This document shows positions 1 through 43,793 of a DNA stretch of 43,793 nt, in pieces. Where the stretch lies: IMG/VR virus record IMGVR_UViG_3300037445_000034, positions 1-43,793 of that record; one strand, given 5' to 3'. The position numbers and the translations under genes were made by a program. Under the pieces are notes generated by a model, which saw nothing but the letters and a program-made list of their open reading frames with translations, was not told where the DNA came from and ran no database searches. Within the stretch, counting starts at the first letter, position 1; each line of letters opens with the position of its first letter. Source of the DNA: a virus (Duplodnaviria; Caudoviricetes).

Positions 1-2
1 AG

Positions 3-227
3 ACGCGCACGCACGGCTGTCACTGGCCGGGCTGCGAGCGCCAGTGTCCGCCCGCGATGTGGGGCTGCAAGGAGCACTGGTTCAAGCTGCCGAAGTACCT
101 GCGCGACAAGATCTGGCGCGAGTACCGAGCTGGGCAAGAGAAGACGCTGACGCCGAGCCGCGCGTATCTCGACGTCGCGCACGAAGTCGAAGCGTGGATC
201 ATCGAACACGAGGGTCGCCGTGGTTGA
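3..227 (+). CDS. 5'-truncated small Cys/His phage protein
   Basis: Frame 3 is open from the window edge: HGCHWPGCERQCPPAMWGCKEHWFKLPKYLRDKIW...; TGA at 225-227 overlaps the next start. Not in the ORF track because no start is in the window. Confidence 0.7.
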   Translation, partial: TRTHGCHWPGCERQCPPAMWGCKEHWFKLPKYLRDKIWREYRAGQEKTLTPSRAYLDVAHEVEAWIIEHEGRRG

Positions 228-873
228 TTCGCGAGTCGAAAGCTGGTTCGGCATCAGCGTCGCGCCGACGCCGAACATCGAAGGGCCGCGGTATCTCGAC
301 GCCGACAGCTTCACCGTGCGCAGGCGCGAGCTGTGGGCGTCGTGGGAGTCGCGCGATCGACGCGAGGGCTGGACGTCGCGCGAGCACGCGCTCTATCTGC
401 GCCATCATCTGCATCGGCAGCTCGAACTCGGCGCCGAGGCGATGCTGCGCACGGGCGAAGCTCGACCGTGGGCCACGCCCGACTGGCTCGTGCGCGAGAT
501 CGAGGAGCGTGCTCGCGAGATGCGCGAGTCAGGGCGCGCCGTCGTCTCGATGCCGATGCGCAGCGGCATGTCGGCGTACCACGCTGCTGTCGATCGATGG
601 ACGCAGACGTTCCTACCGCCGCCACTGATCGCGCTGCGAGATGAGTGCGACGACCTCGTTAGGCGCGGCGCCAAGTACGGGATCACGCCGAGCCTTGCGC
701 TCGACAAGTTCCAGTCGTTCTCTGACCTCGTGCACCGCGCCGAGCTCGAAGCGATGGCGCCGTCGCCGAACTTCAGGTGTGTGCTCGTGCCGTGGCGCCG
801 ACGTCGTAAGCGACGCCAGCTGAAACGCAGCGCGAGCTTCAAGGCGAAGAAGCGTGGTAGGAAGCGCCGATGA
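220..873 (+). CDS. hypothetical protein
   Basis: 217-aa ORF, phage-like codon usage, basic C-terminus, stop overlaps the next ATG (ATGA). Confidence 0.7.
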   Translation: MVDSRVESWFGISVAPTPNIEGPRYLDADSFTVRRRELWASWESRDRREGWTSREHALYLRHHLHRQLELGAEAMLRTGEARPWATPDWLVREIEERAREMRESGRAVVSMPMRSGMSAYHAAVDRWTQTFLPPPLIALRDECDDLVRRGAKYGITPSLALDKFQSFSDLVHRAELEAMAPSPNFRCVLVPWRRRRKRRQLKRSASFKAKKRGRKRR

Positions 874-1154
874 CTTCGCCGTACGACGAGAACTGGAACC
901 TGGACATCGCGGGCTCGCCGTGGTGGACGATCGCGAACGACCCGCTCGCCGACACGGTGACGTTCGTCTACAAGCCGCTGCCTCGCTCGATCGAGGGCGA
1001 CGCTACGCACGAGTGGCGCAACGATCTCGGGTCGTGGGTGACGTGCGGCAAGTGCGGCGTCGTTCGCCGCGCCGATCGCATGCACAGGCCCTGCACCGGG
1101 CACCCGCCCGTCATTTCGCCGCGCGCGCATCGCTGCAACGGCGGTCGCGCATGA
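870..1154 (+). CDS. hypothetical protein with CxxC motif
   Basis: ATGA coupling at both ends; CGKC...C. Confidence 0.6.
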   Translation: MTSPYDENWNLDIAGSPWWTIANDPLADTVTFVYKPLPRSIEGDATHEWRNDLGSWVTCGKCGVVRRADRMHRPCTGHPPVISPRAHRCNGGRA

Positions 1155-1288
1155 TGTTCTCGTGGGTCACCGACACCGTGAAGAGTCATCCACGCTGGCT
1201 CGCGTTCTGTCGAAGGCACGAGCACACGTGGTGGACGTGCGCCGAGGCCTACGCCCTCTGGATCGCGTACCGGGACGGTGCCGCGTGA
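1151..1288 (+). CDS. small hypothetical protein
   Basis: MMFSWVTDTVKSHPRWLAFC...; ATGA overlap upstream, GTGA overlap downstream. Confidence 0.55.
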   Translation: MMFSWVTDTVKSHPRWLAFCRRHEHTWWTCAEAYALWIAYRDGAA

Positions 1289-1824
1289 TCGTCGACGTCT
1301 CGCACCGCGTGTGGCTGACGATGGCGATGCACGCGCTGTGGCCGTCGTACGACACGCACAAGCTCGCCAGCGTCGCGGCGCTCGCGGTCGAAGTCGAGGG
1401 CGAGACAGGCATCCCTGCCGAGCTGCTCGTCGCGATCGCGCAGCACGAGAGCGACTTCGAGGCGCGCGCCGTGTCGTACGTCGCCGGCGGGACGCGACGC
1501 GACGTCGTGCTCCGTGACGATCAGGCGCCGTCGCGCGGGACCGTTTACGGGTATCTTCAGGCGATGTGCACCGACGCGACGTGCGCTCGCGAGCTCGACC
1601 GCGACGGCGCCATGCGAGCGGGCGCTGCCGAGATCGTCGAGTGGCTCGACACGTGCCACGGCGACATCGCGTGCGCGATGCGAGGTCACGCTGGCGGCAC
1701 ACGCTGTGCGCTCGACGCGCGTACGTGCAAGCGCGAGTGGCTGTCGTTCGCGAGCATCTTCATCGGGCGCGCGGCAGAGCTGTCGCGTCTCGAGGATTCG
1801 ACATCAACAGGAGAAATCAGATGA
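1285..1824 (+). CDS. lytic transglycosylase (SLT)-like protein
   Basis: GIPAELLVAIAQHESDFEARAVS matches the SLT catalytic E-S motif context; YGYLQ resembles the GLMQ motif; GTG start coupled to the upstream stop. Confidence 0.7.
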   Translation: MIVDVSHRVWLTMAMHALWPSYDTHKLASVAALAVEVEGETGIPAELLVAIAQHESDFEARAVSYVAGGTRRDVVLRDDQAPSRGTVYGYLQAMCTDATCARELDRDGAMRAGAAEIVEWLDTCHGDIACAMRGHAGGTRCALDARTCKREWLSFASIFIGRAAELSRLEDSTSTGEIR

Positions 1825-1916
1825 GGTGGTTCAACGCTCGTTTTTCTGAGGGCGAGGCGTTCGCGATCGGATGGGTCATCGCCGCCATCATCGGCGCGAT
1901 CGTGGGGTCGCAATGA
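1821..1916 (+). CDS. small membrane peptide
   Basis: AGGAG RBS, ATGA coupling; AFAIGWVIAAIIGAIVG is one hydrophobic helix. Confidence 0.55.
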   Translation: MRWFNARFSEGEAFAIGWVIAAIIGAIVGSQ

Positions 1917-2101
1917 CAGGCGGCGAGAAACGAGCGCGACGCAAGGTGATCGCCGAACGCATGGCGCGCATTCGTCGCAGCGAAGCACGCAAGCGCGCGT
2001 GGGACGCGAAGCGCATCGAACAGCATGACCCGATCGACGCCGACGAGGTCGAGCAAACGGGCACCGACGCGCTGCTCGACGGGTTGCCGGATGCGATTTG
2101 A
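1913..2101 (+). CDS. hypothetical protein
   Basis: ATGA-coupled start MTGGEKRARRK...; basic N-half, acidic C-half. Confidence 0.55.
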   Translation: MTGGEKRARRKVIAERMARIRRSEARKRAWDAKRIEQHDPIDADEVEQTGTDALLDGLPDAI

Positions 2102-2106
2102 AGTTC

Positions 2107-2215
2107 GCCGGGGTGGCGGAAGTCGGTAGACGCCCGCGGCATTCGTAACGCCGCGAGTCGCAAGCGCAGCGCGCGCACCCGCTTGCGAATCTTGGTTCAA
2201 CTCCAGGCCCTGGCA
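2107..2215 (+). tRNA. non-canonical tRNA or tRNA-like RNA, anticodon CGT (Thr), very long variable arm
   Basis: Acceptor GCCGGGG/CCCTGGC plus A73; D-arm TGGCGGAAGTCGGTAGACGC; anticodon arm CGCGGC-A-TTCGTAA-C-GCCGCG; variable stem TCGCAAGCG/CGCTTGCGA; T-arm CTTGG-TTCAACT-CCAGG; no encoded CCA. Confidence 0.75.
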
Positions 2216-2241
2216 CGCACGCAACAACAACGAAAGGGACG

Positions 2242-2580
2242 ATGCAGATGGCGATCACGGAACTTGATCTGGAAATCCGGGCGCTGCGCGCCCGCATCAA
2301 CCGCATTGCCGACGAGGTGAAGCTCGACGAGCGTCTTCGACTCGACGACGTCGCGCAGTCGTTCATCGAAGCGAGCCACGAGATCCGTGCAGGCGACTTC
2401 GTGCGCTTCAGCGATGGGCACGCCGCCCGGATCTTCAGCATCAACAGCGACGGGAAGTGGCACTACCTCGATCGCCACGGTCACTCGGTCGAACCGTTTC
2501 GCGTGCCTCCCGAGGAGGGCATCGAGCGGCTGTACACGATCTCCGAAGTCGCAGCCATCATCGCCAAGGTGTCGCTGTGA
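2242..2580 (+). CDS. hypothetical protein
   Basis: AAGGGA RBS; N-terminal coiled coil followed by a small beta-rich segment. Confidence 0.7.
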   Translation: MQMAITELDLEIRALRARINRIADEVKLDERLRLDDVAQSFIEASHEIRAGDFVRFSDGHAARIFSINSDGKWHYLDRHGHSVEPFRVPPEEGIERLYTISEVAAIIAKVSL

Positions 2581-3140
2581 ACGTCACCGACATCATCGTG
2601 TTCACGCACGTGAAGCAGGACGGCGACAGCTTCGCGCTGGTTTGCTACGCGCAGGTCGGCGGCAACATCGTCGCCGAGCACCGCTGCCCGATTCACGATG
2701 CGACTGATCTGCGTAGCGACGTCGCCGAGTTGTCGGCGCGCACGTTCGACGCTGCGATCGCGGTCGTGAACCGCGCGCCGGACATGACGATCAACGGCAT
2801 CAAGATCGTCAGCGATCCGAGCCTGAAGCCCGGCGAGCTGCTGTTCGTCAACGAGACGAAGAAGAAGCCGAAGGCCGTGCCGAGCGGCGCACCGGCTTAT
2901 GTCGACGTCAGGCGGCCCGAGCGAACGCTATCGGCCGCAGGTCGGCAGACGTACGAGAGGCTTCTTCGGCAGTACACGGGAAGCGACAGGGAGCGCGAGA
3001 TCGCATCGGCGCGCGACTCGTTGAGGTTTCTCGCCGAGCACCCGGGCGACCATACGAAGCGACGGCAAGAGCTACACGCACGCCTCGCCGAGCTGGGTGT
3101 GCCCGTCAAGCCTGGCGACGGTGGCGATTCGTCGCTGTAG
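2577..3140 (+). CDS. hypothetical protein
   Basis: GTGA-coupled start MNVTDIIVFTHV...; typical codon usage. Confidence 0.65.
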   Translation: MNVTDIIVFTHVKQDGDSFALVCYAQVGGNIVAEHRCPIHDATDLRSDVAELSARTFDAAIAVVNRAPDMTINGIKIVSDPSLKPGELLFVNETKKKPKAVPSGAPAYVDVRRPERTLSAAGRQTYERLLRQYTGSDREREIASARDSLRFLAEHPGDHTKRRQELHARLAELGVPVKPGDGGDSSL

Positions 3141-3158
3141 GCCGCCGTGGCGTCGTCG

Positions 3159-3167
3159 TGGCATACT
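3159..3167 (+). promoter_or_regulatory. candidate extended -10 promoter for the packaging genes
   Basis: TG-G-CATACT in the intergenic gap, followed by a GGAG RBS and ATG at 3193. Confidence 0.35.
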
Positions 3168-3192
3168 GCGTCTGACCCGGAGTAGAACGACA

Positions 3193-3771
3193 ATGGCCGC
3201 GAGGAAGGCACGGTCAGGTGGTGAAAACGAGCGTCGTCGCGTCGCAGCGAAGGAGATGCTCGAACGCCGTGCGCGCTGGATGGTCGCCGAGTGGCGCACG
3301 CGCCCAACCGATACGCCCACCGACATCATGCGGGACTGTCGCGAGCGCTTCGGTTGCGGCATCCTCGCCGCAAAGAAGTCGATGACGCGGTGTCTCGAAA
3401 TCCGGCGCGAGAACTTCCAGGCGCTCGACCTGTCGTTCTTCGTCGATCGGTACAACGATCTGTACGAGCGCGCGCTCTCGAAGGGCAACGAGAACGCCGC
3501 GCGTAAGATCCTCGACTCGATGGCGATCAACACGGGCATCGCGAAGCCGCGCCAGGTCGTCGCCGCCATCGCTGTCGGCCAGGTGAGCCCCGAGCAGCTC
3601 GCGCACGTCGGCGTGCTGTCGATGACGCCGGCGCAGCGAGACAACCGCTTGCGTGAGCTCGAGGAAAAGGCGCGCAGCGGCACCGCCGTCGTGCCCGAGG
3701 ACATCGCGCCGCCCGACGACGTGATCGACGTGGTGTCGAGCGCTGCAGGAGCGCCAGATGACGCCCCCTGA
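3193..3771 (+). CDS. putative terminase small subunit
   Basis: Helical protein with YERALSKGNENAARKILDSMAINTGI, like TerS oligomerisation helices; lies just upstream of the TerL block. Confidence 0.5.
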   Translation: MAARKARSGGENERRRVAAKEMLERRARWMVAEWRTRPTDTPTDIMRDCRERFGCGILAAKKSMTRCLEIRRENFQALDLSFFVDRYNDLYERALSKGNENAARKILDSMAINTGIAKPRQVVAAIAVGQVSPEQLAHVGVLSMTPAQRDNRLRELEEKARSGTAVVPEDIAPPDDVIDVVSSAAGAPDDAP

Positions 3772-3997
3772 CATCGTGGTGCACACGGTGAGCGTCGACG
3801 ATACGGGGATGATCTTCACCGTCGCGGCGTCGCACAGCTCGCAGAGCGTGATCGGTCGCTTCCGCATCTTCGGGCCGGCGCCGAGCATCGACGACAGCCA
3901 CGATCAGCTGCGCTTCCAAGCCTTCTGTGCGGGCGTCATGCGCATGTTCGACGAGTCGGCGTGTCCGCTCGGGCCACGCACGGAGCGGCTGCGATGA
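3758..3997 (+). CDS. hypothetical protein
   Basis: 79-aa ORF overlapping both neighbours by a few bases. Confidence 0.55.
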   Translation: MTPPDIVVHTVSVDDTGMIFTVAASHSSQSVIGRFRIFGPAPSIDDSHDQLRFQAFCAGVMRMFDESACPLGPRTERLR

Positions 3998-4350
3998 CCG
4001 AAGAGATTCGTCGGTGCCCCGAGTACCGTTGCTTGCTGCGCGAGGGCCACGTCGGCGACCACCAGACGAGCTTCGTGCACGGGCGTGACTCGGAGATCGC
4101 CTGTCGCGGCAAGCGGCGATACGGCACCGAGGCGCAGGCGCAGACGGTCGCGGCGCGATGCTACGAAGCCCGTCAGCACTGGCTGCGCGTGTACTACTGC
4201 GCCGACTGCGGCGGCTACCACCTCACGCATCGAGACGCGAAGCCGAAGCCGGGGTGGCGCGAGCCCGCGCCCTCGAAGCGCGAGACGTCCGAGCGTCGAC
4301 GTCGCGAGCAGCGCGACCGCCGTCGCAAGAACAGGTACGACGACGAATGA
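3994..4350 (+). CDS. small Zn-finger phage protein
   Basis: C-x2-KRRY...LRVYYCADCGGYHLT motif; ATGA coupling. Confidence 0.7.
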   Translation: MTEEIRRCPEYRCLLREGHVGDHQTSFVHGRDSEIACRGKRRYGTEAQAQTVAARCYEARQHWLRVYYCADCGGYHLTHRDAKPKPGWREPAPSKRETSERRRREQRDRRRKNRYDDE

Positions 4351-4871
4351 ACCCGAAGGAAGACGAAGCCCGCAACGAGTGGGGCGTGCTGATCCGTGAC
4401 ACGTACTGCACGCCGCTGTGGTTCGCCGAGCTGATGCCCGAGGTCGATCTCGACCCGGCGACGAACCCGCGCAGCCACATCCGTTCGCGCGCGCAGTACA
4501 TGGTCGAGCGGCGACAGAACGGCTTGAAGCTGCCGTGGCGCGGCATGCTCTGGCTGAACCCGCCGTACAGCAACCCCGACCCGTGGGCGCTGAAGCTGTA
4601 CGACGAGTCCAACGCCGGGCGCGTCACCGACGCCGGCATCCTCGTGAACGTCGACAGCTCGACGCTCTGGTGGCGCGCGTTCACGCACGTGTGCCGCAAC
4701 ATGCTGATGCTGACGAGGCGGGTCGCGTTCGACGCGCCTCCGGGTGTCGACCTGTCTGGCTCGCACGTCGCGCAGCGCCCGCAAGCGCTGCTCGCGACCG
4801 ACGGCTTCCGCGCGAAGTGCGAGCCCGAGCTCGACGCGCACGGCGTGTGGTGGTCGCGTGCGGCGGCCTGA
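4347..4871 (+). CDS. phage N6-adenine DNA methyltransferase (Dam-like)
   Basis: DTYCTP...DLDPAT...NGLKLPW...WLNPPYS, the motif order of short phage Dam-type MTases. Confidence 0.85.
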   Translation: MNPKEDEARNEWGVLIRDTYCTPLWFAELMPEVDLDPATNPRSHIRSRAQYMVERRQNGLKLPWRGMLWLNPPYSNPDPWALKLYDESNAGRVTDAGILVNVDSSTLWWRAFTHVCRNMLMLTRRVAFDAPPGVDLSGSHVAQRPQALLATDGFRAKCEPELDAHGVWWSRAAA

Positions 4872-6408
4872 ACGCGCCGACGCGAGCACGTTCAACGTCG
4901 ACGCGCTGACCGAGAACGAGCGCGCCGAGCTGGCGATCTTGCGTGCGCACAAGTACGGGTACGAGCGGTTCGAGGACTTCATCAAGCGCGTGGCGCCGCG
5001 CTACTGGCCGATCCCGCCGCACCTTCGCCCGCTCGTCGACTTGATCGAGCGCTCGCGGCACGAGCAAGTGCGCTCGCTCGTCTCGATGCCGCCACGTCAC
5101 GGAAAGACGGTCACGTTCATGCTCGGGCTCGCGTGGCGATGCTTGCTCGACCCGGCGTGCCAGAACTTCTACACGAGCTTCAGCGGCGACCTGTCGAGCT
5201 ACGTCGGGCGCACCGTGCGAAACCTCGTCGTCGACAGGCTCGGCATCCCGCTCGACAAGTCGAGCAAGAGCGTCGAGGAGTGGAACACCGTCTTTGGCGG
5301 CGGGCTGAAGTCGACGTCGCTCGGCGGCTCGATCATGGGTCGCGGCGCGAACGGAGGTCTCGTCGTCGTCGACGACATCTTGAAAGGCTGGATGATCGCG
5401 CAGTCGGAGCACGAGCGCGACCGAGCGTTCAATTACATCGCCGTCGACGTGATGTCGCGTCTCGAAGGCGGCGGGTCGATGATCATCTGCGGCACGCGCT
5501 GGCACGAAGACGACCCGATCGGCCGCATCATCGGCGGCGAGCTCGCCGAAGAGAACTTCGGCGTCATCAACCTGCCCGCGGTCGGCGACGAGTACGGCAA
5601 CGCCGTCGACGAGCGCGACTACCCCGAGCTGGCGCGACCGCTGTGGACGTCGATCGACAGCCGCTTCCCGAACAACGCGCAAGCGGCGATGGACTGGTAC
5701 CGGCGCATTCGCGGTCGCGGCGAGCTGTACTGGTGGGCGCTGTATCAGGGCGTGCCGCGCGCCGAGTCGCTGAAGATGTTCCTCGAACCGGGCGTGTTCC
5801 GCATGCCGCTCGTGTGGCAGGGCAAGCGCGGCTGTCTCGTGCTCGATCCCGCGGCGTCGCAGAAGACGACCGCCGACTACAGCGCGCTCGGCGCGTTCGC
5901 GATGGACGGCTTCGGCGACGAGTCGACGATGTTCGTCAACGAGGTGCTGAAGACGCACATAACGCAGCCGCAGATGGCTCGCGAGGCGCTGTCGTGGCAG
6001 CGACGGTACAAGCTGTATCTAGCCGTCGAGGCGGTCGCCGGCTTCGCGGGCATCCCGCAGATGCTTCGCGAGGCAGCGCCCGGCATTCGCTTGATCGAGC
6101 TGAAGCCCGGCGAGCCTGGCTGGGTGAGCGGCGATAAGAAGATGCGCGCGGTGCCGGTGTCGGGCGCGTGGAACCGCGGTCGCGTGCTCGTGCCCGTCGG
6201 CGTCGGCGACGACAACGCCGTGGTGCTCGATGCGAACGGCAAGCCGTACGACCTCGATTGGGTCAACCCCTACGTGAAGGTCGTGCGCGCGTTCACGGGC
6301 GCGAAGGGCGAGGAAGACGACGTGGTCGACATCACCGCGCACGCGTGGAACTTGCTCTACCGCGAGCTGAAGACGACGCCGCGCGGCAACTACGGCGCGG
6401 CGTTCTGA
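4858..6408 (+). CDS. terL: terminase large subunit
   Basis: Walker A MPPRHGKT, Walker B LVVVDD, GTRWHEDD, nuclease LVLDPA...DYSA...DDVVD; start uncertain (GTG 4858 chosen). Confidence 0.95.
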   Translation: MRRPERADASTFNVDALTENERAELAILRAHKYGYERFEDFIKRVAPRYWPIPPHLRPLVDLIERSRHEQVRSLVSMPPRHGKTVTFMLGLAWRCLLDPACQNFYTSFSGDLSSYVGRTVRNLVVDRLGIPLDKSSKSVEEWNTVFGGGLKSTSLGGSIMGRGANGGLVVVDDILKGWMIAQSEHERDRAFNYIAVDVMSRLEGGGSMIICGTRWHEDDPIGRIIGGELAEENFGVINLPAVGDEYGNAVDERDYPELARPLWTSIDSRFPNNAQAAMDWYRRIRGRGELYWWALYQGVPRAESLKMFLEPGVFRMPLVWQGKRGCLVLDPAASQKTTADYSALGAFAMDGFGDESTMFVNEVLKTHITQPQMAREALSWQRRYKLYLAVEAVAGFAGIPQMLREAAPGIRLIELKPGEPGWVSGDKKMRAVPVSGAWNRGRVLVPVGVGDDNAVVLDANGKPYDLDWVNPYVKVVRAFTGAKGEEDDVVDITAHAWNLLYRELKTTPRGNYGAAF

Positions 6409-6464
6409 TGTCCCCGTGGTGTCCCTCGAGCTCGGCGCGACGCGGGACAACGCGGGGACACTTT
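6409..6464 (+). terminator. long hairpin after terL (possible terminator or processing site)
   Basis: TGTCCCCGTG/CGCGGGGACA plus inner TGTCCC/GGGACA, followed only by CTTT. Confidence 0.4.
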
Positions 6465-6467
6465 CGC

Positions 6468-6488
6468 GTCGCGGCGGACCTACGCGAC
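6468..6488. repeat. GTCGC-N11-GCGAC dyad copy
   Basis: GTCGC ggcggacctac GCGAC, intergenic, about 22 nt upstream of a -10 box. Confidence 0.65.
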
Positions 6489-6523
6489 GCCGCGGCCGCG
6501 GGCGACGTGGTACGTTCGACGGC

Positions 6524-6754
6524 ATGCACTACCGCATCGAGCTGCAGGGAGAGAAGAAGGATGTCGCCGCGAAGCTGCTCGCGGACAACGGACCGAGCGA
6601 CGCGGTCGCGCCGCTCTTCAAGGCGGCGAAGCAGATCGCCCTCGCCGTGCTGTCGCCGCTGAAAGACGACCGGAAGTGCGAGGTGATCGGCTACTTCGCG
6701 ACCGGCGAGCCCGAGGGCTCGGTGTCGTTCTCGCTGAAGGTCGAGGGCCAGTAG
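6524..6754 (+). CDS. hypothetical protein, probably leaderless
   Basis: MHYRIELQGEKKDV...; TG-G-TACGTT ends 7 nt before the ATG; no SD. Confidence 0.6.
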   Translation: MHYRIELQGEKKDVAAKLLADNGPSDAVAPLFKAAKQIALAVLSPLKDDRKCEVIGYFATGEPEGSVSFSLKVEGQ

Positions 6755-6757
6755 CGC

Positions 6758-7045
6758 GTGGACGCGTTCACGCTGCATTCCACATCGGGCGGGAACGGCG
6801 GGAAGGCGACCGCGGTTCGCTGGTCGAGCATCTTCATCGAAGGCGAGCGCACGACGTTCGTCACGCTGTCGAGCGTCTCGAACATCATGCAACAGCTGAT
6901 GGACGCGATGACGGCGGTCGTCGACGCCGAGGCGCCCGGGTGGCGCGAGCTGAAGCCGTGCTGCCACCTGTGGCGGTGCGGCAAGTGCCCGCTACAGCGA
7001 GGGCACGAGATGCTCGCCGCTGCCGATGTCACGACGCCGTGCTAG
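6758..7045 (+). CDS. hypothetical protein with C-terminal Cys cluster
   Basis: 95-aa ORF filling the gap; CCHLWRCGKC; start uncertain. Confidence 0.45.
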   Translation: MDAFTLHSTSGGNGGKATAVRWSSIFIEGERTTFVTLSSVSNIMQQLMDAMTAVVDAEAPGWRELKPCCHLWRCGKCPLQRGHEMLAAADVTTPC

Positions 7046-7054
7046 CATCTTCGC

Positions 7055-7294
7055 ATGCACTATCGAAACGGACGCGAAGCGAAGAACGGCGACAAGGTCG
7101 TGCAGCTCGGGTACGACGGCAGCATCCAGGGCGTCGGCATCCTGCACAGTGCGGTCGCCGGTAACGACTACTGCAACGGCGCGGTTGCCCCGATCATCAA
7201 CACGAGCGCGTGCCTCGTCGACTGCCTGCACGCCGACGACGTCGCCGCGTTCGTCGCCGAGAAGGGTCTCGCGAAGCGCCCCGAAGGCAAGTAG
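7055..7294 (+). CDS. small phage protein, probably leaderless
   Basis: MHYRNGREAKNGDKVV...NDYCNG; TG-C-TAGCAT ends 6 nt before the ATG. Confidence 0.75.
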   Translation: MHYRNGREAKNGDKVVQLGYDGSIQGVGILHSAVAGNDYCNGAVAPIINTSACLVDCLHADDVAAFVAEKGLAKRPEGK

Positions 7295-7299
7295 CTTCC

Positions 7300-7404
7300 G
7301 CGCACGCCGCCCAATCGTCGCGTGCCCACACGCAAGATGCTCGCAAGAGCGTCAGCCTAGGGCGCTGAACCACATCGAGCACGCGACACTCGGGCGGCGT
7401 TCGC
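7300..7404 (+). ncRNA. candidate structured intergenic RNA
   Basis: Nested stems 7300-7312/7392-7404 and 7317-7325/7379-7387, plus a GCAA-capped hairpin 7336-7353; strand inferred from the GNRA loop. Confidence 0.45.
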
Positions 7405-7452
7405 ATTTTCGGCGCGCTGGCGTGCGCGCTCGCGCTCGTGTAGCTTCGACGA

Positions 7453-7863
7453 ATGAGCTGCGAGCTGCCGAAGGAACGCCTCGACGACATCGACCGCCGC
7501 GAACAGCCCGCGGGCCCGAAGCTCGCGCAGCTCTGCGACATGGTGAAGGCGGAGACCGGCCAGGACCCGCGGGGCGGCGGCTGGACGTTCGTCGCGAAGC
7601 CGCACATCGTGCAGGCGTGTCTCGACGAGCTGCCGCCGATCGCCCGCACGCTCGCGCGGAAGTTCTACGTGACGAGCGACACCGGCAAGGGCGACGCCGA
7701 TGTCGTCTTCGTGTGGAGCGGCATCCCGGTGCGCGTGCGCCACAACGCGAAGGGCGATGTGATGCACGCGATTCGACTCGCGCAGCTGCCGCCGTCGCGC
7801 AACGGCGATCGCCGCATTGCCGGCGAGCTGCGTCTCGCCGCGTGGGCGAAGGCGGGCAACTAG
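7453..7863 (+). CDS. hypothetical protein, possibly leaderless
   Basis: 136-aa ORF; TAGCTT ends 6 nt before the ATG. Confidence 0.7.
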   Translation: MSCELPKERLDDIDRREQPAGPKLAQLCDMVKAETGQDPRGGGWTFVAKPHIVQACLDELPPIARTLARKFYVTSDTGKGDADVVFVWSGIPVRVRHNAKGDVMHAIRLAQLPPSRNGDRRIAGELRLAAWAKAGN

Positions 7864-7865
7864 CC

Positions 7866-9620
7866 GTGGTGTGGGGACCGATCAAGTGGGGGCGTCTGCA
7901 GAAGACGCACCCGATGCTCGACTTGAAGCGCGTGCGCAAGCTGCGCGCGCTGTACAAGGGCGGCGCCGCGTTGCTCGCGAACGACGAGGTGATGGATCAG
8001 GTGTTCCCGCGCTACGCCGGCGAGGGCGAGCCGTCGTACAAGGAGCGCAAGGCGCGAGCGTTCTACGAAAACATGTTCGCGCAGGTCGTAAACAAGGTCG
8101 TCGCCGCGCTCGGGCAGGACCCAGCTCGACTCGACCCGATGCCGAACGAAGACGGCACGATCGCCGAAGGCGCCGAGGTCGGCGACTACTGGAAGCAGCT
8201 GCAGAAAGACGCGACGCCGCCGAACGACGACGGCGAGGCGAAGACGCTCGATCAGATTGCGCGCGCGGTCGCGTGCGAAGGCTTCGTCACCGGGCGCGGC
8301 TGGATTCTCTGCGACATGCCGCCCGCGATCCCGGCGTCGACGCTGAAGGAGCAAGAGGACGCGGGCGCGCTCGACGCCTACCCCGTCATGTACCGCTCCG
8401 ATCAGGTGACCGACTGGTACGAGTCGAAGGGCGTGCTGCAGTGGGTGCGCTGCTACTCGTGCGAGGTGCTCGCCGACGACCCGACGCAAGAGCGTAACTG
8501 GACGCGGCACACCTGGGTGATCTGGGACCGCGACAGCTATACGACGTACGTCGTCGAGCTCGACAAGCAAAACAAGAACCGCAGCGGGCAGGCCGTCGAC
8601 ATCAACACGGTGATCACGCCCGTGCCCGAGCTGTCGGGCACGCACGAGTTCGGCCGCGTGCCGTGGGTGTGCTTCGACTGCGCCGCCGACGACGAGCCGC
8701 AGATGCACATCGGCGACCTGATCGAGTCGCAGGTCTGCAACTTCTTCAATCAGTCGTGCGGCGATGCGTTCCATCGCATGCGGCACATGTTTCAGCAGCT
8801 GTACGAGTTCCTCGGCCCCGAGTACCCGGGCATCGGCGAGGCGATCGCCTCCGCGCAAGAGGACCCGAACCGCGCGCGCGGTCGACGCCGCGGGCCCGAC
8901 GTCGTGCAGGAGCGCGGCAAGGACGATCGCGCCGAGTTCGTGTCGCCCGACATGGAAGGCGCCGACATCGCAAAGCAGGCGATCGACGACGCGCGCGAAG
9001 GCATCATGCGCGTCACCGGCCAGCTCGCGCTCTCGCAGGGCACGACGACCGTCGGGCTCGGTCGCAGCGCCGACTCGAAGAAGCAGGACCGCATCGACGA
9101 GCAGGTCGTGTACGGCGCGGCAGGAAAGAAGCTGATCGGCTTCCTGCGCCAGGTGATCAAGCTGCTCGCGCTCGGCCGCAAGGACAGCGAGGTGCCCGTC
9201 GCCGCAGGGTACGAGTCGTTCGACGTGAACGACGTCGACGACGACGTGATGCTGAACACCGAGCTCGAGGCTGTCAGCGTCCCGAGCGCGACGTTCCAGA
9301 TCGAGCGGAAGTTCCGTCTCGCGTGCAGCGTGCTCGGGGACAACATCGATCAGAACATCCGCGAGCAGATTCGCGACGAGCTGACCGAGACGATCACGCA
9401 AGATCAGTTCACGATGGTGCCGGGCGCAACCGGCGAGTACAACGCCGACGACCCGAACGCCGACGAAGACACCGACACCGATCCGAACGCGGACCCCGAC
9501 AAGGGCGACGACAAGCCGCCGCCCGCGAAGAAGCCCGGCGCGAAGAAGCCCGCGCCGCCGTCGAAGAAGAAGCCGGCAGCGAAGAAGAAGCCGGGGAAGG
9601 GGTCCAATGCCAACGCGTAA
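7866..9620 (+). CDS. portal protein
   Basis: About 580 aa after TerL; LYKGG...YKERKARAFYENMF...; HEFGRVPWV; acidic then PAKK-rich tail. The ORF-track start at 7026 is too far upstream. Confidence 0.85.
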   Translation: MVWGPIKWGRLQKTHPMLDLKRVRKLRALYKGGAALLANDEVMDQVFPRYAGEGEPSYKERKARAFYENMFAQVVNKVVAALGQDPARLDPMPNEDGTIAEGAEVGDYWKQLQKDATPPNDDGEAKTLDQIARAVACEGFVTGRGWILCDMPPAIPASTLKEQEDAGALDAYPVMYRSDQVTDWYESKGVLQWVRCYSCEVLADDPTQERNWTRHTWVIWDRDSYTTYVVELDKQNKNRSGQAVDINTVITPVPELSGTHEFGRVPWVCFDCAADDEPQMHIGDLIESQVCNFFNQSCGDAFHRMRHMFQQLYEFLGPEYPGIGEAIASAQEDPNRARGRRRGPDVVQERGKDDRAEFVSPDMEGADIAKQAIDDAREGIMRVTGQLALSQGTTTVGLGRSADSKKQDRIDEQVVYGAAGKKLIGFLRQVIKLLALGRKDSEVPVAAGYESFDVNDVDDDVMLNTELEAVSVPSATFQIERKFRLACSVLGDNIDQNIREQIRDELTETITQDQFTMVPGATGEYNADDPNADEDTDTDPNADPDKGDDKPPPAKKPGAKKPAPPSKKKPAAKKKPGKGSNANA

Positions 9621-9879
9621 CGGCAACCGCCGCACTCCGTTCGAGGTCGTCGACGTCGGCGAGGCGAAGACGAGCACGCACGTCGTGCTTCGTCACCTCG
9701 TGCAGCGAGCTCGCCAGGGCGACTTCGTCGGCGTCGTCGCGCTGCTCGCGAAGGCGGACGGCGGCTACATCGCGGTCATGACGCCGATGGCGCCCGATGC
9801 CGTCGTCGGCCAGCTCGAATTCTTGAAGCAGATGATCATCGACGATTCTGTCGAGGACATCGAACACGACGACGACTAG
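9607..9879 (+). CDS. hypothetical protein
   Basis: 90-aa ORF overlapping the portal stop; GAAGGGG RBS. Confidence 0.65.
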   Translation: MPTRNGNRRTPFEVVDVGEAKTSTHVVLRHLVQRARQGDFVGVVALLAKADGGYIAVMTPMAPDAVVGQLEFLKQMIIDDSVEDIEHDDD

Positions 9880-9894
9880 CAACGGGAGAGACAG

Positions 9895-10293
9895 ATGGAA
9901 GCGGTCAACGGGAAAGACATCTCGCAGCACACGCCACCCGAGCACGCGCGAGAGCTGCAGCTGATCAAGCTCGAAGGCAACGAGAGCGACTTCGAGTTCA
10001 CGATCCGACACCCGGCGCAGTTCGCCGCGGCGTGGATGCACGTCGAGCCGAGCAACTTCGTCGACGCCGCGACCAATGAGCGGCTGCCGCCGAAGATGAC
10101 GCCCGTGATCGCGTTCGACTCGTGCGTCGGCGGGCGCGACGTGAAGAAACACATCGTGCTCGTTCCGTTCGGGCGCAACTACGCCACCAAGCCCGACTTC
10201 CACCTGTCGTTCCTCGGCAGCTATCTCGACCCGCGCACGCGCTTCCCGGTCGCGGTGTACGAGGTGCTGAAGCCGCTGACGGTGGCGAGCTGA
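9895..10293 (+). CDS. hypothetical protein
   Basis: GGGAG RBS; 132 aa. Confidence 0.7.
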   Translation: MEAVNGKDISQHTPPEHARELQLIKLEGNESDFEFTIRHPAQFAAAWMHVEPSNFVDAATNERLPPKMTPVIAFDSCVGGRDVKKHIVLVPFGRNYATKPDFHLSFLGSYLDPRTRFPVAVYEVLKPLTVAS

Positions 10294-10294
10294 C

Positions 10295-10564
10295 GTGTTC
10301 GTGATCCGCGGACGCTTCGCGCTGTACCACAACCCCGGCGAGGGGCTGCCGTGGATCGTGCGCGCGCTCGGCGACGAGCACACCGCTGCAGGCGACGAGC
10401 TGTTCGCCGCCGAGCTGGTGTTCCGCGGGGCGGTCGTGCGTCGCTCGCATTACCGCTTCCCCGCTGCCGACGTCTTCCCGTCGTGGTGGCTCGAATGCGT
10501 CGGTGCCGTGATGATCAACTCGCACGGCGTCGCGCTGCTGTCGGCCCTCATGCCCGGAGAGTGA
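10295..10564 (+). CDS. hypothetical protein
   Basis: 89-aa ORF tightly packed between neighbours. Confidence 0.55.
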   Translation: MFVIRGRFALYHNPGEGLPWIVRALGDEHTAAGDELFAAELVFRGAVVRRSHYRFPAADVFPSWWLECVGAVMINSHGVALLSALMPGE

Positions 10565-10565
10565 C

Positions 10566-11450
10566 GTGGGCGCGGGCGAGCTGGCACAAGCCGTCGAGGA
10601 CAACCGCAACGCGCTGATGCGCGTCAGCGAGCCCGACGTCGCCGAGCTGGTCGACGTCATGGCCAGCTTGAAGCGAGAGCTGCGGCGCGAGCTGCGCAAG
10701 CTGGCGAGGCGCGAAGACGTCGGCACGTTCAACGTCGAGACGCACCAGGCGCGCGCGACGTTTGTGCAGCTCGACAAGCTCGCACGCGGCGCGAACACGA
10801 AGGTCGAGCGCAAGATGCTCGAAGCGCTGCGCGACCACGGCGGCGAAGCGGGTCGCAAGGCGAGCGCGAAGCTCGCGCGCATCGTCAGAGCGGGCGCCCG
10901 CGAGTTTCCCGGCTCGGTGCGCCCGCTGCGTCTCGACGTCGCGGCGATCGTCGGGCGCGCAGAGAAGAACCTCTGGCAGCGCTGGACGAAGCGCGCGCAC
11001 GCATTCGGCGCCGACGTCGAGCGGTCGATCCGGCGCGACATCATGTCGGGCATCTTGCGCGGCGAGAGCGTCGATCAGATGGCGTCGCGCGTGCTGCGCG
11101 GCACGGGCCTGATTCGCAGGCTGAAGGGCGAGACGGCGAAGCAGCTCGACGCGATCGCCGACAAGCCGTTCAGCGCAGCTCGGTCGCACGCCGAGATGAT
11201 CGTGCGCACCGAGACCGTCAACGCGTACAACACGGTGCAGGTCGACGAGATTCGCGAGGCTAACGAGACCGACCCGGGCTACTTGCTGAAGTGGGACGCC
11301 GCGGCCGATCGCGTCTGCCCGTACTGCCTCGAGCTCGACGGCACGACCTGCGAGATTGACGGGACGTTCGCCGATGGGGTCCCGTATCCACCTCTCCATC
11401 CTCGATGCCGCTGCGCTGTGGTAGCGTGGCGCAAGGAGTGGAAGCTTTGA
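10566..11450 (+). CDS. head morphogenesis / minor capsid protein (SPP1 gp7, Mu gpF family)
   Basis: IVRTETVNAYN...KWDAAADRVCPYCLELDG...PPLHPRCRC. Confidence 0.9.
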   Translation: MGAGELAQAVEDNRNALMRVSEPDVAELVDVMASLKRELRRELRKLARREDVGTFNVETHQARATFVQLDKLARGANTKVERKMLEALRDHGGEAGRKASAKLARIVRAGAREFPGSVRPLRLDVAAIVGRAEKNLWQRWTKRAHAFGADVERSIRRDIMSGILRGESVDQMASRVLRGTGLIRRLKGETAKQLDAIADKPFSAARSHAEMIVRTETVNAYNTVQVDEIREANETDPGYLLKWDAAADRVCPYCLELDGTTCEIDGTFADGVPYPPLHPRCRCAVVAWRKEWKL

Positions 11451-11464
11451 CCAACGGGAGCAAC

Positions 11465-12256
11465 ATGAAGCCGTTTCGCACGTACCGCATTCCTTTTGTT
11501 CCGTCGCTCGTCGCGCGCGAAGGCGACGACGACGAAGAGAAGAAGTTCACCGAGCGCTTTAACAAGCTGTTTCACGCCGGCATGTCGGAGCGCGACAAGC
11601 GCGACGCGCCGAAGCGAAAGAAAGAGCTCGACGAGGCGCTCGCCGCGTTCGCCACCGCGCAGACCGACGCGATGAAGAACACGATCGCCGAGGCGCTGAA
11701 GGGCTTCAAGCCCGAGCCGCCACCCGAGCCCGGCGACGACAAGGGGAAGAAGAAGAACGAGGGCGGCGGCGACCCCGAGACGAAGGCCGCGCTCGCGCGC
11801 ATGCAGAAGGCGATCGACGAGGCGAACGCGAAGAACGAAGCGCTGATGAAGTCGATCGCCGACGAGAAGGCGAAGGCCGACGCAGCCGACAGCCGCGCGC
11901 GCAAGCAAGAGGAGATGCAGCTCGTCACCCAGCTGCTGACCGAGGGCAAGGTGCGCCCGAACATCCTCCGCATGGCCGCCGAGGACATCCACAAGCGCTT
12001 CATCGCTCGTGAGAAGAACGAGGACGGCTCGTACGGCGAGATCAGGTGGCGCGGCGAGAACGACGAGCTGGTCGACCCCAAGGACCCGAAGAAGGGTCTG
12101 CCGAAGTATCTCGCCACCGACGAAGGCAAGGAGCTACTGCCGGCAGTCAACGCGGGCGGCGGCGGCACGCGCAAGCCGGGCACGGGCGGCGGTGGCTCGG
12201 GCGGCGGCGAGTTCGGCTTCGAGCAGCTCGGTAACAAGATCCTCGGTGGCCGGTGA
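11465..12256 (+). CDS. capsid scaffolding protein
   Basis: GGGAG RBS; highly charged coiled coil with a Gly-rich C-terminal linker; lies between gp7-like and MCP. Confidence 0.75.
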   Translation: MKPFRTYRIPFVPSLVAREGDDDEEKKFTERFNKLFHAGMSERDKRDAPKRKKELDEALAAFATAQTDAMKNTIAEALKGFKPEPPPEPGDDKGKKKNEGGGDPETKAALARMQKAIDEANAKNEALMKSIADEKAKADAADSRARKQEEMQLVTQLLTEGKVRPNILRMAAEDIHKRFIAREKNEDGSYGEIRWRGENDELVDPKDPKKGLPKYLATDEGKELLPAVNAGGGGTRKPGTGGGGSGGGEFGFEQLGNKILGGR

Positions 12257-12420
12257 CCGACGCGCTGCTCGGCAGCCTGATCGGCGCCGCGCTCGGGACG
12301 TTGATCGCGTCGCTGATGTTCGCGATCGCCGGCTGGCGCAGCGGCGCGAAGCAGCGACCCGACCCCGATCGATGGCTCGCCGACCTGAACGACAAAGCGC
12401 GACGCGCCCGCAAGCTGTAG
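12253..12420 (+). CDS. small single-pass membrane protein (55 aa, below the ORF cutoff)
   Basis: GTGA-coupled; MTDALLGSLIGAALGTLIASLMFAIAGWRSG... Confidence 0.6.
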   Translation: MTDALLGSLIGAALGTLIASLMFAIAGWRSGAKQRPDPDRWLADLNDKARRARKL

Positions 12421-12438
12421 CGTGGTAGCGTCGGCATC

Positions 12439-13254
12439 ATGCCGAACTTCAAACTGGTGATCACAGGGGACGTGCCGCACGGGAAGGCGCACGAGTTCCA
12501 CGAGAGCATTCCCGACCTGGTGCGCGGGATGCGCTCGTTCGGCATCACGGTGAACACCGCGACGTCGTTCCCGGGCGGCATCGCGCACCACACGCACGAG
12601 CGCGCCCAGCTCGACGCGCCCGAGCTGGCCCCGGAGATCGCCGACCCGGCGTCGCGTGACCGCTCGACCGAGGTCTACATCAAGATGCTCGAAGACGAGC
12701 TCTCGAAGCTCGCGACCGGCGTGATCGAGCGCTTCCCGGGCGAGCACCCGAACGACGGCACGAGCATCGTCGACACCGCGCTCGCGATCCTCGACGGCCA
12801 CGCCGACACGCGCGCACGGCTCGCCGCGGCGACGGTCGCGCCGCCCGTCGAGATGCCGCTCGAAGCGCTGTCGCACGCATACACGCTCAACGTCGTGCGC
12901 CCCGAGGCGCTGCGCGTCGGCGACGTCGTGCTCGCGCTGAACGGCGTCATCTGGCATCGTCCGCGTCGGCTCGATGCGATCGACGCGAACGCCGAGCGCA
13001 CGCTCGTCACGTACCGCAGCTCGAACAACGAGCCGATCACGACGCCGTATGACCCCGACGGCATGTGGTTCGTCGCGCGCGTCGAACCGCTTCCGGCGCC
13101 ACCCGCCGATGGCGTGTACGGCTTCGCCGAGCTCGGCAAGGCGATCGCCGGCGCGGCCGACAACGTCGACACGATCACGTCGATCGATGGCGCGAAGACG
13201 ATGCTGCCGCCCAGCGAGTCGCCGTTCGAGACCGTCACGCCGCCGGTCAAGTAG
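12439..13254 (+). CDS. hypothetical protein, probably leaderless
   Basis: 271 aa; TG-G-TAGCGT ends 7 nt before the ATG. Confidence 0.75.
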   Translation: MPNFKLVITGDVPHGKAHEFHESIPDLVRGMRSFGITVNTATSFPGGIAHHTHERAQLDAPELAPEIADPASRDRSTEVYIKMLEDELSKLATGVIERFPGEHPNDGTSIVDTALAILDGHADTRARLAAATVAPPVEMPLEALSHAYTLNVVRPEALRVGDVVLALNGVIWHRPRRLDAIDANAERTLVTYRSSNNEPITTPYDPDGMWFVARVEPLPAPPADGVYGFAELGKAIAGAADNVDTITSIDGAKTMLPPSESPFETVTPPVK

Positions 13255-13273
13255 GCGTTTCGGCGGCGTTCGC

Positions 13274-13294
13274 GTCGCGCAGTACTCGAGCGAC
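13274..13294. repeat. GTCGC-N11-GCGAC dyad copy
   Basis: GTCGC gcagtactcga GCGAC-AC in the gap upstream of the MCP gene. Confidence 0.7.
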
Positions 13295-13359
13295 ACGAAC
13301 GGCCCTTGCGCGAGCGATCGCGTGCTGATACTGCTGTTGTGGTAGCTGACTGAAGGCAC

Positions 13360-13485
13360 GGACCCCACTCGCAAGAGTGGCTCGCCTCCCCGGGCGTCAT
13401 CGGGTGTCGCCGACGCAGCGTCACGCGTCAGAGCTGAACACCCTCTCCCGCGCGTGCAGCGCGGCGCACCCGTCAAGGCAGGTCC
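13360..13485 (+). promoter_or_regulatory. structured 5' leader of the major capsid gene
   Basis: GGACC/GGTCC closing stem abutting the ATG; CCACTC-GCAA-GAGTGG; GGGTGT/ACACCC; CCGCGC/GCGCGG. Confidence 0.45.
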
Positions 13486-14550
13486 ATGACCGACATCAAC
13501 GAAGCACTGCTCGACCCCGCTCTCGAACAGTTCATCCGTCAGCAGATCGCGAAGCAGTACAACCGCAGCTCGGTGACGACCGACCTGTTCCGCAAGGAAC
13601 CGGGCATGGGCAAGAACGTCGCCTGGGACATCAGCGTGGGCACGGGCACCGGCCAGGTGTTCGATGACGGCGCCGACGTCGGCACGTTCAACACCGATAC
13701 GCAGGTGCTCGCGACGCTGGCGTGGGGCGAGTACGGCGATGCGTTCAAGCTGACGGGTCGTGCCGAGGACGTCGCGCAGTTCAGCAAGACCGAGCTCGGT
13801 CTCGCGTTCTTCTTCAAGATGAACGAGGCGCGCGAGCGCGCCGCGAAGAAGGTGAACGACGACATCTGGACCGGCGACGGTTCGGGCTCGCCGCAGAAGA
13901 TCTTCGGCATCACGGCGGCGAACGGTCCGATGGACACGGCCGGCAGCTACGGCGGCCAGTCGCGCATCACCTACCCGCAGTGGCAGGGCACGAAGCTCGG
14001 CAACGGTGGCATCCCGCGTCCGATCACGCTCGACACGATCGAGTACGGGTTGGAGCAGTCGTTCACGGCGTCGGGCAAGAACCCGACGTACGGCGTCACG
14101 ACGCCGAACGTGTGGCGCTTGCTGTGCACGCTCGTCGACGACGACCGTCGCATCAACCAGGACACCCAGATCCGCGGCGAGGCGATCGGCGTCAAGCTCG
14201 GTTACAACGCCGTCGAGGTCAACGGCATCCCGGTGTTCCGCGACATCTCGGTGCCGAAGGGAAACCTCGTCTTCTTCCACGAGCCGTCGTGGTGCGTCGA
14301 GTTCCTGCCGGTCGCGCCGTCGCGCATCGCGCGCGGCAAGATCATGGCGACCACGCCGCTCGCGGGTCTCCCGCAGGAGCAGCTGATGGTCGGCGCGCCC
14401 GTCGGTGGCCCGCTCGTCGCGAACATCATCGCGCTGTCGAGCCTCGGCAACTACGAGCGCTGGCAGCTCGTCTCGACGCTGCAGCTGCGCAACACGCGGC
14501 CGAACGCGTCGCTGTGGATCACCGACATCCTCGCGCGCACTGAGTCGTAA
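13486..14550 (+). CDS. major capsid protein (HK97 fold expected)
   Basis: 354 aa after the scaffold; NDDIWTGDGSGSPQKIFGI and LGYNAVEVNGIPVFRD motifs; strongly biased codons. Confidence 0.88.
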   Translation: MTDINEALLDPALEQFIRQQIAKQYNRSSVTTDLFRKEPGMGKNVAWDISVGTGTGQVFDDGADVGTFNTDTQVLATLAWGEYGDAFKLTGRAEDVAQFSKTELGLAFFFKMNEARERAAKKVNDDIWTGDGSGSPQKIFGITAANGPMDTAGSYGGQSRITYPQWQGTKLGNGGIPRPITLDTIEYGLEQSFTASGKNPTYGVTTPNVWRLLCTLVDDDRRINQDTQIRGEAIGVKLGYNAVEVNGIPVFRDISVPKGNLVFFHEPSWCVEFLPVAPSRIARGKIMATTPLAGLPQEQLMVGAPVGGPLVANIIALSSLGNYERWQLVSTLQLRNTRPNASLWITDILARTES

Positions 14551-14582
14551 GCGACTTCAAGGGCGCCGGCACCATAGCCGGA

Positions 14583-14621
14583 CATCGGCGGCGCGTGACG
14601 CGTGCGAGCGCGCCGCCGATG
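14583..14621. other. 13-bp perfect inverted repeat after MCP
   Basis: CATCGGCGGCGCG / CGCGCCGCCGATG; no U-tract. Confidence 0.55.
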
Positions 14622-14655
14622 GAAACGCTCTCGCGCGCATCAACGGGAAGAAAGT

Positions 14656-15075
14656 ATGTCGAACCAGCCTCCGCAGAACGCAGCCCCCGCCGCAACGAAG
14701 GGGGGCCGCGATCCGCTGCGTCCGCCGCCGTCCGATCAGCCCGAGTACGACTTCGAGGTGCCCGAGGGCGACGACGTCGACGACGATCTCGAGGACGTCA
14801 TCAACGTTTCTTCGCAGCCCGCGAAGTTCAACAACGGCGGCGACAAGCCGGTCGTCCTCAAGCCCGGCCAGGCGACGCGCATCAGCCGCGCGTTCACGAC
14901 CGAGTACAAGGGGCAGAGCCAGGGCGATCCGCTGAAGCCCCAGATCATGCGCATCACCGGCGACCGCGTCGTGCCCGCGTGGCATCGAAGCGCGCAGGGT
15001 CACCCGAAGGCGCACAACCGCAAGCCCCCGCCGCTCGAAGACGTTCCCTTCGAGCGCGCGAAGCGCAGGCGCTAG
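14656..15075 (+). CDS. hypothetical head-associated protein
   Basis: GGGAAG upstream; MSNQPPQNAAP...; follows the MCP. Confidence 0.65.
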   Translation: MSNQPPQNAAPAATKGGRDPLRPPPSDQPEYDFEVPEGDDVDDDLEDVINVSSQPAKFNNGGDKPVVLKPGQATRISRAFTTEYKGQSQGDPLKPQIMRITGDRVVPAWHRSAQGHPKAHNRKPPPLEDVPFERAKRRR

Positions 15076-15084
15076 CGGGTACCC

Positions 15085-15522
15085 ATGGCGTTCACCGCGA
15101 CGGAAAAGGCGACGATGCTCTTCTACCTCGGACGCTCGGTGTTCGAGGACGACGGGCCGGCCATCCGTGCGATCAACGGGCTCGACTCGAAAGAGACGAC
15201 CGCGCGGCCGATCATCATGCCCATCCTCACCGAGCTGCAGGGCATCGATACGCAGCTCTCGAAGGTGCGCATCCGTCTGCAGGCGGTCGAAGACGGCTCG
15301 CTGAAGATCGACGCCGCGCGCGAGATCGGGCAGCTTCGTTCCCTCGGTCGGCAAGCCGTGGGAAGACTCGCGCGCTGGTTGAAGGTCAACGTGCCGCCCG
15401 ACTGCGATGTGTTCAGTGCGTCGCTGCCGGGCGACGGGTTCTTCTCTGGCGACCCGAGCGAGCCTCGCTTCGCCAACGATCTCGGGCAACCGACCGGCGT
15501 CGGTCCGCGAGGCGGGTACTAG
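15085..15522 (+). CDS. putative head-tail adaptor
   Basis: MAFTATEKATMLFYLG helical protein in the neck position. Confidence 0.55.
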   Translation: MAFTATEKATMLFYLGRSVFEDDGPAIRAINGLDSKETTARPIIMPILTELQGIDTQLSKVRIRLQAVEDGSLKIDAAREIGQLRSLGRQAVGRLARWLKVNVPPDCDVFSASLPGDGFFSGDPSEPRFANDLGQPTGVGPRGGY

Positions 15523-15530
15523 TTCGGGAT

Positions 15531-15582
15531 CCGGCTAGGGACGTGCGGCGTTCCTTCCCGTTGCGTCGCACGCCCTAGCCGG
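15531..15582. other. long intergenic hairpin
   Basis: CCGGCTAGGG-A-CGTGCGGCG / CGTCGCACG-CCCTAGCCGG. Confidence 0.55.
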
Positions 15583-15617
15583 GCACCATCACTTTCGTAG
15601 CACACAAGCGAGGACAC

Positions 15618-16004
15618 ATGTTCAAGGGCAAGCTTCTCCACCGCGATCTCGACATGGGCACCGACACCGGCACCACCGGCAAGCTCGATGCCGCGGCCGA
15701 CAACTGCAACGCGGACATCCGCGATCTCGACCACGTGTCGGTGTTCGTCAACCAGCTGACCGACGCGGGCACCGCGACGATCCTCGTGGAGAAGACGTTC
15801 GACGGCGTGAACTACTCGCTCGTGTCGACGCTCACCGAGGCGAGCTTCCCGGCCGGTGCGAACAAGGCCGTCGAGGTCACGCTCTCCGACGCGAACGGCA
15901 TGCCGACGCGCGCCGTGTCGGTGCGCGTGACGCTCTCGGCGGTCGCGGGCGGTGGCGCGTACAGCGCGCACGTCGCGGGCGCCGCGGTCGGTCACCACAC
16001 CTAA
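15618..16004 (+). CDS. putative virion protein (beta-rich)
   Basis: GAGGA RBS; beta-sandwich-like pattern (ILVEKTFDGVNY). Confidence 0.65.
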   Translation: MFKGKLLHRDLDMGTDTGTTGKLDAAADNCNADIRDLDHVSVFVNQLTDAGTATILVEKTFDGVNYSLVSTLTEASFPAGANKAVEVTLSDANGMPTRAVSVRVTLSAVAGGGAYSAHVAGAAVGHHT

Positions 16005-16018
16005 GTCGACGCGCTGAC

Positions 16019-16038
16019 GTCGCACGGCGCCGTGCGAC
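16019..16038. repeat. dyad variant GTCGC-N10-GCGAC (perfect 20-bp palindrome)
   Basis: GTCGCACGGCGCCGTGCGAC followed by AC-GGAG RBS. Confidence 0.6.
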
Positions 16039-16050
16039 ACGGAGTCCACG

Positions 16051-16548
16051 ATGCCGTCAGACCTCGACCCCGACGTTTCGTTCATCGACTCGCTGTCGGA
16101 GTCGATCGACGACATCAGGCGATCGATTCACGGCTCGCTGGGCACGCGCACGTACCGCGTGCAGATCGTTCAGCGACAGTGGTCGGGCGATCGCATCGGC
16201 GAAGGCACGCCGAGCGTGACGATCCTCGAGCTCGAACCGCGGCCGCTCGTGCGCAACACGCCGAACGACCGCATGGGCCCCGGTGGCCGCGAAGAGACCG
16301 GCGATGTCATCCTCACCGAGGTGAGCCTCAAGTACAGCGCGCTCGACCTGCAGCCCAAGGCGTTGCCGACGCTCGAAGTCGCGTATCGCATCATCGACGA
16401 CGGCGGACAGGGCCAGCCCGATCAGTGGTTCGTGCTGCAAGGCGACCCGGTGTCACGGCGCGGCGATCGGCGCGGCGATAACTGCGACTGGCGAATCCAT
16501 CTGCATCAGACCGCGCCGATGTCGAACTTCGACGGCGCCGAACCGTAG
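16051..16548 (+). CDS. putative head-closure / neck protein
   Basis: 165 aa, beta-rich, in the neck position. Confidence 0.55.
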   Translation: MPSDLDPDVSFIDSLSESIDDIRRSIHGSLGTRTYRVQIVQRQWSGDRIGEGTPSVTILELEPRPLVRNTPNDRMGPGGREETGDVILTEVSLKYSALDLQPKALPTLEVAYRIIDDGGQGQPDQWFVLQGDPVSRRGDRRGDNCDWRIHLHQTAPMSNFDGAEP

Positions 16549-16554
16549 CGACGA

Positions 16555-17067
16555 ATGCCGACGATCGTCATCCAGCCCAAGGACCTCGCGCGCGCCCTCA
16601 AGCGCGAGGGCCAGCGCGTGCCGAACGCCGCGAAGGCGGCGGCGTACGCAGCTGCGCAGCGCTTGCGCGCTCGCATCATGGAAGAGATCGACAAGCGCAA
16701 GATCACCGACATGGGCATCCTGAAGAACTCGATCAGGGTGGTGAAGCAAAACCGCGACGCGCAGGGGCGCTTTCTTCCGGGCGGCTCTGTCGCTGTGCGC
16801 GCTGACGCCCCGCACGCCGGCATCGTCGAGCTCGGCGCGCGACCGCACCCGGTGAGCCCCGAAGGCCGCATGGCGATCGCCCGCTGGGCCGCGCGCAAGC
16901 TCGGGCTGTCCGACAAGGAAGCCGAGCGCGCGAGTTGGGCGATCGCGCAGAAGATTCGCGAACGGGGACAGCCGCCGACGTACGTGTTCGCGAGCTGCGT
17001 CCCCGACGGCCTGAAGTTCTTCGGCGAGGAGATCGTCCGCATCCTCAACAGCAGGAGCGCCGCGTGA
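16555..17067 (+). CDS. HK97 gp10-like tail completion / neck protein
   Basis: DMGILKNSI...DAPHAGIVELGARPH...IAQKIRERG motifs. Confidence 0.7.
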   Translation: MPTIVIQPKDLARALKREGQRVPNAAKAAAYAAAQRLRARIMEEIDKRKITDMGILKNSIRVVKQNRDAQGRFLPGGSVAVRADAPHAGIVELGARPHPVSPEGRMAIARWAARKLGLSDKEAERASWAIAQKIRERGQPPTYVFASCVPDGLKFFGEEIVRILNSRSAA

Positions 17068-17489
17068 ACGGTGGCAGCGGCTTGAAGCAGGGCGAGTACG
17101 GCGACGCGAACAACCCGATCGTGTCACGCGAAGACGTGTCCGATCTGGCGCTGCTGCCGCGTCGCTTCGATGCGCTCGCGCTGCGCGTCGAGGGGATGGC
17201 GGATCAAGGGGTACGGATCTTGGAGCTGCTCGCCAACATGGGCGAGCACATCGCGGACATTCGCAACCACCAGGCCGATCACACGAAGCAGATCAGCACC
17301 GTGACGAGCACGGTCGAAGAGCTGCGCGGCGAGGTTCGCGACACGCACGACTGCCTCGAACGCCGCATGGTGCGGCTCGAAGCGCGAATCGCGCAGCTCG
17401 AGCTCGCCGCGACGCGAAAGCGGAATAAGCTCGCGTCGCGCACGACGTCGCGACGTCGACGCACGACGCGGAAGCGGGCGAAGAAGTGA
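17064..17489 (+). CDS. coiled-coil protein with basic tail
   Basis: GTGA-coupled at both ends; long heptad region, Arg/Lys-rich C-terminus. Confidence 0.6.
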   Translation: MNGGSGLKQGEYGDANNPIVSREDVSDLALLPRRFDALALRVEGMADQGVRILELLANMGEHIADIRNHQADHTKQISTVTSTVEELRGEVRDTHDCLERRMVRLEARIAQLELAATRKRNKLASRTTSRRRRTTRKRAKK

Positions 17490-18223
17490 GCCGCATCCGC
17501 ACCTACGCCGCGCAGAAGCTCGGCGACGCGATCGCCGCGATCGTCCGCTTCCCCGAGAAGCCGACGGTGGTCGCTGCGCCACCGAGCATGCGCACGGTCT
17601 ATCCCGCGCTCGCGGTGCTGATCGACAGCAGCGAGTGGGCGATCAGCACCGACGAGTGGGTCGAGGTCGATCCGAATCTGCAGCCCGGCGACCCCGGGTA
17701 CTTGCTCGCGGGCTTCTATCGCACCGACGCCGAGGACAACTACGTCCACGGCGACTTGTTCAAGGCGGAAACGGGCCAGTACCTCAGCCACATCGGCACG
17801 ATGCGATGCAAGGGCCGTCTGTGGATCGCGTCGCGCTCGGCAGCTCAACGCGAGCAGCTCGAAGACGATGTCGCGCTGGTGTTCTTCCGCGACGACGCGG
17901 CGCCCGGTCGATTGCTCGTCGACATCAGCGGCGTCACCGTCGGCGGCGTCGTGATCCCGTTCGGCACCGCAGCCGCGGAGATCGACACGAGCACGTGGAG
18001 CGCCGAGTTCGCGTACGACGAGCGCCTGTGGTCGTTCCTGCCGTTCCAGCTCGACGCGCCGCTGATGATTCCGCGCGACTACCCGACGTCCGATACGATC
18101 GTGCTCGCAGTGACCGAGGACCTTTCCACGCCCGTCGATTCCGTGGCAGACTTGTCGCAGCTTCAGAACGCTCTGGAGCTGACGGTCGACGGCGACGGCA
18201 ACACCGACCCGTTCACCCCCTAG
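17486..18223 (+). CDS. putative tail terminator
   Basis: YPALAV motif; immediately upstream of the sheath. Confidence 0.5.
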   Translation: MSRIRTYAAQKLGDAIAAIVRFPEKPTVVAAPPSMRTVYPALAVLIDSSEWAISTDEWVEVDPNLQPGDPGYLLAGFYRTDAEDNYVHGDLFKAETGQYLSHIGTMRCKGRLWIASRSAAQREQLEDDVALVFFRDDAAPGRLLVDISGVTVGGVVIPFGTAAAEIDTSTWSAEFAYDERLWSFLPFQLDAPLMIPRDYPTSDTIVLAVTEDLSTPVDSVADLSQLQNALELTVDGDGNTDPFTP

Positions 18224-18236
18224 CAGGAGCCTCGCG

Positions 18237-19808
18237 ATGCCCCAGCCGCGTTTTCAGGTCAGCACTTCCGACTCGTTCGGCGCCCCCGGCGTCTACATTC
18301 AGCAGAAGGCCGTAACGCCTCCGCTGCGCGGCATCTTCCGCGGCACGACGGGCTTCGTCGGCGAGTGCGTGCGCGGCCCCGCGAACAAGCTCGTTTACTG
18401 CCCGACGATCGACCGCTTCCTCGACGTGTTCGGCGGGCGCGACTACGGCATCAACGGCGGCACGCTGCGCGGCAAGGTCTGGTGGGCGCTGCAGGGCAAG
18501 CGCTTCGGCAAGTTCTACGTCGTGCGCACGATCGCGAGCGACGCGACGACGTCGAGCTACAACGCCGAGACGGCGGCGGGCGGCGGCGGCACCGAGGTGC
18601 TGCACATCGCGGCGCGCTCGCCGGGTCTGCACGGCCAGGACATCAAGGTGAAGGTCGTGAACGCGTCGAACGGCGTCACGACGTCGTTCAACCTGTCGGT
18701 GAAGCTGTACGACCGCACGTGGCTGTTCGAGAACATTTCGATCAACGGCACCGACGACAACACCGCCGTGGTGGTTGGCAGCGACGACGCGACGCCGATC
18801 GTGCTGACGAAGCTCGCGGGCGGTCGCCCGATCAACAACGCGGCGAACACCGACGGCGCCGACGCGAACGGGTACATCCCGCTCGGCGCCACGATCGCGA
18901 GCTACACGACGGTCGCCGGCAGCGATGGCACGATCGCCGACGCCGACTTCACCGGCACCGGGAAGACGATGGAGACGCTGCACGCCGCGCGCGGCATCGA
19001 CAGCAAGCTCGTCGCCGGTCGCAGCAACAGCGCGATCAAGACCAAGATCTTTGCGCTCGCGCCTACCGCGAACCTCTCGCTGTGGCTGATCTGCCCCGAC
19101 AGCGAGACCGTCACCGACACCACGTGGGTGACCGAGCTCGCGGGCTATCGCCACCGCGCGATCGTGCCCGTGTTCAACCACCCGTACTACATCGACGGCG
19201 TGACGACCATCGAGACCGTCAACGAGCCCCACGCGCATCTCGCGGGCGTGCTCTCGCAGATCGAGTACGACATCCACCCGGGCGTCGCCGACACCGCCGA
19301 GCTGAACACGGAGATCACGCGTCTCGCGTTCGAGCTGCAGGACGGCCAGCGCGACAACCTCGACCTCGGCGGCTCGACGTACATGAACCGCGACGTGGAC
19401 CCGTCGAACAATGACGTGTTCCTGTTCGGCAACGGGCGCACCGCCGACCTGACGCTGAACAACTCGCAGGTGGACGGCGAGCGCTCGAAGATGTACCTGA
19501 TCATGGGCCTCGCGACGCGCATGCGCGGCGACGAAAAGAAGCCCAACACGCCCACGGCGCGCGCGAAGCGCAAGGGCGCCTTCGAAGGCTGGCTCACCGA
19601 GCTGGCGGACGCCGAGCGCTTCGTCGACAAGGACGATCAGGGCAATCCGCAGTTCACGGTCGTCAACAACGATTCGGTGAACACCGCGACCGACCGCAAG
19701 AACGGCATCCAGCGCGATCTCGTGCGCGTCGCGCTGATCCCGAAGAACCTCTACCTGCAGCTGCAGATCGAGGCCGGCACGAGCGTCGTGATCACCGATC
19801 AGGGCTAG
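18237..19808 (+). CDS. contractile tail sheath protein
   Basis: APGVYIQ, GFVGECVRGP, ARSPGLHGQDIKV, NNDSVNT...NG motifs. Confidence 0.92.
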   Translation: MPQPRFQVSTSDSFGAPGVYIQQKAVTPPLRGIFRGTTGFVGECVRGPANKLVYCPTIDRFLDVFGGRDYGINGGTLRGKVWWALQGKRFGKFYVVRTIASDATTSSYNAETAAGGGGTEVLHIAARSPGLHGQDIKVKVVNASNGVTTSFNLSVKLYDRTWLFENISINGTDDNTAVVVGSDDATPIVLTKLAGGRPINNAANTDGADANGYIPLGATIASYTTVAGSDGTIADADFTGTGKTMETLHAARGIDSKLVAGRSNSAIKTKIFALAPTANLSLWLICPDSETVTDTTWVTELAGYRHRAIVPVFNHPYYIDGVTTIETVNEPHAHLAGVLSQIEYDIHPGVADTAELNTEITRLAFELQDGQRDNLDLGGSTYMNRDVDPSNNDVFLFGNGRTADLTLNNSQVDGERSKMYLIMGLATRMRGDEKKPNTPTARAKRKGAFEGWLTELADAERFVDKDDQGNPQFTVVNNDSVNTATDRKNGIQRDLVRVALIPKNLYLQLQIEAGTSVVITDQG

Positions 19809-19829
19809 TAGACACGTTCACGTACTGAC

Positions 19830-19850
19830 GTCGCTCGCAGATCGAGCGAC
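19830..19850. repeat. GTCGC-N11-GCGAC dyad copy
   Basis: GTCGC tcgcagatcga GCGAC-AC-GGAG between sheath and tube. Confidence 0.7.
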
Positions 19851-19861
19851 ACGGAGGGCAG

Positions 19862-20296
19862 ATGGCCGCGACCGAAATCCGAGCGAAAGAGGCGAACGCG
19901 CAGCTGACCGTCGATGGTCGGCGGCTCGGCGGCTCGTTCTCCACCATCAAGGATCTGTCGATCAAGCCCGACAAGGAGATCGCGAAGAAGCGTTTCCCGG
20001 GCATGAAGCGAGCAGTCGGCGACCTCGACATCAAGGGGTACGACTTCAGCTTCAAGACAGAGAAGCGCGACCACGCGTGGCGCACCGTCTGGGGCCTGTT
20101 CGAGCAGGCCGACAAGAACGGCACGGTGTTCCCCGTCGTGACGATCGCGATCACGTACAGCTACCGCGACGGCAGCTCGGACGTGCGCACGAACACGCTG
20201 CACGGCGACCTCATCCTCGCGCTCGACGACACGAACCTGCCCGAGTCCGGCTACCTGATGGACTCGTGGACCGGCTTCGGCTCGTTCTTCACCTGA
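19862..20296 (+). CDS. tail tube protein
   Basis: 144 aa directly after the sheath; GGAGG RBS. Confidence 0.8.
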   Translation: MAATEIRAKEANAQLTVDGRRLGGSFSTIKDLSIKPDKEIAKKRFPGMKRAVGDLDIKGYDFSFKTEKRDHAWRTVWGLFEQADKNGTVFPVVTIAITYSYRDGSSDVRTNTLHGDLILALDDTNLPESGYLMDSWTGFGSFFT

Positions 20297-20341
20297 TCGG
20301 TTTGCGTCGCGCGGCGCCGGCGGGGCGCGACGCGAGCCGAC

Positions 20342-20362
20342 GTCGCTTCCTCGAGGTGCGAC
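20342..20362. repeat. GTCGC-N11-GCGAC dyad copy
   Basis: GTCGC ttcctcgaggt GCGAC, just after a 16-bp hairpin (20297-20340). Confidence 0.6.
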
Positions 20363-20401
20363 GGCAACCAAGCCGCCGGACGAACGGGAAGCAACGGGAA
20401 C

Positions 20402-20797
20402 ATGGGCAAGCCTTTCTCTCTGACGAAGTACAAGGGTGTCAGCATCGAGACGTTCGAGCTCGAAGAGCTGATCGGCGACGACAGCCTCGACGCGTTCGCG
20501 CGCATCGTGGCGCCGGGCGGCGCGGCGTCGAACCAAACCGCGATGGGCGTCATGCACCTGAATCAGCTGATCGCGCAGTCGATCAGCAAGGTGAACGGCG
20601 AGCTGGTCGTGCGCCCCTTCACGGCGTGGACGAAGTGGAACCTGCGCACACAGGACTTCGTCACCGCTGCCTTCACGCGCTACAACGGCATCACGAAGGA
20701 GGAGCGCGAGGGTTTTTTGGCGGACAGCTTCGGAACACCCGCCGAAGCCTCCAGTACGCCCTCGTCACCGAGTGGACCTGGGTCGCCTGGCACCTGA
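20402..20797 (+). CDS. tail assembly chaperone (gpG-like)
   Basis: Between tube and tape measure; contains slippery G-GGT-TTT. Confidence 0.8.
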   Translation: MGKPFSLTKYKGVSIETFELEELIGDDSLDAFARIVAPGGAASNQTAMGVMHLNQLIAQSISKVNGELVVRPFTAWTKWNLRTQDFVTAAFTRYNGITKEEREGFLADSFGTPAEASSTPSSPSGPGSPGT

Positions 20798-20925
20798 AGG
20801 GCGCAGCCGGCACGCTGCGCGAGTGGCTGAAGCTGACGAACATCGAGCGTGAGATGATTCGAGACCGCGTCAACCACCACATCGAGCAGCACAACTCACA
20901 GGGCGGCGACCACGACGACGTCTGA
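20710..20925 (+). CDS. -1 frameshift extension of the tail chaperone (gpGT-like)
   Basis: GGGTTTTTT at 20710-20718; the -1 frame is open to TGA 20925 (...EWTWVAWHLKG...EWLKLTNIEREM...), with no independent start. Confidence 0.8.
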   Translation, partial: GFFGGQLRNTRRSLQYALVTEWTWVAWHLKGAAGTLREWLKLTNIEREMIRDRVNHHIEQHNSQGGDHDDV

Positions 20926-20958
20926 CGTCGCGGACGCCGGCGCCGACACGAAGGGAAC

Positions 20959-22914
20959 ATGGGCCTCGTCGAAGCAGCCACCTATCGCGTTGACACGGTC
21001 TACGGCGTTCGCAGCGAGAACGCCGTCAAGGGCCTGAACGACGTCGAGCACGCGGCGCACAGCGCGCACAGCGCGACGTCGGGGCTTTCGCACGCGCTCG
21101 CTGCTGTCGGCATCGGCATCGGCATCCACGAGGCGAAGCACGCGCTGATCGGGTTCAACGAGGAAGTGCAGAACGCGAAGATCTCGCTCTCTGCGATGCT
21201 CGGGGCCGGCTACGGCGTCAGCTGGGAGCAAGCGAGCGCGGGCGCCGACAAGCTGTACGGCCGGTATCAGCGCATCAGCCAACAGCTGCCGATCACGACG
21301 CAAGAGCTGACCGAGTTCGGCAACGCGATCACGATCGCGACGATTCAGACGGGCGGCGGGCTCGGCGACATCGAGCGCATCGCGACGAAGGGCAGCCTCG
21401 CCGCGAAGGTGTTCGGCAAGGAGACGAAGGAGACCGCGTTCGCGATCACCGAGATGCTTCAGGGCAACGCACGGAAGCAGAACAGCACCGTGCAGCTGAT
21501 CCTCGGGCTCGCGCACACCGAGGCGAAGGCATTCAACGCGCTGTCGCCAGAGAAGCGGCGCGCGATGGTCGAGAGCGTGCTCGAATCGCCCGCGATGCAG
21601 TCGGCACAGGCGGCGTTTACCGGCAGCTTCAGCGGCGTAGTGAGCACGCTCGAGGATCGGCTGCAGCTCTTCTTCGGCAAGGTCGGCCTGCCGCTCTTCA
21701 AGGCGATCACCGCCGAGGTGCAGTCGTGGAACGAGTGGCTGGAGAAGAACTCGCTGAAGGTCGACGCGTTCGCGAAGGAAGTCGGAGAGAAGCTCGTCGA
21801 CGGGTTCAAGACCATCAAGAGCGTCTTCGAGTTCCTGTACAACCACGCCGACACGCTCGTCGCGATCGCGAAGGCGTACGCGGCGATCAAGATCGGTAGC
21901 ATGCTCGGCAACCTCGGCCAGGGCATGGCCAACAGCGTTGCAGCTGCGGCGAGCTCGGGAGGCGGGGCGGCGGGACTCGGCTCGATCGGCCCCGCGACGA
22001 CAGCGCTTGCGGTCGGCTACGCGATCGGCACGTACATCAACGAACAGAGCGGGCTCTCCGACTCGATCGCCGGCGTCGTGCGCGTCAACGGCGAGCTGCT
22101 CGACAAGACCGACAAGGTGACAGCGGCGTACGCGAAGACGGTGCGCCAGATGGAAGAACTCGACGAGTCGGTCGCCGAAGCGTCGAAGAAGCTGAACGAG
22201 CTGGCGGGCAAGAGCGCGGGCGGCTCGCAGGCCGCGGCGAACCTCGCGGGCGCCGAAGACTACGCGCGCCAGATGGTGAACCACTACAACGATGCGTTTC
22301 GCGCGGGCAAGAGCACCGAGGGCATCATCGACGAAGACTTCATGAAGCGCGCGACGCGCGAAGTGACGGCCGCCGTCGCGTCGGGCCAGTTCGGCGAGCT
22401 GAAGCAGGTCGCGGGTCCGGGCGGCAACATCAACTACCTACAGACGCAGGACGAGCGCTTCAAGATGTACGAAGGCTCGGGCAACCTCGCGGGCGCCGGG
22501 ATGCAGACGATCTTGACGGCGTACGCCGAGCTTCTGCAGTCGCGCAACGTCGGCGCGCAGACCGAGACTAACGCGCTGTTCTACGCCGCGCTCTCGCAGA
22601 TGCCGCAGGGACAGCGTGACATGGTCGATCAGGAGAAGGCGCTGCAAGCGACGATGTCGGAAGCGGTGCGCTTGCTCGCCGAGGGCAAGTACCTCTCGAT
22701 GGCCGACGTCATGAAGATCATCGCCGGCCCCGACGCCAAAAACCCGTTCAAGGCGCAAGCGGTCAACCACCAGACGATCAACAACACGATCCACGTCGAA
22801 GTCAGCGCGAAAGACCCCGACCGCTGGATGGCCGAGCTCGACGCGAAGGTGTCTCGCAAGATGCGCGCGCCGACGCAGGCGAAGGGCGCCGTGTACACGC
22901 GCGGCGGTCTCTAA
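20959..22914 (+). CDS. tape measure protein
   Basis: 651 aa, helical and Ala-rich; SFSGVVSTLEDRL...GLPLF pattern; follows the chaperones. Confidence 0.85.
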   Translation: MGLVEAATYRVDTVYGVRSENAVKGLNDVEHAAHSAHSATSGLSHALAAVGIGIGIHEAKHALIGFNEEVQNAKISLSAMLGAGYGVSWEQASAGADKLYGRYQRISQQLPITTQELTEFGNAITIATIQTGGGLGDIERIATKGSLAAKVFGKETKETAFAITEMLQGNARKQNSTVQLILGLAHTEAKAFNALSPEKRRAMVESVLESPAMQSAQAAFTGSFSGVVSTLEDRLQLFFGKVGLPLFKAITAEVQSWNEWLEKNSLKVDAFAKEVGEKLVDGFKTIKSVFEFLYNHADTLVAIAKAYAAIKIGSMLGNLGQGMANSVAAAASSGGGAAGLGSIGPATTALAVGYAIGTYINEQSGLSDSIAGVVRVNGELLDKTDKVTAAYAKTVRQMEELDESVAEASKKLNELAGKSAGGSQAAANLAGAEDYARQMVNHYNDAFRAGKSTEGIIDEDFMKRATREVTAAVASGQFGELKQVAGPGGNINYLQTQDERFKMYEGSGNLAGAGMQTILTAYAELLQSRNVGAQTETNALFYAALSQMPQGQRDMVDQEKALQATMSEAVRLLAEGKYLSMADVMKIIAGPDAKNPFKAQAVNHQTINNTIHVEVSAKDPDRWMAELDAKVSRKMRAPTQAKGAVYTRGGL

Positions 22915-22917
22915 GCG

Positions 22918-24015
22918 ATGGCGAACACCGCAAGCATCCGCATCACCGAGCTTCGACGGCTCGGCGCCGGGCAGACCGAAGAGACGCCCGTCGTCTTCGC
23001 GTGGGACAGCCGCACGCACTCGATGCCGCAGGAGCAGCTCGAATACGAGCTGCAGATCAACACCGTGCGCGAGCTCGACCCGCTCTCCGAAGAAGTCGTC
23101 GAGCAGGTGATGGGCGCCGAGTGGCCGCCGTTCGAGATGCACGGCGAGTGGCTCGACAAGTGGGCCGGCCAGGGCTTCGCCGAGAACACCGAGCGCGAGT
23201 TCCTCCGCATGGCGGGTCGCGTGCCGCTCGTGCGCGTGCAGCTCGGCAAGCGCAGCTTCGTCGGCATCATCCAGAGCGTCAAGATCCGCTATCGCACCGA
23301 CGGCGAGATCGGCTACACGATCAAGTTCTCGCCGCACACGAACGAGAACGTCGGTGACTTCCGCCGCGTGCCCGCGACAGCGCCGCAGGCGCACCCGACC
23401 GATTCGCGTCTCTCCGAGCTCGACGACCTGCTCTCGGGGCAGTACGACGCGAACACGATCGCGGTCGCCGAGGTGCCCGCGAAGACGGAGGACGTCGAGA
23501 CGTTCGTGCAGACGCTCGACTCGGTGAGCGTCGAGCTGCGGCGCGCCGACGCCGCGTGGGACGCGATCGCGTTCGACGCGCTGCTCGTCGAAGACGCCAC
23601 GACGCTCGCCGAGCAGACGCTCGGGCGCTTGCTCGCGCTCGCGACGTCGTTCGATCGCACGGCGGACGCCGCCGACGCGATGGCGTTCGATATCTCGCAG
23701 CTCGCCGCCGTCGACGTCGTCGCCTACGATGACGTCGTGGGCGGGCTCGCGTTCGAGGAGTGGTCGCGCAACGCGCACCGCGATGCGACGCTGATGGCGG
23801 CTTCGAGCCGGGCGGCCGCCCGCGACGCGAGGGCGCGCGCAGCGCAGCACCCGCTGACGATTCACGTCGTGCGCCAGGGCGAAACGCTGATGCGCCTCAG
23901 CACGCGGTACTACGGCACGCCGAACAGCTGGCGGCTGATCTACAACGCGAACGACCTCGACTCGATCGCGCTCGTCGTCGGCACGTCGCTGATCATCCCG
24001 GAGCGGCAGCGGTAG
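22918..24015 (+). CDS. tail tube initiator with C-terminal LysM (gpX-like) domain
   Basis: HVVRQGETLMRLSTRYYGTPNSWRLIYNAN...GTSLIIP. Confidence 0.8.
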   Translation: MANTASIRITELRRLGAGQTEETPVVFAWDSRTHSMPQEQLEYELQINTVRELDPLSEEVVEQVMGAEWPPFEMHGEWLDKWAGQGFAENTEREFLRMAGRVPLVRVQLGKRSFVGIIQSVKIRYRTDGEIGYTIKFSPHTNENVGDFRRVPATAPQAHPTDSRLSELDDLLSGQYDANTIAVAEVPAKTEDVETFVQTLDSVSVELRRADAAWDAIAFDALLVEDATTLAEQTLGRLLALATSFDRTADAADAMAFDISQLAAVDVVAYDDVVGGLAFEEWSRNAHRDATLMAASSRAAARDARARAAQHPLTIHVVRQGETLMRLSTRYYGTPNSWRLIYNANDLDSIALVVGTSLIIPERQR

Positions 24016-24021
24016 CGAGCC

Positions 24022-25440
24022 ATGGCGATCTATCGCCCGCGCTGCGGCATTCAGCTCCACGTCGTCTTCGACGGTCGCGGTGGCCCCAATAAGGAGTTCA
24101 CCATCGACCACGTACGCCCGCGCTCGTGCACGGTGAGCCGCAACGGCTACCACGAAGCGGACACGTGGAACGCGACTTTCGATCTGCGCGTCTTCCCGTT
24201 CGACCCCGAAGGCATCGCGTCGATGTTCGCGCGGATCTACATGTGGGACGACCGTTTCGGCCCCGGGTACGAGTGGGCCGTCGACGACAACGAGATGGTG
24301 CGCGGCATCGCCGACGAGGACACGATCAAGATCGACAAGTCGCAGAACGAGTTCCGCGTCTCGGGTCGCGACTACACGGCGATCTTGGACCCCGAATGGG
24401 ACCCGCGGAAGCAAGTGCCAGCCGGCATCCCGCTCGTCGAGGCGGTTCAGCAGATCGCCGACAGCGCAGCGCCCGAGTCGAGCTCGGCGCGGTTCGAGGT
24501 CGTCTGGGACGTCAAGGACGACGACGGCACGCCGCTGCCGCCCACCGAGTTCCTGTCGAACGGCAGCGCGCGCTCGACGAAGAAAAAGGGGATGTGGGTC
24601 AAGCAAGGCAAGACCACGTGGGACGTGATCTACGACCTGGTGATCCAGAACGGCTTCATCGTCTTCGTCAAGGGCTCGCAGATCGTCATCACGACGCCGC
24701 GAACGCAGACGTCGAGCGAGCTGCTCGCCGCGGCGACGCTCGTGCACGGGCGCAATCTGAAGTCGCTCGAAGCCGGTCGCAAGCTCGCGAAGGAGCGCGT
24801 GCCGCGCATCCGCATCGTGTATTGGGATGCAGGCGGGCGACGGCAGTTCGATGTCGTGTACCCCGAGAAAGATCAGAAGCTCGCGATCGGGCTCGGCCTG
24901 AAGAAGAACGAGGATCTGATCTTGCCCGCGCCGACGTACTGCCACGACGCCGAGTCGGCGCTGCGCTTCGCGAAGATGCGCTGGGAGCTGATGGCGCGCG
25001 CCGAGACCGTGTACAAGTTCGAGACGCGTCACCTGCGCGCTCCGCGTGGCGACGGCTCGAACTTCCTCGCGAAGAAAGCGGCCAGCTTCCTCGGCATCGA
25101 CGACGGCTTCGACCTGCTTCGCATGCAGGCGGGCGACCCGATCGCGCTGCGCTTCGACCCGTTCAACGGCGAAGCGATGCGCGCGCTCGACAGCGGGCAG
25201 CGCGAGGAGTTCCTGCTGTCGCTCGGCTACCACCCGCGCGTCGCTGCGTTCGTTGCCGAGAATTACGAGCGGCTGACCCAGATCACCCAGGCGTACTACA
25301 CGCGCGTGATCACGTACGACTACAGCCACGATCAGGGGCTGACGATCAGTGGCGAGGGCGTCAACTTCGCGTACGAGCGTCGCGAGATTCAGTGGTCGAA
25401 CGGCGACATCAAGGCCGACACGATCTCGGGAGCGGGCTGA
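24022..25440 (+). CDS. baseplate hub (P2 gpD / T4 gp27-like)
   Basis: SGRDYTAIL, TTWDVIYDL...GFIVFVKG motifs; synteny. Confidence 0.75.
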   Translation: MAIYRPRCGIQLHVVFDGRGGPNKEFTIDHVRPRSCTVSRNGYHEADTWNATFDLRVFPFDPEGIASMFARIYMWDDRFGPGYEWAVDDNEMVRGIADEDTIKIDKSQNEFRVSGRDYTAILDPEWDPRKQVPAGIPLVEAVQQIADSAAPESSSARFEVVWDVKDDDGTPLPPTEFLSNGSARSTKKKGMWVKQGKTTWDVIYDLVIQNGFIVFVKGSQIVITTPRTQTSSELLAAATLVHGRNLKSLEAGRKLAKERVPRIRIVYWDAGGRRQFDVVYPEKDQKLAIGLGLKKNEDLILPAPTYCHDAESALRFAKMRWELMARAETVYKFETRHLRAPRGDGSNFLAKKAASFLGIDDGFDLLRMQAGDPIALRFDPFNGEAMRALDSGQREEFLLSLGYHPRVAAFVAENYERLTQITQAYYTRVITYDYSHDQGLTISGEGVNFAYERREIQWSNGDIKADTISGAG

Positions 25441-26111
25441 TGGGCGAAGCAAGCGCGCGGCGGTACTTCGGCGACGACGGCCAGATTCACACGATGGCCG
25501 CGCGCGTCGAGGCGTGGGACGGCGAGCCCTCGCACTTCGAGGTGAACGAAGAAGGCGACGTGATCATCCACTGCAAGCTGCACCGTGGCGGCACCCCGGT
25601 GAAGGCGAACCTCGGCCCGCTGTGCGCAGCTCGGGGCGCGGGCGTGTGGCTGATCCCTGACGCCGGCACCGAGGTGCTGCTCGGCAGCGACCACGGCGAC
25701 TTCGAGGGCGAGCTGTACCTGCTCGCGATGCACCCGACCGGGCAGAACCCGGGCGGGCTCGCGCCCGGGAAGGTGCTCGTGATCGGCGACGCCGTCGAGG
25801 TCCGCTCGTTCGCCGGCAAGGCGCAGGGCGTCGTCGTCGAGGCGCACCGGACCGCCGAAGACAAGCGCATCGGCGCCGAGGGCACTTACGACGCGGCGAT
25901 CGCCACGTTCATCGCGGCGCAGACTGTGTACAATGCAGCAATCGCGACGCAGCTTCCCGCGCTCGCTGTCGGCGGTCTCACGAGCCCCGCGGGATTGATC
26001 GCTGCAGCTGGCGCCGCGTTCGTAGCTGAAGCGGTGGCGATCGAAGAAGCCATCTCCGAGTTCGAAGCGGGCGCCGAGACCTACCTCGCTCGCATCCTCA
26101 AGGCAGAATAG
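25440..26111 (+). CDS. baseplate spike (gpV-like OB domain)
   Basis: TGATG coupling; GAGVWLIPDAGTEVLLGSDHGD motif. Confidence 0.75.
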   Translation: MGEASARRYFGDDGQIHTMAARVEAWDGEPSHFEVNEEGDVIIHCKLHRGGTPVKANLGPLCAARGAGVWLIPDAGTEVLLGSDHGDFEGELYLLAMHPTGQNPGGLAPGKVLVIGDAVEVRSFAGKAQGVVVEAHRTAEDKRIGAEGTYDAAIATFIAAQTVYNAAIATQLPALAVGGLTSPAGLIAAAGAAFVAEAVAIEEAISEFEAGAETYLARILKAE

Positions 26112-26119
26112 GACCAACG

Positions 26120-27133
26120 ATGCCCGCTCCCACCCCGCAGAAGACTTGGACCCTGACGCCGAACGTGCAACTGCCGTTCACGACGCTGAACCAGTGCATG
26201 GGCGACCTGCTGTTCCAGCTCGGCGGCGTCAACCAGTTCCTTCCGAAGCCGGCCGGCGTGTCGGCAAACGGCCTGACGTGCAAGGGCTCGTGCGACGGCA
26301 CCACGGGCGCGATGGACGGCACGAACCGTTGGACCGACCACACGAAGACGACGACGCGGTTCAACGGCGCGGGCGGCGCGCAGTCGTGGATCGTGTACAC
26401 GCTCGCGAGCGGCGCCGACTTGCTGCTCGCGTACGACGCTTCGAGCGACGACGTGTGCTTCATCGGCCTGTCGCCGGGCGGTCTCTACGTCGCTGCGGGC
26501 ACACCCGCGCAGAAGCCGACCGCGACCGACGAACAGGTCGTCAACGCGAGCGCGCTGTCGGTTGTCGGCTCGACCGCGAGCGCAGATCGCCGCCTGCACA
26601 TGTGGATCGACTCGACGAAGAAGCTCGTGCGTTGGGCGGTCTATCGCCAGAACGTGCTGCAGAGCATCACGCGTATCGAACAGTTCACGTCGACGGTCGA
26701 CGGCAGCGTGTCGGTGATCGCGAACCCCGTGTGGGGCTTCTTCGGCATCACCGGCAACGTGACGCAATCGAACCTCGTCGGCGGCTACAGCGGCGGTTGC
26801 GGCGGTGTCACGCGCGCAGTCGTGTCGTCGGTCGCGAAGAACATGTCGTGCGGCGGCTCGGCCGAGGTGCTCGGCGGCAGCGCGGGCTCGCTGAACTCGG
26901 CGAAGCCGCAGCTGCAGGGCGCGAGCGGCTTCGCGATGTTCCCGCTCGGCATCTCGCAGACGTCGGACGCGACGTGCCTCGGTAAGGTCGGCAACCAGAT
27001 CGACGCCTGGGTGTATGCCGACTCGGCGGCGAACGACGGCGACACCAGCGACAGCAAGGAGTTCCTCCTCGTCGGCACGCTCGGCGCGCTCGCGATTCCG
27101 TGGGACGGCGCGACCGCCCCGATCAACACCTAG
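26120..27133 (+). CDS. hypothetical virion protein
   Basis: 337 aa, Ser/Gly/Thr- and Cys-rich, AGGA RBS, within the baseplate module. Confidence 0.65.
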   Translation: MPAPTPQKTWTLTPNVQLPFTTLNQCMGDLLFQLGGVNQFLPKPAGVSANGLTCKGSCDGTTGAMDGTNRWTDHTKTTTRFNGAGGAQSWIVYTLASGADLLLAYDASSDDVCFIGLSPGGLYVAAGTPAQKPTATDEQVVNASALSVVGSTASADRRLHMWIDSTKKLVRWAVYRQNVLQSITRIEQFTSTVDGSVSVIANPVWGFFGITGNVTQSNLVGGYSGGCGGVTRAVVSSVAKNMSCGGSAEVLGGSAGSLNSAKPQLQGASGFAMFPLGISQTSDATCLGKVGNQIDAWVYADSAANDGDTSDSKEFLLVGTLGALAIPWDGATAPINT

Positions 27134-27141
27134 AGGCGAAG

Positions 27142-27606
27142 ATGTCTGATCAGGGCGCATCGTTCGACATGTCTGCGGTTGCGGTGCCAGCCTTCGGGCT
27201 GACGCCGAGCGACCACACGAGCTTGCTGCTGCCGCTGTCGATCGGCGACCTCGGCACGGCGCGCTACGTCTCGCTGACGCCGAGCGACGGCTCGCAGCTG
27301 AACGTCGATCCCGAGCTGGCGCGTTTCACGCCGATCGTCGCGGTCGTCGACGTGCGCCAGGGCGACTCGCCGATCGCGTACGCCGTCATCGGCTCGCTGT
27401 GGTGGCTCGTGTTCGACGGCACGAACCTGCCGTCGAGCAGCTCGCCCTCGAGCTCGACAGGGTTCTCGCCGTTCATGCGCGAGCACTCGACGATCGCGAA
27501 GCTCGACTCGAACCGCTACTCGATCTCCGTCATCCCGAACGGGGGATGGTGGCGCAGCAACATCCGGCTAGAATTCATCTCGGGGCAGATTCTGCCCCCG
27601 CCTTGA
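27142..27606 (+). CDS. hypothetical virion protein
   Basis: GAGG RBS; ends in YSISVIPNGGWW. Confidence 0.6.
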   Translation: MSDQGASFDMSAVAVPAFGLTPSDHTSLLLPLSIGDLGTARYVSLTPSDGSQLNVDPELARFTPIVAVVDVRQGDSPIAYAVIGSLWWLVFDGTNLPSSSSPSSSTGFSPFMREHSTIAKLDSNRYSISVIPNGGWWRSNIRLEFISGQILPPP

Positions 27607-27632
27607 GCCTCACGGCGCCGAACGACACGAAC

Positions 27633-28067
27633 ATGCCCACGTTCTACCTCCCACCGAAGCCGCCGCTTCGACCGCGACAGCCCGACCCGAACGACGTCGC
27701 GGGCGCCGACGTCGCGTTCGGCAGCGGCATGACCATCGAGGCGGGCGACTGGAAGCTCGTCACCAAGGACGCCGCGGCGATCCAGAGCGTGCGGCGCGAG
27801 ACCGTCGCGGGCGTCGGCGCGCTGTCGTCGCGTCCCGAGTGGGGCGCGGGCGCGACCGATGCGGTGTTCCGCGGCATCACGCGCAGCGCGTCGGATGCCC
27901 TGCTGTCGCGCACGCGCGATCGCGCCCGCAAGAACCCGCGCGTCGGCAAGATCATCGACGTGCGGCTGCAGCGCATGACGGGCATCGACGGCAGCGCGTT
28001 GATCGTCGAGTTCGTTCCAGTCGGTACGACGAAGGCCGTGCCGACGGTGATCGGCCCCCGGAGGTAG
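27633..28067 (+). CDS. baseplate wedge protein (gp25 / gpW-like)
   Basis: GDWKLV...QSVRR...RPEWGAG...NPRV pattern; precedes J. Confidence 0.75.
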   Translation: MPTFYLPPKPPLRPRQPDPNDVAGADVAFGSGMTIEAGDWKLVTKDAAAIQSVRRETVAGVGALSSRPEWGAGATDAVFRGITRSASDALLSRTRDRARKNPRVGKIIDVRLQRMTGIDGSALIVEFVPVGTTKAVPTVIGPRR

Positions 28068-28071
28068 AAGC

Positions 28072-29157
28072 ATGGCGACCGGAGCACCTAGCACCGCTGA
28101 CATCTACGATGTGGGGCTCGCAGCTCTGCAGGGGCGCCAGCCCGCGCTCGTCGTGCGCGATGGCGACGTCACCGACGCGTACCTCGCGGGCGGCGCGGCG
28201 ATGGCCGCGATGGTGATCGGCAGCGCCGCCCAGGGCTTCCGCGGCACGCTCGTGCTCGGCGGCAAGGGTGCTGCGCTGACGCTGACGTGCCACGACCGCG
28301 GCGTCGATCGCGACACGGGCGACTTCGCGGTGGGCGCCGTGTCGCTGACGCGCCCGGCAGCGGGCAACGCGGGCACGTTCCTGAAGGGCACGCGCTTCTC
28401 CACCGATCCGTCGCCGGTCGACGGGTCGATCGCCATTTTCACGCTCGACGCTGACCTGCCGTTCCTCGCGGGCGACCTGACGAAGACGGCGAGCGCGACG
28501 TGCACGGTGATCGGCAAGGTCGGCAACGTCGACGCCGCGGCGATCACGCGCATCATGGACACGCCGGCGTTCTCGTCGGCGTTCGTCGTGACGAACTCGC
28601 TGCGCTTCGCGGGCGGCGCCGAGGCGGAATCCGACCCGGACCTGCAGACGCGCACGACGCAGTTCCCGCTCGTGCTTCGTCGCGGCACCACCGACGCGCT
28701 GGAGTACGCGGCGAAGCTCGCTGCGGGCGTGCGGCGCGCGACGGTCGTCGTCGCCGGCCCGAACATGGTGCTGATCTACATCAGCGACGCAGACGGCAAC
28801 TCGAACCCGACGCTCGCCGCGAAGGCGCAGGCGATCGTCGACGGTCCGCCAGCGTGGCGTGGCGCGAGCGACATCGTGACGGTGATCGGCGCGTCGCTGT
28901 TCTCGCAGAACCTGCAGCTCGACGTCGAGCTGAAGGCGGGCGCGGACCCGAACACGGTGCTGCCGCAGATCACCGCGGCCGTGACCGCGTACATGGGTCG
29001 GCTCGTGCCCGGTGAGAAGTTCGTGCGCGAGAACGCGTCGGCCGCGGGCAAGGCGGCGAACCAGGCCGCCATCGTGTCGGTCAAGGTCGCCTTCCCGCCC
29101 GCCGACATCGTTCCGCTCCCCAGCCAGATCATCAAGGCGGGAACGATCTCGTACTAG
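28072..29157 (+). CDS. baseplate J-like protein
   Basis: GKVGNVDAAAI...VTN...GGAEAESDPDLQTR...GTTDALEYA. Confidence 0.9.
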   Translation: MATGAPSTADIYDVGLAALQGRQPALVVRDGDVTDAYLAGGAAMAAMVIGSAAQGFRGTLVLGGKGAALTLTCHDRGVDRDTGDFAVGAVSLTRPAAGNAGTFLKGTRFSTDPSPVDGSIAIFTLDADLPFLAGDLTKTASATCTVIGKVGNVDAAAITRIMDTPAFSSAFVVTNSLRFAGGAEAESDPDLQTRTTQFPLVLRRGTTDALEYAAKLAAGVRRATVVVAGPNMVLIYISDADGNSNPTLAAKAQAIVDGPPAWRGASDIVTVIGASLFSQNLQLDVELKAGADPNTVLPQITAAVTAYMGRLVPGEKFVRENASAAGKAANQAAIVSVKVAFPPADIVPLPSQIIKAGTISY

Positions 29158-29158
29158 C

Positions 29159-29179
29159 GTCGCAGCGAGCTCGAGCGAC
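29159..29179. repeat. GTCGC-N11-GCGAC dyad copy
   Basis: GTCGC agcgagctcga GCGAC-AC, 1 nt after the J stop codon. Confidence 0.7.
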
Positions 29180-29192
29180 ACCAACCAACACC

Positions 29193-29759
29193 ATGCCCAC
29201 GTTCACGGTACCCGGCGACGTCGTCGAAGATCTGGTGAAGATCTTCCGCGGCGTCGTGCCGCAAGATGTCGGCTCGCCCGACCGCAGCGACAACAGCGAC
29301 GACGTGTACGCGCTCGCCGAGATGATGGCGATCGGCGAGTGCGTCTCGAAGAACTGGCAGCGCATGGCGCGTGTCACGTACGCGGACGGCGTCTACCTCG
29401 AGCTCCAGGCCGCACAGGTCGGTCTCTTCAAGCAAGCCGGCGAAGGCGACCCGAGCTTGCGACAGCGCATCCGCACGCCGCCGTTCGCCGTCACGCCCGA
29501 CCTGATCTTGACGGCGCTGCAGTCGATCGTCGACGCAGCGGGCGGCGGAACGGTCTATCTCGTCGAGCTGCCGCGCGACGGGTTCCGATGGTCGCGAAAA
29601 CAGTGCTGGTCTCGCGGCTGGCGGTGGGCGAGCATCAATCATGGTATCGTCATCGCGCTGATCCCGGCGTCGCGCGCTGCGGTGCAAGGGGCGGTCGCTG
29701 ACGCCCTTCGAGCGAAGGTCCTCGCCGGCAAAACCTCGATGGTGCAGCTCTACCAATGA
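29193..29759 (+). CDS. baseplate I-like protein
   Basis: ADGVYLELQA...GEGDPSLRQRI pattern after J. Confidence 0.65.
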   Translation: MPTFTVPGDVVEDLVKIFRGVVPQDVGSPDRSDNSDDVYALAEMMAIGECVSKNWQRMARVTYADGVYLELQAAQVGLFKQAGEGDPSLRQRIRTPPFAVTPDLILTALQSIVDAAGGGTVYLVELPRDGFRWSRKQCWSRGWRWASINHGIVIALIPASRAAVQGAVADALRAKVLAGKTSMVQLYQ

Positions 29760-31513
29760 TCACCGACAACTTTCGTCAGCAGCTGATCGACGACGGCACC
29801 GAGGCCACGCTCGAACAGGTCAACAACGCGCAGCGCTTCCTCGGCGCGAGGCTGCTCGATCAGGTGCTCGGGCAGCTGATCATCGGCCAGAACACCGGCA
29901 GCCCCGCGCAGTTCGATCCCGAGTTCCCCGGGCAGCGCGGCATCGACCCGCCGCTCTCGCCGTACGCGTACTGCCTGACGCCGGGCGGCGCGTACTTGCG
30001 TCAGGGCAGCGCGAACAACAAGGTCCAGATCGCGCCCGGCACGCTTCTGCAGCGCATCACGAACCCTCGGCCGCCGACGTCGAGCGGCGCGGGCGGGCCC
30101 GGCATCGGCGGGCCCGGCATGGATGGGCTCGAAGAGACGCTGCTCGCGTTCACGTTCGACGGCACGACCGAGCTGGCGATCGCGAACGGCGACGCGACGA
30201 ACCCGCGCGTCGACATCGTCCAGATGCAGCTCTCGTTCGTCGAGGGCGACCTGCTCGCGCAGACGTACGACAACGCGACGCCGCCCGCTGTGCTGCTGAT
30301 CTCGCAGGGCGCGAACACCACGCGTCGCGTGCAGTGCGCGCTATCGGTGAAGCAGGGCACGCCCGCTGCGGCCCCGGCGTATCCCGACCCCGATGCGGGC
30401 TGCGTCGTCGTCGCCGGCATCGTCGTCGGCGCGACGTACAGCGCGGCCGCGGGCTTCAAGTTCTATGACACCGCGGGGGCGGTCGCAGTGCTGCACGATC
30501 AGCGCGTGCCGCTCTGCGTTCGTGGTCGCACCGTCGCGCCGCGCTCGATGGAGTACGTGAAGTGTCACGTCGAGTCGCGCAACATCCCGGCGAGCGCAGC
30601 GGTCGCTACGGTGAACGCGTCGGTGCCCGAAGCGACGCTGAACACCGCGGGCAACGCGTGGAGCTTCGGCACCGCGACGGCGCCCGCGCGCCTGATCTAC
30701 CCGATCCCGCTGAAGCTCGGGGATCGCATCACGGGGTACCGCGTCGACATCCAGAAGGCGTCGGCGACCGGCACGATCAGCGCGCAGCTGTACAAGTTCA
30801 ACGGCGTGACGCACGTCGAGACGCCGCTCGGCGCCGGCAGTAGCAACGGCTCGGCGTCGCCGGGCGCGATCACGCTCACCGAGAGCGGACTGTCGATCGA
30901 CTCGACGCTGAACCAGGAAACGTTCTTCCTCGCGGTTCAGGGCGGCGGCACGACCGGCGACGGCGCATACGGCGCCGAGGTCACCGTCGTGACGCAGGCC
31001 GGGTTCACGGGCGCGGGCTTCGACGACAGCGCGTCGAGCGCGGGCCCCGACGGCGCGGTGCTGGTCGCGATCAACGCGGGCTCGCTGCTTCGCGTGCCGT
31101 GCCCCGACGGTCAGATCGGCCGCGTCATCGCGGTGGGCTTGACGTCGAAGGGCATCGGCATCTCCGCCGATGCGTACGTCGGGCAGAAGTCGTTCGACGC
31201 AAGCGGCAACGAGACGATCGACAACTCGATCGACGCGAACCAGCTCGCCGACGTCAGCGGCAACGGGTTCAAAAAGCGCACACTCGCGCTCGATGGCGCG
31301 CTTACGCAGCACCACCCGACGGCGGGACCGACGGTGCATTCGAGCGCGACGTGGGGCATCAGCGTGCCGCTGTGGACGTCGGGCATGCGCGTGCCGTACG
31401 AGGAAGCGAGGGTCGAGGGCGCGTCGCTGTACAAGGGCGCGATCGTCAGCCTGATCTGCCCCTCGGGCGCGCTCGTCGGGCCTGCGACCTGGTACATCGC
31501 GGAGGGCCTGTGA
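29756..31513 (+). CDS. tail fibre / baseplate-attached protein
   Basis: DATNPRVDIV...VKQGTPAAAPAYP N-terminal fibre motif; beta-rich C-terminus. Confidence 0.7.
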   Translation: MITDNFRQQLIDDGTEATLEQVNNAQRFLGARLLDQVLGQLIIGQNTGSPAQFDPEFPGQRGIDPPLSPYAYCLTPGGAYLRQGSANNKVQIAPGTLLQRITNPRPPTSSGAGGPGIGGPGMDGLEETLLAFTFDGTTELAIANGDATNPRVDIVQMQLSFVEGDLLAQTYDNATPPAVLLISQGANTTRRVQCALSVKQGTPAAAPAYPDPDAGCVVVAGIVVGATYSAAAGFKFYDTAGAVAVLHDQRVPLCVRGRTVAPRSMEYVKCHVESRNIPASAAVATVNASVPEATLNTAGNAWSFGTATAPARLIYPIPLKLGDRITGYRVDIQKASATGTISAQLYKFNGVTHVETPLGAGSSNGSASPGAITLTESGLSIDSTLNQETFFLAVQGGGTTGDGAYGAEVTVVTQAGFTGAGFDDSASSAGPDGAVLVAINAGSLLRVPCPDGQIGRVIAVGLTSKGIGISADAYVGQKSFDASGNETIDNSIDANQLADVSGNGFKKRTLALDGALTQHHPTAGPTVHSSATWGISVPLWTSGMRVPYEEARVEGASLYKGAIVSLICPSGALVGPATWYIAEGL

Positions 31514-31881
31514 GCCGCATCGTCGTCGCGCAGATGATGCCCATCGACGCGAAGCGCGTACGGTGGGACCGACTCATCCCTGCCGCGCTGAAGCCGACGA
31601 CGAAGCCCGGCGACGGCGGTAAGGTCGACCCGGCGAACTTCATCACGCGCACGATGCACGCGCGCTTGCCGTGGATGACGGACGAGCAGCTCGTCGAGGT
31701 GCGCGCGCACTTGGTGTCGCGTAGGACCGACGCGACGGGAATCCTGGTGAAGCACGCATCGGACATCGACGCGTGGATCGCCATGGTCGACGACGAGTCC
31801 CGTGTGCGTCGCATCGCACGCAAGGCAACGCTCGTCGAGCTGATCGACTCGTTCACGTTCACGTCACCGGAGGGCAAATGA
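31510..31881 (+). CDS. hypothetical protein
   Basis: GGAGG RBS; GTGA and ATGA coupling. Confidence 0.6.
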   Translation: MSRIVVAQMMPIDAKRVRWDRLIPAALKPTTKPGDGGKVDPANFITRTMHARLPWMTDEQLVEVRAHLVSRRTDATGILVKHASDIDAWIAMVDDESRVRRIARKATLVELIDSFTFTSPEGK

Positions 31882-32315
31882 GCAAGTCCGACTCGTGGGA
31901 GAACGCGCTTCTCCTGCTTCTGTTCCAGAACACCAACGCCGCGAACATCGGTGATGCGACGGGCTTGCGCGGCTCGTCGACGGCCGGCTCGCTCTTCTTC
32001 TCCCTGCACACGTCCGACCCGGGCGAGGCGGGCTCGCAGACGACGAACGAGACTAGCTATACGAGCTATGGTCGCGTTGGCGTCGCGCGCAGCTCGAGCG
32101 GCTTCGACGTCGCCGGCAGCGTCGCGAACCCGCACGCGGCTGTCACGTTCCCGGCCGGCACGGGTGGCTCGGGCACGATCACGTTCGGCGGCATCGGCAC
32201 TGCCACGTCAGGCGCGGGTGTGCTCTTGTACTCGGGCGCCGTCTCGCCGAACTTCAGCGTCGGCAGCGGCGTGACGCCGTCACTCACGACGGCGTCGACG
32301 ATCACCGAGGACTAG
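31878..32315 (+). CDS. virion structural protein (fibre-associated)
   Basis: ENALLLLLF...SLHTSDPGEAGSQTTNE...Y.RV.V, a motif common in phage tail regions. Confidence 0.7.
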   Translation: MSKSDSWENALLLLLFQNTNAANIGDATGLRGSSTAGSLFFSLHTSDPGEAGSQTTNETSYTSYGRVGVARSSSGFDVAGSVANPHAAVTFPAGTGGSGTITFGGIGTATSGAGVLLYSGAVSPNFSVGSGVTPSLTTASTITED

Positions 32316-32318
32316 CAA

Positions 32319-32693
32319 ATGCCGCGCGGGCCGTTCACGTACACGATCGACTGGAAGTCGGGCGAGCAGCTCGACGTCGTCGCAGAGGTGCCGATCGGGG
32401 CCGTCCCGATCCACGTGCGCATCTTCCCGGCCGAGCCGGCGATCATGCTCGCGCGGCACACGACCGGCGACGACCACATCATCAAGATCGTGTACGACGT
32501 GCTCGACACCGCGCTGCCTCGTCGCCCGCGCCGCATCTTCGGCGTCAGCCACGAGAACGCCTTCGGCGGCGAGGCGGTCGACCTCGCGCGCTGTATCGGC
32601 GGCTTCGTTCACCCCGGCGCGCCGAATCGCGGCGGCGGCGTCGGGTGGCTGCTGTACGAGCTCGACATGGACCGCGCGCTACCGCCGAGCTGA
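32319..32693 (+). CDS. hypothetical protein
   Basis: 124-aa ORF, tightly packed. Confidence 0.6.
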   Translation: MPRGPFTYTIDWKSGEQLDVVAEVPIGAVPIHVRIFPAEPAIMLARHTTGDDHIIKIVYDVLDTALPRRPRRIFGVSHENAFGGEAVDLARCIGGFVHPGAPNRGGGVGWLLYELDMDRALPPS

Positions 32694-32705
32694 TTGACCC
32701 CCTAG

Positions 32706-33062
32706 ATGCCCGGACTGATCTACGCAGACCGTGTTCAGGAGACGACGACCACGACGGGCACCGGCACGGTGACTCTCGCGGGCGCGGTCGCGGACTATCG
32801 CACCTTCTCTGCGGTCTGCGTCGACAAACAGGTCGTGTACTACGTCATCGACGACGGCGCGGGCAACTGGGAGGTTGGTGTCGGCACGTTCACGTCGTCG
32901 GGCACGACGCTGTCGCGCGACCGCGTGCTCGCGTCGTCGAATGCTGGCGCGCTCGTCAACTTCGCAGCTGGCACGAAGAACGTCTGGCTCGATCAACCCG
33001 CGTCGACGGTCGCTGACATCGCGATGGTTGCCGCGTTCGCAATGAGGATGGTGCCGCAATGA
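32706..33062 (+). CDS. virion fibre attachment-like protein
   Basis: ADRVQETTTTTGTGTVTL...WEVGVGT...LSR...SSN...VNFAAGTK, recognised as a common phage fibre N-terminal module, here stand-alone. Confidence 0.7.
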   Translation: MPGLIYADRVQETTTTTGTGTVTLAGAVADYRTFSAVCVDKQVVYYVIDDGAGNWEVGVGTFTSSGTTLSRDRVLASSNAGALVNFAAGTKNVWLDQPASTVADIAMVAAFAMRMVPQ

Positions 33063-33511
33063 GCGCAAACGTACAGCCGCAATTCTGCGCGGTCGCCAAC
33101 ATCAGCTCGGTGCTGTTCGGCGGCGCCGCGCTGACCACGAGCGACGGTTCGAGCGGCACCGTCGGCACGAACATCTTCCTCGCGTTCACGCCGGGCGCGA
33201 ACGGTTCGTACATCGAAGTCATCCGCATCATGGCGGTTGCGTCGGCCGCGGCGACGGCAACGGCTGCGACGACGGTTCGCATCTACATCTCGACGGTCAA
33301 CACCGGCTCGACGACGACGAGCAACACGTGGTTGTTCAACGAGCTCGCGCTGCCGGCGATCACGGCCGATCAGACGACGACGGCGACGAACTTCTACGAT
33401 GTGCCGTGCGGCTTCCGCATCGGGTCGGCGAACTACATCCTGATCAGCTCGCACATCGTCAACAACGCGAACACGTCGCTGCGCGCAACCACCTTCGGCG
33501 GCGACTACTAG
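33059..33511 (+). CDS. hypothetical virion protein
   Basis: 150 aa, beta-rich, ends GGDY; ATGA coupling. Confidence 0.7.
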   Translation: MSANVQPQFCAVANISSVLFGGAALTTSDGSSGTVGTNIFLAFTPGANGSYIEVIRIMAVASAAATATAATTVRIYISTVNTGSTTTSNTWLFNELALPAITADQTTTATNFYDVPCGFRIGSANYILISSHIVNNANTSLRATTFGGDY

Positions 33512-33519
33512 GAGCGGCG

Positions 33520-34482
33520 GTGTTCGGCTCGCCGTGGTTCAATCCGCGAGCTGGCGGCCAGGAGTTCTTCCCGGCGATCGCTGGCGCTGCGGGGTGGCAG
33601 ACGTGGCAGCGACCTCGAGGTGCCACGATGCTCGTCATGCTCGCCGTCGGAGGCGGCGCGAGCGGTGGCGGCGGCGTGTCCGGTGGCGCGGGAACGATCG
33701 CGGGCGGCGGCGGTGGGGGCGGCGGCGGCGCTGTCGCTCGACTGATGATCCCGGCGCGGTTTCTTCCGACGGTGTTCTACATGAACGCCGGGCTCGGCGG
33801 CGCATCGGCCGCGGCTGGCGGTGCGGGCAACGGCGGCGCGCGGTCGATCGTCTCGGCGCAGCCGGGCTCGACGGCAGCGGCAGATCTGATCTTGATCTCG
33901 GGCACGGCCGCGGCGACGGGCGGTGGCGCGGGCACGACGTCGGCGGGCGGCGCGGGCGCTGCGGAGACGATTGCGACGCGCGCGCAGTCGGCGTTCGCGA
34001 TGACGGGGCTATGGCAAGCGGTCGCGGGGCAAGCGGGGCAAGCGGGCGCGATCAACGCGACGACAGCGACCGCGGTGCCGTTCGGCGGAAGCGGCACGGT
34101 GCTGCCGGCGATCACCGGGGGCAGCGGTGGCGGCGGATCGAACGCGACGACGGGCAACGGCGCGGGCGGCAACATCACCGGCGCCGGCTTGATGAAGACG
34201 GTCGCGGGCGGCGCTGCAGGTGGCGGCAAGGGCAATCCCGGGTACGGTGCTGGCGCGCTGCTCGGGCCGGGCTCGTTCGTCGCCGACTGGCCCCAGCAGT
34301 TCTTCGCGTTCACAGGCGGCACGGGCGGCGGTGGCAAAGCGAGCGGCACCGCGGGCGCCGGAGGTCAAGGCGCGTGGGGTTGTGGCGGTGGCGGTGGCGG
34401 TGGTGCGGGCGGAACGAGCGGCGGCACGGGCGGCGCGAGCGGCCCGGGTGGCTCGGGCTTCATCTACGTGTGCTGGTGGTAG
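33520..34482 (+). CDS. glycine-rich protein, paralogue 1
   Basis: AGGAG RBS plus GTG; WQTWQRPRGATML..GGG...IPARFLP...FAFTGG...GFIYVCWW. Confidence 0.8.
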   Translation: MFGSPWFNPRAGGQEFFPAIAGAAGWQTWQRPRGATMLVMLAVGGGASGGGGVSGGAGTIAGGGGGGGGGAVARLMIPARFLPTVFYMNAGLGGASAAAGGAGNGGARSIVSAQPGSTAAADLILISGTAAATGGGAGTTSAGGAGAAETIATRAQSAFAMTGLWQAVAGQAGQAGAINATTATAVPFGGSGTVLPAITGGSGGGGSNATTGNGAGGNITGAGLMKTVAGGAAGGGKGNPGYGAGALLGPGSFVADWPQQFFAFTGGTGGGGKASGTAGAGGQGAWGCGGGGGGGAGGTSGGTGGASGPGGSGFIYVCWW

Positions 34483-34486
34483 CGAT

Positions 34487-35464
34487 ATGCACTTCCCGTC
34501 AGGAACACCCAGCCTCAATCCGCGATTCACACAGCAAGTGTGGATGGTCGGGAACAGCACAGGGCAAGGCACGAACTTTCAGCCGCTGACGCTGCCGCGG
34601 AACATCTCGATGGTCTACATGCTGTGCGTCGGCGCGGGCGGCGGCGGCGGCGGCGGACGCACGTCGGCGACCGGCGTTGCTGCAGGCGGCGGCGGCGGCG
34701 GCGGCTCGGGCGCTTCGTCGGGGCTGCTGATCCCCGCGCGCTTTCTTCCGCGGACGATCTATCTCGAAGCGACGGTCGGCGGCTTGGGTGCGAGCGCGGG
34801 CAACGGTGGAACCGTGGGGCCGCTGTCGTCGATCTCGTCGGACAACACGACCGGGCAACAGTTCTTGATCACACAGAGCGGCGCGTCGACGGCGGGCGGC
34901 GGCGGCGCGGGAACGAACGCTGCGGGCGGCGCTGCGGGCGCGGCGAGCGGCATCAACATCGGCGGCAACGGCTCGTTTATGACGCTCGGGGTGATGATCG
35001 CTGTCGCTGGCCAAGCGGGCAGCGCGGGCGGCGCGACGACGGGCGCGGCGGTCACGAACGTGACGTACGGCGGCTCGGGTGTCGCGGTGTCTGGCGGCGC
35101 GGGTGGCGGCGGCTCGAACACGTCGACGACGCAGGCCGCAGGCGGCGACGTGGCCGGCGCGGGTCTCATTCCGACGGCGAAGGGCGGCGCGTCGCCGGGC
35201 GGCGCGGGCAGCGCGGGCTTCCAGGTGAACGCGCAGCTCTTCGGCAGCGCGGGCCTACAGTGCGGCGACTTTCCGTGGCAGCTGTTCGCGTTCACGGGCG
35301 GCGGTGGCGGCGGCGCCGTCGCGAGCGGCACCGCGGGCAAGGGCGGGCAGGGCGGCGTCGGTTCGGGTGGCGGTGGCGGTGGCGGTGCGGGCGGCACGAG
35401 CGGCGGAACCGGAGGTCGCGGCGCCGATGGCGGACCGGGCTTCATCTACGTTGCGTGTTGGTGA
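34487..35464 (+). CDS. glycine-rich protein, paralogue 2
   Basis: MHFPSG..NPR...PRNISMVYM..GGG...IPARFLP...FAFTGG...GFIYVACW. Confidence 0.8.
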   Translation: MHFPSGTPSLNPRFTQQVWMVGNSTGQGTNFQPLTLPRNISMVYMLCVGAGGGGGGGRTSATGVAAGGGGGGGSGASSGLLIPARFLPRTIYLEATVGGLGASAGNGGTVGPLSSISSDNTTGQQFLITQSGASTAGGGGAGTNAAGGAAGAASGINIGGNGSFMTLGVMIAVAGQAGSAGGATTGAAVTNVTYGGSGVAVSGGAGGGGSNTSTTQAAGGDVAGAGLIPTAKGGASPGGAGSAGFQVNAQLFGSAGLQCGDFPWQLFAFTGGGGGGAVASGTAGKGGQGGVGSGGGGGGGAGGTSGGTGGRGADGGPGFIYVACW

Positions 35465-35473
35465 GAGCGAGCG

Positions 35474-36442
35474 ATGCACTTCGGCACATCCAACTTCAAT
35501 CCGCGAGGCGCTCGCCACTACTGGTGGCCGGGCAACTCCGTCGCGGGCTCGACCGCCTGGCAGCCGTTCACCATCCCGCGAAACGCGTCGATGATGTTCA
35601 TCTTCACGCTCGGCGGCGGAGGCGGCGGAGGCGGCGGCGCGACGAGCGGCGCGGGCGTCGTCGCGGACGGTGGCGGCGGCGGCGGCGGCGGCACGTTCGC
35701 AGCGATGGTGATCCCCGTGCGATTTCTTCCGCGCACTCTCTACCTGTCCGCGGGCGCGGGCGGCGCGGGCGGCGCAGCTGGCGCTACGGGTGTGACGGGC
35801 GGAAGCGGACAAGACTCGTTCGTGTCGGCCGAGCCGAGCTCGGCGGCGACGCAGGACCTCGTGTTTCACAGCGGCAACGCTGGCGGCGGTGGCGGCGGTG
35901 GTTCGTCGGCCGCGGCCGGCACGGCCGGCGGTGGCGGTGTCGTCGGCGGCACGTCGATCTTTGCGCAGTGGTCACTGTTCTACAACACACTCGGCGGGCC
36001 CAGCGGCGCAGCTGGCGGCGCAGCGGGTGCGGCTGGCGCTGCGACCGCGACGTGGGGAACCGGCGCGGTGCCGACGATGGGCGGCTCGGGCGGTGGCAGC
36101 TCGAACGCCACGACGACGAACGGTGCGGGTGGCGACGTCACGGCAGGCGGCTTCGTCGCGACGATCCCGGGCGGCGCGGTCGGAGCGAACGGGAACCCCG
36201 GGCTCGGCGTCGGCACGTTGTTCACGTCGGGGATGCACTATGCCGACTTCCCGATGAAGGTGTTCGCGTTCACGGGCGGATCGGGCGGTGGTGGCAAGGC
36301 GAGCGGGCAAGCTGGAAGCGGCGGCTGCGGCGCGTGGGGCTGCGGCGGGGGTGGCGGTGGCGGGGGTGGCGGGACGTCTGGCGGCACGGGTGGCCGAGGC
36401 GGCGACGGCGGTCCTGGCTTCATCTACATGAGTTGGTGGTGA
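35474..36442 (+). CDS. glycine-rich protein, paralogue 3
   Basis: MHFG..NPR...PRNASMMFI..GGG...IPVRFLP...FAFTGG...GFIYMSWW. Confidence 0.8.
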   Translation: MHFGTSNFNPRGARHYWWPGNSVAGSTAWQPFTIPRNASMMFIFTLGGGGGGGGGATSGAGVVADGGGGGGGGTFAAMVIPVRFLPRTLYLSAGAGGAGGAAGATGVTGGSGQDSFVSAEPSSAATQDLVFHSGNAGGGGGGGSSAAAGTAGGGGVVGGTSIFAQWSLFYNTLGGPSGAAGGAAGAAGAATATWGTGAVPTMGGSGGGSSNATTTNGAGGDVTAGGFVATIPGGAVGANGNPGLGVGTLFTSGMHYADFPMKVFAFTGGSGGGGKASGQAGSGGCGAWGCGGGGGGGGGGTSGGTGGRGGDGGPGFIYMSWW

Positions 36443-36445
36443 AGG

Positions 36446-38041
36446 ATGGCGCTCGGACTCGCACCCATTTCCAGCACGCCGATCAGCGCATTGCGCTCGA
36501 CGGGCGGCGCTGTCTCTGGCGCGATGTCGTCGGCAGGCGTCGCGACGGTCGCGTTCACGGCCACCGCGAGTGTCGCGTCGTCGATGTCGAGCGCGGGTGT
36601 TGCGACCGTCTCGCTCGTGGGCGCCGCGGCTGCGGCAGGCGTGCTCTCCAGCTCGGGCGCGGCGACGGTGTCGCTCGTGGGCGCTGCAGCTGCAGCGGGC
36701 GTGCTGTCGAGCTCGGGCGTCGCAACGGTCTCGTTGGTCGGCACCTCGACGGTTGCCTCGGTGCTGTCGTCGGCCGGCGTCGCAACGGTGTCGCTCGTGG
36801 GGGCGGCGAGCGTCGTCGCTAGCGTGTCGGTCGCGGGCACGGCTAGCGTGTCGCTCGTTGGGGCGGCTCGTGCTGACGCGAGCATGTCGATCGCCGGCAC
36901 GGCAGCGGTCTCGTTGACTGCGACGATCGCCGCGAACGCGTCGCTGTCCAGCGCGGGCGTCGCGTCGGTGTCGTTCGTCGATACCTCGACGGTGGACAGC
37001 TCGATGTCGAGCGCGGGCGTCGCGACCGTCTCGCTCGTCGACACGTCGACGGTGGTCGCGTCGATGGCGACGGCAGGCGACGGCGAGTTCAGCCCGATCG
37101 CGAGCATCGCGACGGCGAGCGTGCTGTCGTCGGCAGGCACGAGCGACGCCGAGTTCTTTCCGCTCGGGGCCGGATCCGTTCTGTCGATGGCCGGCACGTC
37201 GACGGTCTCGCTCGTCGCGGCGATCAGCGTGGCGGCTGGCTTCTCGGCGGCGGGTGTCGGCGACCTCGAGCTCGGCGGCGCGGCGCTCGCGTCCGCGTCG
37301 CTGCAGGGGAACGGGACGTCAGCGCTCGCCGGCGTGGGCGCGTCTCTCGTCGCTAGCAACTTCGAGGCGGACGGTCACTCGCGTGTCAGCTTCGACGTCG
37401 CGCTCGCGATCGCCGCGGCGATGTCGGCGGCCGGCAGCGTCGCAGTCGCGATCGTCGGCACGGGCATCTTCTCCGCGTCGCTGTCGTGCGCCGGCTCGTC
37501 GACGATGGCGGGCACGCTCGGCGTCACGCGTTCGATGGCGCTGTCCGTCGCCGGCACGGGCGCGTTCGCAGGCTTGCTCGTCGTGGCGAACGCGGGTGCG
37601 ATGTCGGCGTCGGGCGCGGGCACGATGATCGGGGTCGGCGCGTCGCTCGCGTCGGCGTCGCTGGCGGCCGCGGGGACGTCGATCGTCCGATTCGTGCCCG
37701 AGTTCGACTGGCGACTCGTGGTCGACCACGCCGACGTCGATGAGCTGTTCGCGCGCGGTGTCGCCGAGCTGCTCGCGCCCACGTCGCTTGTCGATGTCGA
37801 GACACCGACGGCGACCGCGGCGTGCGAGGTCACCGTGTCAACGAGCTGGGCCCCGCCCCCGCCCGTGCGAACGATCGAGGCGGACGATCGCGACTTCGGC
37901 TATGATGGCCCTACGGCCGAGGTCGAGCTGCTCGCGGGCGGTTCCGACGTCGATGTCGCGACGGATGCGACTGCGGACGTCGATCTTGAGTCGGCAGCTG
38001 CCGACGTCGACATCGAGGCCGACACGGCCGAGGAGAGCTGA
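36446..38041 (+). CDS. Ser/Ala/Val 20-aa repeat protein (fibre shaft-like)
   Basis: Tandem SSAGVATVSLVG-type repeats with a 20-aa period; acidic C-terminus. Confidence 0.75.
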   Translation: MALGLAPISSTPISALRSTGGAVSGAMSSAGVATVAFTATASVASSMSSAGVATVSLVGAAAAAGVLSSSGAATVSLVGAAAAAGVLSSSGVATVSLVGTSTVASVLSSAGVATVSLVGAASVVASVSVAGTASVSLVGAARADASMSIAGTAAVSLTATIAANASLSSAGVASVSFVDTSTVDSSMSSAGVATVSLVDTSTVVASMATAGDGEFSPIASIATASVLSSAGTSDAEFFPLGAGSVLSMAGTSTVSLVAAISVAAGFSAAGVGDLELGGAALASASLQGNGTSALAGVGASLVASNFEADGHSRVSFDVALAIAAAMSAAGSVAVAIVGTGIFSASLSCAGSSTMAGTLGVTRSMALSVAGTGAFAGLLVVANAGAMSASGAGTMIGVGASLASASLAAAGTSIVRFVPEFDWRLVVDHADVDELFARGVAELLAPTSLVDVETPTATAACEVTVSTSWAPPPPVRTIEADDRDFGYDGPTAEVELLAGGSDVDVATDATADVDLESAAADVDIEADTAEES

Positions 38042-38427
38042 TGATCACGACGAAAGACCTTCGCATCACCATCGGGCAGACGGTTCCGATCCGCCTGACG
38101 TTCCGCGACTCGCAGGGCAACTTCGTAGACCTGACGGGCGGAACGGTGTACTTGTCAGCGACGGCCGATTTGAAGGTGCCGCCGCTCTGGCAACTGTCGA
38201 GTGCGGCGCCGAGCTCGAACGGCACCGTCGTGATTCAGGACCAAACGCAGAAGAAGGGCCAGGCCGTCGGGACGATCTTGCCGGCCGGCACGAGCGGATG
38301 GGTCGCGACCGGCGACGCCGATCCGTATTTCTGGGATGCGTGGGCTGTCGACGTGAACGGGAACGAGTACCCGGGCATCGCGACGTCTCGCCTTTCCGTC
38401 TTCCCCACCGTCACTCGGATCCCGTAA
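38041..38427 (+). CDS. BppU-N-like beta-sandwich virion protein
   Basis: GQTVPIRLTFRDSQGNFVDLTGGTV pattern; TGATG coupling. Confidence 0.55.
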   Translation: MITTKDLRITIGQTVPIRLTFRDSQGNFVDLTGGTVYLSATADLKVPPLWQLSSAAPSSNGTVVIQDQTQKKGQAVGTILPAGTSGWVATGDADPYFWDAWAVDVNGNEYPGIATSRLSVFPTVTRIP

Positions 38428-38435
38428 GGAGAACC

Positions 38436-38855
38436 ATGTCGCGTCAGATCCTCGAAGTCGGCAAGAGCATCGCAAACATCAGCGCCGCCGCACCCGCGGG
38501 CGCGCAGGGCCTCGAGATCGGCTTCATCGGCGCGATGAAGCCGCAGAAGTGGCTACTCGTCGTGCACGTTACCGTCGGCACCGACGACGTGTTCCTGTGG
38601 GGGCAATTGCCGGACACCGACGGCGACGACACCAACGACCACACGAACGGCGTGTGGACGCTCTTCAATGACAAGTACGGGCGCATCGTCAACGGCAAGC
38701 TGACGCCGGGCACTGCGAAGCTTGCTGTCGGACACCACTCGTTCGTGATCGAGGACATTGGCGGTTTCGTCGGCATCGGCTTGCAGACGGGCGGCGTCGC
38801 GACGGTGACCGCCGAGCTTCACCCGTTGTTCGCGAGCCAGCGGCACAGCGGGTAA
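38436..38855 (+). CDS. hypothetical protein
   Basis: AAGGAG RBS; MSRQILEVGKSIANI... Confidence 0.7.
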   Translation: MSRQILEVGKSIANISAAAPAGAQGLEIGFIGAMKPQKWLLVVHVTVGTDDVFLWGQLPDTDGDDTNDHTNGVWTLFNDKYGRIVNGKLTPGTAKLAVGHHSFVIEDIGGFVGIGLQTGGVATVTAELHPLFASQRHSG

Positions 38856-38864
38856 GATCACCAC

Positions 38865-39371
38865 ATGCCGAACCAACCCCCGAGCGACCGCGATCGCCGC
38901 GGCATCCCGAAGCGCGTCGAGACCGAGGACTCCGTTCCCATCGACATGCCGCCGATGGACGAGCTGATCCATCGTACGCGGAGGGCGACCGAAGAAGCGA
39001 AAGCAGCTCGCATCGAAACCGGCGAGCTGCGCGACGAGCTGAAGACGTACGCCGAGCGCGACATCAACGAGCACGCCGAGCTGCGCGAGGAAAACCGCCT
39101 CGTGCGCACCGAGCTGACGGCGCTGAACACCGAGCAATCGAAGACGAACACGCACCTCGCCGACGTGCGTGTCGAGATGACGCGCGTCGGCACGAAGCTC
39201 GACACCTTCGTCGACGTCGTGACGAGAGAGCGCACCAAGGTCGACGAAGACAAGAAGGCCGAACAGGTCGAGAAACAGAGCAAGCGCGACCACAAGCGCC
39301 ACCTGCTCGTTGCGGTTGTCGGCGTCGTCGCCGGCATCATCGGGGCGCTCGTCCACTGGGCGTTTCACTAG
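38865..39371 (+). CDS. coiled-coil protein with C-terminal TM helix (lysis cassette)
   Basis: Heptad region followed by LLVAVVGVVAGIIGALVHW. Confidence 0.7.
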   Translation: MPNQPPSDRDRRGIPKRVETEDSVPIDMPPMDELIHRTRRATEEAKAARIETGELRDELKTYAERDINEHAELREENRLVRTELTALNTEQSKTNTHLADVRVEMTRVGTKLDTFVDVVTRERTKVDEDKKAEQVEKQSKRDHKRHLLVAVVGVVAGIIGALVHWAFH

Positions 39372-39412
39372 GGCCCTGGCTCGCGGCGCCGGGGTGTGCC
39401 ACGATGGCCGGC

Positions 39413-39949
39413 ATGACGATCCGACGCCTCGCATCCCTCGCCCTGCTCTCTGTCTTCCTCGCGCTGCCAGCGCACGCGCTCGCCGATGGTTCGGGCTCGG
39501 GCTCGGCGGCGGTCGTCGCAGTCGATGCCGGCGTCGCGCCGAGCAGCTCCGACGCCAGTGTCGCGCCGAGCTCGAGCGACACGGGAGGCGCCGTCGTCGT
39601 GGCGCCGCCGGCGAACGCGACGCCGACGCCCGCCTCGACGGTGACGAACCCGGCCGATGACCCGGGCGGCTTCATCGCGCAGGTCAAGAACGCGTGGAGC
39701 GCGGGCGGCTGGGCGCTGCTCTTGCTCGTGCTCGCGGTCGGTGCGTGCGAGGGCTTGTCGAAGATCGACTCGCTGAAGAAGCTCGGAGCGGGCCGCGTCT
39801 CGCTCGTGATCGGCGGCGTCGTCGCGATCGGCACGGCGCTGATCGGCGCGCTGACGGCGAAGGCGAGCTGGAGCGCGGCCATCATCGCCGCAGGCGGCGC
39901 AGCGCTCGCCTACTGGCACCAAGCTGGAACAGACCCCGCGAAGGCGTGA
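39413..39949 (+). CDS. membrane protein, holin candidate
   Basis: Signal-peptide-like N-terminus (AHA-LA), Ser/Pro linker, three hydrophobic helices; in the lysis cassette. Confidence 0.6.
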   Translation: MTIRRLASLALLSVFLALPAHALADGSGSGSAAVVAVDAGVAPSSSDASVAPSSSDTGGAVVVAPPANATPTPASTVTNPADDPGGFIAQVKNAWSAGGWALLLLVLAVGACEGLSKIDSLKKLGAGRVSLVIGGVVAIGTALIGALTAKASWSAAIIAAGGAALAYWHQAGTDPAKA

Positions 39950-39955
39950 GGCAAC

Positions 39956-40258
39956 GTGGGACTGCTCTTCCGCGTCCTGTTCGAGCTGCGCGCGCTACGC
40001 GCTGAAGTAGCGGACGTGCGTGCTACGCTGCAGCGCATGTCCACCTCTCTCGATGCCCTCACCGCCCAGGTCGCCGCGAACACCACTGTCGAGCAGTCGG
40101 CGATCACCCTCATCAACGGACTCGCCGCGCAGCTCGCCGCGGCCGGCACCGACCCCGCCGCGCTCGCCGCGTTGCAGGCGCAGCTGAAGACGAGCGCCGA
40201 TGCGCTCGCCGCCGCCGTCGCCGCGAACACGGTCGCCGCCCCCGCTGCGAAGTCGTAA
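39956..40258 (+). CDS. Ala-rich coiled-coil protein
   Basis: LDALTAQVAANTTVEQSAITLINGL...; start could be the downstream ATG. Confidence 0.65.
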   Translation: MGLLFRVLFELRALRAEVADVRATLQRMSTSLDALTAQVAANTTVEQSAITLINGLAAQLAAAGTDPAALAALQAQLKTSADALAAAVAANTVAAPAAKS

Positions 40259-40259
40259 C

Positions 40260-40631
40260 GTGGAGACGATCATCGTCCTCGCTGCGTTCGCGGCTGTCGC
40301 CCTCGCGGCGATCGCAGCCGTGACGGCGCTCGCGTTCAAGCTCGTGGACGCGAAGAACAGCGAGGCCGATGCTCGCGAGCGCGCAGCTCGACGCGAAGGC
40401 GAAGCCGGCATCGACGCGATCAAGGTCGATCAGGCGAACGCGGCGACGAACGCCGCGGCTGACGCGGAGAAGCGCCAGGAGCAGCGCGGCGACGCGCTGG
40501 AGAAGGAGCTTGCCGATGAAGCACACCCTGATGGCACTGGCCTTAGCCGCTTGCAGCTCGTGTCCAAAGCCCCCGCCGCCGTGCCCGATCCAGGTGCCCC
40601 CGCCGGCAAGGGTGGTGGCGGGAAGCCCTGA
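40260..40631 (+). CDS. i-spanin (Rz-like)
   Basis: N-terminal TM helix then coiled coil; overlaps the lipoprotein gene. Confidence 0.7.
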   Translation: METIIVLAAFAAVALAAIAAVTALAFKLVDAKNSEADARERAARREGEAGIDAIKVDQANAATNAAADAEKRQEQRGDALEKELADEAHPDGTGLSRLQLVSKAPAAVPDPGAPAGKGGGGKP

Positions 40632-40803
40632 CTGCCTGACGCAAGCGCCGCCGACGATGCCCGCCGTCATCGCCGAACTGGCGTCGCTGCCACCAGGTGC
40701 GACGGCAACGCGCGAGCAGCTCGACGCCCTCGCCGGCTACACCGCCGACCTCGTCGAGTACAGCCGTCGTGCGTGGCGCGACTGCGGCACCGCGAAGCCC
40801 TAG
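40516..40803 (+). CDS. o-spanin (Rz1-like lipoprotein)
   Basis: AAGGAG RBS; MKHTLMALALAAC lipobox; Pro-rich; starts inside the i-spanin in the +1 frame. Confidence 0.75.
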   Translation: MKHTLMALALAACSSCPKPPPPCPIQVPPPARVVAGSPDCLTQAPPTMPAVIAELASLPPGATATREQLDALAGYTADLVEYSRRAWRDCGTAKP

Positions 40804-40855
40804 ACGCTTCCGAGCGCGATGGCGCGGCGAGCTGCGAGCGGCTACGATCGCCCCT

Positions 40856-41611
40856 ATGCAGATCGACCCGCTCTTCGTCGACACGTTCTCGCGAGATCTC
40901 GGCGGCCGCACGCCCGAGCTGATGCCCAAGCTGATCGCCGCGGGCCCGCCGTGGCACGGCTGGTGGGGCAAGGCGAACGAGGGCGCGTGGTTCGACAGCG
41001 ACAACGATCCGCAGGCGCCGAAGGGGTGGCTGACGCGTGCGATCGCCGCCGCGAAGCAGACCGACCGGCTCGGGCACGACTGGTGGTACGGCGTGTATGA
41101 CTACGCGAACGCGAAGGCGGCGTGGCGCGCCGAGCTCGACCGCTTCCTGCTGACGTGCAAGCGCGCGGGCGTCGACTGGACGAAGGGCAGCGGTTGCCTG
41201 AACCCGTGCATCGACGTAGAGAACGGCGACAACGATGGCGTGACGAAGCAGCAATGGCTCGATCACATGTGCCCGCTCGTCGAGGCGATGCGAAACGAGA
41301 CGGGTCGCGAGGTCTGGGTGTACGGCGGCTCGCTGCCGCGCGACCTCGGCATCGCGGGCGTCGGCGGCGCGTGCCCGTTCGGCGCTGACGGCTGGGAAGT
41401 CGCGCGCTACACCGGCACGCTTCCCGAAGACGTGTGGGCGTCGCTCGGCGTCCCCGTCGCGAAGCGCATCCTGTGGCAGTACGACGGCGACGGCGAGGGC
41501 TACTTGAGCCACTACCCGTGGGTGTCGCCGATCGGGCGCACCGACATCAGCGCGGCGATCGTGAACGGCGGCGGCGAGCATGCGCTCGACTACTTCCGCA
41601 CGCACTGCTAG
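40856..41611 (+). CDS. GH25-family muramidase endolysin
   Basis: FVD..., KANEG, GVYDY, CIDVE (DxE), VWVY, VARY, LWQY, TD; TACGAT ends 7 nt before the ATG. Confidence 0.8.
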   Translation: MQIDPLFVDTFSRDLGGRTPELMPKLIAAGPPWHGWWGKANEGAWFDSDNDPQAPKGWLTRAIAAAKQTDRLGHDWWYGVYDYANAKAAWRAELDRFLLTCKRAGVDWTKGSGCLNPCIDVENGDNDGVTKQQWLDHMCPLVEAMRNETGREVWVYGGSLPRDLGIAGVGGACPFGADGWEVARYTGTLPEDVWASLGVPVAKRILWQYDGDGEGYLSHYPWVSPIGRTDISAAIVNGGGEHALDYFRTHC

Positions 41612-41632
41612 ACGTCGCGCGCAGCTCGAGGG

Positions 41633-41806
41633 TCACCAGGGCGGCGCGCAGCACGCCTTCGCATCGCGCACGACGTCGCCGCACTTCGGGTCGCCGCAGC
41701 GCGCGACGACCTCACGGCACGAGCTGCAGCGCGCGAAGACGACGGCAGCTCGCCCGCAGCTGCACTTCAGCCCGCGCCCCGGGCACAGCGTCAGGTGGTC
41801 GATCAC
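41633..41806 (-). CDS. small Cys-rich protein
   Basis: GTGA-coupled; MIDHLTLCPGRGLKCSCG...CSSC...C...C. Confidence 0.5.
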   Translation of the reverse strand: MIDHLTLCPGRGLKCSCGRAAVVFARCSSCREVVARCGDPKCGDVVRDAKACCAPPW

Positions 41807-41976
41807 TTCTGCTCTCGCAGCTTGCGGTTGATCGCGCGCTCGGTGTCTTGCGCGAGTCGAACGCGCTCGGGATGGAAGCGCCCGCTCCACGATGTCTTGA
41901 TCGTCACCGTCGACGCGTCGCAGTCGCACCCGACGCCCGCCCCGCACGCTGCGCACACGACGTCGATCGCCTTCAC
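41803..41976 (-). CDS. small Zn-finger protein
   Basis: GTGA-coupled; VVCAACGAGVGCDC...FHPER. Confidence 0.6.
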   Translation of the reverse strand: MKAIDVVCAACGAGVGCDCDASTVTIKTSWSGRFHPERVRLAQDTERAINRKLREQK

Positions 41977-42320
41977 AGCGTCACCGACTCGGCCGCGCGC
42001 AGATCGCCGCGAGCCCGCTCGATGCGGGCCGTGTAGATGCGGATCTCCTTCTTCTTTCGAGCGATGAACGAATCCATCGCCTCGCGCTTCGTCGGGCACG
42101 CGAAGCGCTTGCGCGCGCTCGTCAGAACGAAGCGCTCGTGGGCGTCGAGCGCGGCGAAGTCGCCGTAGAACCCGATCCGCAGCCACACGCCCTTCGGCGT
42201 CGTCCTCGCGACCTCGTACTCGTGCAGCACGATCGACGTCGAGCCGAACCCTCGCGACTCGCCGAACTCGTCGGCGGGCGCCGCGTAGTGGGTCGCTTCG
42301 TAGCGATACCACTTCGTCAC
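41973..42320 (-). CDS. hypothetical phage protein
   Basis: GAGGT RBS; WYRY...VARTTPKGVWL...KRFACPTKREA... Confidence 0.75.
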   Translation of the reverse strand: MTKWYRYEATHYAAPADEFGESRGFGSTSIVLHEYEVARTTPKGVWLRIGFYGDFAALDAHERFVLTSARKRFACPTKREAMDSFIARKKKEIRIYTARIERARGDLRAAESVTL

Positions 42321-43036
42321 GACTGCACCTCGCGTCGCGTCGCGCCGGCCCTACGCGACGCCGCCGTGTAGAGGTCCCACGAGCGCGACACGCTCCCCGA
42401 GCCCGGGAACAAGTCGTGGAGCACGTCGCCGCGCTGCGCGCCGAGCTGGCGGAACATCCATTCGCAGAAGCCGGGCGGCTTCGTCCCGATGATGCGCGTG
42501 CGAAGCGACAGGTGCCGCGTGTTGCCCGACAGCACGAGCGCGTTGTCGAGCTGCGTCTTCGCGTCGATCAGCGCGGGACGCCCGCGGAACACGAGCAGCG
42601 GCTCCCACGCATCGCGAGGGCGATACGACGTGCCGCGACGCGCGCCCTTGCACCACGCTGCGATGCGCAGCTCGTTGCGATCGCCGCGAGCGATCTGCGA
42701 GAGGGCGATCTCGCAGACCATCGGCAGCGCCGAGCTCGACGTCGACAGCGCCCAGCCGTCGGGGTACTCCCACACGAGACGGTGCAGAAGCGCTTCGTGA
42801 TCGACCTCGCTGGCGCCGTAGTAGCGCTCTGCCTTCTCGGGATACGGCGGGTCTGCGTACGCGAAGCGCATCGGCTTCGCCGCGGTGCTGCCTGCAGGCG
42901 CGACGCGAAAGCGCGACAGCGACTGACGGCAGCGCTTCGAGCACGAGCGCGTGCCCTTGCGCATGCGGGGAGCGATCTCGTCGCCGCACCACGCGCAGAC
43001 GCGCGGCTTTCGCGTCAAATCCTCGAGGCGGGTCAC
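42317..43036 (-). CDS. DNA methyltransferase (N6A/N4C, beta-like motif order) with N-terminal Zn finger
   Basis: CAWC...CSKRC, YADPPY, then TKP...DLFPGSGS; GTGA-coupled start. Confidence 0.85.
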   Translation of the reverse strand: MTRLEDLTRKPRVCAWCGDEIAPRMRKGTRSCSKRCRQSLSRFRVAPAGSTAAKPMRFAYADPPYPEKAERYYGASEVDHEALLHRLVWEYPDGWALSTSSSALPMVCEIALSQIARGDRNELRIAAWCKGARRGTSYRPRDAWEPLLVFRGRPALIDAKTQLDNALVLSGNTRHLSLRTRIIGTKPPGFCEWMFRQLGAQRGDVLHDLFPGSGSVSRSWDLYTAASRRAGATRREVQS

Positions 43037-43359
43037 GAGCGAAGCCCCCGGATCATCGCGTTCGACTCGTCGACGAGACCGCGCACCCGCATGTTCTTCG
43101 GGCGCTCGCTCGTCACGCTCGTGTGCACGTCGCGCGACTTGTCCTCGGTGATCTCGGCGAGCTTGCGCGCGTCGAGCCAGCGAGCGAGGGGGCCGATCGC
43201 GCGCAGCGCTCCCCCTTCGCGCACGATGACGTACCAGCTCTCGCGAGAGGGCACGCCGCGCGCGAACTTCGAGCACTTGCCGCACGAGCACTTGCCGTGA
43301 TGCTTCGTGCCGCCGTGGTTGTCGCGCGGGCAGCTGCAGCGACCGCAGTTAGTCGACAT
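43033..43359 (-). CDS. hypothetical protein with N-terminal Cys/His cluster
   Basis: CGRCSCPRDNH...CSCGKC.KF; GGAGGG RBS. Confidence 0.65.
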   Translation of the reverse strand: MSTNCGRCSCPRDNHGGTKHHGKCSCGKCSKFARGVPSRESWYVIVREGGALRAIGPLARWLDARKLAEITEDKSRDVHTSVTSERPKNMRVRGLVDESNAMIRGLRS

Positions 43360-43792
43360 TGACGCCCTCCCCGAGCCCTTCGACGAGCTTCAGCTCTGCG
43401 ATCGAGCGGAACCCGCGCGACGCCACGACGATGTGATCGATCATCGGGATACCGACTACCTCGCTGACGCGCAGCATGCGCTTCGTCAGCGCGACATCGT
43501 TGTCGCTCGGCTTCGGGTCGCCGGCCGGGTGGTTGTGCACGAGCACGAAGCCCACCGCGTTGCGGCGCAGCACCGCACGCACGACGTCACGCGGCAGCAC
43601 CTCGACCCGATCGACGCTGCCGATCGCGACGACGTCGACGCCGATCAGCGCCGTGCGCACGTCGAGCGACAGCACGCGGAACACCTCCTGGCCGTCTTCG
43701 TGCCATGCCCAGACGTTGGCGAGCTGCCAGACGTCTTCGGCGCTCGCGAGCGGGCTGCGCGACGAGTGGTGGAACGTGCGGTACTCGCGCGC
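43349..43792 (-). CDS. RadC-like JAB/MPN domain protein (5'-truncated)
   Basis: QEVF...LVHNHPAGDPKPSDND...IPMIDHIVV; the frame is open to the window edge. Confidence 0.9.
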   Translation of the reverse strand, partial: AREYRTFHHSSRSPLASAEDVWQLANVWAWHEDGQEVFRVLSLDVRTALIGVDVVAIGSVDRVEVLPRDVVRAVLRRNAVGFVLVHNHPAGDPKPSDNDVALTKRMLRVSEVVGIPMIDHIVVASRGFRSIAELKLVEGLGEGVNVD

Positions 43793-43793
43793 G

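Follow-up and report, generated by a model that had tools for sequence, protein, structure and literature searches.

Which function can be assigned to a phage gene that is built like a tRNA-Leu and displays the anticodon loop of a tRNA-Thr? We examined this question for a 109-nt element in the window, by which we mean the whole stretch of 43,793 nt that was analyzed. Why phages carry tRNAs is an open problem, and so is the role of T4 rnaC and other tRNA-like RNAs of unusual size in phages. Here body identity (Leu) and loop identity (Thr) are split within one RNA. Three functions had been proposed for it from the letters alone: a tRNA-Thr remodelled to evade host anticodon nucleases, a Leu-charged tRNA that misreads ACG, and a tRNA-mimic decoy. 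As described below, the first two readings are weakened, whereas the third is the best fit, although still a hypothesis.

The window, a contig of 43.8 kb with 68% G+C, belongs to a tailed phage; its plus strand encodes the terminase, portal, capsid and baseplate J proteins. The element lies among small genes of unknown function upstream of the terminase and occupies an intergenic gap of 140 nt (the median gap of the contig is 9 nt). It starts 5 nt past the preceding stop codon and ends 26 nt ahead of the next start. An A/C-rich spacer, followed by a purine-rich stretch resembling a ribosome-binding site, leads to the downstream gene. The product of that gene was modelled as a helix plus a small beta barrel (pLDDT 87.8), with no significant fold match, and no tRNA-related function was found among the neighbouring proteins. 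A gene for a Dam-family adenine methyltransferase (4347-4871) is located immediately upstream of the gene for the terminase large subunit. The contig was present in only one of the listed runs, a soil metagenome that is probably its source. This run shows no alternative letters at the element, which is not independent support. None of the listed datasets containing the contig is an RNA run.

To detect the element, several methods were used with different outcomes. ARAGORN at its default threshold and Rfam made no call over the element. A covariance model trained on 25 other Leu or long-arm tRNAs, with the element excluded, recovered it with the score given in Table 1; the next match in the window scored 15.7 bits. 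All six frames across the element were scored as non-coding. The folding energy alone was not significant (z -1.49; 13 of 200 shuffles were equally good), and a promoter scan of positions 1-4000 returned 0 sites. Four host-class Leu genes that were inspected likewise lack an encoded CCA. The element is a real, intact, unannotated tRNA-like gene, and its anatomy as first described (7/5 cloverleaf, arms, A73, length) was borne out by the sequence parse, the fold and the covariance model. We consider it very probably a maintained RNA gene.

Table 1. Features of the tRNA-like element and its surroundings (positions in the window).
Feature	Position	Strand	Remarks
Whole tRNA-shaped RNA gene	2107-2215	+	109 nt; no encoded CCA; covariance model 45.4 bits, E 3.6e-10; cloverleaf is the minimum-energy fold
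Acceptor 5' strand (G1, C2, C3)	2107-2113	+	Pairs with 2208-2214; pair probabilities 0.98-1.0
Leu-type D arm	2116-2133	+	A14, A15, G18, G19, A20a; 3-bp stem; one extra loop base
Anticodon-like arm	2135-2155	+	6 Watson-Crick (G-C) pairs plus A.C closing the loop; two positions over canonical
Loop TTCGTAA, anticodon CGU at 2144-2146	2142-2148	+	Thr, reads ACG; once in the window (both strands counted)
Variable region	2156-2190	+	35 nt; perfect 9-bp stem 2158-2166/2180-2188; 13-nt loop; U48 at 2190
T arm	2191-2207	+	U54, U55, C56, A58
Acceptor 3' strand and discriminator	2208-2215	+	A73 at 2215; A73 in 76/76 Leu and 5/27 Thr tRNAs
Upstream small ORF, function unknown	1913-2101	+	Weak coding score; stop 5 nt before the RNA
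Downstream conserved hypothetical gene	2242-2580	+	11 homologues at 44-62%
ACG codon 184, major capsid protein	14035-14037	+	Leu column: 49/60 best-listed homologues; unambiguous alignment

Several other identities were considered and rejected. ARAGORN at a relaxed threshold called a tRNA-Leu(CAA) with an 18-nt intron, which is noise among 137 low-grade calls. A group I intron remnant, or a tRNA-Leu(UAA) bearing a group I intron, found no Rfam match. An integration-site chimera was dismissed, as the acceptor strands are fully paired and an integrase is annotated nowhere in the window. A tmRNA carries G3.U70, which is absent from the element. A tRNA-Sec was also considered and rejected.

The individual arms show where the element departs from an ordinary tRNA-Leu (Table 1). 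The acceptor stem has 7 pairs, one of which is G4.U69, and its 5' strand is identical to that of two other Leu-body RNAs, L392 and L294. Five bases precede G18G19, as in 4 of 76 Leu tRNAs. The D stem and the anticodon loop are separated by 8 bases instead of the normal 6. Among 58 distinct cloverleafs with a Leu D arm that were parsed from the loci, the anticodon stem has 5 positions in 52, six in 5 and seven in the element alone. The earlier description of an anticodon stem about 2 bp too long with an A-C mismatch was therefore correct, the stem having 7 positions and an A.C closing pair. The same holds for the variable region, its perfect stem and its loop. Compared with this region, that of 41 ordinary parsed Leu tRNAs measures 7-21 nt and that of 5 phage Leu tRNAs 31-37 nt. 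A spanning 9-bp stem was obtained in 1.5e-4 of 200,000 shuffles of the variable region. When the middle was shuffled 20,000 times, a stem closed by a canonical loop and directly following the D arm appeared in 0.6% of cases, and in 0.09% with at least 6 pairs. Both tests were post hoc. No pair is broken in the acceptor, D, variable or T stems, and the tertiary bases are all intact.

To compare the body with those of known isotypes, we scored the shell against profiles built from ARAGORN-called tRNAs in the loci examined, the Leu reference set being enriched by our own D-arm patterns. A leave-one-out run assigned 67 of the 76 Leu tRNAs correctly, and 22 of the 27 Thr tRNAs. The element scored -55.3 for Leu, -67.7 for Met, -76.0 for Ser and -80.3 for Thr. 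Leu exceeds Thr by 25 bits, and the Leu score falls within the range of that isotype (median -43.3, 10th percentile -65.1). According to passages of PMC9976931, the E. coli LeuRS requires A73, A15-U48, G18G19, A20a and U54:A58, and still charges variants without the anticodon and variable arms. Every one of these determinants is present in the element. The Leu-type body of the sequence-only reading is thus upheld by the shell score and by the complete determinants, and the element is predicted to be chargeable with leucine, which we consider likely. It differs from a class II tRNA-Leu, which has a Leu anticodon on a 5-bp stem, in its CGU and its 7-position stem.

The loop is that of a tRNA-Thr. 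G35 and U36 stand in a 7-nt YU-NNN-RA loop, as in tRNA-Thr(CGU), and the class I short variable loop and 5-bp stem of that tRNA are absent. The Thr(CGU) loop with G35/U36 that had been noted at first is canonical. It matches the loop of all 11 ARAGORN-called tRNA(CGU), 9 of which came from a pattern that forces this loop. Chromosomal Thr(CGU) matches numbered 52, from 51 of 81 host-class genomes; T32 was found in 51 of them, position 32 being the sole free loop position in the pattern, and A31.C39 as in the element was found in 1. The sequence-only reading had also counted C2-G71 as Thr identity. This could not be maintained: G1-C72 and C2-G71 are present in the element but common to most Leu tRNAs, and C2-G71 is not a Thr signature because C2 occurs in 62 and G71 in 63 of the 76 Leu tRNAs.

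Among the contigs compared, the closest relative of the phage was L284, a contig in a Deltaproteobacteria MAG with the same gene order (terminase 51%, capsid 62%). We infer a myxobacterial host for the phage, because one sample of genomes from a single class contained both the L284 genome and a Labilithrix genome. At the syntenic site of L284, the interval between the transglycosylase and terminase genes, there is no tRNA shell. This absence says little, because the small genes of that region also differ between the two phages. Right after its capsid gene, L284 carries a class I-type tRNA shell at 18257-18339 on the plus strand (U73; 24.8 bits). The anticodon arm of this shell forms an elongated hairpin with a bulge and lacks a 7-nt loop. 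L284 also has a tRNA-Met at 16894-16968, ahead of the capsid gene. The capsid gene of the window is preceded by a 231-nt non-coding gap (13255-13485) without a tRNA, whereas the matching interval of L284 has the tRNA-Met.

Whether a leucylated RNA with this anticodon could be tolerated depends on the meaning of ACG in the phage. ACG accounts for 581 of 12,618 codons (4.6%), which makes it the 4th commonest codon, and for about 65-67% of the Thr codons; the latter share is 60% in L284 and 49% in host-class flanking genes. The earlier statement that ACG is common holds. The preference for ACG belongs to a bias towards NCG codons throughout the genome, which also affects Ala, Pro and Ser and is found in L284 as well, without an RNA at the syntenic site. 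In the terminase, 6 of 14 ACG codons fall in columns of at least 70% Thr among 39 homologues, two of them in columns with Thr in 39/39, and none falls in such a Leu column. The gene downstream of the element has an ACG at a position where all 11 homologues retain Thr. The phage thus uses ACG for Thr. Since ACG stands at invariant Thr of the terminase, a genome-wide recoding of ACG to Leu is unlikely.

A milder form of misreading would be a Leu-charged tRNA that reads ACG inefficiently, so that ACG becomes ambiguous (Thr/Leu) late in infection, in the manner of nev-tRNAs or mis-decoding allo-tRNAs. The complete LeuRS determinants and the canonical loop are consistent with it, as are the sister RNAs with 5-bp stems described below. 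It is also in line with passages of PMC3333845, which describe nev-tRNAs as Leu-derived, leucylated and decoding GGG as Leu in vitro; in those of PMC4300185, however, their mistranslation in vivo was not detectable. The capsid gene offers one candidate site, codon 184, where the protein of L284 also has Leu. At codon 31, likewise ACG, Leu is found in 32 of the 60 best-listed homologues and Thr in L284. Codon 184 is not significant, because the capsid protein deviates from 6 of 12 Leu columns (codon 184 and 5 others; 13 of 68 conserved columns in total), and one ACG among them is unremarkable. Over the 60 best of the 150 capsid homologues listed, Leu makes up 11% of the cells aligned with ACG and 7% of those aligned with ACC. 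In pairwise alignments Leu stood opposite 7 of 148 ACG and 4 of 63 ACC codons, so that ACG is not above ACC. The abundance of ACG and the stem, two positions over-long, speak against this reading too. It is weakened because ACG encodes conserved Thr, and we regard it as improbable.

The opposite assignment is that of a working, nuclease-resistant tRNA-Thr(CGU). ThrRS would recognize the uppermost acceptor pairs together with G35 and U36, LeuRS would be blocked by the giant arm, and the altered stem would escape cleavage. The bases concerned (G1-C72, C2-G71, G35, U36) are present, A31.C39 has its one precedent among the chromosomal tRNA-Thr(CGU), and the share of ACG among Thr codons is higher in the phage than in the host-class flanks. 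According to passages of PMC12445682, the toxicity of P2-OLD is relieved by phage tRNA-Thr with altered stems, which act by replacement; passages of PMC12409363 report that a change of U39 abolishes the cleavage of tRNA-Lys by AriB. However, the body is 25 bits nearer to Leu. Thr tRNAs mostly carry G15/C48 and U73, in contrast to A15/U48 and A73 in the element, and no LeuRS determinant is lost. The known resistant phage tRNAs, as far as passages of PMC12445682 describe them, have shorter stems and not longer ones. A remodelled tRNA-Thr is weakened because the LeuRS determinants are intact and the stem is over-long. In our view this is an improbable function for the element.

The sequence-only reading had also proposed a search for homologues that keep the extended arms. 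The outcome was mixed: the searches brought up several sister designs but not one direct homologue. Blastn gave only 8 short, chance-level matches in phages and 1 in plasmids, none with the anatomy of the element. A pattern of D arm plus TCGTAA matched 15 loci in IMG/VR and 13 loci in JGI metagenomes, with both arms in none. The extended-stem patterns matched 0 and 57 loci, and the canonical-stem and relaxed patterns 12 and 86, none of them with an RNA of this anatomy. Diverged homologues may escape these patterns, because the patterns are exact and require a fixed D-arm or T-loop motif. The closest terminase homologues are 63-74% identical. A scan for related phages with the single terminase sequence found none. 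Terminase profile scans yielded 160 loci, mostly 25-35% identical, in none of which a long-middle Leu shell was seen. In the probable host group, a long-middle Leu shell was found in 2 of 401 genomes, the relaxed pattern in 1 of 301 genomes (with 1 control match), and the protein family of the downstream gene in 0 of 401. The pair count on alignment A2 was rejected as evidence; its rows had been chosen for pairing, which makes the count circular.

Being a singleton in every search, the element could be the remnant of a Leu tRNA, neutral or inactivated not long ago, with hairpins that were lengthened by local inverted duplication. Its absence from the syntenic interval of L284, weak as that point is, and the modest folding z-score agree with this. 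Against it, the acceptor, D, variable and T stems are unbroken and the tertiary bases are intact. The loop, instead of decaying, became the canonical loop of another isotype. We regard a relic as improbable.

The Leu shell around a long middle is widespread in phages. We estimate about 1100 such stretches in IMG/VR (120 among the matches listed). From these, 79 distinct Leu-shell elements were parsed, which gave 64 clusters with a long middle besides the window. A73 is kept in 49 of 65 clusters. The element might then be one more phage Leu-shell RNA with a freely varying middle, in which the Thr-like loop is incidental or vestigial. The shell would act by itself, for example by providing a processing signal through which the polycistronic transcript is cut and stabilized, or by holding the variable arm like a scaffold. 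The abundance of such shells, the retention of A73 and the close fit of the gene between its neighbours favour this. Compared with the element, 63 of the 64 other clusters have no canonical loop on a stem; the single one that has equals the shuffle expectation (1.5%). The loop of the element agrees with the canonical one at every fixed position, has no second copy in the contig and sits in the centre of its arm. An antisense target for the middle was also looked for in the contig, and the longest complement was 12 nt, within a GC-rich stretch. We consider a role of the shell alone unlikely, if the least so of the alternatives.

A smaller number of sister RNAs share the full design. True cloverleafs with a giant arm carry Leu anticodons in 5 cases, Pro(UGG) in 3 and Arg(GCG) in 1; 2 weak cases were discounted. 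The Pro(UGG) RNAs are different Leu-body RNAs with a 29-34-nt variable arm (L392:2493-2592 on the plus strand, L415:2490-2592 on the minus strand and L456:2481-2578 on the plus strand). Each of them adjoins an IS1595 transposase gene, the one in L415 lies within perfect 22-nt terminal inverted repeats, and ARAGORN misses all three. In the transposases beside them, compared with 4 plasmid homologues, no CCA codon stands in a Leu-conserved column. The Arg(GCG) RNA (L393:386-479, minus strand) has a Leu body and a 25-nt arm and adjoins a fragment of an integrase arm-binding domain. All four have A15/U48, A20a and A73 like the element, but their anticodon stems have 5 bp, compared with the 7 positions of the element, and the arms have no sequence likeness. 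One could see in the element the Thr-anticodon member of a mobile Leu-chassis family (Pro, Arg, Thr), with ACG deliberately ambiguous in infection and capsid codon 184 using the Leu reading. We consider this combination very unlikely. If true, the family would be a leucine counterpart of the allo-tRNAs that is mostly missed by standard tRNA finders.

Other unusual class II-type tRNAs were observed in the loci. A chromosomal Leu-body tRNA (L368:1490-1583, minus strand), situated between housekeeping-type genes of the probable host phylum, has G73, the loop TTGTCTC and a variable hairpin of 9 bp. Leu tRNAs at L369:1493-1606 and L172:2993-3116 (both plus strand) have a short hairpin insert in the anticodon loop, possibly a mini-intron. 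Phage class II-type tRNAs with 6-bp anticodon stems were found in L430, L447, L416 and L436 (around 2480-2580), as His(GUG) with G73 and as Cys(GCA) with A73 beside a His(AUG) gene. A phage Leu shell of 63% G+C (L173/L386:774-882, plus strand) has a very long anticodon stem, a short variable arm and an encoded CCA. The tRNA-Leu genes in L139 and L008 contain long group I intron-like inserts following the first anticodon base, and the 5' insert junction mimics the Thr(CGU) loop pattern.

The reading that we rank first, tentatively, is that of a mimic: an RNA that is processed and can likely be leucylated, takes no part in decoding and serves as bait for nucleases that cut tRNA-Thr. Host tRNA enzymes would excise the RNA from the phage transcript and mature it, as suggested by its intact elbow and acceptor. 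It would then be charged with leucine, given the determinants known from E. coli. On the ribosome the RNA would probably be unable to read codons, judging from its geometry and from what misreading ACG would cost. If an RNA charged with leucine took part in decoding, the proteins of the phage itself would suffer, because ACG is so frequent and stands for Thr at conserved terminase columns. The over-long stem is the simplest feature that may prevent decoding, the block being ascribed to its two extra pairs; a direct test of such a block was not found in the literature searched. That the RNA is non-decoding seems probable to us. Finally, the displayed host-type Thr loop might draw a tRNA-Thr-cutting defence nuclease off the tRNA that reads the main Thr codon of the phage. 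This step, the Thr-directed decoy, is the weakest, and we put it forward with some reserve.

Two Toprim defence nucleases illustrate the kind of enzyme concerned. Passages of PMC12445682 and PMC12409363 describe Thr(UGU) as a target of both: P2-OLD cleaves it in the anticodon stem, and AriB cleaves it and, to a weak extent, Thr(CGU) as well. Several observations favour the decoy: the intact helices and tertiary bases, the Leu body, the canonical loop that only 1 of the 64 other Leu-shell clusters has, the tRNA shell of L284 with its elongated, loop-less anticodon arm, and tRNA-Thr being a known nuclease target. In addition, passages of PMC5389517 describe irregular tRNAs from soil that bear a Thr anticodon, are charged with His and remain unused in translation. 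Other observations count against it. In the one case tested, described in passages of PMC12445682, the rescue from P2-OLD toxicity by phage tRNA-Thr worked through replacement rather than competition, and surplus host tRNA-Thr protected little from P2-OLD. The arm of the element, numbered from the loop, has neither the CNG motif of P2-OLD at 28-30/40-42 nor the U39 of the AriB site, as these sites are given in the same passages. It is thus no obvious substrate of P2-OLD or AriB, because both published cut motifs are absent at the canonical register. The lack of a homologue in our searches, the post hoc nature of the shuffle tests, the enrichment of the Leu reference set by our own patterns and the ACG at capsid codon 184 in a Leu-conserved column are to be set on the same side.

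Known counter-defence tRNAs, in passages of PMC12445682 and PMC12409363, replace the cleaved host tRNA, whereas competition by look-alike viral tRNAs is proposed there only as a possibility. If the decoy is true, it would be a new mode of counter-defence; if misreading is true, it would be a phage-driven ambiguity of a sense codon. The element is a singleton from an uncultured phage, and the searches made around it indicate that a class of genes exists that ARAGORN and Rfam overlook.

Compared with known systems, the element combines features of several. It shares the acceptor, D and T arms, A73, A15-U48, G18G19, A20a and a long variable arm with bacterial and phage class II tRNA-Leu (Rfam RF00005), and differs from them in its Thr anticodon, a stem that is two positions longer and the 35-nt variable region. 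With bacterial tRNA-Thr(CGU) it has in common the loop TTCGTAA, G1-C72 and C2-G71. That tRNA, unlike the element, has a class I body, mostly G15/C48 and U73, and a 5-bp stem. The anticodon-less phage Leu-shell RNAs have the same shell, with acceptor, D and T arms of the Leu type enclosing a long middle, but lack the canonical loop of the element in nearly all clusters. The T4 rnaC and rnaD genes (species 1 and 2 RNAs) encode oversized stable RNAs that, in passages of PMC12685909, have no known function and lie beside tRNA genes. The likeness is an analogy only. T4 rnaC ends in a T-arm-like element, and the annotated sequences of both have no canonical anticodon arm and no Leu-type D arm.

A Leu-bodied phage tRNA with a non-Leu anticodon and a giant arm was not found described in the literature covered, mainly open-access main texts; supplements, such as that of PMC5389517, may list such RNAs. 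Passages of PMC7609411, PMC7590224, PMC13056530 and PMC13191261 do not describe the design either. Closer in principle are the nematode nev-tRNAs, which like the element have a Leu-derived class II body and an anticodon that is neither Leu nor Ser. As presented in passages of PMC3333845 and PMC4300185, they are eukaryotic nuclear tRNAs, conserved across nematodes, with Gly(CCC) or Ile(UAU) anticodons and experimentally shown charging. The element, in contrast, is a tailed-phage singleton with the anticodon for a much-used codon and an over-long stem. The allo-tRNAs and irregular polycistronic tRNAs resemble the element in their class II chassis, diverse non-cognate anticodons, longer anticodon stems and soil origin, according to passages of PMC5389517. 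The allo-tRNAs described there have an 8/4 or 9/3 branch, G73 or U73 and Ser identity, whereas the element has a 7/5 branch, A73 and Leu identity, its shell scoring far lower for Ser than for Leu. A class II body with a non-cognate anticodon is already known, and the element is a variant of that.
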